64,000 bases of DNA. It comes from Parvibaculaceae bacterium. GTDB taxonomy: Bacteria; Pseudomonadota; Alphaproteobacteria; RS24. Shown one piece after another: positions 1-64,000 of the stretch. Position numbers and translations under genes: made by a program. The DNA lies in the NCBI GenBank assembly GCA_965219485.1, contig OZ244774.1, positions 503,093-567,092 on the forward strand. The letters run 5' to 3'. Under the pieces are notes generated by a model. That model searched no databases. It was not told the DNA's origin and was given only the letters and a program-made list of their open reading frames with translations. Position 1 is the first letter of the stretch. Every line of letters begins with the position of its first letter.

Positions 1-1956
1 GACGGCGTAGCAGGCAATGAGGACGTCTATAGCGGCGGTGGTGATATAGATATCGATCGCACGGGCGACGTCGAGAAAAACGCAGATGGTATCAATGTGG
101 CCAAGGCGGACGGCAGAATTGATGAGCGCGATTTAGGCGCGCTTCCGAGTATTACGGGTGACGTAAACTTTGGCTCTGGTGATAATGAGTTCAAGCTTTT
201 GGCCGGTAACATGCGCGGCAACATCAGCTTCGGCGGCGGGGCCGACAGTCTTCTGATTGGCAATTCAATAGACGACGACGCGAATAGCGAAGACGATATA
301 GATGGCAATGAATATACAGCGCCGGTTACAACTTTTGTTGGGGCGATACAAAAAGGCGCGGGCTCTTTAACGATTGCTCTGGGTGGGCAAGACGCGAATA
401 TTGCTGCCGAGAAAACGCAATTGCATTTTGTTCGCCAAGAAGGACGAGATTTAAATGCCGATGGCGATGATGCCGATGTCGGCGAAGACCTAGAAGGTCT
501 TGATATCGCTTCCCTGACGCTCGGCGAAAAAGCTGATTTGCGCTTCACTGTTTCCCCCGAGTTCCTAACCGGCGCTATTTTAGATGTAGACAGCTTGTCC
601 ATCGGCGCGGACGCCACTATCTCGCCTTTCATCACAAGCCTGCCTGGCGTGGATGGAAATGGTGATTTTGAAATTCGCACCATCAAGCTCATCGAGTCGA
701 GTTCAGACTTAAGCAGTCTCAACATCAGCGATAGTCTGCAAGAAGAAGGCCATCCCTATATTTACAATGTCTCTTTAGAGGTAGACACGACAGGCGCCAA
801 GGATGTGATACAGGCGGACTTTGCAATCAAAACAGCCAGTGAACTCGGCTTAAACGCAACCGAAGGCTCAGCTTGGCCTGCTGTTATCAGTCATTTCCGT
901 TCCGATGAAACGCTAGAGGCGGTGCTTAGTTTGATCACCGATGGCGATGAGTTTGATGCTTATTATGATCAATTGCTCCCTCAGTATGGCGATGGCACGA
1001 TGAAGCAATTAGCCAGCCTTAGCGAAGCCGCAACGGGGGCCGTCGGCCAGCATTTGCAAATTGTAGGTGCCGGTGGGCGCCGCGATGGCGATGGTTGGGT
1101 GCAGCAATTTGGCGACTATCGCAAGCAAGACGCGACCCAAGAAACAGACACGGTGAGCGGCACGAGCTACGGCATGGCGTTAGGCTATGACGCGCCAGCC
1201 GGCTTTGCCGAAGCCGTGGGTATGTATGCCCAAATGAGCTTCACTTCGGTGCATGAAAAGCCGAGCCTATTGCCCAATGCGATTGCGCCTGGCCGCGACG
1301 AAGTGAAGGCCGAGAGTTTTGGGGTTGGCGCGTATATGGCAGATAAAATTGGGCCCGTACGATACGAGCTCAGTGCGGCTGCGGGGTCGATTGCTTTCGA
1401 CAGTTTGCGCAGCGTTCAGTTTAACGGCGTCAGTGATGTGTTAGCCGCAGCTTGGGATGGAGCTTCCACTTCGGCGTCGGCGCGGGTGATTTATCCTATT
1501 CTCGAGGATGACCATTTGTTGCGCATTGAAGCGGGTCGCGATTACTTCTCGCTAAAGCAGGATGATTACACAGAGCGCACGCTCCTTACCGTCGGCCGAG
1601 ATCTCGCTTTGCGGGTGCGCGGCGGCAACTCAGATATGACTAGCGATTACATCGGTGTGCGCGGCAGCCTCGTGCGCGGCGGCGGCAGCCCGAGCGACAT
1701 CGTTTGGGAGCCAAACTACTATTTGGGCTTTCGCAGCGTCGACAATTACTCGGCCTATAGCGCCAAAGCCAATTTCGTCGGCAATGACGTCGTGTTTGAT
1801 TTGAAATCGCAAGACGAAATTTCCGACACCACCGAGCTAGGTCTCGGGGTTGCGGCGCATAATGATTATTTCGCATTTGAATTTAATTATCGCGGCAAAT
1901 TCGGCGATGGCGAAGAAGTGCATGGCGGCGGTATTTCTGTCCGCTTGTTGTTCTAG
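1..1956 (+). CDS. Autotransporter outer-membrane protein, C-terminal part (gene starts upstream of the window)
   Basis: Frame 1 is open from nt 1, with no stop before the GTG at 97 used by the ORF track, so the gene is cut by the window edge. Gly/Asp/Asn-rich passenger-like segments (GDVNFGSGDNEF, ISFGGGADSLLIGNS) precede a C-terminal region with alternating beta-strand pattern (YGMALGYD, FGVGAYM). It ends ...GGGISVRLLF with a terminal Phe, as in autotransporter beta-barrel domains. Confidence 0.75.
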   Translation, partial: DGVAGNEDVYSGGGDIDIDRTGDVEKNADGINVAKADGRIDERDLGALPSITGDVNFGSGDNEFKLLAGNMRGNISFGGGADSLLIGNSIDDDANSEDDIDGNEYTAPVTTFVGAIQKGAGSLTIALGGQDANIAAEKTQLHFVRQEGRDLNADGDDADVGEDLEGLDIASLTLGEKADLRFTVSPEFLTGAILDVDSLSIGADATISPFITSLPGVDGNGDFEIRTIKLIESSSDLSSLNISDSLQEEGHPYIYNVSLEVDTTGAKDVIQADFAIKTASELGLNATEGSAWPAVISHFRSDETLEAVLSLITDGDEFDAYYDQLLPQYGDGTMKQLASLSEAATGAVGQHLQIVGAGGRRDGDGWVQQFGDYRKQDATQETDTVSGTSYGMALGYDAPAGFAEAVGMYAQMSFTSVHEKPSLLPNAIAPGRDEVKAESFGVGAYMADKIGPVRYELSAAAGSIAFDSLRSVQFNGVSDVLAAAWDGASTSASARVIYPILEDDHLLRIEAGRDYFSLKQDDYTERTLLTVGRDLALRVRGGNSDMTSDYIGVRGSLVRGGGSPSDIVWEPNYYLGFRSVDNYSAYSAKANFVGNDVVFDLKSQDEISDTTELGLGVAAHNDYFAFEFNYRGKFGDGEEVHGGGISVRLLF

Positions 1957-1962
1957 GGCCGC

Positions 1963-2643
1963 CTAAAGCGCGTCGAATAATCCTGGCTTCAAGCGTTTTG
2001 CGGCCGCGGCAAATTCTGAAAAATCATCGATGATGGCATCTGCTTGCAGCTCGTCTAGGCTGACACGGCGATAGCCAAAGCTCATACAAATGGACGCCAC
2101 GTTCGCGGCCATAGCGCCGCCAGTATCGGCTTCACTATCGCCCACCATAATGGCGTCTTGCGGGCTTGCGTTAAGGCGCTTTAAGGCTTCTTCGATTGTG
2201 TCTGGATCTGGTTTGCGTTTCGGCAAAGTGTCGCCGCCAACCAGCACATCGAAATAGCTATGGATGCCAAGGCGAAACAATAATTTGGCCGATAAGCTCT
2301 CGCGTTTATTAGTGACAACCCCCATCAAAATACCGCCAGCGCGGGCGGCGTCTAAAATTGGCATGAGGTTGGGAAACAGTTTGGTGTGGTCGTCGATGTT
2401 TTGGTCGTAATATAAAACAAACTCTTCGGTCGCGGCATCCAGTTGATCGTCTGGCCATGTGACGCCGTTCTCTAGCAGGCCACGTTGCAAAATAACCCGC
2501 GCGCCGCCGCCGATGAGATTTTGTGTGGCGTCTCCAGAAACCTCGTCCAATCCGTTCTTGCGCAGAATATAATTCATCGCGGCATGTAAATCGGGCTTTG
2601 TATCGGCAAGGGTTCCGTCGAGGTCAAAAAGCAGAGCAGCCAT
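1963..2643 (-). CDS. gph: HAD-superfamily hydrolase, phosphoglycolate phosphatase-like
   Basis: HAD motif I LFDLDGTLADT follows the internal Met directly, so I place the start at 2643. The track start at 2691 adds 16 unsupported residues. VTNK and GDSEADTGGAMAANV match HAD motifs III/IV. Substrate assignment is inferred only from Gph-like motif spacing. Confidence 0.7.
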   Translation of the reverse strand: MAALLFDLDGTLADTKPDLHAAMNYILRKNGLDEVSGDATQNLIGGGARVILQRGLLENGVTWPDDQLDAATEEFVLYYDQNIDDHTKLFPNLMPILDAARAGGILMGVVTNKRESLSAKLLFRLGIHSYFDVLVGGDTLPKRKPDPDTIEEALKRLNASPQDAIMVGDSEADTGGAMAANVASICMSFGYRRVSLDELQADAIIDDFSEFAAAAKRLKPGLFDAL

Positions 2644-2705
2644 GGCGTATCCTATTGTTGAGATATATGTTGGAGCTTCGATGGGGCTCATGCTACATCC
2701 GATTC

Positions 2706-3581
2706 ATGGCGCTACGACATCTTTTTCTCATGTTCATCATCTGCTTGGTTTGGGGCTTCACTTTTGTGGCTGGCAAAGCGGGTGTGACGGAAATTCCACC
2801 AATGCTGTTTACAGCGCTTCGGTATCTTTTACTGTCGCTTCTGCTGTTTCCTTTCTTGCAAATTGTCTCTGGCAAAATGCCACAGGTTATTTTCATTTCC
2901 ATTGCCATGGGCTCGGCGCATTTCTCTCTTTTTTATGGCGGCATGTCGATTGCCGACAATGTGTCCTCCATCGCCGTGGCAACACAATTGGGCGTGCCGA
3001 TTAGCACCATCATGTCGATTATATTTTTAAACGAGCAGGTTGGCTGGCGGCGTTGGATGGGGATTGCCATGTCGTTTGGCGGCGCGGTTATCATCAGCTT
3101 CGACCCCGCTATCATTAGCGAGCGGCTAGGGCTTCTCATGGTTGTCGGGGCCGCTTTCATCGGCTCGGCTGGCACCATTGTGATGAAGCAAATCAAGCAT
3201 ACAGGCGTCTATCAAATGCAGGCCTGGATTGCCGTGCTGAGTTGGCCACCCTTGATTGCTTTGTCGCTCATTTTTGAGAACAACCATGTCGAGGTTCTCC
3301 AAAACGCCAGTTGGATGGCTTGGGGAGGCGTGGTTTATACCGCCGTTGGCGCTAGCTTGATTGGCCATGCGGGCATGTATTATTTGCTGCAACGCTACGA
3401 CGTTTCGGTCACCTCGCCGTTGACGCTAATGGCACCAATTTTCGGCATTCTATCGGGCGTTATTTTCTGGGGCGACCAATTGGGGGTTCGTTTCTGGATT
3501 GGTGGCGGCCTCGCTTTGCTTGGCGTGTTGATTATCGGGTTAAGAAAGCGCGAGGTTGCGCACGCGGGGAACGTGCTATGA
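2706..3581 (+). CDS. EamA/DMT-family transporter
   Basis: Highly hydrophobic ~290-aa protein with about 10 predicted TM segments in two EamA-like halves. The start is moved to ATG 2706 (MALRHLFLMF...) because the track start at 2523 overlaps the divergent gph gene. Confidence 0.8.
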   Translation: MALRHLFLMFIICLVWGFTFVAGKAGVTEIPPMLFTALRYLLLSLLLFPFLQIVSGKMPQVIFISIAMGSAHFSLFYGGMSIADNVSSIAVATQLGVPISTIMSIIFLNEQVGWRRWMGIAMSFGGAVIISFDPAIISERLGLLMVVGAAFIGSAGTIVMKQIKHTGVYQMQAWIAVLSWPPLIALSLIFENNHVEVLQNASWMAWGGVVYTAVGASLIGHAGMYYLLQRYDVSVTSPLTLMAPIFGILSGVIFWGDQLGVRFWIGGGLALLGVLIIGLRKREVAHAGNVL

Positions 3582-4360
3582 AGCAGAGCCGGCTAACTCC
3601 AGTCCAAATTCAAGCTTCGCCCAATCATGATGCGCGCGCCAAAAAACTGAGCCATATTGTTTTGCATTATACCAATATGGAAAGCGCACAAGCCGCGCTT
3701 GAGCGCATGTGCGACCCTGTCGCGAAAGTCTCAGCTCATTATCTCATTCATCGCGATGGTCAGATTGTGCAAATGGTCGACGAGAGCCGTCGCGCTTGGC
3801 ACGCGGGCGTGTCTTCTTGGCAGGGGGAAAGCGATATGAATTCTGCCTCCATAGGCATTGAGCTAGACCATAAAGGCCATGACGAGCAGGGCCATATGAG
3901 CGTCTTCCCCGAAGCGCAAAGACAGGCACTTTACGCGCTTTTGAAAGATGTCATCGACCGAAACAACCTCGACCCGCGCCATGTGATTGGCCATAGCGAT
4001 ATTGCGCCGGGCCGCAAAATAGACCCGGGCGAGGCCTTCGATTGGGCTGAATTGCATGCGGCGGGGTTTGGTATTTGGTTGCCAAATGTGAAACTAGAAT
4101 CGGTAGCGGCTTTGCCATCCGAGGCGCCGCGGGCGCAAGCAGCGATACGGCCTTTGCAAAAAGCACTGGCTGCTTTTGGCTATCTTATCGAAGCCGACGG
4201 TATTTATGGCGAGCCGATGCACGCTGTGGTCGCCGCCTTCCAGCGCCATTTTCGGCCAAGCCTGGTGAATGGCATTGCCGACGCCGAGACCCAAAGTCTG
4301 ATTTATGCCTATTGTCGTGCCAGTCTCGCCAAACCAGAAGCAGGTCCAGAAGCAGGTTGA
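3578..4360 (+). CDS. ampD: N-acetylmuramoyl-L-alanine amidase (amidase_2, AmpD/AmiD type) with C-terminal peptidoglycan-binding repeat
   Basis: Motifs IVLHYT, AHYLI, AWHAG, ELDHKG and GHSDIAPGRKIDPG are present. The C-terminal LQKALAAFGYLIEADGIYG resembles PG_binding_1. ATGA start/stop overlap with the preceding transporter gene. No signal peptide is visible. Confidence 0.75.
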   Translation: MKQSRLTPVQIQASPNHDARAKKLSHIVLHYTNMESAQAALERMCDPVAKVSAHYLIHRDGQIVQMVDESRRAWHAGVSSWQGESDMNSASIGIELDHKGHDEQGHMSVFPEAQRQALYALLKDVIDRNNLDPRHVIGHSDIAPGRKIDPGEAFDWAELHAAGFGIWLPNVKLESVAALPSEAPRAQAAIRPLQKALAAFGYLIEADGIYGEPMHAVVAAFQRHFRPSLVNGIADAETQSLIYAYCRASLAKPEAGPEAG

Positions 4361-4373
4361 GTCATATGCTCTC

Positions 4374-4402
4374 TTGACGCTTGGGCTTTCGAGGCGTAAG
4401 CA
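4374..4402 (+). promoter_or_regulatory. Putative sigma70-type promoter of rnpB
   Basis: TTGACG (4374-4379), an exact 17-nt spacer and TAAGCA (4397-4402) put the predicted start 7-8 nt downstream. That coincides with the first nucleotide of the RNase P P1 stem (4410). Confidence 0.45.
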
Positions 4403-4409
4403 AAAAAAC

Positions 4410-4770
<361 letters not shown>

Positions 4771-4859
4771 TTTTTTCAAAATCCACAACATGTAGCGATA
4801 TCGGCAATCGGCCTGCCCATATCTGCCCGTTTGCGCGCGCAAATGCCCTCCAAATTCCA

Positions 4860-4899
4860 TTGACACCCATACTTGCCCATGCTATCCCAAGTAATCCCA
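4860..4899 (+). promoter_or_regulatory. Putative dcw (mraZ) promoter -35 box plus 4x CCCA array at 10-bp phasing (candidate MraZ operator)
   Basis: TTGACA lies at 4860-4865. CCCA occurs at 4866-69, 4876-79, 4886-89 and 4896-99, spaced exactly 10 bp apart, about 70-100 nt upstream of the mraZ ATG. Confidence 0.45.
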
Positions 4900-4969
4900 T
4901 ATAAGACCACGCAAACAAGGGGTGGGAGTGTCGCGCCCGAAGCGCTGACAAACGAAGGAGGAAGCCGAC

Positions 4970-5494
4970 ATGGCCACGTTCATGTCTACAGTCACGAGCA
5001 AGATAGACGCCAAGGGTCGCGTCTCGGTTCCGTCTGTCTTCCGTTCGGCGATTATCGCCCAAAACAATTCGCAAAATTCTGGCCCAGCCGCGCCCCATGA
5101 TGGGCCGCATGGTATTTTTGTTTATCCGTCTTTCACCGAAGCGGCGATTGAAGGCGGCGGGCAGTCGCTGATGAGCGACATTGGCGCCATGGTCGAGCGC
5201 CTCGATTTATTCACCGAAGAGCGTGATGCTTTGGCCGCCTCTTTGTTTGCCGATAGCCATCACTTAACGTTTGATGCGGATGGTCGGGTTTCTTTGCCGG
5301 CGCCTTTATTGGCGCATGCGGGCGTTGAAAAAGAGCTGATGTTTGTGGGTCTTGGAACCAAATTCCAGATTTGGAATCCAGCCAGTTACGCCGACTTTAG
5401 ATCGAAAGCACGCGCTATGGCGCTGCAACAAAGGGGGTTGTTGCGATCGCTTTCATCGCCGCCTCCCGCGCCGCCGGGTGAGGGCAAGCAATGA
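4970..5494 (+). CDS. mraZ: Transcriptional regulator MraZ
   Basis: N-terminus ...KIDAKGRVSVPSVFR and a second SpoVT/AbrB-like half (DADGRVSLPAPLLAHAG). It is the first gene of the dcw cluster. Confidence 0.93.
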   Translation: MATFMSTVTSKIDAKGRVSVPSVFRSAIIAQNNSQNSGPAAPHDGPHGIFVYPSFTEAAIEGGGQSLMSDIGAMVERLDLFTEERDALAASLFADSHHLTFDADGRVSLPAPLLAHAGVEKELMFVGLGTKFQIWNPASYADFRSKARAMALQQRGLLRSLSSPPPAPPGEGKQ

Positions 5495-6534
5495 GTAGCG
5501 GGGGTGACGTGTTCAATAGGCAGCAAGCTAGCGTGCCCCCGGTTTCCGCTCCCCATATTTCTGTACTCTTGCACGAAGTAGTGGGCGCTCTGGCACCCCA
5601 AGCCAATGAAACCCATGTCGATGGCACTTTCGGGGCGGGCGGTTACACCAAAGCTTTATTGCAAGCGGCGGATTGCACTGTGGTGGCAATCGACCGTGAC
5701 CCAGACACAAAAAAACATGCCGATGCGCTGGCTGCTGAATTCGGTTCGCGCCTAATTTACCTCTCTGGCTGTTTTGGCGATATGGATCGCCTGTTGCCAG
5801 AGGCCGGCCAGCCGCAAGTGGATGGCGTGACGCTTGATTTGGGCGTTTCTTCCATGCAGTTAGATGAGGCTGAACGTGGATTTTCGTTCATGCGCGATGG
5901 GCCGCTGGATATGCGGATGAGCCAGAGCGGGCAAAGTGCTGCGGAATTATTAAACCAAGCTGAGCCAGATTTGCTGAGCGATATCTTGCATGTTTATGGC
6001 GAAGAGAAACGCGCCCGCGCCATTACCAAGGCCATTGTTGCTCGCCGCGCCGAGACGCCTTTTGCCACCACCCAAGATTTGGTGGATGTAGTTATTTCGG
6101 TTTTGGGCGCGCCACGCTTTGGTAAATCGCATCCGGCCACGCGCACGTTTCAGGCCATTCGGATTTATCTCAATGATGAATTGGGCGAGCTATTGCGCGG
6201 TCTGCAAGCGGCGGAGCAAATCCTCAAGCCGGGCGGTCGTTTGGCGGTTGTAACCTTTCATTCGCTAGAAGACCGCATGGTGAAGCAATTTTTCAGCCCG
6301 CGCACAGGTCGCTCAGGGCGTCCATCGCGCCATCAGCCAGATGTGGAAATGGCGCCACCAAGTTTTGCCGAACCTGTAAAGCGCACCATCAAGGCGAGTG
6401 CATCCGAGATTGAAGATAATCCGCGCTCGCGTTCGGCGCGTCTGCGGGTGGCGCTTCGCACAAAGGCGCCCGCCTTTCCCGAAAGTGGTGATTTAATGCC
6501 CCGCCGCGCCCCTCAAATTGAGGTGCGCGGATGA
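5491..6534 (+). CDS. rsmH: 16S rRNA (cytosine1402-N4)-methyltransferase RsmH
   Basis: Motifs HISVLLHEV, DGTFGAGGYT, GVTLDLGVSSMQLD, RGFSF, VTFHSLEDR and NPRSRSARLR. It overlaps the mraZ stop (ATGA). Confidence 0.95.
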   Translation: MSSGGDVFNRQQASVPPVSAPHISVLLHEVVGALAPQANETHVDGTFGAGGYTKALLQAADCTVVAIDRDPDTKKHADALAAEFGSRLIYLSGCFGDMDRLLPEAGQPQVDGVTLDLGVSSMQLDEAERGFSFMRDGPLDMRMSQSGQSAAELLNQAEPDLLSDILHVYGEEKRARAITKAIVARRAETPFATTQDLVDVVISVLGAPRFGKSHPATRTFQAIRIYLNDELGELLRGLQAAEQILKPGGRLAVVTFHSLEDRMVKQFFSPRTGRSGRPSRHQPDVEMAPPSFAEPVKRTIKASASEIEDNPRSRSARLRVALRTKAPAFPESGDLMPRRAPQIEVRG

Positions 6535-6866
6535 TACGCTGGATAAATATATCTTTGTGTCTTTTGCTGGTCTTGTGCATTGCCGCGCTTTACCACATTC
6601 GCTATTCGGCAGAAGCCGAGGCGCGCGGCGTGCGGCAGGTGGAGCAAAAAATTAATCGCGAGTTGGACCGCCAGCGCACCTTGCGCGCCGAATGGAGCAG
6701 CCTGAACGACCCGCGTCGTTTGCAATTGCTATCGCGCCATTATTTGCAATTAGGCCATCTGCGCTTGTCACAAGTCGAAGATATGCGCACGCAGGAAACG
6801 CAGACCATTCCTGTGATGCTCGTGCCCAGCAACGTCAATGCGGGAGGCGCTCATGAGCCGCGCTAA
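6531..6866 (+). CDS. ftsL: Cell division protein FtsL (alphaproteobacterial type)
   Basis: 111-aa bitopic protein with one N-terminal TM (INISLCLLLVLCIAALY) followed by a coiled-coil-like segment. It occupies the canonical position between rsmH and ftsI. Confidence 0.8.
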   Translation: MIRWINISLCLLLVLCIAALYHIRYSAEAEARGVRQVEQKINRELDRQRTLRAEWSSLNDPRRLQLLSRHYLQLGHLRLSQVEDMRTQETQTIPVMLVPSNVNAGGAHEPR

Positions 6867-8589
6867 ACTTCCCGTCGTTGCGGCAGGGCGCGATTGGGCG
6901 GCCGTCTTGGGCGGACGCTTGAGCGGTGGTCCAGGAGATTTGTCCGAGCATGCCGTCGAGGTGACCCGCAATCGCTTGCGTTTGGCGCTTACCTGCTTCG
7001 TCATCGTGTTTGGTGTTTTAGCTGGGCGCTTGGTGCAGCTCACGGTTTTGGAAAACCAGCCCGCGTGGCAGGCTGGCGCGCAGAAACAAAAACAAATGGT
7101 GCGCCCCACTATTTTAGATCGCAATGGCGTGGTCTTGGCGACGCAAATCTCTACCGTAACGCTGGGCGCAGATGTTGCGATGATTGACGATGGCCCGCAA
7201 ATGGCGGCGCGCTTGAAACAGATTTTGCCTGACTTAAACCAAGCTCGTGCCGCGCGTTTGATGTCGGGTAAAGATCGCTATGTTGAATTGGAAACAGGCC
7301 TTACGCCAGCCCAGAAGCAAGCCACTTTGGCTTTTGGCGATCCGGCCTTGAAACTGACCCGCGCTAGCAGTCGGGTCTATCCGACGGGTCATGTGATGGC
7401 CCATAGCGTTGGGTTCACCAGCTCCGACATGCGCGGCCTTTTAGGGCTCGAGTTATATCTCGATCGGTTGATCGAAGACGAGGGTTTTGAGGGCGTGTTT
7501 GAAAGCAGCCTAGACGTGCGCGTGCAACATAATGTGCGTGACGTTTTACAAGAAGCGATGGTCAAATATCAAGCCAAAGCGGCAGGCGCCATTATGGTGG
7601 ATGTGCATTCGGGCGAAGTTATCTCATTGGTGTCGCTGCCTGATTTTGATGCCAATGACGCAATGGCGCAGGGCCGCGAACCGCATTTCAATCGGATGAC
7701 TTCGGGCGTTTATGAGCTCGGTTCTATTTTCAAAGTATTCACGGCAGCCATGGCCTTAGACACAGGTCTAGTGGCGGAGGACGAGGGCTTTGACACCCGC
7801 GAGCCGATAAAAGTTGGCCGCAAGGTCTTTGAAGATGACCATGGCCAAGAGCGCATTTTATCGATAGATGAGGTTATCATTCACTCGTCGAATATTGGTG
7901 CCGTTCAAATGGCTATGCGGGTACCGGCAGATGTGCATTACGAATTTTTTGGCAAACTTGGTTTCTTAGACTCTGTGCCTTTCGAGTTGCTTGAAAGTGC
8001 CGAGCCTATCGTGCCAACCCGTTGGACGGACATTGAGCGCGCGACGTCTTCCTTTGGTTACAGTTTTTCGGTCTCGCCCCTCGCTGCTGTTATGGCAGGC
8101 GCGGCGATGGTCAATGGCGGTGTTCTGTACGAGCCGAGCTTGCGCAAAGTTGGCCTGCCAGTGGGCCAGCGAATTATCGCGGCGGAAACCAGCCGCTCGT
8201 TGCGCCGGATGATGCGCTCGGTCGTGACCCATGGCACGGCGCGCCAAGCCGAGGTGCCTGGGTATCAAATTTTGGGCAAAACCGGTACAGCCGAAAAGCA
8301 CATCGTGGGCGGGTATAATAAAGAGGCCTTAAGGACTTCGTTTTTAGGCGCATTTCCAGCTCGCGCGCCACGCTACGCGATGCTGGTCATGCTGGATGAG
8401 CCGCAAGGTCATGCGGAAACTTATGGGCTCAATTCAGCTGGTTGGAATGCGGCACCAGCGGCGGGCGAGATTGTGCGTCGCACGGCCAGTCTTTTGGGTG
8501 TCTTGCCGCGTGCCGAAGTTCCTGCAGAGCAAGCGGCTGTGAAACCGACACATCAATCTGTCGAGGAGGTGGCTTATGCGCCTCGATGA
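6838..8589 (+). CDS. ftsI: Peptidoglycan D,D-transpeptidase FtsI (PBP3)
   Basis: N-terminal TM anchor, a PBP dimerisation region and the transpeptidase motifs SIFK (SxxK), HSSN (SxN) and KTGT. An alternative in-frame ATG lies at 6853. Confidence 0.9.
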   Translation: MREALMSRAKLPVVAAGRDWAAVLGGRLSGGPGDLSEHAVEVTRNRLRLALTCFVIVFGVLAGRLVQLTVLENQPAWQAGAQKQKQMVRPTILDRNGVVLATQISTVTLGADVAMIDDGPQMAARLKQILPDLNQARAARLMSGKDRYVELETGLTPAQKQATLAFGDPALKLTRASSRVYPTGHVMAHSVGFTSSDMRGLLGLELYLDRLIEDEGFEGVFESSLDVRVQHNVRDVLQEAMVKYQAKAAGAIMVDVHSGEVISLVSLPDFDANDAMAQGREPHFNRMTSGVYELGSIFKVFTAAMALDTGLVAEDEGFDTREPIKVGRKVFEDDHGQERILSIDEVIIHSSNIGAVQMAMRVPADVHYEFFGKLGFLDSVPFELLESAEPIVPTRWTDIERATSSFGYSFSVSPLAAVMAGAAMVNGGVLYEPSLRKVGLPVGQRIIAAETSRSLRRMMRSVVTHGTARQAEVPGYQILGKTGTAEKHIVGGYNKEALRTSFLGAFPARAPRYAMLVMLDEPQGHAETYGLNSAGWNAAPAAGEIVRRTASLLGVLPRAEVPAEQAAVKPTHQSVEEVAYAPR

Positions 8590-10054
8590 ATTAAGCCGCA
8601 ACTCAAACCTAACTGGCAAAGGTGGCGTGCCCTCACCAGACGTGCGCGGCCTCAGCGCCGATAGCCGCACGGTGCAGCCGGGATATTTATTTGCCGCGCT
8701 GCCGGGCACAAAAGTCGATGGTCAGGCGTTCATCAGCCAAGCGATTGAAAATGGGGCGACGGCGGTATTGGCCAGCGAGCCTTTGCTGGCCCAACCCTTG
8801 CACGCAGATGTGGCTTTCGTAACGAGTGATAATCCACATCGTGATTTGGCCCATATGGCCGCCCGTTTCTTTGAATTTCAACCCGCCCATATTGGCTGCA
8901 TTACCGGCACTAATGGTAAAACCTCGACGGTCAGTTTCTTGCGCCAACTTCTTGCCGCCCAAGGCCATAAGGTTGCGGCCATGGGTACTCTGGGGGTGGA
9001 AGCGGATGGTTATTTTGAGCCCTTGCAACACACAACCCCAGACCCCGTTCGCTTGCATGCGGCCTTACGAGATTTGAGCGCGCATGGCGTCACGCATTTG
9101 GCGATGGAGGCTTCCAGTCATGGCTTGGCGCAGCATCGTATGGATGGCGTGCGGGTCGAAGTGGCGGGATTTACCAATCTATCGCGCGATCATTTGGATT
9201 ATCATGATACGCCGGAAGCCTATGAAGCGGCCAAGCAACGTTTGTTCACGGAGTTGCTGAGCGAGACCGGCACGGCTGTGATTGTGGGCAGTCATGTCTC
9301 TGGTCAACGCTTGCAGGCTGTGTGCGAAACTTATGGTCGTAGCCCTGTGATGGTCGGTCGCCCCGAGGATAGTGTTTTTGTCCAAGTCGAGGCGCGCACG
9401 GCCACGGGCTTACAGATCGAGGTTACCTTGAACGGCCAGTCGCAAAGCCTTGCGGTTCCGCTTATTGGAGATTTTCAAACCGAGAACCTGGCGTTAGCTT
9501 TGGGCATGGCGCAAGCCTTTGGCCTGCAAGACAAAGAATTATTCTCGGCCTGCGCGCATTTGCAAGCGCCGCGTGGCCGTATGCAATTTGTTGGACGCTC
9601 GCAAAATGGCGCCAGTGTTTACGTCGATTATGCTCACACGCCCGATGCGCTCGACAAGGCTCTGGACGCCTTGCGCGGCCATCTTCCGGCGTCTGGTAAT
9701 CTTTCGGTGTTGTTTGGGTGTGGTGGAAATCGCGATGCTGGCAAGCGCCCAGAAATGGGCAAGGTTGCTGCCGCCAAAGCGGATAGCATTTTCGTGACCG
9801 ATGATAACCCGCGCCAAGAAAAAGCCGCGAGCATTCGTGCCGCCATTCTTGCCGCTTGCCCCAAAGCCCAAGAAATTGGCGATCGCGGCGAAGCCATTGG
9901 TGCCATTATTAACGCCGCGCAAAGCGATGATATTGTTCTGCTGGCTGGCAAAGGCCATGAGAGCGGTCAGATTATCGGCGACACAATTTTGCCGTTTGAC
10001 GATGCCATAGTGGCGCAATCCTATCTTTCTGCGAAAGGGGGCCAGCATGGCTAA
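8576..10054 (+). CDS. murE: UDP-N-acetylmuramoyl-L-alanyl-D-glutamate--2,6-diaminopimelate ligase
   Basis: Mur ligase P-loop GITGTNGKTS, plus DSRTVQPGYLFAALPG, DYAHTPDAL and the DNPR motif (VTDDNPRQE) typical of meso-DAP-adding MurE. Confidence 0.95.
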   Translation: MRLDELSRNSNLTGKGGVPSPDVRGLSADSRTVQPGYLFAALPGTKVDGQAFISQAIENGATAVLASEPLLAQPLHADVAFVTSDNPHRDLAHMAARFFEFQPAHIGCITGTNGKTSTVSFLRQLLAAQGHKVAAMGTLGVEADGYFEPLQHTTPDPVRLHAALRDLSAHGVTHLAMEASSHGLAQHRMDGVRVEVAGFTNLSRDHLDYHDTPEAYEAAKQRLFTELLSETGTAVIVGSHVSGQRLQAVCETYGRSPVMVGRPEDSVFVQVEARTATGLQIEVTLNGQSQSLAVPLIGDFQTENLALALGMAQAFGLQDKELFSACAHLQAPRGRMQFVGRSQNGASVYVDYAHTPDALDKALDALRGHLPASGNLSVLFGCGGNRDAGKRPEMGKVAAAKADSIFVTDDNPRQEKAASIRAAILAACPKAQEIGDRGEAIGAIINAAQSDDIVLLAGKGHESGQIIGDTILPFDDAIVAQSYLSAKGGQHG

Positions 10055-11489
10055 TCCTCTCTGGAAGGGCTCGCAAGTGATAGCGGCAGTGGCAACGCAT
10101 CTGGTTGGCCAAGACGTGCCGACCGATTGGGTGGCCAATGGCGTGAGTATAGACACGCGTGATTTGAAGCCAGGTGATATTTTCGTGGCTCTGCCGGGAG
10201 AGCATGTCGATGGGCATGCGTATGTCGAGGCGGCTTTTGAAGCTGGCGCCGCGGCAGCTTTTGTGCGGCCAGACTTTGCCAGCGAGAGTTTGCCAGCCAA
10301 AGCGGTTTTGCTACCCGTGTCGGATGTGTTGGCGGCGCTAGAGGCTTTGGGCCGTGCGGCTCGCGAGCGCAGCCAAGCCCATATTATTGCGGTAACGGGC
10401 AGTGTCGGTAAAACCAGCGTCAAAGAAACACTGTCTGCAGCGCTGGCAAAAAGCGGCTCTGTGCATGCGTCCGAGCGTTCGTTCAACAATCATATTGGTG
10501 TGCCTCTCAGTCTGGCACGGCTATCGGCCGAGGCTGATTTTGCGGTGTTTGAACTGGGCATGAACCACGCTGGCGAGCTAACAGATTTGGTGGATATGGT
10601 GCGCCCGCAGTGCGCCATCGTCACAACCATTGGCACGGCGCATATTGAAAACTTCGATAACATGACAGCTCTGGCGCGCGCCAAGGCCGAGATATTCAGT
10701 GGTTTGGTCGAAGGCGGGGTCGCTATTTTGCCTCGCGATAATGCGTATTATGACGAGTTGAAACAAGGCGCGAGCCAGGCCCGCATCATGGATTTCTCTG
10801 CCGAGGGTAACGCGCAAGCGCAAGCCTTTACAGCGCAAGTGAAATTGCACGAAGCCTGCAGCTGTGTGACCGCTCATATTCTGGGACAAGAAGTGATTTA
10901 TAAAATTGGCACACCCGGCGCGCACCATGTCGCCAACAGTCTGGCTGTTTTGGCGGCGGTACAAAATGCAGGGGCTGATTTAGCCCTGGCGGCTTTGTCG
11001 CTGGCAGACAATGAAGGCCTATCGGGGCGCGGTCGGCGTTATGCTATCGGCGATGCCGAGGCTCAAATAACCCTCATCGACGAGAGTTATAACGCCAATC
11101 CAACGTCGATGGCGGCAGCTTTAAATACTTTGGGTCTGGCGCCACGTCTGGGCCGTGGTCGCCGCGTTGCCGTCTTGGGCGATATGGCCGAGCTGGGCAA
11201 AGACGCACCAGCCCTGCACGCGAGCTTGGCAGAAAACATCGAGCAAGCCGATATTGATTTGGTGCTGACCTGTGGAGATTTGATGGTGCATTTGCACAAT
11301 CATCTGCCGCCAGGCCGCACGGGGCCGCATGTCGGCACGACAGACGAAATTATGGAAATTTTACACCGAGATTTACGCGCCAATGATGTGGTGATGGTGA
11401 AGGGCTCCAATTCCAGTGGTATGGGAAAAGTGGTCGACGCCTTGCTGGCAAGTTCTGCGGCACAGATAAAACAGGCGAGGGTCGGATAA
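10047..11489 (+). CDS. murF: UDP-N-acetylmuramoyl-tripeptide--D-alanyl-D-alanine ligase
   Basis: [16 protein letters not shown], the P-loop [19 protein letters not shown] and IDESYNANP, at the expected dcw position. Confidence 0.95.
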
Positions 11490-12580
11490 TGCTCTATGAA
11501 TTCATGCTCCAGTTTAACGAACAAGTGCCTGGCGCTAATCTGTTCAATTACATTACGTTTCGGGCGGGTGGCGCGGTAATGACCTCTTTGCTCATCACCT
11601 TCTTGCTGGGCCCATGGGTCATTGGTGCGCTGCGCGCGCGTCAAGGCAAAGGTCAGCCGATACGCGAAGATGGCCCGCAATCGCATTTGGTAACTAAAAT
11701 CGGAACCCCAACCATGGGCGGTTTGCTTATCTTATTGGGCGCTTTAGGGTCAACTTTGATTTGGGGAAATTTAACCAATCCATTTTTGTGGATTGTGCTG
11801 CTGACCACAACGGGCTTTGGCATTATTGGTTTTGCCGATGATTATTTAAAACTGCGCGGCGGATCTAGCGCCGGCGTGCCGGGTCGTTTGAAATTAATAT
11901 TTGAATCGATTATTGCTATTTGTACGGTTCTGGCCATTAGCCATTATTTGCCGGAGCCCCTGGCGACCAGTTACGCCATTCCCTTCTTTAAAGATGTGCT
12001 TTTGCCCTTCGGCCTTCCGCTCTATCTTTTTGCGGGCCTGATTGTGATTGTTGGTGCCTCGAACTCAGTCAATCTTACCGATGGCCTAGACGGTTTAGCA
12101 ATTGTGCCAACGATGATTGCGGCGGCCAGTTTTGGCTTTATCGCTTATCTGGTCGGGAATGCGATTTTTGCGAATTACCTGCAAGTCCACTACGTGCCTG
12201 GCACGGGCGAGCTGGCGGTATTTTGCGCCGCGCTCATCGGCTCAGGCTTAGGCTTTCTTTGGTATAATGCGCCGCCGGCCGCCGTTTTCATGGGCGATAC
12301 GGGCTCGCTGGCTTTGGGCGGCGCGCTTGGGTCTATCGCCGTGGCTACCAAACACGAACTGGTTCTGGCCATTATCGGCGGCTTGTTTGTGTTGGAAGCT
12401 GTCTCGGTGATTGTGCAAGTGGCTTCGTTCAAACTAACCGGCAAGCGTGTGTTCGCCATGGCGCCTTTGCATCATCATTTTGAGCAACGCGGCTGGGCAG
12501 AGCCGACAATTGTCATTCGCTTCTGGATTATTTCCGTCATCCTTGCCCTCGTTGGGCTGGCTACGTTGAAGCTGAGGTAG
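11489..12580 (+). CDS. mraY: Phospho-N-acetylmuramoyl-pentapeptide transferase
   Basis: Polytopic membrane protein with Kx[32 protein letters not shown] and APLHHHFE motifs. TAATG overlap with murF. Confidence 0.97.
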
Positions 12581-12585
12581 GGTCT

Positions 12586-13983
12586 ATGATGCAGCTTCCC
12601 AAACTCACTGGTGAAACCGCCGTCTTCGGACTGGGCCGCTCAGGCTTGGCTTGTGTGGCGTCGCTAGTGGCTGCGGGAAATCAAGTTGTGGCATGGGATG
12701 ATCGCGCGGAGCCGCGTCAGCAGGCTGAAAAACTCGGGGCCGTTTTGCGAAATTTAACCGATGATTTTGGCAGCCCTGCCCAATTAATTGTAAGCCCTGG
12801 CGTGCCGCTTACCCATCCGGCCCCGCACCCAGTTGTGGCGGCGGCAAAGGCTGTGGCTTGTGCTGTTTTGGGCGATATGGATTTATTCTCCATGGCGCTT
12901 GAGGCGTCGGGTCTGCGCGATAAGGCGACGCTCATCGGCATTACGGGCACCAATGGAAAATCGACGACCACGGCGCTGGTTACTCACATGCTGCAAACGG
13001 CTGGCCTGCCTGTTCATATGGGCGGCAATATCGGCACGCCAGTTCTGCAATTGCCGCTGCCAGACGCGGCGGCGCCAAACACAATTTATGTCCTAGAGTT
13101 ATCTTCCTACCAGCTCGACCTTAACCGCCGGTTGCATTGCGATATGGGTGTGATGTTAAACCTAACGCCAGACCACCTCGATAGGCATGGCGATATGGCG
13201 GGCTATGCGCGGGCCAAAGAAGCTCTTTTTGAGAATGATAAATGCCAATCGCTTCGCGTTATTGGCATGGATGATGCGCCAAGCCGCGAAATGTTTGAGC
13301 GTCACCCGCACGAAAAATGCATTACGATTTCCAGCACGCACACGCAAGGCGATATATATTTTGCCGATGCCAGCTTGCACTATGGTCAAGCCGAGCCTGT
13401 GGTTTTGCAAGATTGCCTTGCCTTGCGCGGCGCCCACAATGGGCAGAACGCAGCTGCTGCAATGGCTATTGGATTGGGCTTGGGAATAAGCGCCGATGTC
13501 ATGGCTGCCAGTTTTAAGAGCTTTGCTGGCATGTCGCATCGCTTGCAACCGATCGCGCGCCATGGGGCCCTAACTTTTGTGAACGACAGCAAAGCCACCA
13601 ACGCCGAGGCGACACGCCATGCTTTGGCAGCCTTTGATAATATTTATTGGATTGCAGGTGGCGTCGCCAAAGCGGGCGGCCTCTCGAGTTTGGAAACCCA
13701 ATTCAGCAATGTCCGCGCGGCCTTCCTCATCGGCGAAGCGGCGGATGGGTTTGCTCAAAGTTTGTCTGGAAAAATACCGGTTGAGATATCGTACACGATG
13801 GATAAGGCGCTTACCCAAGCAGCCAATCAAGCGCAAGCCGATGCCCTTGCCCATGCCACAATTTTACTATCGCCGGCCTGCGCGTCCTTTGACCAGTTCG
13901 AAGATTTCGAAGCGCGCGGGGTCGCCTTTCAAGCCGCTGTGGCTAGCTGGGTGAGCGCGCAAGAAGCAGGGGGTGCCGCATGA
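12586..13983 (+). CDS. murD: UDP-N-acetylmuramoylalanine--D-glutamate ligase
   Basis: GLGRSG Rossmann start, Mur ligase P-loop GITGTNGKSTT, NLTPDHLDRH and NDSKATN. Confidence 0.95.
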   Translation: MMQLPKLTGETAVFGLGRSGLACVASLVAAGNQVVAWDDRAEPRQQAEKLGAVLRNLTDDFGSPAQLIVSPGVPLTHPAPHPVVAAAKAVACAVLGDMDLFSMALEASGLRDKATLIGITGTNGKSTTTALVTHMLQTAGLPVHMGGNIGTPVLQLPLPDAAAPNTIYVLELSSYQLDLNRRLHCDMGVMLNLTPDHLDRHGDMAGYARAKEALFENDKCQSLRVIGMDDAPSREMFERHPHEKCITISSTHTQGDIYFADASLHYGQAEPVVLQDCLALRGAHNGQNAAAAMAIGLGLGISADVMAASFKSFAGMSHRLQPIARHGALTFVNDSKATNAEATRHALAAFDNIYWIAGGVAKAGGLSSLETQFSNVRAAFLIGEAADGFAQSLSGKIPVEISYTMDKALTQAANQAQADALAHATILLSPACASFDQFEDFEARGVAFQAAVASWVSAQEAGGAA

Positions 13984-15155
13984 GCCGTATGTTCGCTCGC
14001 ACCAATCGTAGCCCGCTGTCGCAGTGGTGGTGGACCGTCGACCGCCCAATGGTCTTAGGTGTCATGGCGCTCATCGGTCTTGGGTATCTCATGGCCTTTG
14101 CGGCCAGTCCGGCGGTGGCGCAGACCATCGGTAAATCGATTTATTATTTTGCCAATAAGCAATTCGCTTTCCTTTCGCTGGCGGGCTGTGTGTTTATTGG
14201 CGTGTCGATGCTGTCGCCCAAAGCGATTAAATATTTCGCGCTTCTTTTGTTGGTGGGCGCACTCGGCGGCGTCATCGCCACGCTATTTTTCGGCGTCACT
14301 GTAAAGGGTGCCAGTCGGTGGTTGTTAATCGGTGGCTTGTCTGTGCAGCCGTCAGAAGTTTTAAAACCTGCTTTCGTGGTGGTTACCGCTTGGCTATTTG
14401 CCCGTCAAAGAGCCAAATTCGTGGCCTATGATATGTGGCTGGCGGTGGCGCTATTGCTGGGCACCTGCGTTCTATTGGCCATGCAGCCAGACTTTGGTCA
14501 GACTATCTTGCTGGGTCTGGTGTGGATGTGTCTTTTCTTTCTTTCGGGTGGCTCAATGAAATTAATCGGTGCCATGGCAGGTCTTGGCCTATTGGCAGGC
14601 ACATATGTTTATTCAACTTATGGCTACTTCCAAAGTCGTATCGATCGTTTCCTCGACCCATCGACGGGTGACACTTACCAGGTAGATAAAGCCATGGATG
14701 CCATTCGCTCGGGCGGCATTACCGGCGTTGGGCCGGGCGATGGCCGCGTGAAATCTATCTTGCCAGACGCCCATGCCGATTATGTGTTTGCCGTGGCGGC
14801 GGAAGAAGGCGGCTTGATTATTGGTTGCTTCATTGTTTTCACTTTTGCCTTTTTGGTCTGGCGCGCGCTTTGGGCCTTGCGTGAGGAACGTGAGCATTGG
14901 GTGCAATTGGCCGCTTCTGGGCTTATTTGCTTATTCGGTCTGCAAGCGATTATCAATTTGGCAGTTAATCTTAATCTCATGCCTTCCAAGGGCATGACCT
15001 TGCCTTTCATTTCTTATGGCGGCTCTTCGCTTCTTGCGTCAGCTATTACCATGGGCATGTTGGTGGGGTTAATGCGCCGTCGGGCCAGTTCAGATATGCG
15101 CCTTCGCACTTTGCCAGCAAGTGGCATCCACCTCATTGCGGGAGGTCGCACATGA
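13980..15155 (+). CDS. ftsW: Peptidoglycan glycosyltransferase FtsW (SEDS family)
   Basis: About 10 TM segments, SEDS motifs (QPSEVLKP, PDFGQ, HADYVFA, LPFISYGGSS), at the expected dcw position. Confidence 0.95.
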   Translation: MSRMFARTNRSPLSQWWWTVDRPMVLGVMALIGLGYLMAFAASPAVAQTIGKSIYYFANKQFAFLSLAGCVFIGVSMLSPKAIKYFALLLLVGALGGVIATLFFGVTVKGASRWLLIGGLSVQPSEVLKPAFVVVTAWLFARQRAKFVAYDMWLAVALLLGTCVLLAMQPDFGQTILLGLVWMCLFFLSGGSMKLIGAMAGLGLLAGTYVYSTYGYFQSRIDRFLDPSTGDTYQVDKAMDAIRSGGITGVGPGDGRVKSILPDAHADYVFAVAAEEGGLIIGCFIVFTFAFLVWRALWALREEREHWVQLAASGLICLFGLQAIINLAVNLNLMPSKGMTLPFISYGGSSLLASAITMGMLVGLMRRRASSDMRLRTLPASGIHLIAGGRT

Positions 15156-16330
15156 ATAAATCATCCCCTCAAAAACCGATTGCTTTGCTCGCGGCTGGCG
15201 GCACAGGGGGGCATATGTTCCCCGCCAGTGTATTGGCCGAGCAATTGAAAGCGTCGGGCTATGAGGTGCATCTGGCGACCGATGCGCGCGGCCTTGTTTA
15301 TCTGCCGCAATTGACGCAAATGCATCACCATAAGTTACCGGCCGCCACCGTGTTCAACGGCGGTATTATCGCGCTGCCGTTTCGTTTTCTCACTTTGATG
15401 ATATCCATTTTTTCGTCTTTATACTTGGTTCGTCGGTTGAAGCCGAAAGTGGTTGTGGGCTTTGGAGGCTACCCCTCTTTTGGGCCTGTCATGGCCGCCA
15501 TTTGGTCTGGGTTACCGGTTTTGGTGCATGAACAAAATGCTGTTCTGGGTCGGGTCAATCGTCTGGCCGCTCGCTGGGGTGCATCGGTGGCGACAAGTTA
15601 CGGTCAGACCCAAAAAGTGCCTGCCAATGCGTCTGAGCGCTTGCGCCGTACAGGCAACCCTTTGCGGGCCGCGGTGTTGAATGCGGCCGAAAATAGCTAC
15701 ATGGAACCCGGTAAATCAGGTGTTTTCGAGCTTTTGGTATTCGGTGGTAGCCAGGGTGCCAGCGTGTTTTCCGCCGTGCTACCCCAAGCGGTAGAAAAAC
15801 TATCAAAGAGCCTGCAAAATCGTCTGCGGATTGTTCATCAAGTCCGCAAAGCCGACATGCAAGAGACTTTAGAGGCTTATGGAAAGCTAGCTGTCCATGC
15901 TGAGTTGCGCGAATTCTTCCCCGATTTGCCAGCCCGTATGCGGCGTGCCCATATGGTGATTTCACGTGGTGGCGCCTCAACGGTTGCCGAGCTTGCCGCG
16001 CTTGGCACGCCTTCTTTACTTGTGCCGCTACCCGGCTCGCTAGACCAAGACCAAGCGATGAACGGCTTAGAGCTATGTGAAATGGGCGGGGCTTTAATGA
16101 CGCGTCAGCCTGAGTTCACGCCAGACTATTTAGCCGAAATATTGACCCAATGGATGGATGACCCAGAAGCCCTAAGTGGCGTGTCGCGCCAGGCTTCGGC
16201 TTTTGGGGAGCTAGATGCAGCCGGTCGCTTAACGCGTTACGCGCAATGCCTCGCTTCTGGTATGCCCGTTCAAATCGATCTGCCAAGCTCCAGCAGCACC
16301 CAAGCTCAGCAGGAGGCCAGCCATGGATAG
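15152..16330 (+). CDS. murG: UDP-N-acetylglucosamine--N-acetylmuramyl-(pentapeptide) pyrophosphoryl-undecaprenol GlcNAc transferase
   Basis: AAGGTGGHMFPA at the N-terminus, GGYPS, HEQN, ISRGGASTVAEL and QDQAMN motifs. Confidence 0.95.
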   Translation: MNKSSPQKPIALLAAGGTGGHMFPASVLAEQLKASGYEVHLATDARGLVYLPQLTQMHHHKLPAATVFNGGIIALPFRFLTLMISIFSSLYLVRRLKPKVVVGFGGYPSFGPVMAAIWSGLPVLVHEQNAVLGRVNRLAARWGASVATSYGQTQKVPANASERLRRTGNPLRAAVLNAAENSYMEPGKSGVFELLVFGGSQGASVFSAVLPQAVEKLSKSLQNRLRIVHQVRKADMQETLEAYGKLAVHAELREFFPDLPARMRRAHMVISRGGASTVAELAALGTPSLLVPLPGSLDQDQAMNGLELCEMGGALMTRQPEFTPDYLAEILTQWMDDPEALSGVSRQASAFGELDAAGRLTRYAQCLASGMPVQIDLPSSSSTQAQQEASHG

Positions 16331-17750
16331 ACCTATGTCTTTACCTGCGGGTCTGCGCCCCTTTGGCCGTGTGCATATTGTCGGTATCGGCGGCATCGGC
16401 ATGAGCGGCATTGCTGAAGTGATGCATCTTATGGGCTATGAGGTGCAGGGTAGCGATATGGGCTCCAATGCTAATACCGAACGCCTCGCCGCCATGGGCA
16501 TTAAAATTATGCAGGGCCACGCAGCCGCCCATGTTGAAAAGGCCGGCGTCGTGACCATTTCATCTGCCGTGCCTGACGATAATCCTGAAGTGCAAGCTGC
16601 GCGGGCCGCCCATATTCCTGTTGTGCGCCGCGCCGAGATGTTGGCTGAGCTGATGCGCCTGAAGCCTTGCATCACGATTGCTGGCACGCATGGCAAAACC
16701 ACCACCACCTCTTTAACGGCAGCTCTTCTCGATGCCGCCTCGCTGGATCCAACGGTAATGAACGGTGGCATTATAAATGCCTATGGCACCAATGCGCGCC
16801 TTGGCCAAGGCGAGTGGATGGTGGTAGAGGCCGATGAGAGCGATGGCACTTTCGTACGCCTGCCGACGACCATTGCCATTGTCACCAATATTGACCCCGA
16901 GCATCTGGAGCATTACGGCGACTTCGATGGCTTACGGGCCGCCTTCGATCGCTATATTCAAAACATTCCTTTTTACGGGGTCGGCATTGTGTGCCTTGAC
17001 CATCCTGAGGTGCAAAGCCTCGTCGGCCGTGTGACCGACCGCCGCCTGATTACGTATGGTCTGGGCGAGCAAGCCGATGTCCGCGCGGTCGATATTCGCG
17101 AAGACGGCCTAACCCAATATTTCGATGTGCTATGGCGCGACCGGCGCAGCGATACGCAAAAACATTTGCGTGACTTGTCTTTGCCAATGGCCGGTAAACA
17201 TAATTTGCAAAACGCCTTGGCCGCCATTGCCGCCGCCATAGAAGTGGGTAGTGATGAGGGGAGCATTCGCAAAGGCTTGGCCGGGTTTGGCGGGGTGAAA
17301 CGCCGCTTCACACCGGTTGCCACGCTCGATAAGAACATCCGCCTTTTCGACGATTACGCCCATCATCCTGTAGAGATTGAAGCGGTTCTGGAAAGCGCAC
17401 GTGCGGTCAGCAAAGGCCGTGTGATTGCGGTTATGCAGCCGCATCGCTATAGCCGCTTACGAGATTTATTCGAAGGCTTTTGCTCCAGCATGAACGGTGC
17501 CGATACGGTTTTGGTCACGCCTGTGTTTGAAGCTGGAGAGGCGCCGATTGATGGCTTTCATAGTGCCGCATTGGTGCAAGGCTTGCGCGCACATGGCCAC
17601 CGCCACGCTATCCACGTCGAGACCAATGATAAATTGACCGATAATTTAGCCAAAGAAATCCAAGCCGAAGATGTTGTGATTTTCATGGGCGCAGGCTCCA
17701 TCTCATCCATGGCCTATGCGACGGCCGAAAAACTAGGAGGCAAAATCTAA
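16323..17750 (+). CDS. murC: UDP-N-acetylmuramate--L-alanine ligase
   Basis: HIVGIGGIGMSGIAE, P-loop AGTHGKTTTTS, NIDPEHLEHY and DDYAHHP. Confidence 0.95.
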   Translation: MDRPMSLPAGLRPFGRVHIVGIGGIGMSGIAEVMHLMGYEVQGSDMGSNANTERLAAMGIKIMQGHAAAHVEKAGVVTISSAVPDDNPEVQAARAAHIPVVRRAEMLAELMRLKPCITIAGTHGKTTTTSLTAALLDAASLDPTVMNGGIINAYGTNARLGQGEWMVVEADESDGTFVRLPTTIAIVTNIDPEHLEHYGDFDGLRAAFDRYIQNIPFYGVGIVCLDHPEVQSLVGRVTDRRLITYGLGEQADVRAVDIREDGLTQYFDVLWRDRRSDTQKHLRDLSLPMAGKHNLQNALAAIAAAIEVGSDEGSIRKGLAGFGGVKRRFTPVATLDKNIRLFDDYAHHPVEIEAVLESARAVSKGRVIAVMQPHRYSRLRDLFEGFCSSMNGADTVLVTPVFEAGEAPIDGFHSAALVQGLRAHGHRHAIHVETNDKLTDNLAKEIQAEDVVIFMGAGSISSMAYATAEKLGGKI

Positions 17751-18682
17751 TGCAAAGCCTCCAAACCCAGATGCAAGATTGGCCCCTGCCAGAAGTGCGT
17801 GGCAAGTATCTGCGCGATGTGGCGTTGGCTGATTTGTGTTGGTTCCGTGTTGGAGGCACGGCGGATGTCGTGTTTATGCCGGCTGACGCTGACGATCTAT
17901 CGGTGTTTTTGGCCGAGCTATCGCATGACGTGCCACTGCATATTTTGGGCGCAGGCTCCAACACATTGGTACGAGACGGCGGCGTGCGCGGTGTGGTGCT
18001 TCGTCTTGGCGCGGCCTTTGGCCAAGTTAAGCCAATCTCAGACACACAAATTTCAGCCGGTGCGGCCACTTTGGATGTGAAGCTGGCGCGTGCCGCGGCC
18101 GACTTATCATTGTCTGGCTTAGAGTTTTATCGCGGCATTCCAGGCGCTATTGGCGGCGCGATTGCTATGAACGCAGGCGCCTATGGCGGCGAGACCAGCG
18201 ATGTTTTGGTCGAGGTGGAAGCCTTGGATAGAGCTGGCAAGACGCATGTCTTCTCCGCCGCTGACTTGCAATTAAGCTATCGCCATAACGGCTACTCAGA
18301 ATTTTTGGTCTACACAGGCGCGCGCTTTGAAGCGACCCCCGGCGACCAGCCAACGATTATGGCCGCGATGGATGAAATTTCTGCAAAACGCGAAGCAACT
18401 CAGCCGATAAAATCGCGCACGGGCGGCTCGACTTTCAAAAATCCAGGCGGTGCCAACCCGCAAGGCCCTAAGGCATGGAAGCTCATCGATGCTGCTGGCG
18501 CCCGTGGCTTGCAAGTTGGCGATGCGCAAATGTCTGAGTTGCATTGCAACTTTATGATCAATCATGGCCAGGCCAGCGCCGCCGATTTGGAAACTTTGGG
18601 CGAGCAAGTTCGTGCCCTCGTAGCGCAAACTAGCGGCGAAGATTTGCACTGGGAAATCAAACGCATCGGGGAGGCTGTATGA
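17750..18682 (+). CDS. murB: UDP-N-acetylenolpyruvoylglucosamine reductase
   Basis: FAD-binding domain (FRVGGTAD, ILGAGSN), GIPGAIGGAIAMNAGAYG, and the catalytic region GSTFKNP. Confidence 0.95.
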   Translation: MQSLQTQMQDWPLPEVRGKYLRDVALADLCWFRVGGTADVVFMPADADDLSVFLAELSHDVPLHILGAGSNTLVRDGGVRGVVLRLGAAFGQVKPISDTQISAGAATLDVKLARAAADLSLSGLEFYRGIPGAIGGAIAMNAGAYGGETSDVLVEVEALDRAGKTHVFSAADLQLSYRHNGYSEFLVYTGARFEATPGDQPTIMAAMDEISAKREATQPIKSRTGGSTFKNPGGANPQGPKAWKLIDAAGARGLQVGDAQMSELHCNFMINHGQASAADLETLGEQVRALVAQTSGEDLHWEIKRIGEAV

Positions 18683-19593
18683 GCGACGCAAAACATATCG
18701 GCGTTTTGATGGGTGGCTGGTCTCCTGAACGCGAGGTTAGCTTAATTTCCGGCGCGCAATGCGCGGCCGCTTTGCGCGAGCTTGGCTACCGCGTCACCGA
18801 AATAGATGCCACCCGCGCGCTCGACCAACAATTGGCCGAAGTAAAACCAGATATCTGCTTCAACGCGCTGCACGGTGTCGGGGGCGAAGATGGCGAAGTG
18901 CAGGGACTATTAGAGGTCTTGCAAATTCCCTATACCCACTCTGGCGTCCGCGCCTCGGCTTTGGCGATGGATAAGCATTTGTCCAAACAAATATTTGCCG
19001 CCATGGATCTGCCTATCGCCGCCTCTATTTTGGTCGAAAAGGGCCGCGTGCAAGGGCATCCTATGCAGCCGCCTTATGTTGTAAAGCCGGTTAATCAAGG
19101 CTCTAGCGTGGGAATTGAGATTGTGGTCGACGACTCGGATGCGGTGCCCGATTGCTTAACCGAAGCGGGGTGGGCTTTCGACGGCATGGCCATGGTGGAG
19201 GCCTATGTGGCGGGGCGCGAATTAACTTGTGCCGTCATGGGTGGGCAAGGCCTCGACGTGATGGAAATTGTGCCGAGCAATGGCTGGTATGATTATCGCG
19301 CTAAATATGAAGAGGGCGGATCCCGCCATGATTTGCCAGCCGATATCCCCGATGCTTTGGCGAGCCAAATTCAAGAGATAAGTCTAGCCGCGCACATCGC
19401 CCTTGGTTGTCGCGGGATTAGCCGAGCCGACTTCCGCTTCGATGCGGACAAGAACCAACTTGCCCTTTTAGAAATTAACACCCAACCCGGCATGACGCCG
19501 CTCTCTTTGGTACCAGAAATGGCCGCTCATAGAGGCATAAGCTTTGCCGATTTAGTTCAATGGATTGTGGAGGATGCCTCATGCCAGCGGTAA
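18679..19593 (+). CDS. ddl: D-alanine--D-alanine ligase
   Basis: VLMGGWSPEREVSLISG, FNALHGVGGEDG, VKPVNQGSSVG and EINTQPGMT (ATP-grasp Ddl motifs). Confidence 0.95.
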   Translation: MSDAKHIGVLMGGWSPEREVSLISGAQCAAALRELGYRVTEIDATRALDQQLAEVKPDICFNALHGVGGEDGEVQGLLEVLQIPYTHSGVRASALAMDKHLSKQIFAAMDLPIAASILVEKGRVQGHPMQPPYVVKPVNQGSSVGIEIVVDDSDAVPDCLTEAGWAFDGMAMVEAYVAGRELTCAVMGGQGLDVMEIVPSNGWYDYRAKYEEGGSRHDLPADIPDALASQIQEISLAAHIALGCRGISRADFRFDADKNQLALLEINTQPGMTPLSLVPEMAAHRGISFADLVQWIVEDASCQR

Positions 19594-20489
19594 AACAAAC
19601 GAAACCACCTAAGCCGAGCTTAAAAAATCGTATCAGCGATACCCTTATCTCCATTCTGGTTACTCCGCTGAACCTTATGGCCATTGGCTTGCGGGTTTTA
19701 TGGTCGGGCCGCAAACTTCGGTTGGCCAGTTTGGCGCTGGTTTGCGCGGCTGTTGTGGCCAGTGTTTTCCGTTTTGATATGCTTACCCCCGCCGCTGAAA
19801 TAGTGCGCGAGAAAACCCATGCGGTCACCAGAGCCATGGGCTTTGAAATTAATGATATTACCGTGGAAGGCAGAAAGCGGACGCAAGCCGCAGACCTTTT
19901 GAGCGCCATTGATGCGCAACAAGGTGGCGCTATTTTTGCCCTCGACCTCGACGAAATGCATGCCCGCATTGAAGCTCTGCCTTGGGTCAAACAAGCGGTT
20001 GTTCTGCGGCGCTTGCCCAATATTCTGCACGTGAAGCTAACGGAGCGCGAGCCTTTTGCGCTGTATCAAGATGACCGTCACAAGTCGCTGATTGATAGAA
20101 ATGGTGTGGCGATTACGCGCCAGCATTTGCGCGCCTTTGAGCACTTGCCGACTTTCTCTGGCGAGGGGTCTACGTTGCGGGCCAGTGATTTGATGGATCA
20201 ATTGAAAGCCTATCCGGTGCTGCGCAATCGGATGGTGGCAGCCCATTGGACGGGAGGGCGCCGCTGGACGGTTCGCCTCGACCATGGCGGCAAAGTGTTG
20301 TTGCCAGAGGGCAATATTGAAGGCGCCTTAAACCGCCTCATGCAATTGGAAAAAGATCGCCGCATTCTGGCGGTTGAAAACCAAGCCATTGATTTGCGCT
20401 TGCCGGATCGGGTTCTCTTGCGTCCCGAGTCGAAACGCTCTAGCAAAACTCTGCCCCCCAAAGCCAATAGTGCAAAGGTGACTTCGTGA
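19560..20489 (+). CDS. ftsQ: Cell division protein FtsQ
   Basis: Basic N-terminus, a single TM (LASLALVCAAVVASVF), and POTRA-like and FtsQ beta domains (VTVEGRKRT, LPWVKQAVVLRRLPNILHVKLTEREP). An alternative start lies at ATG 19581. Confidence 0.85.
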   Translation: MDCGGCLMPAVKQTKPPKPSLKNRISDTLISILVTPLNLMAIGLRVLWSGRKLRLASLALVCAAVVASVFRFDMLTPAAEIVREKTHAVTRAMGFEINDITVEGRKRTQAADLLSAIDAQQGGAIFALDLDEMHARIEALPWVKQAVVLRRLPNILHVKLTEREPFALYQDDRHKSLIDRNGVAITRQHLRAFEHLPTFSGEGSTLRASDLMDQLKAYPVLRNRMVAAHWTGGRRWTVRLDHGGKVLLPEGNIEGALNRLMQLEKDRRILAVENQAIDLRLPDRVLLRPESKRSSKTLPPKANSAKVTS

Positions 20490-21763
20490 ATCGACCCCTG
20501 AACATCGCTCAATTCGACCGGCGCACCTCTATGCCGTTGCGTCGTGGGGTCATTGCGGCTCTCGATGTAGGCACGGCCAAGGTCGCCTGCCTGATTGGCG
20601 AGCATAGCGTTGATGGTTCAGGGCAAAGTGGTTTGGTAAGAATTTCAGGTCTTGGCCATCACGTTTCAGAAGGCGTGGTCGCTGGGCAAGTGGTGGATAT
20701 GCGGGCGGCGGAAGACAGTATCCGGGCTGCCGTACATGCCGCCGAACGCATGGCCGGCTTGGAAGTGCGCGATGTGGTTATCGGCGTATCGTCCGGTCTA
20801 TTGACCAGCCGAATGGTAGAAGCCGATGTGCCTTTGCTTGGGCAAAAAGTGACGCAAGAACATATGGCCATGGCCTTGCGCGGGGCGCATGAAGACTTTT
20901 GGTCGGCCGATACGGAAATTCTTCATGCCATCCCTGTTGGCTACGGCATTGACGATCATTACGGCATCGTCGACCCGCGCGGCATGCAGGGCGAGAAGTT
21001 GAAAGTCACTATGCACATGGTGGCGATACCTGCGGGCCCCGCTCGTAATTTGCTAACTTGCATCGAGCAGTGCCATTTGAGATGTGAAAAATTAGTGGTG
21101 ACGCCTTATGCCAGCGCGCTGTCTACCCTGATGCAAGATGAGATTGATTTGGGTGTGCTGCACCTAGATATGGGCGCAGGAACCACAAGTGCCAGCGTGT
21201 TTCACCAAGGGGATGTCATATTTACTTGTGTTGTGCCCGTTGGTGGGCGCCATATCACAACCGATATTGCGCAAGGTCTAAATGTTTCCATGACCACGGC
21301 AGAACGCATCAAAACGCTTTACGGCAGTGCTTTGGCCACCCCAAGCGGTGAGCGCGAGCAGTTTGAGGTGCCGGTTATGGGCGGCGACCACCAAACGCTT
21401 CCGCGCAGTGAGCTGACCAAGATTATTCGCCCGCGCTTAGAGGAAACCTTTGAGATGATTCAAACCAAGTTAACCCAAAGCGGCTTTGCCAATATGGCAG
21501 GCGGACGCGTGGTGTTGACGGGGGGCGCTGCGCAGCTTAACGGCGCGCGCGAACTGGCGCATACTATTTTAGAAAAACAGGCACGATTGGGATCTCCCAT
21601 GCGCCTGACAGGCCTGCCCGAAAGTGCAACAGGGCCTGCGTTTTCTGCCTGTGCGGGTCTGTTGACCTATGCCGGGCGCAATCATGCCGATGCTGTGCTG
21701 AAGGAAGGGCGTGCTGCTGGCGCGTTCGGCTGGCTCGGAAACTGGCTACGGAGGAATTTCTAA
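20486..21763 (+). CDS. ftsA: Cell division protein FtsA
   Basis: Actin-fold motifs (ALDVGTAKV, HLDMGAGTTS, VLTGGAAQL). GTGA start/stop overlap with ftsQ. Confidence 0.95.
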   Translation: MNRPLNIAQFDRRTSMPLRRGVIAALDVGTAKVACLIGEHSVDGSGQSGLVRISGLGHHVSEGVVAGQVVDMRAAEDSIRAAVHAAERMAGLEVRDVVIGVSSGLLTSRMVEADVPLLGQKVTQEHMAMALRGAHEDFWSADTEILHAIPVGYGIDDHYGIVDPRGMQGEKLKVTMHMVAIPAGPARNLLTCIEQCHLRCEKLVVTPYASALSTLMQDEIDLGVLHLDMGAGTTSASVFHQGDVIFTCVVPVGGRHITTDIAQGLNVSMTTAERIKTLYGSALATPSGEREQFEVPVMGGDHQTLPRSELTKIIRPRLEETFEMIQTKLTQSGFANMAGGRVVLTGGAAQLNGARELAHTILEKQARLGSPMRLTGLPESATGPAFSACAGLLTYAGRNHADAVLKEGRAAGAFGWLGNWLRRNF

Positions 21764-21937
21764 TGTCCCAAGCCGTGAAGGTAGGTCCGATGAGAGAGCA
21801 AACCCATTTAACGCCGGCGGTAGACGCCAAATTTTACCCATCTGAAGGCTTTAAGGCCGTGGATGAAAATCGAGTTTTGACCATTCAGAACCCAAACCAG
21901 ATCTCGCCAAATTCGGCGAGTAACTAAGGAGAAAGTC

Positions 21938-23713
21938 ATGAGTATTCAATTAACCGTTCCACCGAAACGTGAACTCAAGCCACGCATTGTTGTGTTTGGC
22001 GTTGGCGGCGCAGGCGGCAATGCTGTCAATAATATGGTCGCTGCGGGTCTGGAGGGCGTCGACTTTGTTGTCGCCAATACAGACGCACAAGCGCTAACCA
22101 ATTCTAGTGCAGATCGACGCATCCAAATCGGTTCGAAAATCACCGAAGGTCTTGGCGCAGGCTCCAACCCAGAAGTGGGCAAAGCCGCCGCGGAAGAAAC
22201 CATGGCCGAGATTGTGGATATGTTGCAAGGTTCGCACATGGCTTTTGTCACCGCTGGTATGGGCGGCGGCACGGGCACAGGCGCTGCACCGGTTATTGCC
22301 CGCGCGGCGCGCGAACAAGGCATTTTGACAGTTGGCGTGGTTACCACACCGTTTGATTTCGAAGGCGGTCGGCGCATGCGCTCGGCCAAGGCAGGCATCG
22401 AAGCGCTGGCCAAAGAAGTCGATACGTTGATTATCATTCCGAACCAAAACTTGTTCCGCATTGCCAATGCTCAGACAACTTTTGCTGAAGCGTTTGCGAT
22501 GGCCGATGAAGTGCTTCATTCGGGCGTGGCGGGGATCACCGATTTGATGATCAAGCCAGGTCTTATCAACCTCGATTTCGCGGATGTTCGTACCGTTATG
22601 AACGAGATGGGCAAAGCGATGATGGGCACAGGCGAAGCCGAAGGCGACAAACGTGCCGTGGAAGCTGCCGAAGCCGCCATTGCCAACCCATTGCTCGACG
22701 ATGTGTCGATGCAAGGCGCGCGCGGGGTGCTGATTAACATCACCGGCGGCAATGACATGACGCTTTATGAGCTGGACGAAGCGGCCAGCCGCATCAAGCA
22801 AGAAGTCGACCCAGAAGCCAATATCATCATCGGCTCGACCTTCGATGAAGCCTTGAACGGCATGATGCGGGTTTCGGTTGTGGCAACAGGTATTGACGCG
22901 GAAGCGGCTAAATTGACGGCCTTGGATGGCGGTCGGATTATCCAAATGACGCCAAATGAAGCTGCCCCCGCTGCCCCCACTGCCTCCACTGCAGAAGCAG
23001 CGCCTGCGCCAAATCTGGATTCAGCGGCCCCGATGGAGGCGCCAGCGCCAGCTAAAGCAGATACAGATTTGCCTAGCTTTCTGGCCGGAGAGCGGGCTGA
23101 AGTGCCATCTCACCAGCCTATTTCAAAACGCAAACGCTCGTTCATTGACCGCGTGTTTGGCGCTAAAAAAGATACGACGTCGGCACAAACCATGCCTGCG
23201 CCACGTATTGCAGTCGAGGCGCAAGCTCACGACGAAGCCTCGGTTCAGCAAATGCCAATCAGCGATGCGCCTGCAGCTCCGCTGGAAGTTACGGAAGCGC
23301 CTGCACCAGTCGAAATGCCAACTGGAATGCCAGTTGGAACGCCAGAGCGGACCCCTATGGCTCAACCAGCTGCGTTTCAAAACGAGCTGGATGGGGCGCC
23401 AGAAGTCCCAGCCACAGCAGCTGAGATTAAGGCTCCAGAACCTGTGATGGAGACCAAAGCAGAAGAAGTGGCACAAGCGCCAACTCTGGATTTGGGTGCC
23501 AAGGATAACAGCTCGCAAGCCGAAGTGGCACCCGTTACGCCTAAGGCAGAAGTTGCCGTTAAGGTAGAGGCCGCACCTATGGTCTCAGCACCTAGCGCCG
23601 ATGCGGTAAGCTCGGAGCCAATTGTCCAGACCAGCATGCAAACAGGGCCAACCATGTCGGCCTCGTCGTTTGACACGGATCAGCTAGATATTCCGGCTTT
23701 CTTGCGCCGCTAA
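21938..23713 (+). CDS. ftsZ: Cell division GTPase FtsZ (long disordered linker)
   Basis: [11 protein letters not shown], the tubulin signature [11 protein letters not shown] and NLDFADV. A ~250-aa Pro/Ala/Glu-rich linker precedes the conserved C-terminal peptide [19 protein letters not shown] lies 6-7 nt upstream. Confidence 0.97.
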
Positions 23714-23740
23714 CCTGTAGCTTGGTTTTAAGATTAGGAA

Positions 23741-23770
23741 ACGGCTCGGGGCAACCCGGGCCGTTTTCTT
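23741..23770 (+). terminator. Rho-independent terminator after ftsZ
   Basis: Hairpin ACGGCTCGGGG-CAA-CCCGGGCCGT is followed by TTTTCTT, 28 nt after the ftsZ stop. Confidence 0.6.
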
Positions 23771-23818
23771 ATGGCGCAAGCTTATCCCCTAAGGTGCCAA
23801 GGCGCGTATACTGGAGGA

Positions 23819-24274
23819 ATGCTGCTATCGCCCCATTTCAGTTTGCGCGAATTAACGCAATCGCAAACCGCCGCTCGCCTCGGAATTATAAACCAGCCGG
23901 GCCCAAAAGAGCTGGAGGCTCTCAAACTCGTATGCACGCAAATACTGGAGCCCGTAAGAGCACAGTTTCATGTGCCGATATTTCCCTCTAGCGGATATCG
24001 CTGTCCCGCACTCAACGCAGCCATTGGGGGCAGTGCCAAAAGCCAGCACTGCCAGGGAGCGGCTGTCGATTTTGAGGTGGCTGGCCTGAGCCCGCGAAGT
24101 CTGGTGCTTTGGATACAGTCAAATCTCACTTATGACCAACTTATTTTGGAGTTTCCACTGCCCAAGGACGTGAACGCCGGTTGGGTGCATGTGTCGCGTG
24201 TAAAGGGCGCTAATCGCAGGCAGAGCCTCACAAAAACGCGAAGTGGCATTTCTAGCGGATTTCCGGCGTTCTAA
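23819..24274 (+). CDS. Peptidase M15 / LAS-family D-Ala-D-Ala carboxypeptidase-like (phage-endolysin-like) metallohydrolase
   Basis: SPHFSLRELT at the N-terminus, SGYRCPALNAAIGG, SQHCQGAAVD (H-x6-D zinc motif) and a distal GWVHVS His. The start is set at ATG 23819, preceded by GGAGGA. The track start at 23771 would abut the ftsZ terminator. No signal peptide is visible. Confidence 0.75.
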   Translation: MLLSPHFSLRELTQSQTAARLGIINQPGPKELEALKLVCTQILEPVRAQFHVPIFPSSGYRCPALNAAIGGSAKSQHCQGAAVDFEVAGLSPRSLVLWIQSNLTYDQLILEFPLPKDVNAGWVHVSRVKGANRRQSLTKTRSGISSGFPAF

Positions 24275-24412
24275 CTATGTTCTAATGATGTTTCAAAAAG
24301 TTACAGCGGTGTAACAAAAGGCAATAATCTGTTAATTGAGGTGCATCGGGGGGATAGGTAGAAAACACTCATAGAAGTCTCATCTATTTGAGACATGAAT
24401 GAGGAAACCCTG

Positions 24413-25390
24413 ATGGTTGCACCCGCTAGCATAGCAGAGATGAACGCACAATTTAGTGCCGTGTCTCATGCTGCCTTGCCAGCTGCGGCGCGCATGGGGG
24501 TTTGGCAGACCACGTTGAAAGCCGACGCGAGCCTAACGGGTATTGGTCTTCATTCTGGAAAAACAGTTACCTTGCGGGTGCGCCCTGCGGCAGCCGATAC
24601 AGGCATTGTTTTTATTCGCACCGATATTGAGACGCCAGAAGAAGCGATTATTCCGGCTCTTTGCGCCAGTGTTTGTGAAGTAACTTTATCTTCTAAAATC
24701 GGTAACCGCTTCGGCCACGTTGTTGGCACGGTAGAGCACCTGATGGCCGCTTTGGCTGGCTTGCGGGTAGATAACGCCATCATCGAGATTGACGCTCCTG
24801 AAGTGCCTATCATGGACGGCAGCGCAAAACCTTTCGTCGCTATGATCCAAGACGCTGGATTGCGCGAGCTTGGCGTATCGCGCCGTGTGGTTCGCATCAA
24901 AAAGCGCGTGCGCGTTGGCAATGGCGACAGCTATTGCGAATTGGTGCCAGACGATGAAAGCGTGTTTGAAGCCGAGATTGATTTTGAAAGCGGCGCGATT
25001 GGCCGTCAGTCCTATGCGCTTAAGCTGGACGATGGAAACTTCGACACCGATGTTGTTAGTGCTCGGACTTTCTGCATGTTGCAGCAAGTCGAGGCCATGC
25101 ATAAAGCTGGCTTGGCGCTCGGCGGTTCGGTCGAAAATGCGATTGTTGTCGATGGCGACACAGTGATGAACGAAGAAGGCTTGCGCTCTGAGCGTGAGTT
25201 TGTTCAGCACAAGCTGTTGGATGCGATCGGCGATTTATATCTCATGGGTCTGCACCTTGTTGGCCGCTATCGTGGCTATAAATCTGGCCACGCGCTGCAC
25301 AATGACTTGCTGAACGCTTTGTTCCAAGAGGCCGATGCCTTTGAGTTGGTTAATTTGGCCGATGGCGAAACCATTCTAGCGGCTGAATAG
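24413..25390 (+). CDS. lpxC: UDP-3-O-acyl-N-acetylglucosamine deacetylase
   Basis: QTTLK...GIGLHSGK, GTVEHLMAAL, EVPIMDGSA and HKLLDAIGDLYL motifs. The start is uncertain: ATG 24413 has GAGGAA 8 nt upstream, 24395 is the track start, and 24494 would give a canonical ~298-aa LpxC. Confidence 0.9.
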   Translation: MVAPASIAEMNAQFSAVSHAALPAAARMGVWQTTLKADASLTGIGLHSGKTVTLRVRPAAADTGIVFIRTDIETPEEAIIPALCASVCEVTLSSKIGNRFGHVVGTVEHLMAALAGLRVDNAIIEIDAPEVPIMDGSAKPFVAMIQDAGLRELGVSRRVVRIKKRVRVGNGDSYCELVPDDESVFEAEIDFESGAIGRQSYALKLDDGNFDTDVVSARTFCMLQQVEAMHKAGLALGGSVENAIVVDGDTVMNEEGLRSEREFVQHKLLDAIGDLYLMGLHLVGRYRGYKSGHALHNDLLNALFQEADAFELVNLADGETILAAE

Positions 25391-25488
25391 CAGCTTTTTT
25401 CCTTTAATTTTAAACTGATTTAGCGCTTTGACGCTGGCTTGTGCCTGCGCAATGCAGTAAATATAGAGCTCAACTTGGGAATCGCTAA

Positions 25489-26301
25489 ATGCGCTTAATA
25501 CATATATTTGCTGTGGCTTTGGTCGCTACCACTCTGTCCGCTTGTGGCGGGGTAAAAAACATCGAAGCCCTATATGTCGAACGCCCGGTAGAGGTGATCT
25601 ATAATAATGCCCATGCAGAGCTCGCGCGTGGCAATTACATTCTCGCGACCCAAGAGTTCGATGAAGTAGAACGCCAGCACCCGTATTCTTTATGGGCTCG
25701 CCGCGCTTTGGTGATGTCGGCTTATACGTATTATTTGCAAAACAAATATGACGAATCCATTGGCACAGCACAGCGGTTTCTTGCCCTTTACCCGGGCAAT
25801 GACCAAGCGCCTTATGCCTATTATCTCATGGCTATGTGCCAATACGAACGCATTTCAGACATTAAGCTAGACCAACGCACAACCGAGTTGGCGCAATATG
25901 CTTTAGGGGAAGTTATTCGCCGCTATCCTGAAACAGACTACGCAAGGGATGCGGTTTTGAAAATTGACCTCACCAACGATAACTTGGCGGGTAAAGAAAT
26001 GGATGTCGGTCGGTTTTATCAAAACCGGGGTGATTATATTGCCGCCGCTTCGCGTTTTCGTAGAGTGATTGAAAACTTCAGCCGTACCAGTCATGTGCCA
26101 GAGGCTTTGCACCGGATAACCGAGACCTTTTTGCTCTTGGGCGTGCCCAATGAAGCGCAAAATGCGGCGGCTGTCTTGGGCTATAACTATCCTGACAGCC
26201 CATGGTATAAATACAGCTATCGTATTTTGCGACAGCGAGACTTAGAGCCAGTTAAGGACGAGACCTCCTGGATTAGTCGAGCCCTAAGCGCCGTATTTTA
26301 G
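25489..26301 (+). CDS. bamD: Outer membrane protein assembly factor BamD (YfiO/ComL lipoprotein)
   Basis: Lipobox LSAC|GG and TPR-like repeats (AQRFLALYPGNDQAPYAYYLMAMCQY, VIRRYPETDYARDA). Confidence 0.9.
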   Translation: MRLIHIFAVALVATTLSACGGVKNIEALYVERPVEVIYNNAHAELARGNYILATQEFDEVERQHPYSLWARRALVMSAYTYYLQNKYDESIGTAQRFLALYPGNDQAPYAYYLMAMCQYERISDIKLDQRTTELAQYALGEVIRRYPETDYARDAVLKIDLTNDNLAGKEMDVGRFYQNRGDYIAAASRFRRVIENFSRTSHVPEALHRITETFLLLGVPNEAQNAAAVLGYNYPDSPWYKYSYRILRQRDLEPVKDETSWISRALSAVF

Positions 26302-26310
26302 GGTGCGAGC

Positions 26311-30098
<3,788 letters not shown>

Positions 30099-30135
30099 AT
30101 AGGGCGTGGCGTATGCCAGGCCTTAGATAAAACCT

Positions 30136-31968
30136 CTAAAGCGGTTTGCAATTAGCCTTCAGCCAGCTTTGCGTGGCCTTATCGACTTTCGGCAAAAGGG
30201 TTTTCTGAACCCGCGCATGATAAGCATTCAGCCAGCTTATTTCATGGTGGCTCAGCATGGACTTATCGATCAGGCGTCGGTCGATAGGCGCCAGCGTCAG
30301 GGTTTCAAACTCCAGCATATCGCGGCTGCCCTTGGCCGTCTTGGCGGGGCGCACATATTGTAGGTTTTCAATCCGAATACCGAATTTGCCGGCCGCATAA
30401 TACCCCGGCTCATTGGAGACAATCATACCGTCTTGCAGCGGCACGAGACCCCCTTTGGAAATTCGCTGTGGCCCTTCATGCACCGACAAATAACTGCCGA
30501 CACCATGGCCTGTGCCATGATCAAAATCTTGCCCCACTTCCCAAAGCGGCGCGCGCGCCAGCGTGTCGAGCTGCATACCATTGGTGCCATGAGGAAAACG
30601 CACAGCGGCCAAAGCAATATGGCCGCGCAATACCCGGGTAAAGGCTTCTATGGCGCCTTTGGGCGGGCTTATTTTGCCGCCTTTGCCGCTGATGGGTGTG
30701 TCAATCAACACGGTGCGGGTGACATCCGTTGTGCCTTTTTGATATTGCCCGCCGCTGTCGATCAAAAACAAATCACCTGGTTTCAAAATCCGATTGGTTT
30801 TCTCGGTCACGCGGTAATGCACAATGGCGCCATGGGGCCCAGCTCCGGCGATAGTGTCAAAACTCAAGTCCAGCAATTTCCCCGTTGCCGCACGACAAGC
30901 TTCGGCATGTTTGGCCGCGTCTATTTCGCTCAACTTGCCGGAGCGGCTATTTTTATCCAGCCACGCTAAAAAATTGCACAAGGCCACGCCATCGGTCACA
31001 TGGGCTTGGGTTGTGGCTTTAATTTCCGCCTTGGTTTTATTGGCCTTGGGCAGGGCGCATGGGTCTGCGATGCGCTGAATATTGGCGTCCACCAATTGCG
31101 CACCAAACCAAGCTGAGGTGCTATTGGGGTCATAGGCGATGGTTTCGGTTTTTATGGCTTGCAAGGTTTTCGCCAAACTGTCGGGCGCGGCCAAACGTAG
31201 CCCCTTGCCAATATGCAGGCGCACGCTTTGGCTAACCCGCGCGCGGTCGATAAACCAATCGAAGCTGGCGTTCTTATTTAAAATACCAAACGACAAAGCA
31301 AACGGCGTATGCGGCACATCAGTGGCGCGGCAATTGAGCAGCCATGCGAGGTTTTCTGGCTGCGCGATGAGCAGTCTATCTTGGCCAGCCGCTTTCATGT
31401 TTTGCGCTAGGGCTTGGCGCTTTTCTAGCGAGGTTAATCCCGCCAAAGCGTTAGGATGCGCCGTTACGGGTGTTTTGGGCGAAGCCGGGCGATCGTGCCA
31501 AATGGCATCGAGAGGATTGCTATCGACGAAAACCAATCTCGCGCCCTTGGCAGCCAATCGGTCGCGATAGGTCTGCACCGCCGCTTCGCTATGCAATTTC
31601 GGGTCAATGCCAATGTCAAAACCCGGCTTGGCTTGCGCCGCCACCCAATGGCTCGGCGGGGTTTGCATCACGTTGATAATCTCAAAACGCTTGCTATCGA
31701 CTTGTTGGGGCGCTTGTAAAATATAGCGGCCATCGACAAATATGGCCGCCTTTCGTGCCAGCACCACGGCTGTGCCCGCCGAGCCGCCAAAGCCGGTTAG
31801 ATATTTTAACCGCTCATTGCCTTCTGGCACATATTCGCCTTGAAACTCGTCTTCACGCGGCACAATAAACCCGTCGAGTTTGCGTGCGGTTAACTGCGCG
31901 CGCAAATCTCTCAGCGTTTGGGGGCTTCCGCCAAAATCATCATCCTTAAAACTTTGAAACATGCTCAC
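30136..31968 (-). CDS. M24-family Xaa-Pro aminopeptidase (aminopeptidase P-like, ~610 aa)
   Basis: Creatinase/prolidase N-domains plus an M24B catalytic core (DSGGQY, DVTRT, HGTGHGVG, SNEPGYY, RIEN). Confidence 0.88.
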   Translation of the reverse strand: MSMFQSFKDDDFGGSPQTLRDLRAQLTARKLDGFIVPREDEFQGEYVPEGNERLKYLTGFGGSAGTAVVLARKAAIFVDGRYILQAPQQVDSKRFEIINVMQTPPSHWVAAQAKPGFDIGIDPKLHSEAAVQTYRDRLAAKGARLVFVDSNPLDAIWHDRPASPKTPVTAHPNALAGLTSLEKRQALAQNMKAAGQDRLLIAQPENLAWLLNCRATDVPHTPFALSFGILNKNASFDWFIDRARVSQSVRLHIGKGLRLAAPDSLAKTLQAIKTETIAYDPNSTSAWFGAQLVDANIQRIADPCALPKANKTKAEIKATTQAHVTDGVALCNFLAWLDKNSRSGKLSEIDAAKHAEACRAATGKLLDLSFDTIAGAGPHGAIVHYRVTEKTNRILKPGDLFLIDSGGQYQKGTTDVTRTVLIDTPISGKGGKISPPKGAIEAFTRVLRGHIALAAVRFPHGTNGMQLDTLARAPLWEVGQDFDHGTGHGVGSYLSVHEGPQRISKGGLVPLQDGMIVSNEPGYYAAGKFGIRIENLQYVRPAKTAKGSRDMLEFETLTLAPIDRRLIDKSMLSHHEISWLNAYHARVQKTLLPKVDKATQSWLKANCKPL

Positions 31969-31971
31969 ACT

Positions 31972-32832
31972 CTAACGCTTCAGGCACAGGCTCGTCCATG
32001 CACCAATTATTTTTTGCTGCTCGACCCGAAAGCCTGCAGCCCGATAGCGGGCTTTGACGCGCCGCGCTTGTTCGTTCAGCAATCCCGATAGGATAACGCG
32101 ACCTGTAGCGCTAACATGCGCCTCGAAATCGGCGGCCAAATGCACTAAGGGTCCGGCCATAATATTGGCAAAAATCACGTCAAAGCGGCGCCCCCGATAG
32201 GCTTCATGCTGCATGCCCAAGGCGGTAAAGGCCTTAATTTGGCTGCCAACAGCATTGCGCGCCATATTGGTTTGGGTCACTTGCACGGCCACGGGGTCAT
32301 TGTCGCTCGCGAGAATACCATCTGCCGAGCCTCGTAATTTGGCGGCCGCGATGGCCAGCGTGCCCGAGCCGCAGCCGACATCAGCAATGGTTTCGGGGGT
32401 GTAGCGTTTCAGCAGGTCGACGAATAAGTGCAAACAGCCTTGGGTGGTGCCATGGTGGCCGGAGCCAAAGGCTTGTCCTGCCTGCATCTCGACATTGCGC
32501 CAACTGCCCGCGCGCGGCAGGTCGTGGCTGCCATGTAAATATAAAGGCGCGATGGCAATAGGCGGCAGGTTTTGTTGGTTTTGCGACACCCAATCGCGCT
32601 CCGGCACAGGCTCTAAGGTGGCCACGGCATCTTCGGGTAATTGCAAAAGCGTGAGGTCTGGTTTGTCTTCGAAATAAACCCCGAAACGCCAATCACCCTC
32701 AATGTCATGTTGGGTTTCTAACGGATTATCTATTTTCTCAGATGCCCAAGTGGTCGCGCCAAATAGCTCAAGAGCCGCTTCGGCTTGCAGCATATGGGCG
32801 GTAATAAAATCAAGTTTCCAAACGGGGCTCAT
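31972..32832 (-). CDS. prmA: Ribosomal protein L11 methyltransferase
   Basis: FGSGHHGTTQGCL and the SAM motif DVGCGSGTLAIAAAK. It lies 3 nt upstream of the aminopeptidase gene on the same strand. Confidence 0.85.
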   Translation of the reverse strand: MSPVWKLDFITAHMLQAEAALELFGATTWASEKIDNPLETQHDIEGDWRFGVYFEDKPDLTLLQLPEDAVATLEPVPERDWVSQNQQNLPPIAIAPLYLHGSHDLPRAGSWRNVEMQAGQAFGSGHHGTTQGCLHLFVDLLKRYTPETIADVGCGSGTLAIAAAKLRGSADGILASDNDPVAVQVTQTNMARNAVGSQIKAFTALGMQHEAYRGRRFDVIFANIMAGPLVHLAADFEAHVSATGRVILSGLLNEQARRVKARYRAAGFRVEQQKIIGAWTSLCLKR

Positions 32833-32841
32833 CGGGTAGCG

Positions 32842-35232
32842 CTAGGGCTTCTCGACATAGCTGTCGAGAACTTTCTTGGTTCCCGCTTTTTCAAACACCA
32901 CGGTTAGCTTGTTGCCTTCGATGCCTTGAATGCGCCCATAGCCAAACTTCTGATGAAAAATCCGCTCGCCGCGCTCATAAGCACTATCCGATAAAGTGGA
33001 AGGAGCGCTTTCTGCGCGCCCATTTATTGTCGAGCTGCGCCCCGCGTAATTTTGTTTGTTGGCTTGGGCGCGTTGCCAGCCCGGACTGTTATAGCTGGAG
33101 CCAGAAAAATCATTGGCAAAGCGGCTTTGTGTCGCCAATCCACCTCCATCTTGACTGGTCTCGGCCACTTCCACATGGTCCATCGGCAACTCATCAATAA
33201 AGCGCGAGGGCAGAGCAGAATTCCATTGCCCATGCGTACGACGGTTGCCAGCAAAGGAAATCGTGGCGCGTATCTTGGCGCGCGTGATGCCCACATAGGC
33301 AAGGCGGCGTTCTTCTTCCAGTCCCTTATCGCCGCTCTCATCGAGGCTGCGCTGATGGGGAAACAAGCCTTCTTCCCAACCCGGAAGAAACACGGTTTCA
33401 AATTCCAAACCTTTAGCCGCGTGCAAGGTCATAATAGAGACCTTGTCTTCATTGTCATTGGTGGCGGCTTCCATCACCAACGAGATATGTTCGAGATAGC
33501 CGGTCAGGGTTTCGAAATCCTCCATGGAGCGAACGAGTTCTTTGAGGTTTTCTAATTTGCCGGGGGCTTCGGGCGATTTATCGGCCTGCCACATGGCGGT
33601 ATAGCCACTTTCGTCGAGTATCAATTCGGACAGCTCTGTGTGGGTCATCGTATCGACCAGGGAACGCCAATGCGTAACGGCGCGCACAAAGCCAGATAGA
33701 GAGCGACGCGCTGCGGGCTTTAACTCTTCTGTGTCGATAATGTCTTCGGCCGCGCGAAACATCGAGCGGTTTTGCTGGCGCGCGACTTGGCGCAAAGTTT
33801 GCAAAGCCACCTTGCCCAGGCCGCGACGCGGTTTATTGCAAATACGCTCAAAAGCTAAGTCATCATCGGGCTGGGCGATGAGGCGCAAATAAGCATTGGC
33901 ATCGCGAATTTCGGCGCGCTCATAAAACCGTGGCCCGCCAATAACCCGATAAGGAATGCCCAGAGATAGAAAGCGGTCTTCAAATTCACGCATCTGAAAA
34001 CTCGCACGCACTAGAACCGCCATCTCATTCAGGCTTTGGCCTTTGCGTTGGTGGTTTTCTATGTCGTCAGCGGTTTGGCGCGCTTCTTCTTCGCCGTCCC
34101 ATGTGCCGCGGACTTTTACCTTTTCGCCGTCGTCATTGCTGTCCGTCCATAGGGTTTTGCCCAAACGGCCTTCGTTCTTTTTAATCAGCCCTGAGGCGGC
34201 AGCCAAAATATTTCCGGTCGAGCGATAATTGCGCTCGAGCTTAATGACGCCCGCGCCGGGGAAATCTTTATCAAAGCGCAGAATATTATCGACCTCGGCG
34301 CCGCGCCAGCCATAAATAGATTGGTCATCATCGCCCACACAGCAGAGGTTGTTATGGCCCTGTGCCAGCAGGCGCAGCCATAGGTATTGCACGGCATTGG
34401 TATCTTGATACTCATCTACCAAAATATGTTTAAAGCGTTGTTGATACTCAACCAATACCGCCTCATTTTCACGGAACAATCGCAGGCATTCCAGCAGGAG
34501 GTCGCCAAAATCAGCCGCGTTTAAAATCTTCAATCGCGCTTGATATTGCGCGTAAATCTTGCCGCCCTGGCCATTGGCAAAAAACCCGCTTTCGCCTTGC
34601 GGCACGTTTTCAGGCAACCAGCCACGGTTTTTCCAACGGTCGATGAGCATGGCCATCTGCCGCGCGGGCCAGCGTTTGTCGTCGATGTTCTCAGCCTGAA
34701 TAATCTGTTTGAGCAATCGAATTTGGTCGTCGGTGTCGAGAATGGTAAAATCGGGGCGCAATTGCACCAGCTCTGCATGGCGGCGCATAATTTTGGCAGA
34801 CAAAGAGTGGAACGTGCCAAGCCATGGCATGCCCTCCACGGTTTCGCCGAGCATTTTGCCAATTCGGTCTTTCATCTCGCGCGCCGCTTTATTGGTAAAA
34901 GTCACGGCCAATATTTGGCTCGGCCAAGCTTGTTGTGTAGCGATTTTATAGGCAATGCGCGTGGTCAGCGCGCGGGTTTTGCCTGTGCCGGCGCCCGCCA
35001 ATAACAAAAGCGGACCATCGGGGGCTGTCACGGCTTGGCGTTGCTCGTCATTCAACCCCTCTAGTAGCGGTTCAGTGCGGGGTGCTGAAGCGGCTTGGGC
35101 CGCGCGTTGGGATACGCTCAAGCCTTCGTGTGGCTCGGGCGTTTGCGGGCGGTTGCCTGCAAGGGGGTCAGAGTTTTTAGGCGCTTGTGGCACCTGCATG
35201 TCATCGCCCAAATCGAACGGATCGCTTTCCAT
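32842..35232 (-). CDS. uvrD: ATP-dependent DNA helicase, UvrD/PcrA/Rep family
   Basis: SF1 motifs: AGAGTGKT (Walker A), TFTNKAA, VDEYQDTN, GDDDQSIYGWRGA, NYRS, MTLHAAKGLEF and YVGITRA. Confidence 0.9.
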   Translation of the reverse strand: MESDPFDLGDDMQVPQAPKNSDPLAGNRPQTPEPHEGLSVSQRAAQAASAPRTEPLLEGLNDEQRQAVTAPDGPLLLLAGAGTGKTRALTTRIAYKIATQQAWPSQILAVTFTNKAAREMKDRIGKMLGETVEGMPWLGTFHSLSAKIMRRHAELVQLRPDFTILDTDDQIRLLKQIIQAENIDDKRWPARQMAMLIDRWKNRGWLPENVPQGESGFFANGQGGKIYAQYQARLKILNAADFGDLLLECLRLFRENEAVLVEYQQRFKHILVDEYQDTNAVQYLWLRLLAQGHNNLCCVGDDDQSIYGWRGAEVDNILRFDKDFPGAGVIKLERNYRSTGNILAAASGLIKKNEGRLGKTLWTDSNDDGEKVKVRGTWDGEEEARQTADDIENHQRKGQSLNEMAVLVRASFQMREFEDRFLSLGIPYRVIGGPRFYERAEIRDANAYLRLIAQPDDDLAFERICNKPRRGLGKVALQTLRQVARQQNRSMFRAAEDIIDTEELKPAARRSLSGFVRAVTHWRSLVDTMTHTELSELILDESGYTAMWQADKSPEAPGKLENLKELVRSMEDFETLTGYLEHISLVMEAATNDNEDKVSIMTLHAAKGLEFETVFLPGWEEGLFPHQRSLDESGDKGLEEERRLAYVGITRAKIRATISFAGNRRTHGQWNSALPSRFIDELPMDHVEVAETSQDGGGLATQSRFANDFSGSSYNSPGWQRAQANKQNYAGRSSTINGRAESAPSTLSDSAYERGERIFHQKFGYGRIQGIEGNKLTVVFEKAGTKKVLDSYVEKP

Positions 35233-35350
35233 ATATCTGCCTTAAATTGATTCTGCCACGATAGCATCTAAGGGCTAGGGCAGAATAGGAATTCATAGCC
35301 AAGGGGGAGAGGGCTTGGTATCGTGGCTCATGAAAACAAAGAGGAACCCC

Positions 35351-38300
35351 ATGCGTTTTCCCGCCATACCCTTTTTAATCGCTTTGATGTTGCTGATAAC
35401 CACAGCTGTGGTGGTGCCCAATAGCTTGCGCTTGGCACAAGCCACGCAAGCTTTGGTCTCTGATTTAGGGAGCGAAGCTGGCATAGAGGTTCGCTTTGAT
35501 AACGCCATAAAAGATAGCGTTCGCTTAAGGATGCTGCCGCGCCCGCAGGTTATTTTTACGAATTTGAGCCTGACCAGCTCCGATACAACGAAAGTGCAGA
35601 TGGCGGCCAAATTGCCGAGGCTAATTGTCGACCTTGATATCGCAGCCCTTTTTCAACGCCGCCTCAAGGTGAAAAGCGTGCATGTGCTTGAGGCCGACAT
35701 TACGGCTCAATTCGGCCAAAGCCCGCAAGGGTTTCTCGCCTCGCTGCTTTCCGTCTCGCAACCAGGGCTTTATTTGCTCGATAGCCGAGTGGTGGCATCT
35801 GGCTTGAACGCAGGCGATGCCTCCAAAACTATTCAATTGCCATCGGTCTCTTTGGCCATGCCGCCTCGAAATATAGGGGAGCCGTTAAACCTAACGATAG
35901 AGCACCCGACAGGGTTTGGTGAGTTGGCGCAATTTGCTTTGCAGTTAAGCGAGCAAAACCCAGCCGTGCCCAATTCGTCAATCGATGTGCGGGCCAACCT
36001 GCGGCTTGCGGTAAACGAAAACCTTGCCTTTGAAGGGTCGGTTACGCGTCATCAAAACTGGCGGTTGGACGGCGAGCTTAGCCTTTCCTCGGGGCATGCG
36101 ATGGCAGGCTTGATAGAGCATTATCTGCCAGTCTCCATTTCATCGGAAGCGCGATTGGTGTCTTTCTCCGGATTGGTTCGAGGTGATGCAACGGGTATTC
36201 GTTCCGAGAACTTAGAAATATCGGCGCTCAATACTTTGTTCCAATCTCGCCTCGCCTTGGATTGGCCAAATACGTTGGAGCCCGATAGCCACAATGGCCC
36301 GCTTTTGATTGGGCGGCTATCGACGGGGTCTTTGAAGCTAGATGTTCTGCGCGCGGCGCCCAAGCCTTCGTCTCCGGCGCCGGCCGCCGATCGATTGTGG
36401 CGCAGTTTGGCGCCCGACCTTGGTATGGGGTTGCGCCTAGAGGCGAACCAATTCGAACTTGGTGGCGAAACGGGGAGTAATTTATTGCTGGCCTTTGATT
36501 GGCGCGGCCAACAAATGGATATCGAACGCCTAAGCCTCAATCTGCCATTTCGTAGCGCCCTCTTGGCCGTCGGGGTGCTGGATGTTTCAGCCCCAACACC
36601 TGCTTTCTCGGGCAGTTTTTCAGCCCGTAGCTCCGATGGGTTGGCGGCTATGATATGGGCCAGCGATCAATTTTCGTCCGACATCTCAGGTTTAGCTGAG
36701 AGTATTGACCCCTCGCGGTTACAACGCGTTAGTTTGGTTGGCGATATCGACTGGTCGAACGAAAGCCTGCAGTTAACCCGACTGTCGGGACGCCTAGATG
36801 ACGATCGGGTTTCTGGCGAAATTTCCGTCAGGCAAGGCCCCGCCCTCCATGTCGGGGCTGATTTGAATTTCTCTCGCCTAGATATGAGCGATTGGGGAAT
36901 AGGCGATGGGCAAACCAATCGGGACTTTAAGCTGGCCGCAATTTGGCACCCTGTGCATAGAGCCATGGGGTCATGGCTGCAAAAACCAGATGAAAAGCGC
37001 CAGGTAAAACTGCGGTTGGAAGCAAATCAGCTGTATTCGGGCACGCAAAGCTTTGGCCCGGTGCAATTGGAAGCTCACGTAAAAGACCAATATCTTACCC
37101 TCGACGAGGTTCAGCTAGCAGACTTCAGCGGCGCACAGATTAGCGCCACAGGAAAAATGGATTACGCAACGGGTCTGCCACATGGTGAGATAGATGTGCA
37201 GCTCGAGAGCTCTCGTTTGAAAGAGCTGGCGGCCCCCGTCTTGCGCCGCTTTATCCCGATTTCATTTGCCGCCGATACGTCCGCTTCTCTATCCGGCAAC
37301 CTACGTCTAAGCTCGCCCGAGGCCCCGGATTGGCCCGATGCCAAATTCGCCGGACGCGGTAAAATCGGCGACTTAGGCGCTCATTTTAATATTATAACAC
37401 CGTCCCGTTCCCTCGATTATGGGGTCGCTGGCAGTAGGGTTTCTCTGATTTTAAATGGTTCAGCAAACGATTTAGCTCATCCCTTCAAGCTTCCGTCGCA
37501 CTATCCCGCCTCGGCGCAAGGACGCCTCGAAGTCGCCCTCGATCGCCAAAGCACAGATGTTTCCGCTCTGCGCGGTGAGTTGGTCTTGAGCGAAGACAAA
37601 GCACAAGTGTCGGGCCGTTTGCGCCCTTCCGCCGATGGGCCTCGTCTGGAGGGGGCGCTGAGTTTCACCACAACCAATATATTGCCCTTATTGGGCGTGC
37701 AATCGAGCGCGTCAAACCTGTCGGCTTCGGCGCGGGGGCAATTAAACGCCTCGGCAACGAATATTGGATTTTCGGGTTTCGAAGGCCAGCTTGGCGATGG
37801 AAAAATGAATATCGACGGGATTTTGCAACTAGGGGACGCAGCCCCTCAGTTGGCCGCAGACATTTTTTTGGATGGCACAGACCTCACATGGGCTTTGCCG
37901 GAATGGACGAGCACCGGCTGGGCGCAAACGCCTATGGCTTGGCCTCTTTTGGGGTATGCCAATGCGGATATGAACTTACGCTTACTGAACGCGAACTTTG
38001 GCTCTGTGCCGGTAAATAGCGCGATGGCGCGGCTAAAATTGATTGAGGGCGTGCTGGAAGTGCCAGAGATGGGCGCGCAATTTCTGGGTGGAAAACTATC
38101 GGCCAATCTTCAGGCAGAGGGCGGTAGCCTAAATCCTTATTTTAATCTGGAAGCTAGCTTCACAGATATACGACCGCCGACTTTGCAGGCCTCAAGCGCT
38201 CGGAATTCCGTTTGGGATGCGCCGCATCGTGGCACGCTGGCGTTGCGCGGGCGCGGCACCTCGGTGGCTGCCATGATGGAGTCTGTCTCTGGATCTCTCC

Positions 38301-38707
38301 AAGTCGATGCGGGCGCGGGCGCGTTCACTTTTATCGATGGGCAGGGCCTGACCAAGGCTCTAGCCTCGCCAGATTATTCTGGCAAGGCAAAAGACTTGGT
38401 CGGGGAATATCTTGGCGCGGGCGATATACCTTTTGAACGCGGCATAGGCGTGGCTCAAATCCGCAATGGTCGGGTTGAAACGGCGACGGCAGATTTCGCC
38501 CTTGCGGCGCCGCGTGCCTCGGCTCAGTTTAAGGCTCAGGTCGATTTGGTAACGCAAGAAATGGTGGCCAAATTCCAACTACCGATCGCCCAGCCCGGCA
38601 ATAACCTCGTGTGGGATATCTCTGGCCCCATTGCTAAGCCGAAGGTCGAGTTAGATGTGTCTCAACTGCAGGCGCCTAAGAAGCCGAGCGCACCCAGTTT
38701 AGAATAG
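35351..38707 (+). CDS. AsmA-family outer-membrane biogenesis protein (large, N-terminally anchored)
   Basis: About 1120 aa with a single N-terminal TM (IPFLIALMLLITTAVVV) and a long beta-rich periplasmic body typical of AsmA/TamB-like proteins. The start is set at ATG 35351 (AGAGGA 7 nt upstream). The track start at 35315 is TTG, and ATG 35330 is also possible. Confidence 0.72.
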   Translation: MRFPAIPFLIALMLLITTAVVVPNSLRLAQATQALVSDLGSEAGIEVRFDNAIKDSVRLRMLPRPQVIFTNLSLTSSDTTKVQMAAKLPRLIVDLDIAALFQRRLKVKSVHVLEADITAQFGQSPQGFLASLLSVSQPGLYLLDSRVVASGLNAGDASKTIQLPSVSLAMPPRNIGEPLNLTIEHPTGFGELAQFALQLSEQNPAVPNSSIDVRANLRLAVNENLAFEGSVTRHQNWRLDGELSLSSGHAMAGLIEHYLPVSISSEARLVSFSGLVRGDATGIRSENLEISALNTLFQSRLALDWPNTLEPDSHNGPLLIGRLSTGSLKLDVLRAAPKPSSPAPAADRLWRSLAPDLGMGLRLEANQFELGGETGSNLLLAFDWRGQQMDIERLSLNLPFRSALLAVGVLDVSAPTPAFSGSFSARSSDGLAAMIWASDQFSSDISGLAESIDPSRLQRVSLVGDIDWSNESLQLTRLSGRLDDDRVSGEISVRQGPALHVGADLNFSRLDMSDWGIGDGQTNRDFKLAAIWHPVHRAMGSWLQKPDEKRQVKLRLEANQLYSGTQSFGPVQLEAHVKDQYLTLDEVQLADFSGAQISATGKMDYATGLPHGEIDVQLESSRLKELAAPVLRRFIPISFAADTSASLSGNLRLSSPEAPDWPDAKFAGRGKIGDLGAHFNIITPSRSLDYGVAGSRVSLILNGSANDLAHPFKLPSHYPASAQGRLEVALDRQSTDVSALRGELVLSEDKAQVSGRLRPSADGPRLEGALSFTTTNILPLLGVQSSASNLSASARGQLNASATNIGFSGFEGQLGDGKMNIDGILQLGDAAPQLAADIFLDGTDLTWALPEWTSTGWAQTPMAWPLLGYANADMNLRLLNANFGSVPVNSAMARLKLIEGVLEVPEMGAQFLGGKLSANLQAEGGSLNPYFNLEASFTDIRPPTLQASSARNSVWDAPHRGTLALRGRGTSVAAMMESVSGSLQVDAGAGAFTFIDGQGLTKALASPDYSGKAKDLVGEYLGAGDIPFERGIGVAQIRNGRVETATADFALAAPRASAQFKAQVDLVTQEMVAKFQLPIAQPGNNLVWDISGPIAKPKVELDVSQLQAPKKPSAPSLE

Positions 38708-38888
38708 CCACCCGCAGGGTACTGGAGAGGCTGGCGTCTCTAGAGCTGGCGTCGAGCTTGCGAATGAGGTCTGGCAGCGAGCAGTCTTGCGCGGCTGCCA
38801 TATCTTTCAAAGCGTCCCAAAACGCGGGCTCCAAAGACACGCTGGTGGCGTGTCCGGCGATAGAGATGGAGCGTTTTTCAGGCTTCAT
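38676..38888 (-). CDS. Small ribbon-helix-helix (RHH_4-like) protein
   Basis: 70 aa. RSISIAGHATSVSLEPAFWDALKDMAA...LSSTLRVAIL matches the RHH_4 pattern common in alphaproteobacteria. It starts 9 nt after the fumC stop, and its 3' end overlaps the asmA 3' end by 32 nt. Confidence 0.65.
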   Translation of the reverse strand: MKPEKRSISIAGHATSVSLEPAFWDALKDMAAAQDCSLPDLIRKLDASSRDASLSSTLRVAILNWVRSAS

Positions 38889-38897
38889 ACAAGACCT

Positions 38898-40289
38898 TTA
38901 TTTCGGGGCAATCATATCCTCAGGGCGCACCACAGCGTCAAATTCAGCTTCGGTCACAAAGCCCAAGCCGACCGCTTCTTCGCGCAAGGTCGTTCCGTTT
39001 TTATGCGCCGTTTTAGCTACTTTGGTTGCATTGTCATAGCCAATGGTCGGCGCCAAAGCGGTTACCAACATCAAGGAGCGCGCCATCAGAGCGGCGATAT
39101 TATCTTCATTGGCTTGAATGCCAACCACACAATTATCGGTAAAGCTCACGGCCGCATCTGCCAGCAAACGAATAGACTGCAACACATTGGCCGCAATCAC
39201 TGGCTTATAAACATTCAACTCGAAATGACCTTGCGAACCGGCGAAAGAAACGGCGGTATTATTGCCCATCACTTGCGCGCAAACCATGGTCAGCGCTTCG
39301 CATTGTGTTGGGTTTACTTTGCCAGGCATGATGGACGAGCCGGGCTCATTTTCCGGCAGGCTCAATTCGCCAAGTCCTGAACGCGGGCCCGAGCCAAGCA
39401 AGCGAATATCATTGGCAATCTTGAAGAGCGACACAGCCACTTCGTTCAAGCTACCATGCGCTTCTACCATGGCGTCATGGGTTGCCAGGGCTTCGAATTT
39501 ATTTGGCGCCGTCACGAAAGGCAGTTTGGTATAGGCCGCCACATGTTCGGCAAACCCTTCGGCAAAGCCGATTTTGGCATTAATGCCTGTGCCGACGGCT
39601 GTGCCACCTTGCGCCAATTGATAAAGCTTTGGCAAAACGGCTTCTACACGCTGAATGCCATTTTCGACCATGGCGACATAGCCGGAAAACTCTTGCCCCA
39701 AAGTCAGTGGCGTAGCGTCTTGCGTGTGCGTGCGGCCGATTTTGATGATGTCCTTGAACGCCTGTTTTTTGTCGTTCAACGCATTGGCCAATTTTTTGAG
39801 GCTCGGTACGAGTAGATGCACAATTTCCTCGGCTGCGGCAATGTGCATGGCGGTCGGGAAGGTGTCATTGGACGATTGGCTGCGGTTGCAATGGTCATTT
39901 GGATGCACAGGGTCTTTCGAGCCCATAGTGCCGCCCATAGCCTCGATGGCGCGATTGGAAATCACTTCATTGGCATTCATGTTCGACTGTGTGCCGGAGC
40001 CCGTTTGCCAAATTACCAGCGGGAAATGATCGTCCAATTTGCCTTCGGCAACATCGGCGGCGGCGTTAACAATAGCGTTACCGATATCGCTCTCTAAATT
40101 ATCCAGTGCCATATTGGCTTGCGCGGCGGACATTTTTACAATGCCAAGGGCGCGCACGAGCGGGAGCGGCATTTTTTCGGTACCGATTTTAAAATTGCCT
40201 AACGAGCGCTGCGTTTGCGCCCCCCAATATTTTTCGGATGGCACTTCTAATGGGCCAAAGCTGTCGGTTTCTTTGCGTGTATCGGTCAT
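38898..40289 (-). CDS. fumC: Class II fumarate hydratase
   Basis: [21 protein letters not shown] at the N-terminus, and the fumarate lyase signature [16 protein letters not shown]. Confidence 0.97.
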
Positions 40290-40356
40290 GGCCGTATCTC
40301 CCTTAAATCGTCAAGTCTTGTGTCGCGGTCTAGCATAGGGCTGCCGCATTTGTCTC

Positions 40357-40884
40357 TTATTTATCGCGAAAACTATCGAGGCTCACCACTTCGCCGCTAG
40401 CGCCATCTGGCTTTGGGGCTGTTTTTTGGTCGCCTTCGGCCAAGCCATAGTTATCTTCTAAGTCGGCTTCTGGGTCTTCGCTTAACGGCGGCTCGACATC
40501 AAACATCAAGCCGAAAGCTACGGATGGATCGTAGAATTTCGATAAGGCTTTAAACGGCACGACAAGGCGCTCGGCTTGATTGTTAAAACTCAAGGTAACC
40601 TGAAAGGCATCCTCGTCGACCTCAAGGTCTTCAAATTGGTTTTGCAAAACAATGGTAATTTCTTCTGGGTGGGCGGCGCGCATTTTGTCGGACAAAACCA
40701 CGCCTTCGCTTTGGGTGTAATAGGTCAGGTAAAAATGATGCTCGCCCACGAGCCCGTCTTGCGCCACTTGGCGTAATACATTTTTCACCATATCGAGGAG
40801 GGCCGTTTGAGCGCGCTCCGCATATTGGTAAAAGTCGTCAGTCGTGTCGGAAGGGGGGAGAGGTGGCGTCGTATCGTCTGGCAT
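40357..40884 (-). CDS. sspB: ClpXP adaptor SspB (alpha-type)
   Basis: GEHHFYLTYYT..., EEITIVLQNQFEDLEVDEDAFQVTLSFNNQAERLVVPFKALSKFYDPSVAFGL matches the SspB substrate-binding domain. An acidic linker and a short C-terminal tail (VVSLDSFRDK) resemble a ClpX-binding peptide. Confidence 0.85.
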   Translation of the reverse strand: MPDDTTPPLPPSDTTDDFYQYAERAQTALLDMVKNVLRQVAQDGLVGEHHFYLTYYTQSEGVVLSDKMRAAHPEEITIVLQNQFEDLEVDEDAFQVTLSFNNQAERLVVPFKALSKFYDPSVAFGLMFDVEPPLSEDPEADLEDNYGLAEGDQKTAPKPDGASGEVVSLDSFRDK

Positions 40885-40915
40885 AGGTGGTTTCCGTTTT
40901 GCTGCTTTGGTTTGC

Positions 40916-41228
40916 CCAAAAAGTGGAAGGCTTCTGTTGCCAGGTGCCTTCCGAACCCCGCCAAAACCTGCGAAGGAATTGGACTTAATGTGAAGGTCGT
41001 GACTGCTTACGCAGCGACGGCTACTTCCGCATAGTTGTCATTTGCAACTACTAAAATGGCCCGATAACGATGGTACCATGCCGAGCGACGGAAACATCCT
41101 TTACGCCCTCGTCGATCCTGTTTCGCCCCCAAAAAGCTATAGAGATTTGGTGGAGGCGCCGGGTACTGCCCCCGGGTCCGATAGGTTTATTACGAAGTCC
41201 GTGTATCGCCATAGTCGGCAAGCCGACG
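40916..41228 (-). ncRNA. ssrA: tmRNA, circularly permuted two-piece (alphaproteobacterial) form
   Basis: Read on the minus strand. The acceptor piece ends GGACCCGGGGGCAGTACCCGGCGCCTCCACCA (CCA at 41148). A 17-nt spacer follows, and the coding piece begins GGGGGCGAAACAGGATCGACGAGGG at 41130, where GGGGGCG pairs with CGCCTCC with G3:U70. The tag ORF GCA AAT GAC AAC TAT GCG GAA GTA GCC GTC GCT GCG TAA encodes ANDNYAEVAVAA (41045 down to 41007). Terminator GGAAGGC...GCCTTCC plus T5 lies at 40952-40918. The 5' end is approximate, placed about 7 nt after a TATAAA box at 41238-41233. Confidence 0.85.
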
Positions 41229-41315
41229 CCTCTTTATATCATTTCTCACAGGTAAATAACAGGGGGGGTGCGAAAGGGATTGCGCCCGCCCACAAGAATC
41301 GTTGAATATGCGGCT

Positions 41316-42110
41316 ATGAAAGAATATTTATCTCTTCTAGAGCGCGTGCTGCATACGGGCGTAAAACGCGAAGACCGCACAGGAACCGGCACTTTATCGG
41401 TGTTCGGCCATCAAATGCGCTTCGATTTGGGCCGTGGATTTCCGGTTTTGACGACCAAAAAACTGCACTTAAAATCCATCATCCACGAATTGCTATGGTT
41501 TCTCTCAGGCGACACAAATATCGCCTATTTAAAGGAAAATGGCGTCAAGATTTGGGATGATTGGGCCGATGAAACTGGCGAATTAGGCCCGGTTTACGGC
41601 AAGCAGTGGCGCAGTTGGCAAACCCCTGGTGGCGCGCATATCGACCAGATTTCCCAGCTTGTTCAGCAGCTGAAAAATAATCCCGACTCGCGACGACATA
41701 TTGTCACCGCTTGGAACCCTGCCGATGTCGAAGACATGGCGCTGCCGCCGTGTCATTGCTTGTTTCAGTTTTATATTGCGCGCGGCAAGCTGTCTTGCCA
41801 GCTCTATCAACGCTCGGCCGATATTTTTCTTGGCGTGCCGTTTAACATCGCGTCCTATGCTTTGCTAACGAAAATGTTAGCGCAAGTGTGTGACCTAGAG
41901 CCAGGCGAGTTCATCCATACTTTGGGCGATGCGCATCTGTATCTTAATCATATTGATCAAGCCAAAGAACAGCTCATGCGCAAGCCCGGCAATCTGCCCG
42001 GGCTGGTGATGAACCCGGATAAAAAAGATATCTTCGATTTCACTTTTGATGATTTCGAACTGACTAATTATGTCTCGCAGCCGCATATCGCGGCGCCGAT
42101 TGCCGTCTAA
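41316..42110 (+). CDS. thyA: Thymidylate synthase
   Basis: [19 protein letters not shown], the active site [11 protein letters not shown], and DAHLYLNH. The start is moved to ATG 41316 because the track start at 41268 overlaps the ssrA promoter region. Confidence 0.97.
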
Positions 42111-42623
42111 ATGCCGAAAATAGAGATGGTCGTGGCCGTGGCCGAAAATGGCATCATCGGCAAAGATGGCGCCATGCCATGGCGTTTGCCCTCGGACCTC
42201 AAGCATTTTAAACAAGTCACCATGGGCTGCCCAATTATCATGGGCCGTTTAACCTGGCAATCCATCGGGCGGGCTTTGCCAGGGCGCCTTAATATTGTTA
42301 TCAGCCGCAGCGAATTAGATTTACCAGACGGCGTAATGTGCGTGGCCTCGGCCGAGGCGGCCGTGCAAGCTGGGGCCGAGGCGGCCGTGCAAGCTGGGGG
42401 CGATACGCAGACTTTGATGATTATCGGTGGCGGGCAGATTTATAAAATCTTCGAACCGATGGCGACGACCCTGCATTTTACACAAGTGCACGACACGCCC
42501 GATGGCGACACAAGTTTTGCCCTCAGCCAGCCCGACGATTGGCAAGAGGTGGCTCGCGAGAGATTTTCTGCTGGTGAAAAAGATAGCGCCGACTATAGTT
42601 TTATCACGCTTCAGCGTCGTTAA
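42111..42623 (+). CDS. folA: Dihydrofolate reductase (carries an 8-codon internal duplication)
   Basis: IGKDGAMPWRLPSDLKHFKQVT, the GR motif (IIMGRLTWQSIG) and IIGGGQIY. It starts immediately after the thyA stop (TAAATG). Confidence 0.92.
   Translation: MPKIEMVVAVAENGIIGKDGAMPWRLPSDLKHFKQVTMGCPIIMGRLTWQSIGRALPGRLNIVISRSELDLPDGVMCVASAEAAVQAGAEAAVQAGGDTQTLMIIGGGQIYKIFEPMATTLHFTQVHDTPDGDTSFALSQPDDWQEVARERFSAGEKDSADYSFITLQRR
42351..42398 (+). repeat. Perfect 24-bp tandem duplication inside folA
   Basis: GCCGAGGCGGCCGTGCAAGCTGGG at 42351-42374 is repeated exactly at 42375-42398. It is in frame and encodes AEAAVQAG twice. Confidence 0.95.
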
Positions 42624-42669
42624 AACTGCGGCATCGGCCTTTCGTGGTTGATGCCAAGAGGAGGGCATT

Positions 42670-43578
42670 ATGCAAGAAATCGCATCCGGATTACGCTTCC
42701 CAGAAGGGCCCATCGCCATGGACGATGGTTCGGTTATTCTGGTTGAAATCGCGCGTGGCACCCTAAGCCGCGTCACGCCCAAAGGCGCCATTGAGGTTAT
42801 CGCCAACCTTGGAGGTGGCCCAAACGGCGCCGCTATTGGCCCCGATGGGGCGGTCTATGTTTGCAACAACGGTGGCTTCGATTGGGCTGAGCATAATGGC
42901 GCGCTGCATCCTGGCGACATCGCCACCGATTATTCGGGCGGGCGCATTGAGCGTGTCGACCTTGCGAACGGAAAATCGGAGGTTCTTTATACCGCTTGCG
43001 ATGGCGAGCCCTTGCGTGGCCCCAATGACATTGTGTTCGATAGATCTGGCGGCTTTTGGTTCACTGATTTGGGCAAAGGTTTTGGTCGGTTGAAAGACCG
43101 CGGCGCCGTCTATTATGCCAAAGCCGACGGCAGCTTTATTGAGCAAATGGTATTTCCTATCGAAACCCCGAACGGTATTGGCTTAAGCCCGCAAGAAGAC
43201 AAAGTCTATGTAGCCGAAACCCAAGGCGCACGCCTTTGGGGGTTTGAGTTAGAAGGGCCGGGGAAAATCAAAGGCCGAGCGCAAACCAGCCAGAAAAACT
43301 TTATCGCCTCTCCCTCGGGTTTGAATTTCTTCGACAGTCTGGCGGTCGAGGCTGATGGCACGGTTTGCGTAGCGACGATTGTTGGGGGTGGCATTTCGCG
43401 CATCCACCCCACCACAGGCGACATTCGCCATGTCGCCACCGATGATTTTATGACGACCAATATTTGCTTCGGCGGGGCGGATTTGAAAACCGCTTATATC
43501 ACGGCCTCCAGCAGCGGACGATTGTTAAAAACCGATTGGGATGCGCCGGGTCTCCCGCTTAATTTTTTAAATCTCTAG
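42670..43578 (+). CDS. SMP-30/gluconolactonase/LRE-family protein
   Basis: About 300 aa of six-bladed-propeller type sequence with EGPIAMDDG, GGPNGAA, PNDIVFD, FTD and PNGIGLSP motifs. Confidence 0.82.
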   Translation: MQEIASGLRFPEGPIAMDDGSVILVEIARGTLSRVTPKGAIEVIANLGGGPNGAAIGPDGAVYVCNNGGFDWAEHNGALHPGDIATDYSGGRIERVDLANGKSEVLYTACDGEPLRGPNDIVFDRSGGFWFTDLGKGFGRLKDRGAVYYAKADGSFIEQMVFPIETPNGIGLSPQEDKVYVAETQGARLWGFELEGPGKIKGRAQTSQKNFIASPSGLNFFDSLAVEADGTVCVATIVGGGISRIHPTTGDIRHVATDDFMTTNICFGGADLKTAYITASSSGRLLKTDWDAPGLPLNFLNL

Positions 43579-43771
43579 GCAAATATTCAGGCGAAAATTC
43601 AGGCAAAACCAAAGCCTGCCCACAATGGCGATTGCCTTGCGCGTCGACCTCTAGGCTGGTGGGGCCATAAAGCACCCAGCCATCCCGCAAAGCGTCAGAA
43701 ACGCGTTGGCAAAAATCTACATCATCGGCACCGGTTAAGTACCGATAGGCTTTCTTTTGAGTCTCACTCAT
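43559..43771 (-). CDS. DUF1737-family small protein
   Basis: 70 aa. YRYLTGADDVDFCQRVSDALRDGWVLYG...CGQALV matches the DUF1737 pattern. It lies 9 nt downstream of mrp, and its 3' end overlaps the SMP-30-like gene by 20 nt. Confidence 0.6.
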   Translation of the reverse strand: MSETQKKAYRYLTGADDVDFCQRVSDALRDGWVLYGPTSLEVDAQGNRHCGQALVLPEFSPEYLPRDLKN

Positions 43772-43780
43772 AAGTGTCTC

Positions 43781-44866
43781 CTAAACTTGGCGCATGAGGG
43801 TAGCCGCTAAATCGGTGAAAGCTTGTGCTGTTTCGCTGGCTTCCGCGGCCATGTTTTCTGGCGCACTCAGTGGCACGCCGCTTTCGCTGGCCGCTTGCAC
43901 AGCCGCATCCAGCGGCAGGGCGGCCAAATGTTTTAGCCCCAGTTGTTCCGCTAATTCAGCGCCGCCTTGGCCAAAGGGAAACAGTTTGCTGCCATCCGGC
44001 GCGTTCATATAGGCCATGTTTTCGACAAGGCCAAAAACCGGAATTTCGGTTTTCTCAAACATCACAATGGCGCGCTTCACATCCGCTGTGGCCAAGCTCG
44101 ACGGCGTGGTAACAATCAGCGCTCCCGTAACCGGAATACGCTGCGCCATGGTCAATTGAATGTCGCCGGTGCCAGGTGGCATATCTAAAATTAAAACATC
44201 TAACTCTGGCCAAGCCACATCTTCCAGCATTTGAATGAGCGCACTTTGCACCATAGGCCCGCGCCAAATCATTGCCTGTTCGGGCGACACCATATAGCCG
44301 ATGGACATGGTAAAAACACCGTGGCGTTCGATGGGAATAAGCTTCTTCTCGTCGTTCAAATCTGGTTTGCCAGCGATATTCAAAAGCTGCGGGGCGGAGG
44401 GGCCGTAGATATCAGCATCCAAAAGTCCCACGCGTTTGCCTTGTTGAGCCATCGAAATGGCAAGGTTCACAGCCACGGTAGATTTGCCTACGCCGCCTTT
44501 GCCCGAGGCCACGGCGATAACGGCACCAATTCGCTCAAAGACTTTGGGCACTTGCGTGCTGGCACTATTATGGGGGCCTTTACTGGCGGGCTTGCTTTCG
44601 GGGTTTGTAGCCGGGGCTTTATGCGCGGTCAGCACGCAAGTAACAGACAAGACGCCAGATAGCGCGCTCACGGCTTTCTCGGCTTTTTCTTTAACTTCAT
44701 CGATGCTCTCGCCGCTTAGGCCGTCCACTTCGATAGAAAACCCAATATTGCCGCCCTTAACGACAATGCCCTGCACTCGATCGCTGGCGATAAGCGATTG
44801 TGTCTCGCCGTCTGGTATGACGGTGCGGAGCGCGTCGCGAATATCTGCCTCGGTCGTTTGGCTCAT
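43781..44866 (-). CDS. apbC: Fe-S cluster carrier ATPase Mrp/ApbC/NBP35
   Basis: N-terminal DUF59-like domain, deviant Walker A SGKGGVGKST, DADIYGPS and DMPPGTGD. The start is set at ATG 44866; the track start at 44887 is GTG. Confidence 0.92.
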   Translation of the reverse strand: MSQTTEADIRDALRTVIPDGETQSLIASDRVQGIVVKGGNIGFSIEVDGLSGESIDEVKEKAEKAVSALSGVLSVTCVLTAHKAPATNPESKPASKGPHNSASTQVPKVFERIGAVIAVASGKGGVGKSTVAVNLAISMAQQGKRVGLLDADIYGPSAPQLLNIAGKPDLNDEKKLIPIERHGVFTMSIGYMVSPEQAMIWRGPMVQSALIQMLEDVAWPELDVLILDMPPGTGDIQLTMAQRIPVTGALIVTTPSSLATADVKRAIVMFEKTEIPVFGLVENMAYMNAPDGSKLFPFGQGGAELAEQLGLKHLAALPLDAAVQAASESGVPLSAPENMAAEASETAQAFTDLAATLMRQV

Positions 44867-45046
44867 GTCGAATTCTTTCTTTCGCACTTGAAAAGGGGCG
44901 TCGGCGTCCCCACATGCATACTATATGATGGCTCACGACCGAACTTTCAATGGGTTTGGTGGCGAGAGGGGTCGGCGACACTTTGTTACATTGTGATAAT
45001 CGACTGCCTAGCCTATAACGAGCTATACCTATTAGGAGGAAGTTTC

Positions 45047-46195
45047 ATGCCCTGGGATAACAAATCAGACAATCAAAACCCTTGGGGGAGCGGATCGAAT
45101 GGCGGTGGATCCAACGGTGGCGGCTCCAACGGTGGGGGGCGAGGCCCAAGCCGTGGCCCTAGCCGTGGCCCTGGTCGCGGAAATGAACCTGACCTCGACG
45201 AACTCTTGCGAGATCTAAAAGCTCGTTTCAATGGATTGATACCTGGCGCTGGCGGCGGTTCGGGCTTGCTGGTTATTCTGGCGGTATTGATTGGCGTTTG
45301 GGCAGTCAGCGGATTTTACCGCGTGGGTGCCGACGAGCAGGGCGTTGTTTTGCGCTTTGGCAAATTTCATACGCAAACCGCTCCGGGCCTGAATTATCAC
45401 CTGCCTTGGCCAATTGAGACCGCCGTAACGCCAAAGGTAACAACGGTCAATCGGGTTGATATCGGCATGCGGGCTGGCGACGATCGCCGCTCCGCTGGCG
45501 TGATGCGCGATGTGCCAGAAGAAAGCCTGATGCTGACGGGGGACGAAAACATCGTTGATGTTGATTTCTCGGTTTTCTGGGTTATCGACGATGCGCCTGA
45601 CTTCCTATTCAACATTCAAAACCCAACCGGCACCGTAAAAGCTGTGGCCGAAAGCACCATGCGCGAGATTGTGGGTCAAAACGACATTCAACCGATTTTG
45701 ACGGAACAGCGCCAAACCAACGAAGAGCAAGTTAAAGCGCTTATGCAAGCCACGCTCGACAGCTATAACGCTGGCATTGGCATCACGCAGGTGAAAATGC
45801 AAAAGGTCGATCCGCCCGCCGCGGTTATCGACGCTTTCCGCGATGTGCAAGCCGCGCGAGCCGACCAAGAACGCGCTCGCAATGAAGCCAATTCTTACGC
45901 TAACCGTGTGGTTCCAGAAGCCCAGGGTGAAGCGGTTCGCATTCGCAGAGACTCGGAAGCTTATCGGGCCCAAACGGTTGCGGAAGCCGATGGTGAAGCC
46001 ACGCGCTTTGCCTCGATTTACACCGAATATCGCGGTGCCCAAGGCGTGACGCGCCAACGAATTTTTTTGGAAACGCTAGAAAAAGTTATGGCACGCACCA
46101 ATAAAATTATCATCGAAAACACTGGCACTGGCGTCGTGCCATATCTGCCGCTCGACCAGTTGAATAGCCGCTCGATTAGCAAGGAGACAAAATAA
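45047..46195 (+). CDS. hflK: FtsH protease modulator HflK
   Basis: Gly/Ser/Asn-rich N-terminus, one TM, and an SPFH/band-7 domain (VDIGMRA..., MLTGDENIVDVDF, VIDAFRDVQAARAD). The start is set at ATG 45047, preceded by AGGAGGA. The track start at 44798 runs into the divergent mrp gene. Confidence 0.92.
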   Translation: MPWDNKSDNQNPWGSGSNGGGSNGGGSNGGGRGPSRGPSRGPGRGNEPDLDELLRDLKARFNGLIPGAGGGSGLLVILAVLIGVWAVSGFYRVGADEQGVVLRFGKFHTQTAPGLNYHLPWPIETAVTPKVTTVNRVDIGMRAGDDRRSAGVMRDVPEESLMLTGDENIVDVDFSVFWVIDDAPDFLFNIQNPTGTVKAVAESTMREIVGQNDIQPILTEQRQTNEEQVKALMQATLDSYNAGIGITQVKMQKVDPPAAVIDAFRDVQAARADQERARNEANSYANRVVPEAQGEAVRIRRDSEAYRAQTVAEADGEATRFASIYTEYRGAQGVTRQRIFLETLEKVMARTNKIIIENTGTGVVPYLPLDQLNSRSISKETK

Positions 46196-47202
46196 TGCAA
46201 CGCACAGGACTGATTGCCGTTTTCCTTCTCATCGTGCTGGGCGTAATCGCCTCGGCTACCCTATTCACCGTGCACCAAACGCAACAAGCTTTGGTGCTGC
46301 AATTCGGCGATCCGCGTCGCGTGATTACCGAGCCCGGGCTTAACTTCAAAGTGCCCTTCGTGCAAAATGTGATTTTCGTCGATAAGCGTATTCTCGATTT
46401 GGATACGCCAGCAGAAGAGCTGATTGCCTCTGACCAGAAGCGTTTGGTTGTGGATGCGTTCACCCGTTACAAAATCACCGATCCTTTGCAATTCTATAAA
46501 GCCCTACGCGATGAACGCCGGGCACGTTCGCGTCTGGCGGCGATTGTGTCTTCTTCTATGCGTTCGGTATTGGGCGAAGAAGAGTTTCAAACCGTGGTTC
46601 GCGACGAGCGTTCCAAGCTGATGACCCGCATCACCAAATTGGTCAATGAGCAAGCGGCTGATTTTGGCATTGAAATTGTCGATGTGCGTATTCGTCGTGC
46701 CGACTTGCCGCAAGCCAACAGCCAAGCGATTTATCGCCGCATGCAAACGGAACGCGAACAAGAAGCAGCTGAGTTTCGCGCACGTGGTCAAGAAGTCGGT
46801 CGTGCCATCCGCGCCCAAGCTGACAAGCAAGTGACGGTTTTAACAGCTGAAGCGACCCGCGATAGTGAAGTTATCCGCGGCCAAGGCGATGCCTGCCGGA
46901 CGCGTGTGTTTGCCCGTGTCTTTGGGCAAGACCCAGATTTCTTCGCGTTTTATCGCTCCATGCAAGCCTATACAACGGCACTGGAAGAGGGCACCACTAT
47001 GGTGATGTCGCCAGACAGTTCGTTCTTGCAGTTCATGAAAAACCCAAACAGCGTTCTTGCCCCTAGCAAACGCGGCACGGTGCAGCGCGGCAAACGCTTG
47101 GATGTCGCTAAGCTGACAGCCAAGGGTCGTTCGTTAAGCGACTCGCTTTGCCCAGAAATTGCTGCAAAGGCCAAAGCGGACGCGAAAATAGCTCTTCAGT
47201 AA
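46195..47202 (+). CDS. hflC: FtsH protease modulator HflC
   Basis: N-terminal TM plus an SPFH domain (IASDQKRLVVDAFTRYKITDP, GIEIVDVRIRRADLP). TAATG overlap with hflK. Confidence 0.92.
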   Translation: MQRTGLIAVFLLIVLGVIASATLFTVHQTQQALVLQFGDPRRVITEPGLNFKVPFVQNVIFVDKRILDLDTPAEELIASDQKRLVVDAFTRYKITDPLQFYKALRDERRARSRLAAIVSSSMRSVLGEEEFQTVVRDERSKLMTRITKLVNEQAADFGIEIVDVRIRRADLPQANSQAIYRRMQTEREQEAAEFRARGQEVGRAIRAQADKQVTVLTAEATRDSEVIRGQGDACRTRVFARVFGQDPDFFAFYRSMQAYTTALEEGTTMVMSPDSSFLQFMKNPNSVLAPSKRGTVQRGKRLDVAKLTAKGRSLSDSLCPEIAAKAKADAKIALQ

Positions 47203-47387
47203 TGCTAGAGAAAGTCTTTTTGGCTTTCGCTCTCGTGTTGGCTTTTGAGGGGGCCCTCTATGCCCTTTTTCCGACATTTTTGCGCTCTATGATGAAGCAA
47301 TTGGAACAGGTCGAGGACGCCACCTTACGACAAGGTGGGGTCATCGCTCTGGGCCTTGGGGTCGGTTTGGTCTGGCTTCTCAATTAG
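47202..47387 (+). CDS. DUF2065-family small membrane protein
   Basis: 61 aa with two TM helices (AFALVLAFEGALYALFP, GVIALGLGVGLVWLL). TAATG overlap with the hflC stop. The hflC-degP position is conserved in alphaproteobacteria. Confidence 0.7.
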   Translation: MLEKVFLAFALVLAFEGALYALFPTFLRSMMKQLEQVEDATLRQGGVIALGLGVGLVWLLN

Positions 47388-47409
47388 CAATTTTTAAGTA
47401 GGAATAATC

Positions 47410-48873
47410 ATGCAGTCTGTTCGTGCCCTTCGTTTTTCTTTGATCCTATGTTTGTTGGTTCTACCTTTATTATTGTCTCCAAGTCTGGCCCGCCCAGTGG
47501 AAGGTTTCGCAGATTTAGCCGAACGCCTGATGCCAGCTGTGGTCAATATTTCCACCTCTCAAACCGTGCAGCAGCGCAATTCGCGTGGCCCCGGCCAGCC
47601 GCCATTTGGAGACTTTTTCGAAGAGTTTTTTAACCAACGTCGTGGCCAAAACGGCGCGCCCCAGAGCCCTAATAATCAGCCACAAAGCCGCAAGGTTTCG
47701 TCGCTAGGCTCTGGTTTCGTCGTTGACCCGAACGGGATTATCATCACCAATAATCACGTCATCGAAGAAGCCGATGAGATTACCATCAACTTCTCAGACG
47801 GCAGTAAATTACCGGCTGAGATTATTGGCCGCGATCCCAAAACCGATTTGGCTGTCTTACAAGTTAAAACCAAAAAGAAATTAGCTTTCGTCCCCATGGG
47901 CGATAGCGCCAAAGCTCGCGTGGGCGACTGGGTGATTGCCATTGGCAATCCTTTCGGTCTTGGCGGCTCGCTCTCGGCGGGCGTTATTTCAGCCATCAAG
48001 CGGGACATTAATGCAGGCCCTTATGACAGTTTCATTCAAACGGATGCGGCCATTAATAAAGGCAACTCTGGTGGCCCCTTATTCAATATGAAGGGGGAGG
48101 TCATTGGCGTGAACTCGGCAATTATCTCGCCATCTGGCGGCTCCGTCGGCATTGGATTTTCTATTCCCTCGAACCTTGCGACCTCTGTCATCGCGCAATT
48201 GCGCCAATATGGCGAAACGCGTCGCGGTTGGTTGGGCGTCCGCATTCAAGAGGTGACGGACGAATTAGCCGATAGCCTATCGCTTGGAAAAGCACGTGGC
48301 GCCTTGGTTTCAGAAGTATCGCCAGGCGGCCCAGCTGAAAAAGGCGGGGTGAAAGTTGGCGATGTGATTGTGAAATTTGACAATAAGCCCGTGCCGACGA
48401 TGCGCGACTTGCCGCGCATTGTTGCTGAAACCAAGATTGATAAGCCGGTTCGCGTCGAATTAATTCGTCGCGGCCGCACTAAGCGCATTGAAATTGTGAC
48501 CGGACGCTTGCAAGAGGCGGCGCTGGATAAGAAGCCAGCCGAAACCAAAAAGCAAAAACAGCAGGACGCCAAGAGCCATGTCTATTTGGGGCTCACGTTA
48601 CAAAACATCAATCCGAAGTCGCGCCGTGATTTCGAGCTTGGCGAAAATGCCAGCGGCGCCTTGGTGATTGAGATAGATCGCTCTAGCGTGGCCTTTGAAG
48701 CGGGTATTCGCGTCGGCGATATTATTTCCGAGATTGACCAAAAGACCATTGGGTCGGCAAAAACGGCGGTCGAAGCTCTAAAAAAGGCCAAAAAGTCGGG
48801 CCGCAAATCGGTTCTGGTGTTTGTGAAATCAAGCGGTACAGTCCGCTTCCTTGCTATCCCACTCGGCAATTAG
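47410..48873 (+). CDS. degP: Periplasmic serine endoprotease DegP/HtrA (Do family, two PDZ domains)
   Basis: Signal peptide, catalytic triad contexts (TNNHV, DLAVLQV, GNSGGPL), and two PDZ-like regions (GALVSEV..GGPAEKGGVKVGDVI and GALVIEI..FEAGIRVGDII). Confidence 0.92.
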   Translation: MQSVRALRFSLILCLLVLPLLLSPSLARPVEGFADLAERLMPAVVNISTSQTVQQRNSRGPGQPPFGDFFEEFFNQRRGQNGAPQSPNNQPQSRKVSSLGSGFVVDPNGIIITNNHVIEEADEITINFSDGSKLPAEIIGRDPKTDLAVLQVKTKKKLAFVPMGDSAKARVGDWVIAIGNPFGLGGSLSAGVISAIKRDINAGPYDSFIQTDAAINKGNSGGPLFNMKGEVIGVNSAIISPSGGSVGIGFSIPSNLATSVIAQLRQYGETRRGWLGVRIQEVTDELADSLSLGKARGALVSEVSPGGPAEKGGVKVGDVIVKFDNKPVPTMRDLPRIVAETKIDKPVRVELIRRGRTKRIEIVTGRLQEAALDKKPAETKKQKQQDAKSHVYLGLTLQNINPKSRRDFELGENASGALVIEIDRSSVAFEAGIRVGDIISEIDQKTIGSAKTAVEALKKAKKSGRKSVLVFVKSSGTVRFLAIPLGN

Positions 48874-49760
48874 GCGGTTATAAATTGGCTTTCGCTATAG
48901 CCTTGTAGGTAGAGAAGGCCTGTCAGGTCGGCGTGCTGAAGCGTATATTGCGCCGCTTCGGCTACCGCTGGCTTGGCGCGAAACGCCACGCCCATGCCCG
49001 CAATTTTCAACATGGCCAAATCGTTTGAGCCATCGCCCGTCGCCAAGACGTCGTCAGGTGTGAGGCCTAGCTCTTGCGCCCAAGCGTTCAAAATCTCGGC
49101 CTTGGCGGCGCGCCCCAAAATGGGCTCGACGACCGTGCCATCCAAAATCCCATCGGTGATGTTCAGGTCATTGCACTGAAAGCGATTAAAGCCGATGCGC
49201 TGGGCAATGCGGTCTGCGAAAAAGGCGAAACCGCCGGATACCAATCCGCAAAATACGTCATTCGCCCGCAACGTAGCCAATAAGGTTTGGGCCCCGGGCA
49301 TCAGCGTCACGCCGTTATCATACAGGTCTTGCAGGGCGCTCTCGGGCATGCCTTTTAGCATGGCCACGCGTTCTTTGAGGGCGGGCTCGAAATCTAATTC
49401 GCCGCGCATGGCGCGAGTGGTGATATCCACCATCACGGCTTGCTTGTCGATAACCACCGCCAGCTCATCCAAACATTCTTGTTCGATGATGGTCGATTCT
49501 AAATCCGCGATGAGCATTTTCTTGCGCCGCTGGGTGTCGTTTACCCAATTCACATCAAAAGGCAGATCGGCCAATTGGGCGGTCAGCTCGTCATTTTGGT
49601 TGTCGAATGCATATTCGACAGCATCTTCGCTCAAGCTTTTGGCGGCGGGCAGGTCTGCAAATTGCGTGGCCATTTCCCGCAATCGTGCTGGCGTAAAATA
49701 GCCGCTATGGGGTGCGGCCGTCAGAACCAAATAAAGTGTATCATTCATTTGTTGTGTCAT
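48870..49760 (-). CDS. serB: Phosphoserine phosphatase SerB
   Basis: HAD motif I with the SerB-type context (IADLESTII.QECLDEL), SGGF, and GDGSNDLAMLKIAGMGVAF. Confidence 0.85.
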   Translation of the reverse strand: MTQQMNDTLYLVLTAAPHSGYFTPARLREMATQFADLPAAKSLSEDAVEYAFDNQNDELTAQLADLPFDVNWVNDTQRRKKMLIADLESTIIEQECLDELAVVIDKQAVMVDITTRAMRGELDFEPALKERVAMLKGMPESALQDLYDNGVTLMPGAQTLLATLRANDVFCGLVSGGFAFFADRIAQRIGFNRFQCNDLNITDGILDGTVVEPILGRAAKAEILNAWAQELGLTPDDVLATGDGSNDLAMLKIAGMGVAFRAKPAVAEAAQYTLQHADLTGLLYLQGYSESQFITA

Positions 49761-49789
49761 CTGTCCTCAACCCTGTAAGACTAACGCTT

Positions 49790-50755
49790 ATGTCTACGTC
49801 TTCGACTATATCTCCGACTGGCGAATTTTTGCCCCTTCTTATTGCAGGCTCCACCGCTAGCGGCAAGTCCGCATTGGCCTTGGCTTTAGCCAAACAGGTG
49901 AACGGGCGCATCATCAATGCCGATAGCTTACAAGTCTACGATACATTACGCCAATTAACCGCGCGCCCCAGCCTAGAAGAAGAAGCACAAGCCCCCCATG
50001 CCCTCTATGGCCATGTGGCGGCCGGCGCGCCCTATAATGTTGGCATCTGGCAAGAACAGGCTTTGGCACAAATCCAACAAGCGCAAGCGGCTGGCCAAGT
50101 TCCTATCGTGGTGGGCGGCACGGGGCTGTATTTTAAAAGCCTAACGGAAGGTCTGGTCGATTTACCTGAAATACCCCCGCGGGTTCGCGAGCATTGGCGC
50201 CAACGTCTCGAGGCAATCGGTGTGGCGGGGCTATATGCGGAGCTACAACAGAGCGACGCGCCCTTGGCAGAGCGCCTGCAGCCAACCGATAAGCAGCGCA
50301 TTTTGCGCGGGCTTGAAGTTAGGGAGGCAACAGGCACGCGCTTATCGGATTGGCAAAGAATAAAGCCGCAAGCGCCGCTGAGCCAAGCCCATAAAATTTT
50401 ACTCCTGCCCGATAGAGACTGGCTCTATGCGCGCTGCAATTTGCGTTTTGAACAGATGATGCAAGGCGAAGCTTTAGCCGAAGTAGAGGCGCTGGCGGCG
50501 CTCGAGCTTACCGCGGAGGCCACAATCCAAAAAGCGCTCGGGGTATCCGAGATTATGGGCTTTTTGAACGGCAGCCTAACCCGCGAGCAAGCCATTGAGC
50601 AGGCACAACAGGCCACACGCCGCTATGCAAAACGCCAAATGACTTGGTTTCGCAATCAAATGGTCGGTTGGGAAACTTTCCCTGAGCAAGATTACACCGA
50701 TAACCATGATAAAATCTTTTCATTTATTACCAAAAATAGCTTGACCACGACATAA
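49790..50755 (+). CDS. miaA: tRNA dimethylallyltransferase
   Basis: P-loop IAGSTASGKSALAL, INADSLQVY, PHALY and VVGGTGLYFKSL. The start is set at ATG 49790; the track start at 49712 overlaps serB. Confidence 0.92.
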   Translation: MSTSSTISPTGEFLPLLIAGSTASGKSALALALAKQVNGRIINADSLQVYDTLRQLTARPSLEEEAQAPHALYGHVAAGAPYNVGIWQEQALAQIQQAQAAGQVPIVVGGTGLYFKSLTEGLVDLPEIPPRVREHWRQRLEAIGVAGLYAELQQSDAPLAERLQPTDKQRILRGLEVREATGTRLSDWQRIKPQAPLSQAHKILLLPDRDWLYARCNLRFEQMMQGEALAEVEALAALELTAEATIQKALGVSEIMGFLNGSLTREQAIEQAQQATRRYAKRQMTWFRNQMVGWETFPEQDYTDNHDKIFSFITKNSLTTT

Positions 50756-50848
50756 TTATTGCTATTTTCGCATCTTCACGAGGCAGCGCCGAGACCGGTA
50801 TCGGTGCGCCCACTCACATTTGGAGGCGGCCTTGGCCGTTGAGATAAG

Positions 50849-52606
50849 ATGGACAAACAATTAAACGGCGCGCAAATCGTTCTGCAATCTTTGCAAGACC
50901 ATGGTGTAGAGCATATTTTTGGCTACCCTGGCGGCGCGGTTCTGCCGATTTATGATGAGATTTTTCAGCAGGAATCGATCGAACATATTCTGGTTCGCCA
51001 CGAGCAGGGCGCGACCCATGCGGCCGAAGGCTATGCCCGCTCAACCGGAAAATGCGGCGTGGTTTTGGTTACCTCTGGCCCCGGTGCCACCAATGCGGTA
51101 ACCGGCCTTACCGATGCCTTGATGGATAGTATCCCCATGGTTTGCATCACCGGCCAGGTGCCCACGCATCTCATTGGCGGCGACGCGTTTCAAGAGGCCG
51201 ACACCGTTGGCATCACGCGCCCCTGCACCAAGCACAATTATTTGGTTAAAGACATCAACGATTTGGCGCGCATTATGCATGAGGCGTTTCAAGTGGCTAC
51301 CACGGGTCGTCCGGGCCCTGTGGTTGTTGATATTCCAAAAGATATTCAGTTCGCGCTTGGCCCTTATATGAAGCCGAAAGCGGTGAAGCACAAAAGCTAT
51401 CAACCGCAAATCAAAGGCGATATGACGGCCATCAAGCAAGCGGTTGAGCTGATTGCTAATGCCAAGAAACCCATATTTTACACCGGTGGCGGCATCATCA
51501 ACTCTGGCCCACATGCCAGCCAATTGCTACGCGAATTGGTTAAATTGACGGGTTTCCCAATCACCTCAACGCTTATGGGGCTGGGCAGTTACCCGTCCGC
51601 AGACAAGCAATGGTTGGGTATGTTGGGTATGCACGGCACTTATGAAGCCAATTGGGCGATGCATGATTGCGACCTGATGATTAACATCGGCGCGCGCTTT
51701 GATGACCGTATCACCGGCGTTTTGGATAAGTTTTCGCCGAACTCGAAGAAAATCCATGTCGACATCGACCCTTCTAGCATCAATAAAAATGTCATGGTGG
51801 ATGTCGCCATTGTTGGGGATTGCGCGCATGTTTTAGAAGACATGCTGCGGGTCTATAAATCGGATGCGGTGACGCCAGACAAAAAAGCATTGGCAAGCTG
51901 GTGGAGCGAGATTGAAGCTTGGCGGGATAGAAAATGCTTGTCGTATAAAAAAGACGCTAAGGCCATCAAGCCGCAATATGCGGTCGAGCGCTTATATGAG
52001 CTGACCAAAGACGCCGACACTTACATCACCACCGAAGTGGGCCAGCACCAAATGTGGGCGGCCCAATATTATCGTTTTGAAGACCCCAATCGCTGGATGA
52101 CCTCAGGCGGCTTGGGCACGATGGGCTATGGCATTCCGGCCGCGGTTGGCGTGCAAGTGGCGCATCCTAAAAGTTTGGTTATCGACATTGCCGGCGAGGC
52201 CTCGGTGCAAATGACCATGCAGGAGATATCTACGGCGGTGCAATATCGTTTGCCGATTAAGATTTTCATCCTGAATAATGAATATATGGGCATGGTGCGC
52301 CAATGGCAGGAACTGCTGCATGGCGGACGCTACTCCAGCTCCTATTCGGAGGCGCTGCCTGATTTTGTTAAATTGGCTGAAGCCTATGGCGCCACGGGTA
52401 TTCGTGCCGAAACACCTGCTGAATTAGATGATGCGATTAAGCGCATGATCGATACACCAGGCCCGGTTATTTTTGATTGTATCGTGACCAAAGATGAAAA
52501 CTGCTTCCCGATGATTCCATCCGGCGCGGCGCATAATGAAATGCTTCTCGCCGATAGCGAAGGCTTGGATATTGAAGTCTCGGAGGCGGGGAAAACTCTG
52601 GTTTAA
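50849..52606 (+). CDS. ilvI: Acetolactate synthase (AHAS) large subunit
   Basis: ThDP-enzyme motifs GYPGGAVLPIYD, TSGPGATN and GGLGTMGYGIPAAVG, and a DIAGEASVQMTMQE...NN ThDP-binding fold. Confidence 0.95.
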   Translation: MDKQLNGAQIVLQSLQDHGVEHIFGYPGGAVLPIYDEIFQQESIEHILVRHEQGATHAAEGYARSTGKCGVVLVTSGPGATNAVTGLTDALMDSIPMVCITGQVPTHLIGGDAFQEADTVGITRPCTKHNYLVKDINDLARIMHEAFQVATTGRPGPVVVDIPKDIQFALGPYMKPKAVKHKSYQPQIKGDMTAIKQAVELIANAKKPIFYTGGGIINSGPHASQLLRELVKLTGFPITSTLMGLGSYPSADKQWLGMLGMHGTYEANWAMHDCDLMINIGARFDDRITGVLDKFSPNSKKIHVDIDPSSINKNVMVDVAIVGDCAHVLEDMLRVYKSDAVTPDKKALASWWSEIEAWRDRKCLSYKKDAKAIKPQYAVERLYELTKDADTYITTEVGQHQMWAAQYYRFEDPNRWMTSGGLGTMGYGIPAAVGVQVAHPKSLVIDIAGEASVQMTMQEISTAVQYRLPIKIFILNNEYMGMVRQWQELLHGGRYSSSYSEALPDFVKLAEAYGATGIRAETPAELDDAIKRMIDTPGPVIFDCIVTKDENCFPMIPSGAAHNEMLLADSEGLDIEVSEAGKTLV

Positions 52607-52701
52607 ATAGGGGCAAATAATCGGGCTTTTAACCACCCAGTGAGTGCGCTATAGAAAGGCGCACGAATGGGTCGAAAGGCCGATTTTTGAGAAGGTTGAA
52701 G

Positions 52702-53214
52702 ATGAGCGCAGAAAATCAAATTGAGCGGCACACGCTATCCGTCCTCGTAGATAATGAGGCGGGTGTTCTGGCGCGCGTTATCGGTCTTTTTTCGGGCCGT
52801 GGCTATAATATCGACAGCCTGACCGTGGCCGAGGTGGATGAGCAAGAGCATATGTCTCGTATCACCATTGTGACTTTGGGCACGCCGCCGATGATTGAAC
52901 AAATTAAAGCCCAATTAGGTCGCTTGGTGCCAGTGCATCGGGTGGTCGATTTAACGGTCGAATGCGAGAGCGTCGAGCGCGAATTGGCTTTGGTGAAAGT
53001 GACAGGCAAGGGCGATGCCCGCGTCGAGGCGCTCCGCATGTCGGAAGCTTTCCGCGCCCGCGTGGTAGATGCGACGCCGGATAGTTTTGTCTTTGAGATT
53101 ACCGGTAATACCGAAAAAATTGATGCCTTTATTGGGCTGATGAAACCTTTGGGTCTTCGAGAAGTTTCGCGCACGGGCGCGGCAGCTATCTCTCGCGGCC
53201 CGGAGGCCATGTAA
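52702..53214 (+). CDS. ilvH: Acetolactate synthase small (regulatory) subunit
   Basis: ACT domain HTLSVLVDNEAGVLARVIGLFSGRGYNIDSLTV plus the AHAS small-subunit C-terminal domain. The start is set at ATG 52702. Confidence 0.93.
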   Translation: MSAENQIERHTLSVLVDNEAGVLARVIGLFSGRGYNIDSLTVAEVDEQEHMSRITIVTLGTPPMIEQIKAQLGRLVPVHRVVDLTVECESVERELALVKVTGKGDARVEALRMSEAFRARVVDATPDSFVFEITGNTEKIDAFIGLMKPLGLREVSRTGAAAISRGPEAM

Positions 53215-53248
53215 AGAGCTCCTGTAATTTTACGTAAACCCTAACTAG

Positions 53249-54277
<1,029 letters not shown>

Positions 54278-54299
54278 AGCTGATTTCAGCGTGACAATA

Positions 54300-54335
54300 G
54301 GGCGGCCTCGCGAAAGCGAGTGCCGCCCTTTTTTC
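54300..54335 (+). terminator. Rho-independent terminator after ilvC
   Basis: GGGCGGC (54300-06) pairs with GCCGCCC (54322-28) around an inner CTCGCGAAAGCGAG hairpin and is followed by TTTTTT (54329-34). It sits between convergent ilvC and the glycine-zipper lipoprotein gene. Confidence 0.7.
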
Positions 54336-54354
54336 GGGGGGGCTCAAAAGGCGC

Positions 54355-54891
54355 CTAGTTTAAAGAGACGCCTTGCATGGTGCTCAGTTGGCCGAGCTGC
54401 TGCTCTTGGCCTTTGACGCAGTCATGGTTGGATTGAATGCGGGTCTGGGTTTCTCCAACAAAAGTCAGTAGAGCCTGTCCCAACGCATAATCGCAAGGGC
54501 GTGCCACTTGAGCGGATGATAAAGTCTCCTCGCCGTCGCGATAGATAATTTGTACTCCATCGACCAATTTTGTAGAGCCTTGTCCAAGGCGTCCAGCCTC
54601 AGACCCGGCAATAACCCCAAGCGCGCCTCCGCCAGAAGAGCGGTTGCTATCGTGGCCAATGGCAGCCCCTAAAAGGCCTCCCACTACGGCACCTATGCCA
54701 GAAGCGAGCTTCTGATTTCGCCGATTGGCGACAGTTACTTTTGCGGGCAGGACGGAGAGGATAGAGATAATTTTAACTTGCTGGCGCTGGTTGACTTGGC
54801 CAGCCGAAAACGACCCCGCTCGATCCTCTTCGCCCGGCGTGGCGCAGGCGGTTAATAAAACAAAGCTACTAATTGTCAAAATACGAAGCAT
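54355..54891 (-). CDS. Glycine-zipper (SlyB / 17-kDa-antigen-like) outer-membrane lipoprotein
   Basis: Lipobox LLTAC|AT and a glycine zipper GIGAVVGGLLGAAIG...GGGALGVIAGSEAG. The start is set at ATG 54891 (MLRILTISSF...); the track start at 54939 adds 16 aa. Confidence 0.75.
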   Translation of the reverse strand: MLRILTISSFVLLTACATPGEEDRAGSFSAGQVNQRQQVKIISILSVLPAKVTVANRRNQKLASGIGAVVGGLLGAAIGHDSNRSSGGGALGVIAGSEAGRLGQGSTKLVDGVQIIYRDGEETLSSAQVARPCDYALGQALLTFVGETQTRIQSNHDCVKGQEQQLGQLSTMQGVSLN

Positions 54892-55109
54892 GGGGTTCCC
54901 CTTATTCTCAGAGCAAACAATTTTGATATTGGCTAGCATAAGGCTTGGGGAGGGTAAAGAAAAGGTAATCGTAAGCTTTTGTTGCTCGTCGTTTGGGTGG
55001 ACTGGATTTGCTCAATTGACTTGATAGGAGAAACTCTTACTATCAAATAAGTCTCCAAATTAATAAAAATTAGGAGTCAAAATAAAAACAATAAAAAGTG
55101 GAGATTAAA

Positions 55110-55481
55110 ATGAATACGAAAATTTTCTTAAGCACCATCGTTTTGGCAGTAAGCCTTTCTGGCTGCGCTACCTTGTTCGGACCCGATTCTCAGACCGTAA
55201 ATATTCGCACGTCGGACAACAAAATGGTTAAAGGGCGACTGACCGACGGAACCCCAGTTAAGATTCCCGGTCCAGTTGTAATTCAAAAAACAGACTCCAA
55301 TCCAGTGCAAGTCTTTGTCAACAAGCGAGATTGCTCGCCTGTCACAAATGTTACTCGCTCATTGGAACCAGCATTTTGGGGAAATTTAATTAGTGGTGGC
55401 CTTCTGGGTTCAGGCACAGATTATATTACCGGTAAAATGTGGAACTATGCGTCAAACGTGACCGTGATTTGCCGCGGTTAA
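55110..55481 (+). CDS. Small lipoprotein, unknown family (paralog 1 of a tandem pair)
   Basis: Signal peptide plus lipobox LSGC|ATLFG, with SD GGAGA 6 nt upstream of ATG 55110. It shares CAT(L/M)xGxDS, RLxDGTxxK(I/V)PG, DCxP and GKMWNY...C with the next ORF. Confidence 0.7.
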   Translation: MNTKIFLSTIVLAVSLSGCATLFGPDSQTVNIRTSDNKMVKGRLTDGTPVKIPGPVVIQKTDSNPVQVFVNKRDCSPVTNVTRSLEPAFWGNLISGGLLGSGTDYITGKMWNYASNVTVICRG

Positions 55482-55496
55482 GGGAATAAAATACAT

Positions 55497-55536
55497 GGGG
55501 AGGGCACCAATGTGTGCGCCTCCCCAATTTTTTGGG
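55497..55536 (+). terminator. Rho-independent terminator/attenuator between the two lipoprotein paralogs
   Basis: GGGGAGGGCAC-CAAT-GTGTGCGCCTCCCC forms an arm pair with one bulge and is followed by AATTTTTTGGG. It overlaps the track's GTG start at 55512 for the next ORF, which argues for the ATG at 55545. Confidence 0.55.
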
Positions 55537-55544
55537 ATAAAAAA

Positions 55545-55940
55545 ATGCAAAAAATAATAAAAAATCTTGGCCTTATATTCTCGGTAGGATTTCTGATGGC
55601 GGGCTGTGCGACCATGCTGGGCGAGGATTCTGAAATTTTAACCGTCCGCGCTTCGAATGACGCAACTTTTGAAGCAAGGCTCTCTGACGGAACCATTTTT
55701 AAGGTTCCCGGCGATGTCGAAATTGTAAAGATAAACTCCCACCCAGTAAGGATTCATGTCGATAATTCTGACTGTTTGCCCACCACCACAGTCGATAGGC
55801 AGATAAGTGGCGAGTTTGTGTGGAATATCCTTGGGGTTACCTCCTCAAGTGGCATTCCTTCCAGCCCTGCCCTAGACTATCTGAACGGAAAGATGTGGAA
55901 CTATAGGGATAATTTGGTCATCCGGTGTAACCTTAATTAG
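55545..55940 (+). CDS. Small lipoprotein, unknown family (paralog 2 of the tandem pair)
   Basis: Signal peptide plus lipobox MAGC|ATMLG. It carries the same conserved blocks and the same two non-lipobox Cys as paralog 1. Confidence 0.7.
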   Translation: MQKIIKNLGLIFSVGFLMAGCATMLGEDSEILTVRASNDATFEARLSDGTIFKVPGDVEIVKINSHPVRIHVDNSDCLPTTTVDRQISGEFVWNILGVTSSSGIPSSPALDYLNGKMWNYRDNLVIRCNLN

Positions 55941-55951
55941 TTCTAAAATTG

Positions 55952-57736
55952 ATGCATTTCTTGATGTCGGTTTTACGACTTAACTTTCTGGCATTATTTG
56001 TATGCTCAGGCTTAGTGCAAGCGCTGGACCTGTCGCCTCCAGACGTCTGGTCAGGGATTGTATCCTTGCCGACGGACACAAAATACGGCGTGGAGGCGTC
56101 TTGGCCAAATAGGCATGAAGTCGCCCTGCAGAAAAAGCTTTTTAATGAGTATGACGAGCGGTTGAAAGTCGGTGATAATGACTGGGTCTGCAACTTTCCA
56201 GCACGAGCTCATATTGTTGCGCGTGCTACAGGCCGAGACCCGAGTGCTTTATTGTCTGACTGTGGCGAACTCCAAGAATTTTTGGCCCGCGTACCGTTTG
56301 ATAGGCTGTCGCTTGTATTTGCTTCGGAACAGCTGAATGCACCTGCGTCCATTATGGGCCATTCTTTCTTGAAGATGGAGGGGCTTAACGAAGATGCAGA
56401 AAATGTTTCCTACGCCATTTCTTTCTTTACCAATATTAACACTTTCAATCTTCCTGGGTTGCTTACAAGCATCCTCTTTACGGGGCGAGATGGCCATGTA
56501 GCCCTCGGCCCGTATGAGCAAATGATTATTGATTATGTCGATGTTGGGGAGCGCAGCATTTGGGAAGTCGAAATTGAGATGACTGCAGAATCCCGTCTTT
56601 TGACCCAGCTTCATATTTGGGAGCTAAGGCTGGCTGCGCCTGAGTATTTGTTTATTTCCTTTAATTGCGCCACCTTTCTGGATCGACTGCTTGCGATCGC
56701 AAGTTCAGGTGGCTACGAGCGGGCTAAGCGTTTTGTAACGCCAATAGATTTGTTTAAAAAGGCGTCGGCTATCTCGCAGCAACAGACCAAAGCAGTGCCC
56801 TCTAGGGATTGGGTCTTCCGATCGCTCGGCGGCTCGTTGGGGTTTCCAGCCTCAGACATAGAAAAGACCCTGACGAAGGACGGTGCGCCCAATCAATATG
56901 GTGATTTTTCTCCAAATGAATTGGTGTTCGCACAGGCATTGAATGAGGACCTGTTTTCAACCAATAAAATTACGCAAGACAGAGCCTTGGAAAACCATCG
57001 AGGCTTAGAGCGTGCGTTGCTTCTCAAAAACATTAACCCAAGCCAGTATTGGCTGCAAAATCATAAAACGCCGTTGAATATAAAACCTGACAGCCAAGTG
57101 TTTTCTTCCATCCAAAAAATCGGCGAGGATGAAAGGTTAAAGATTGGCTACTTGCCAGCAGCACGGCAATTTATGGACAATCGAGATGCTTATTTCGCCC
57201 AACAAGAGAACGTGTTAGCGCAGGTCACCATGTCGGTAGATATGCAAGACGATGATGTCCGGTTAGAAGAGTTCGTGGTCTTGTCTCTCAAGTCTGTTGT
57301 GCCGAAACAAAAATATTCCGATGCGTATTCGTTCAAGTTTGACTTCAGCGCTCGGCGTTTTGTCGACGGTGCGCTGCAACGCCCATTGACAGCCAATCTT
57401 GGCGGTGCCTATGGGGTTGGGTTTTCTTTATCCCCTGATGTGACGGCTTACGGCTTTATGGGTGGCGGCGTGAGAAGCAATAAAAGCCATAACACATGGG
57501 CGTTCGGTGAGATTGAAGCAGGTTTGTTAGTCAAACAAGTTTTTGCAACTAGGGGCGCTCTTGTTTTCACTCGCACCTATCCAGACACACAAGAGCACAA
57601 CGGTGTTTCGGAGCTTAAGTATGACTTTCAGATGGATTTGGCGCCTTCATCTGCTCTTTGGATGACGGCCGGATATCGAAAGTCGAGCCAGCGCGAAGAA
57701 GAGTTTTTTGAGCTGGGCATCAAGCGGTTCTTCTAG
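55952..57736 (+). CDS. DUF4105 (Lnb N-terminal-like) domain protein with probable C-terminal beta-barrel
   Basis: Signal peptide (...FVCSGLVQA|LD). DUF4105-type motifs are present: CNFPARAH, MGHSFLKM and FNCATFLD. The C-terminal ~200 aa shows an alternating hydrophobic pattern and ends ...ELGIKRFF (terminal Phe), which suggests an OMP barrel. Start ATG 55952 or 55964; it lies 11 nt after the paralog 2 stop. Confidence 0.72.
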   Translation: MHFLMSVLRLNFLALFVCSGLVQALDLSPPDVWSGIVSLPTDTKYGVEASWPNRHEVALQKKLFNEYDERLKVGDNDWVCNFPARAHIVARATGRDPSALLSDCGELQEFLARVPFDRLSLVFASEQLNAPASIMGHSFLKMEGLNEDAENVSYAISFFTNINTFNLPGLLTSILFTGRDGHVALGPYEQMIIDYVDVGERSIWEVEIEMTAESRLLTQLHIWELRLAAPEYLFISFNCATFLDRLLAIASSGGYERAKRFVTPIDLFKKASAISQQQTKAVPSRDWVFRSLGGSLGFPASDIEKTLTKDGAPNQYGDFSPNELVFAQALNEDLFSTNKITQDRALENHRGLERALLLKNINPSQYWLQNHKTPLNIKPDSQVFSSIQKIGEDERLKIGYLPAARQFMDNRDAYFAQQENVLAQVTMSVDMQDDDVRLEEFVVLSLKSVVPKQKYSDAYSFKFDFSARRFVDGALQRPLTANLGGAYGVGFSLSPDVTAYGFMGGGVRSNKSHNTWAFGEIEAGLLVKQVFATRGALVFTRTYPDTQEHNGVSELKYDFQMDLAPSSALWMTAGYRKSSQREEEFFELGIKRFF

Positions 57737-57861
57737 TTTACGCTTCCTTAAACTTATCTCCTTACAAGTCTTATTCGTGAGCGAGCCCTAGTTGGCTCTT
57801 GTCTTCTTGCGGACTATTGATAAGGTAAAACTGCCTAAAAATAAAAGAAAGGGTATTTAAT

Positions 57862-58164
57862 ATGAAACTTCTATCAACCTCTCTCCTCGTTGCCAGTGCA
57901 TTCGCTGTGGCCGTTGGAACTATGTCTGTCACACCTGCTGAGGCTAAGAAACGCGAAAAATGTTTCGGTGTTTCCAAAGCTGGTAAAAATGATTGCGCCG
58001 CAGGGCCAGGTACCAGCTGTGCCGGTACGTCAAAAGTAGATTACCAAGGCAATGCCTGGAAATTTATGAAGGTCGGAAAATGCGAAAAAATTAGCCTGCC
58101 AAAACAAAGTAATGGCATGCGTCGTCATGGTTCGCTGGAAGCGCTAAAACGCGACCCAGCTTAA
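57862..58164 (+). CDS. DUF2282-family exported Cys-containing peptide (BufA/HvfA-like RiPP precursor)
   Basis: Sec signal peptide [28 protein letters not shown]|KK. The core is [45 protein letters not shown] with Cys at residues 34, 45, 53 and 74, followed by the tail ...HGSLEALKR typical of the family. Confidence 0.85.
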
Positions 58165-58181
58165 GTCGACCTCCGACGAAA

Positions 58182-59066
58182 ATGACCAATCTTCCATGCA
58201 CCGTTGGTGTTGGTTTTAAGCCGTGTCACTTTGCTGATCTGCTGGCCTCTAAAGGGCAAGTCGGGTGGGCGGAAGTGCATGCTGAGAACTATCTTATGGA
58301 TGGTGGATCCATGCGAGCGCAGCTTTTTGAGTTGCGTTCGCATATGCCCATCTCGCTGCATGGCGTGGGGCTCTCGCTCGGCGGCACAAGCGCGCCGGAT
58401 GCAGACCATCTGGCGCGTTTGCGACGCCTGATAGATGAGCTGCAGCCCGCCCAATTTTCGGAACACCTGGCTTGGTCGATGCATAGCGCCAATGGGCAGG
58501 CGACTTTCGCCAACGACCTGCTGCCGGTGGTCTATAGCCAAGAGGCTTTGGCCCGTGTGAGCGCAAATATTGAAGCTGCACAACAGGCTTTGGGGCACAG
58601 AATTCTAATCGAAAACCCGTCGTTATATTTGGCGGCCGAGGGTTGCGATAGCGCTGCCGCGGAAACCGATTTCCTCAGCGCTTTGGTGTCACAGTCTGGC
58701 TGCGGATTGTTGCTGGATGTGAATAATATTTTTGTTACCTGCCAGAACCTCGGCTGGTGCTGCGATGATTATCTTCGCGGGCTGCCTCTTGCAGCTATTG
58801 GCGAGGTGCATTTGGCCGGCCATGCCAGCGATGTTGATGCGTCGGGCAACACGGTGCTTATCGACAATCATGGTGGCCCTGTGGCGCCACCTGTTTGGGA
58901 GTTATATGAGAAGCTACTGGCGGTCAGCGGGCCTCTCCCAAGTCTTATCGAATGGGATACGAATGTCCCAGAATGGACGGTCTTACAAGCGGAGTGCGCC
59001 AAGGCGGAAACTATTTTGAACCGTTTCAGCGCGGATAAAGAACATCCAAAGGCGTGTGTCGCATGA
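58182..59066 (+). CDS. DUF692-family multinuclear non-haem iron oxidase (MNIO; MbnB/HvfB/BufB-like)
   Basis: VGVGFKPCHF, EVHAENY, HGVGLSLG, SEHLAW, IENPS, LLDVNN, HLAGH and LIEWD, a TIM-barrel DUF692 motif series. It starts 17 nt after the precursor gene. Confidence 0.9.
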   Translation: MTNLPCTVGVGFKPCHFADLLASKGQVGWAEVHAENYLMDGGSMRAQLFELRSHMPISLHGVGLSLGGTSAPDADHLARLRRLIDELQPAQFSEHLAWSMHSANGQATFANDLLPVVYSQEALARVSANIEAAQQALGHRILIENPSLYLAAEGCDSAAAETDFLSALVSQSGCGLLLDVNNIFVTCQNLGWCCDDYLRGLPLAAIGEVHLAGHASDVDASGNTVLIDNHGGPVAPPVWELYEKLLAVSGPLPSLIEWDTNVPEWTVLQAECAKAETILNRFSADKEHPKACVA

Positions 59067-59830
59067 CCCAGCAAGCTGCTTTTTTACAGGCCTTATTCGA
59101 GCCCACGGCGGAGGTGCCGCGCGGCTTTTCTCACCCTCAAAAAGGCCAGGCTGCCGTCGAGCGGTTTTCTATTTATCGCAATAATGTGGTGGTTTCGTTA
59201 AAGCAAAACCTAGCGGATGGCTTTCCGCTCCTCGTGGCACTCTTGGGTGACGAGGCGTTTGATGCCTTAGCCGATGATTTCGTGCGCACCCACCCGCCGC
59301 GCTCGCCCTTAATGTTTGCCTATGGCGATGCGCTGCCCGATTTCATTCGTCAATTCCAGCCGTTTGCTGAAGTGCCCTATGCGGCCGACGTGGCGCGCCT
59401 TGAGCTGGCCATGCGCCACGCGGGCCATGCCAGCGATGCGGATGTGGAAACCGAGTTGCAGCTCAGTGATCCAGATACGCAAGGTCTGCGGTTGGCGCCA
59501 TGCGTGCAGCTAGTGATATCGGATTGGCCACTGCATGATTTATGGACGTTTTTAGTCGACCGCACAGATGCGCCGCAAGATATGAGCCTCAGTCAATCGC
59601 TTTTGGTCTATCGGACGCAAGATTTTGATATCGAATTAGTGTCTCTGCCTGCCGGAGGGGAGGCCTTTCTGGCCGCTCTACTGGCTGGGAAGTCGCTCTC
59701 GGTGGCTGGTCAAGCCGCACTCGATGAACGAGCGATGGAAGAGGCAGATATGGCTTGGCTTTTATCGCATCTCGTCGGGGCTGGGCTAGTGACCGCCGTC
59801 TTTCAAACCAAACCAGAAACCAAACTTTAA
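59054..59830 (+). CDS. DUF2063-family partner protein (MbnC/HvfC/BufC-like)
   Basis: FSIYRNNVVVSLKQNLADGFPLLVALLGDEAFDALADDFVRTHPP matches the N-terminal DUF2063 signature. It overlaps the DUF692 gene by 13 nt. Confidence 0.85.
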   Translation: MCRMTQQAAFLQALFEPTAEVPRGFSHPQKGQAAVERFSIYRNNVVVSLKQNLADGFPLLVALLGDEAFDALADDFVRTHPPRSPLMFAYGDALPDFIRQFQPFAEVPYAADVARLELAMRHAGHASDADVETELQLSDPDTQGLRLAPCVQLVISDWPLHDLWTFLVDRTDAPQDMSLSQSLLVYRTQDFDIELVSLPAGGEAFLAALLAGKSLSVAGQAALDERAMEEADMAWLLSHLVGAGLVTAVFQTKPETKL

Positions 59831-59843
59831 TGGAGGAAAAATA

Positions 59844-60407
59844 ATGACAAAATTCCAACAATACTGCCGCGATAGCCTATCGCTTTATCTCAAGGTTATG
59901 AACCGAATAGGGGAAGCAGCTGGCGAATGGTTTATTCCCTTGGCAGCCCGCTTTACGTTTGTGGCCGTCTTGGCGGGCTATTACTGGGCCTCAGCCATGA
60001 CCAAATTGGAAGGTGTTTTCACCCCAACGATTGGTGCCTATTACCAAATTCTACCCAGCATCACGCAAGCTGCCGAATATGACACGGACGCGATTTCTCT
60101 TTTCTTTGCGCCCATCGTTTTATTGGGTAGCTGGGCCGAGTTTATATTGCCAGCCCTCTTGCTGGTCGGCCTGTTTACCCGTGGCGCCGCCTTGGCGATG
60201 GCGGGGTTTGTGATTGTGCAGTCGTTAACCGATATTTGGGGCCACGGCGCCGAAGCAGCCACAATCGGCGCTTGGTTTGACCGAACCTCGGATTCGCTCA
60301 TTCTAGACCAGCGGTTACTTTGGGTGTTTGTGTTGGCTGTTATTGTGGTCAAAGGGGCGGGGCGTTTGTCTCTCGATAATTTTCTGAACCTCGACCGAAA
60401 ACGCTAA
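59844..60407 (+). CDS. DoxX-family membrane protein (BufD-like)
   Basis: About 4 TM helices with a DoxX-like pattern (ARFTFVAVLAGYYW, EFILPALLLVGLFTRGAALAMAG). It starts 13 nt after the DUF2063 gene. Confidence 0.78.
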   Translation: MTKFQQYCRDSLSLYLKVMNRIGEAAGEWFIPLAARFTFVAVLAGYYWASAMTKLEGVFTPTIGAYYQILPSITQAAEYDTDAISLFFAPIVLLGSWAEFILPALLLVGLFTRGAALAMAGFVIVQSLTDIWGHGAEAATIGAWFDRTSDSLILDQRLLWVFVLAVIVVKGAGRLSLDNFLNLDRKR

Positions 60408-60470
60408 TTTTCGCAAAGCTTAAGTTGCAAAATTGCAATCTTGCATTTTTGCAGCTAAGTTGTTGCGATT

Positions 60471-61403
60471 ATGAAAGATCTTGATTGGGACGATTTACGG
60501 TTTTTTCTCGCGGTGGCTGCAGCAGGTAGTCTGTCGGCGGCTGCCCGCGAGTTAAACGTCAACACCACCACGGTGTTGCGCCGCATCGGCAATTTGGAGG
60601 CGGCCCTAGAAGCGCGGCTTTTTGAGCGCCTCCGCAGCGGGTATACGCTTACGCAAGATGGCACTCGGTTGCTACAATCGTTGGAGCCGGTGGATACCAG
60701 CCTTTCGTCGCTACAAAGAGATTTTCAAGCAGATTCAGGAGCTTACGGTGGTATTGTGCGCCTGTCTGCCAGCGATGTAGTGGCTGGGGGCTTGGTGGGC
60801 CCTGCGGTGCCAAGTTTCTTAAAAACCGCGCCCGATATTGCCCTCGACATCATCACGGATCCTAGTCTATCGGGCCCGGGGGGAGCGCCAAGGGTGATGA
60901 ATGTGCTGCGCGATGTTGATGTTGCTTTGCGCTTGGCACGCCCCACGCAAGGCGACATGCTGGCCCGCAAGCTTTGCGATGTGGCTTATGGCGTTTACGC
61001 GACGCCTGCCTACGTAAAGAAATTTGGAGAGATAAATAGCGGTGGCGATTTATCGGGTCACCAAGTCATCGCATTTTCGGAAGAAGAGCGCCCCTTGGGG
61101 CCAGTTTGGTGGCTTTCGCGAGCGGAAAAAAACGCCAAAGTGGTCATGCGCTCGTCCAGCGTGGCCACTCGGATGAATGCCGTCTTCGGAGGCGAGGCCT
61201 TAGCCGCTTTGCCGTGTTTTATTGCCCAACCGCAAACGGGTTTGGTGCAGCTCATTGGGCCTGATTTAGTCGGCAACCTAGAGTTATGGCTGCTCACCAG
61301 AGCTGATTTGGCGCGCCTTGGGCATGTCCGAACTGTGATGGACTTCCTAATTCAGCACGTCAGCGAACGCGCGGCCGCTTTGGCGGGGCGAGAGGCCAAC
61401 TGA
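60471..61403 (+). CDS. LysR-family transcriptional regulator
   Basis: N-terminal wHTH LRFFLAVAAAGSLSAAARELNVNTTTVLRRIGNLE followed by a LysR substrate-binding domain. Confidence 0.9.
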   Translation: MKDLDWDDLRFFLAVAAAGSLSAAARELNVNTTTVLRRIGNLEAALEARLFERLRSGYTLTQDGTRLLQSLEPVDTSLSSLQRDFQADSGAYGGIVRLSASDVVAGGLVGPAVPSFLKTAPDIALDIITDPSLSGPGGAPRVMNVLRDVDVALRLARPTQGDMLARKLCDVAYGVYATPAYVKKFGEINSGGDLSGHQVIAFSEEERPLGPVWWLSRAEKNAKVVMRSSSVATRMNAVFGGEALAALPCFIAQPQTGLVQLIGPDLVGNLELWLLTRADLARLGHVRTVMDFLIQHVSERAAALAGREAN

Positions 61404-61571
61404 GACGCCATCTACTGAGCGCTTGAGGCCTTATCGCTTGGGTCTGAAAAATAGACAAAATGGGGGCTATGGCTTCCAGATGAAAGTGCTTGCCATGGCT
61501 GTTTTGCTTGGATAAACATTATAGATAAGAATTTTTACGAAACGAAAATTCGTTTCCAAAAGAGGCGCATA

Positions 61572-61757
61572 ATGATGGCTCAGGCCAAATTTACAAACTC
61601 CTTACACACACTGCCTTCTGGCGGTGGTGCGAGTTTGCGCGCGGCCTCGGGCGAGAGCAAGAAATTGGTTCGGCCAAACGACTTACTTACCATCCTTCTC
61701 CTAACCTGCCCCTGAGATCGGACAGGCCCATGCAAGGCGCGTTCTCAGGGGGTGATT
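61572..61757 (+). promoter_or_regulatory. Candidate leuA leader peptide ORF (47 codons, Leu-rich end) plus attenuator hairpin
   Basis: ATG 61572 to TGA 61713-61715 encodes MMAQAKFTNSLHTLPSGGGASLRAASGESKKLVRPNDLLTILLLTCP. Five Leu codons (TTA CTT .. CTT CTC CTA) fall in the last 10 codons. CCCCTGAGA (61709-17) can pair with TCTCAGGGG (61743-51), followed by GTGATTT. It sits 110 nt upstream of leuA. Confidence 0.5.
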
Positions 61758-61824
61758 TAGGAACCAAACACAACGGCAAATGCCTAAAAAAGCTAGGTAA
61801 AAGCCCCTCTAGAAGGATGATGAA

Positions 61825-63393
61825 ATGACCAACTCAACAAAACAAACAGGCGCTGCCAGCGACCGCATTTATATTTTTGACACAACTTTGCGCGATGGCG
61901 AACAGTCGCCAGGCGCTTCTATGACTTTAGAAGAAAAGCTGCAAGTTGCCGAAACTTTGGACACAATGGGTGTCGATGTTATCGAAGCTGGATTTCCCAT
62001 TGCCTCGAACGGTGACTTTGAAAGCGTAAGCGAAGTCGCGAAATTAGTGAAAAATGCCCAAGTATGTGGCTTGGCGCGCGCCGGTGCCAAAGATATCGAC
62101 CGGGCGGCAGATGCGTTAAAACACGCCAAAAACCCGCGCATCCATACGTTTATCTCTACCAGTCCTGTGCATATGAAACACAAATTGCAAATGGAACCGG
62201 AAGACGTAATGGAAGCCATTGCAACTTCGGTAGCGCGCGCGCGTGATCATACCGACAATGTGGAATGGTCGCCAGAAGACGCGACCCGCACAGACCATGA
62301 TTTCTTATGTGCCAGCGTCGAAACCGCCATTCGAGCTGGCGCGACGACCATTAATATTCCAGACACTGTTGGCTATACGATGCCGCAGGAATATTTTGAG
62401 ATGATTACCATGTTGCGCGAGCGTGTCCCGAATATCGATAAAGCGATTATCTCTACGCATTGCCATAATGATTTGGGACTGGCGGTTGCCAATTCCTTGG
62501 CTGGCGTTCGCGCCGGCGCGCGCCAAATCGAATGCACCATTAACGGTCTTGGCGAACGTGCGGGCAATGCGGCCTTGGAAGAAATTGTTATGGCGATGAA
62601 TGTGCGCAATGACTTGATGCCACAATGGACCAACATCGAGACGCAAATGCTGTCTCGTGCCTCTAAGTTAGTGTCGTCGGTGACCGCTTTTCCAGTGCAA
62701 TACAATAAGGCGATTGTGGGCCAGAATGCGTTCGCGCATGAGAGCGGTATTCACCAAGATGGAATGCTGAAGAATAATCAGACCTATGAAATTATGACGC
62801 CTGAGAGTGTGGGTATTTCCAAAACCTCCTTGGTTATGGGCAAACATTCAGGGCGCCATGCGTTTCGCGATAAAATTAATAATCTGGGCTATCAATTGGG
62901 TGACAACCAGTTGCAAGAGGCGTTTGTGCGCTTTAAAGAGCTGGCCGACCGGAAAAAACATGTGTTTGATGATGACATTATCGCGTTGATTGATGATGAA
63001 GTTGCCAAAGGTATCGACCGTATCAAGCTTGTGTCTTTGCGGGTTGTTGCAGGCTCGCACGGCCCTCAACAGGCGGTTTTGAAACTCGATATTGACGGCA
63101 AAGAAACCGAAGTAGAAAGCACAGGCGACGGTCCCGTCGATGCGACGTTCAATGCGATTAAGGCTTTGTTCCCGCATGAAGCAGATTTGCAGCTTTACCA
63201 AGTCCATGCCGTGACACAAGGTACGGATGCACAAGCTGAAGTGAGTGTGCGTTTGGAAGAAAGCGGTAAAACCGTGATTGGCCGCGCCGCTGATACAGAT
63301 ACAATGGTCGCCTCGGCACGAGCTTATATTAGTGCTTTGAACAAATTGTTGATTAAACGAGAAAAACAGGCGCCGGATAGTCTGACCGCCTGA
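61825..63393 (+). CDS. leuA: 2-isopropylmalate synthase
   Basis: [39 protein letters not shown] and a C-terminal LeuA allosteric domain. Confidence 0.97.
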
Positions 63394-63407
63394 TTGGTAC
63401 TCTTTGA

Positions 63408-64000
<593 letters not shown>

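Follow-up and report, generated by a model that had tools for sequence, protein, structure and literature searches.

A very probable Buf1-type bufferin operon in an uncultured marine Parvibaculaceae bacterium

Introduction

Bufferins were characterised in 2024, and their mechanism and function have been shown experimentally for Buf1 of Caulobacter (PMC11626156). The core layout of their gene clusters, a precursor followed by an MNIO, a DUF2063 protein and a DoxX protein, has been published (PMC12452194), and surveys catalogue more than 20,000 bufferin clusters, the largest MNIO RiPP family (PMC11626156, PMC12452194). The role of DoxX in bufferin-type clusters is unsettled (PMC12452194, PMC13097082); in the Caulobacter model the protein is dispensable for modification.

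Here we describe a locus with this layout. Its host, a marine bacterium of the Rhodobiaceae/Parvibaculaceae that has not been cultured, has a genome of ~1.8 Mb. The locus sits in a 64-kb stretch of DNA, referred to below as the window, and a sequence-only reading had presented it as an uncharacterised bufferin/Hvf-type system from a class recognised only recently. The published surveys overtake that description, and NCBI annotation already names bufferin-type proteins automatically. Our analysis identifies the locus, with high confidence, as a full set of Buf1-type bufferin (captophorin) biosynthesis genes arranged as one operon, bufA1-bufB-bufC-bufD, a real but ordinary example of a class that has already been described.

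Results

The four ORFs of the locus lie in the same direction and are tightly packed (Table 1), as the sequence-only reading had described, and in the host clade they are found between ilvC and leuA. The gaps of 17 nt between bufA1 and bufB and 13 nt between bufC and bufD also stand, whereas the reported 13-nt overlap of bufB and bufC probably does not. That overlap follows from a GTG start at 59054, which gives an ORF of 258 aa (59054-59830). Gene callers on identical contigs start bufC at the ATG at 59063, and the sequence at the junction reads ATGA, so the true junction is most likely a 4-nt ATGA overlap. A GGAGG ribosome-binding site is visible ahead of bufD. Each buf gene occurs only once in the 64-kb window, an Rfam scan gave no RNA element within or near the operon, and a simple promoter/terminator scan returned no convincing terminator after bufD. 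The profile-HMM check suggested in the earlier reading recovered the DUF2282, MbnB_TglH_ChrH and DUF2063 families of Pfam, with DoxX falling just below threshold for the single protein.

Table 1. Coordinates of features of the buf locus and its surroundings in the window
Feature	Coordinates	Strand	Description
buf locus	57862-60407	+	four ORFs
Putative sigma-70-type promoter	57799-57826	+	promoter of the operon, inferred from a six-relative alignment; unmapped
-35 element	57799-57804	+	TTGTCT
-10 element	57821-57826	+	TAAGGT
bufA1	57862-58164	+	100-aa bufferin precursor, DUF2282/BufA1 family
Predicted Sec signal peptide	57862-57945	+	BufA1 residues 1-28
BufA1 Cys34 codon	57961-57963	+	ORF translation
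BufA1 Cys45 codon	57994-57996	+	ORF translation
BufA1 Cys53 codon	58018-58020	+	ORF translation
BufA1 Cys74 codon	58081-58083	+	ORF translation
bufB	58182-59066	+	294-aa MNIO (DUF692) bufferin maturase
bufC	59063-59830	+	255-aa DUF2063 (PME1-type) partner, counted from the ATG at 59063
bufD	59844-60407	+	187-aa divergent DoxX-family membrane protein
lysR	60471-61403	+	63 nt downstream of bufD

The precursor BufA1 matches Pfam PF10048 (DUF2282) with 82.5 bits (gathering score 22.4; E 2.1e-23). It has at least 7999 homologues, some of them named 'BufA1 family periplasmic bufferin-type metallophore'. In an alignment of 34 sequences the four Cys residues and the core are invariant, and the C-terminal tail is family-wide. 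CysII and CysIII have the spacing of 8 residues also seen between Cys23 and Cys31 of Caulobacter BufA1 (PMC11626156). The protein starts with MK, continues with hydrophobic residues up to position 24 and carries AEA before KK, a leader pattern that recurs across the alignment. Judged by eye and by hydropathy, residues 1-28 are predicted to form a Sec signal peptide, leaving a core of 72 aa with a calculated unmodified mass of ~7745 Da. The description of gene 1 as a Sec-exported, four-Cys DUF2282 peptide thus agrees with the leader features and the profile match, with export itself predicted. The EGKCG repeat is absent from BufA1. The AlphaFold2 model was poor (pLDDT 61, pTM 0.45), and sequence and profile searches of the PDB gave only chance matches (E 0.3 or worse).

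The assignment to the Buf1 type comes from BufB together with this precursor. BufB matches Pfam PF05114 (MbnB_TglH_ChrH) with an E value of 5.5e-91, and scores 331.1 bits against the NCBIfam model NF050167 (MNIO_BufB), above its curated equivalog cut-off of 310. The scores fell below the cut-offs for the HvfB equivalog NF003818 (200 bits, cut-off 360) and for MbnB TIGR04159 (51.9 bits, cut-off 325). Because the BufB equivalog cut-off was passed and that for HvfB was missed, and because the precursor is a four-Cys DUF2282 protein without EGKCG, we assign the locus to the Buf1 type and not to the Hvf/oxazolin type; of the earlier bufferin/Hvf label, only the first half survives. All seven DUF692 motifs that had been listed, from EVHAENY to LIEWD, are present in BufB, at residues 31, 60, 93, 143, 177, 210 and 255. 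We also aligned BufB to 3BWW and to TglH and MbnB, the latter two as proposed earlier, with the ligand list taken from PMC9060507, and all nine iron-site residues are kept (H60, H95, E144, D179, N182, H210, D228, H230 and E257). Across 81 orthologues none of the nine varies, save that one sequence is gapped at four of them.

BufC matches Pfam PF09836 (DUF2063) with 88.6 bits (gathering score 27.2; E 3.3e-25), and its YRNN motif is invariant, which bears out the DUF2063 partner with YRNN motif recognised earlier. Sequence and profile searches of the PDB with BufC found nothing. Its AlphaFold2 model has a pLDDT of 94.5, and the best Foldseek matches of the model were 3DEE (NGO1945) and TglI (8HCI_A, 8HI7_A), with E values of 3.5e-7 to 5.7e-6; a weak match covered the RiPP recognition element (RRE) of TbiB1. 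The model shows an N-terminal helical DUF2063 domain followed by a C-terminal alpha/beta domain resembling an RRE.

The DoxX protein, BufD, scored 22.7 bits against Pfam DoxX (E 1.5e-4), narrowly missing the gathering score of 23.6, and PDB sequence and profile searches with it again found nothing. Its orthologues from bufferin operons all match DoxX (26 of 26, best E 1.7e-18) and the HvfX family, so the earlier naming of gene 4 as DoxX is carried by the orthologues and not by the single-protein score. Using a 19-residue window and a mean hydropathy of at least 1.4, we observed two broad hydrophobic regions, at residues 82-133 and 149-178. A clade-specific insertion of ~25 residues (at about 135-159) lies beside the invariant GHG motif. 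Against the NCBIfam families both partners scored well under the cut-offs, BufC with 61.6 bits for HvfC (cut-off 142) and BufD with 28.2 bits for HvfX (cut-off 80). These family assignments are below threshold on their own and are rescued by orthologues and structure; BufC and BufD belong to diverged sub-lineages.

Upstream of bufA1 the -35 and -10 elements are separated by a 16-nt spacer, and transcription would be expected to begin a few nucleotides past 57826. Six aligned relatives all share the TTG..T and TA.G.T positions and differ in the spacer; a simple consensus scan upstream of bufA1 reported no promoter. We propose that buf is driven by a conserved sigma-70-like promoter and is not ECF-dependent, a call based only on cross-species conservation. 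In agreement with the sequence-only reading, we found no ECF sigma factor, anti-sigma factor, copper gene or copper-responsive regulator among the 28 window proteins scanned with Pfam, a set that excludes the ORFs before 4.3 kb and most of a dcw-like block (~6.8-25.4 kb). The link of buf to copper therefore rests entirely on homology.

This raised the question of whether bufferin chemistry serves another job here, such as handling another metal, responding to redox or sulfur stress, or buffering metal constitutively in place of inducible copper defence. The scanned proteins include no ECF sigma/NrsF pair, no CueR-type promoter was seen, and the conserved promoter resembles a sigma-70 one. For the class as a whole, a part in handling other metals or oxidative stress is still considered, with the role of DoxX unsettled (PMC12452194, PMC13097082), and the DoxX of the host clade carries its own insertion. 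However, all characterised members of the class bind copper, and Buf1 is copper-selective in a metal mixture (PMC11626156). A regulator may also sit elsewhere in the genome, and the promoter is a sequence footprint only. We consider a different job unlikely and favour a Buf1-type copper bufferin.

The LysR gene noted directly downstream of bufD is on the same strand, and it is possible to imagine a functional unit of five genes in which LysR controls buf. Every clade relative with enough flanking sequence, five in all (L007-L010 and L013), has lysR next to buf. However, the whole neighbourhood from ilvC to leuA is syntenic in the host clade, so this pairing is not independent evidence; in other taxa, most of ~70 bufferin loci lack a LysR homologue beside them. 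Upstream of lysR itself lies a highly conserved element built of TTGCA-N4-TGCA dyads. This motif occurs nowhere else in the window, and its absence at the bufA1 and leuA promoters leaves LysR control of buf without support. We regard such control as improbable and retain the four-gene operon. On the other side of the operon, an Lnb_N/DUF7840 gene and two small lipoprotein genes were rejected as cluster members because they are confined to the strain set of the window; relatives carry other lipoprotein genes at that place, as does a contig whose BufA1 is identical.

The bufA1-bufB-bufC order, with or without bufD, is found in most of 80 related loci from many genera, and relatives with genomes of 1.8-1.9 Mb retain the operon at the same chromosomal site. 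The dN/dS ratios of all four buf genes were 0.03-0.20 against two relatives (dS up to 1.4), and the operon is under purifying selection. A decaying or silent relic, which might be suspected from the GC3 of bufA1 (0.39, below the neighbouring genes), is extremely improbable given this selection and retention, the four intact ORFs and the full set of catalytic residues.

Discussion

Our analysis shows the gene content and families of the operon, its catalytic residues, the fold of the partner protein, conservation and purifying selection; we infer the chemistry, export, copper binding and regulation of the buf product by analogy, with every step modelled on Caulobacter buf1. BufA1 would be translated with its Sec signal peptide, and BufB, an iron enzyme, would form a cytoplasmic complex with BufC, whose C-terminal RRE-like domain may dock the precursor. 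With O2, BufB would carry out four-electron oxidations (-4 Da each) that convert the central residues Cys45 and Cys53 (CysII and CysIII) to 5-thiooxazole rings. The earlier reading had named oxazolone-thioamide beside thiooxazole formation; for the Hvf system, the oxazolone-thioamide first reported has been replaced by 5-thiooxazole in later work (PMC13097082). The peptide would then leave the cytoplasm through Sec and lose its signal peptide by cleavage after Ala28, with Cys34 and Cys74 (CysI and CysIV) presumably joined in a disulfide. In the periplasm the 72-residue product may bind copper through its thiooxazoles and so buffer excess metal, with DoxX as a putative accessory membrane protein.

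The host bacteria appear to run buf without the ECF sigma circuit of the model organism. A more far-reaching proposal is that buf1 here is a vertically inherited housekeeping system, expressed from a constitutive sigma-70-type promoter and outside the known ECF and metal-stress circuits, with the DoxX variant acting directly in maturation or copper handling; this is speculative and we would give it only a small chance. The general significance of the locus is small because the class already has so large a catalogue of clusters. That the operon is fixed in its site and under purifying selection in marine genomes of ~1.8 Mb is of modest ecological value, and its retention in small oceanic genomes suggests that a modified peptide for buffering copper repays its cost even there. 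The diverged DoxX variant may be a useful comparator for DoxX function in bufferin clusters.

The closest described system is buf1ABCD of Caulobacter vibrioides (CCNA_03363-03366), the founding Buf1 cluster, which has the same four families in the same order with DoxX last. Both loci combine a four-Cys DUF2282 precursor, with a Sec signal peptide (predicted here) and the same CysII-CysIII spacing, with a BufB-type MNIO and a DUF2063 partner whose C-terminal domain is RRE-like (from the model here). Unlike C. vibrioides, the locus described here has no SigF/NrsF ECF pair near it among the scanned window proteins, and its DoxX is diverged and carries the ~25-residue insertion. The core is 72 residues, compared with 68 in C. 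vibrioides Buf1, and the N-terminal stretch before CysI is shorter here. In Cupriavidus metallidurans and Legionella pneumophila, the gig (gold-induced genes) operons are likewise bufferin clusters with the same gene families (PMC11626156), and these are documented to respond to gold and copper.

More distant are hvfABC with hvfX of Haemophilus influenzae (oxazolin) and the fontiphorin and gonophorin systems, which likewise use an MNIO and a DUF2063 (PME1) protein, with or without DoxX (PMC11252979, PMC13097082). They share a signal-peptide precursor and, by analogy for our locus, a 5-thiooxazole, copper-binding product, but their precursors carry EGKCG repeats and many modified Cys residues in place of the four-Cys DUF2282 protein found here (PMC11252979, PMC13097082). 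Methanobactin (MbnA/MbnB/MbnC) also relies on an enzyme of the MNIO superfamily, MbnB, which shares the nine iron-site residues and modifies Cys to yield a copper-binding peptide. BufB is only distantly related to MbnB (E 1e-7, with the TIGR04159 score given above). MbnC is not a DUF2063 protein, and MbnB is not found beside a PME1 (DUF2063) protein (PMC13097082), so the inclusion of MbnC among the DUF2063-type partners in the sequence-only reading was mistaken. Methanobactin also differs in its oxazolone-thioamide groups and in a short leader-core precursor without a Sec signal, unlike the DUF2282 protein here, and it is a secreted copper-acquisition molecule, a chalkophore.

The buf operon and its conservation

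The ORF list reproduced exactly the four co-directional ORFs that a sequence-only reading had proposed as an MNIO (bufferin/Hvf-type) RiPP operon, here bufA1, bufB, bufC and bufD (genes 1 to 4). Gaps of 17 nt and 13 nt separate genes 1 and 2 and genes 3 and 4, and the listed ORFs of genes 2 and 3 overlap by 13 nt. That overlap requires gene 3 to start at a GTG. In public contigs that are identical or nearly so, gene callers place the start of gene 3 at an ATG at 59063 (255 aa), and the sequence there is ATGA; an overlap of 4 nt, as is typical of translational coupling, is therefore more likely. Gene 4 is preceded by GGAGG, and no second copy of any buf gene was found within the 64-kb window.

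The order bufA-bufB-bufC, usually with a DoxX gene next, recurs in most of 80 related loci, which come from Rhodobacterales, Hyphomicrobiales, Burkholderiales, Pseudomonas, Aeromonas and others, and matches the published four-gene core of bufferin clusters (PMC12452194). Among these 80 loci, only those of the Rhodobiaceae/Parvibaculaceae clade (L007-L010 and L013) have the operon between ilvC and leuA and followed directly by lysR. Compared with L007 and L008, each of the four buf genes has a dN/dS of 0.03-0.20, at dS values of up to 1.46; selection therefore maintains the operon.

Features of the window, in window coordinates
Feature	Position	Strand	Size	Match or note
RNase P RNA, bacterial class A	4412-4770	+		Rfam
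ORF series resembling a dcw cluster	~6.8-25.4 kb			
sspB-like gene	40357-40884			adjoins tmRNA
tmRNA, two-piece (permuted), alphaproteobacterial	40922-41265	-		Rfam
Lipoprotein-like ORF	54355-54939	-	194 aa	weak glycine-zipper match
Two small lipoprotein-like ORFs and Lnb_N/DUF7840 protein	55098-57736		127, 142 and 595 aa	small ORFs without family match
Conserved block	57745-57798			
Stem-loop in conserved block	57783-57798			compensatory changes in L007
Putative -35 element	57799-57804			TTGTCT
Counterpart of TA.G.T	57821-57826			TAAGGT
Gene 1 (bufA1)	57862-58164		100 aa	DUF2282 (Pfam), 82.5 bits vs gathering score 22.4
Gene 2 (bufB)	58182-59066		294 aa	MbnB_TglH_ChrH (Pfam), E 5.5e-91
Gene 3 (bufC)	59054-59830		258 aa	DUF2063 (Pfam), 88.6 bits vs gathering score 27.2
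Gene 4 (bufD)	59844-60407		187 aa	DoxX (Pfam), 22.7 bits, slightly below 23.6
bufD-lysR spacer	60408-60470		63 nt	
Three overlapping TTGCA-N4-TGCA dyads	60425-60453			8 nt apart
lysR-leuA spacer	61404-61824		420 nt	
ORF in lysR-leuA spacer	61572-61715		47 aa	

The maturation enzyme and its partner

Gene 2 belongs to the curated NCBIfam equivalog 'MNIO family bufferin maturase' (BufB; 331.1 bits, cut-off 310), and falls below the equivalog cut-offs for HvfB (200 vs 360), MbnB (51.9 vs 325), ApyH and ChrH. All seven MNIO motifs noted earlier were found in it. In the MbnBC crystal structure iron site 1 is formed by His54, His90 and the bridging Glu133, site 2 by Asp163, His192 and Glu239, and site 3 by Asn166, Asp208 and His210 (PMC9060507); the site 3 residues of HvfB, N175, D242 and H244, are essential (bioRxiv 10.64898/2026.07.17.739211). 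Using alignments to 3BWW, TglH and an MbnB, we mapped the ligands in gene 2 to H60, H95, E144, D179, N182, H210, D228, H230 and E257. The metal ligands on which the bufferin reading depended are therefore in place, and the nine positions are invariant in a MAFFT alignment of 81 orthologues, with one sequence gapped at four of them. At the nearby H214, orthologues have H, Y or F.

Gene 3 matches NCBIfam HvfC only weakly (61.6 bits, cut-off 142), and a sequence search of the PDB gave no match. An AlphaFold2 model built with 48 homologues was confident (pLDDT 94.5, pTM 0.89), showing a helical domain at the N-terminus and an alpha/beta domain at the C-terminus. Foldseek returned three PDB matches with E <=0.001. 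One is 3DEE, the DUF2063 protein NGO1945 of Neisseria gonorrhoeae, which is the prototype of the PME1 partner proteins of MNIO enzymes (PMC13097082); the other two are entries of TglI, partner of the MNIO enzyme TglH. The C-terminal part also gave a weak match to the RiPP recognition element of TbiB1, which agrees with how BufC has been described (PMC11626156).

The precursor peptide

The four cysteines reported for the precursor are present, at residues 34, 45, 53 and 74. The search for homologues returned at least 7999, of which the named ones are called either 'BufA1 family periplasmic bufferin-type metallophore' or 'DUF2282 domain-containing protein'. Across 34 aligned sequences there is almost no variation at the cysteines or in the motif E-K-C-[YF]-G...N-D-C-A-A-G-P-G-T[15 protein letters not shown]. 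The same alignment shows LP...G..R.GSLE.L.RD as a C-terminal tail throughout the family; what could be taken for an unusual extension is a normal family feature. Residues 1-24 are hydrophobic and are followed by AEA and then KK. Cleavage after AEA, the putative site, would release a 72-residue core of ~7745 Da with cysteines at positions 6, 17, 25 and 46. In Caulobacter Buf1, CysII (Cys23) and CysIII (Cys31) are converted to 5-thiooxazoles, and a disulfide links CysI to CysIV (PMC11626156); the CysII-CysIII spacing of 8 residues is the same in both peptides. AlphaFold2 modelled the precursor too poorly for use (pLDDT 61).

The DoxX protein

Gene 4 also matched the NCBIfam HvfX family weakly (28.2 bits, cut-off 80). 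We aligned it with the proteins encoded directly after bufC in 25 related loci (alignment A1). All 26 sequences match Pfam DoxX (best E 1.7e-18), which indicates that gene 4 is a diverged DoxX protein; HvfX was likewise matched by 26/26. After an invariant GHG motif, the alphaproteobacterial bufferin-operon proteins in A1 carry an insertion of ~25 residues (consensus ...IGAWFDR..D..I.DQRLLW), and their HvfX scores lie far under the cut-off. The beta- and gammaproteobacterial sequences in A1 are without the insertion.

Regulatory regions and genomic setting

Aligning the region upstream of bufA from six relatives revealed the invariant positions TTG..T and TA.G.T, separated by a 16-nt spacer, with a conserved purine-rich ribosome-binding region downstream. 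This looks like a sigma-70-type promoter. Spacers of MerR/CueR-type promoters are typically 19-20 nt, so the length seen here argues against that type. Caulobacter buf1 is controlled by the ECF sigma factor SigF (PMC11626156). Consistent with the earlier observation, the window proteins scanned, a set that included only mraZ from the dcw-like ORFs, yielded no ECF sigma, NrsF, MerR/CueR or copper gene. The missing local sigma/anti-sigma genes are not unusual, because the published survey finds them in only some Buf1 clusters (PMC12452194). The conserved block upstream of the putative -35 element is common to L007 and L008 despite their differing upstream genes, and may act as a terminator or bind a regulator.

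The bufD-lysR spacer is nearly invariant across the six relatives. Its TTGCA-N4-TGCA dyads, found nowhere else in the window, are probably the promoter or operator of lysR itself, and do not support regulation of buf by LysR. Between lysR and leuA, Rfam found no leader or riboswitch; the small ORF there is annotated by gene callers on identical contigs.

The three genes upstream of bufA (GC 0.45-0.48 vs 0.536 for the window) are confined to the window's own strain set. At this site, relatives have other small lipoprotein genes on the opposite strand, and a Bor-like one adjoins an identical BufA1. We therefore rejected the three genes as cluster members; the region looks like a variable lipoprotein slot. 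The 194-aa ORF between ilvC and this slot is kept in most clade relatives examined.

The other scanned proteins are housekeeping (mraZ, bamD, recN, ligA, uvrD, fumC, thyA, folA, hflKC, degP, miaA, ilvIHC and leuA). The cell-wall/division (dcw) assignment, mraZ aside, comes from gene sizes and order alone. The tmRNA fits placement in Rhodobiaceae/Parvibaculaceae. Identical precursor sequences occur on several metagenomic contigs and on one 1.80-Mb contig at NCBI. MAGs labelled uncultured Rhodobiaceae (BufB identity 95% and 78%) and Parvibaculaceae (66-67%) are the closest genome records, with chromosomes of 1.84 and 1.90 Mb.

Relation to known bufferins

Profile searches assigned DUF2282, the DUF692-type MbnB_TglH_ChrH family and DUF2063 as the sequence-only reading expected, with DoxX assigned through the orthologue set. 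That reading proved right in placing the locus among bufferin-type MNIO RiPP systems: beyond the BufB equivalog match, it shows every Buf1 feature accessible to sequence analysis and structure prediction, and does not qualify as a member of the Hvf/EGKCG or methanobactin sub-type. The class is well known. Bufferins were characterised in 2024 for structure, biosynthesis, copper binding and phenotype (PMC11626156), and a 2025 survey defined Buf1 as DUF2282 with the core layout precursor-MNIO-DUF2063-DoxX (PMC12452194). A 2026 study unified bufferins, oxazolin, fontiphorin and gonophorin as 'captophorins', counted >24,000 MNIO-PME1 loci and revised Hvf chemistry to 5-thiooxazole (PMC13097082). 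The names BufA1, BufB and HvfC/BufC are already in Pfam and NCBIfam. Just three points are mildly distinctive: a marine host with a small genome, an apparent sigma-70-type promoter with no stress regulator nearby, and the diverged DoxX variant. Set against these systems, the locus is a new, uncharacterised example of the bufferin class, and its product is predicted to have 5-thiooxazole chemistry and to bind copper.
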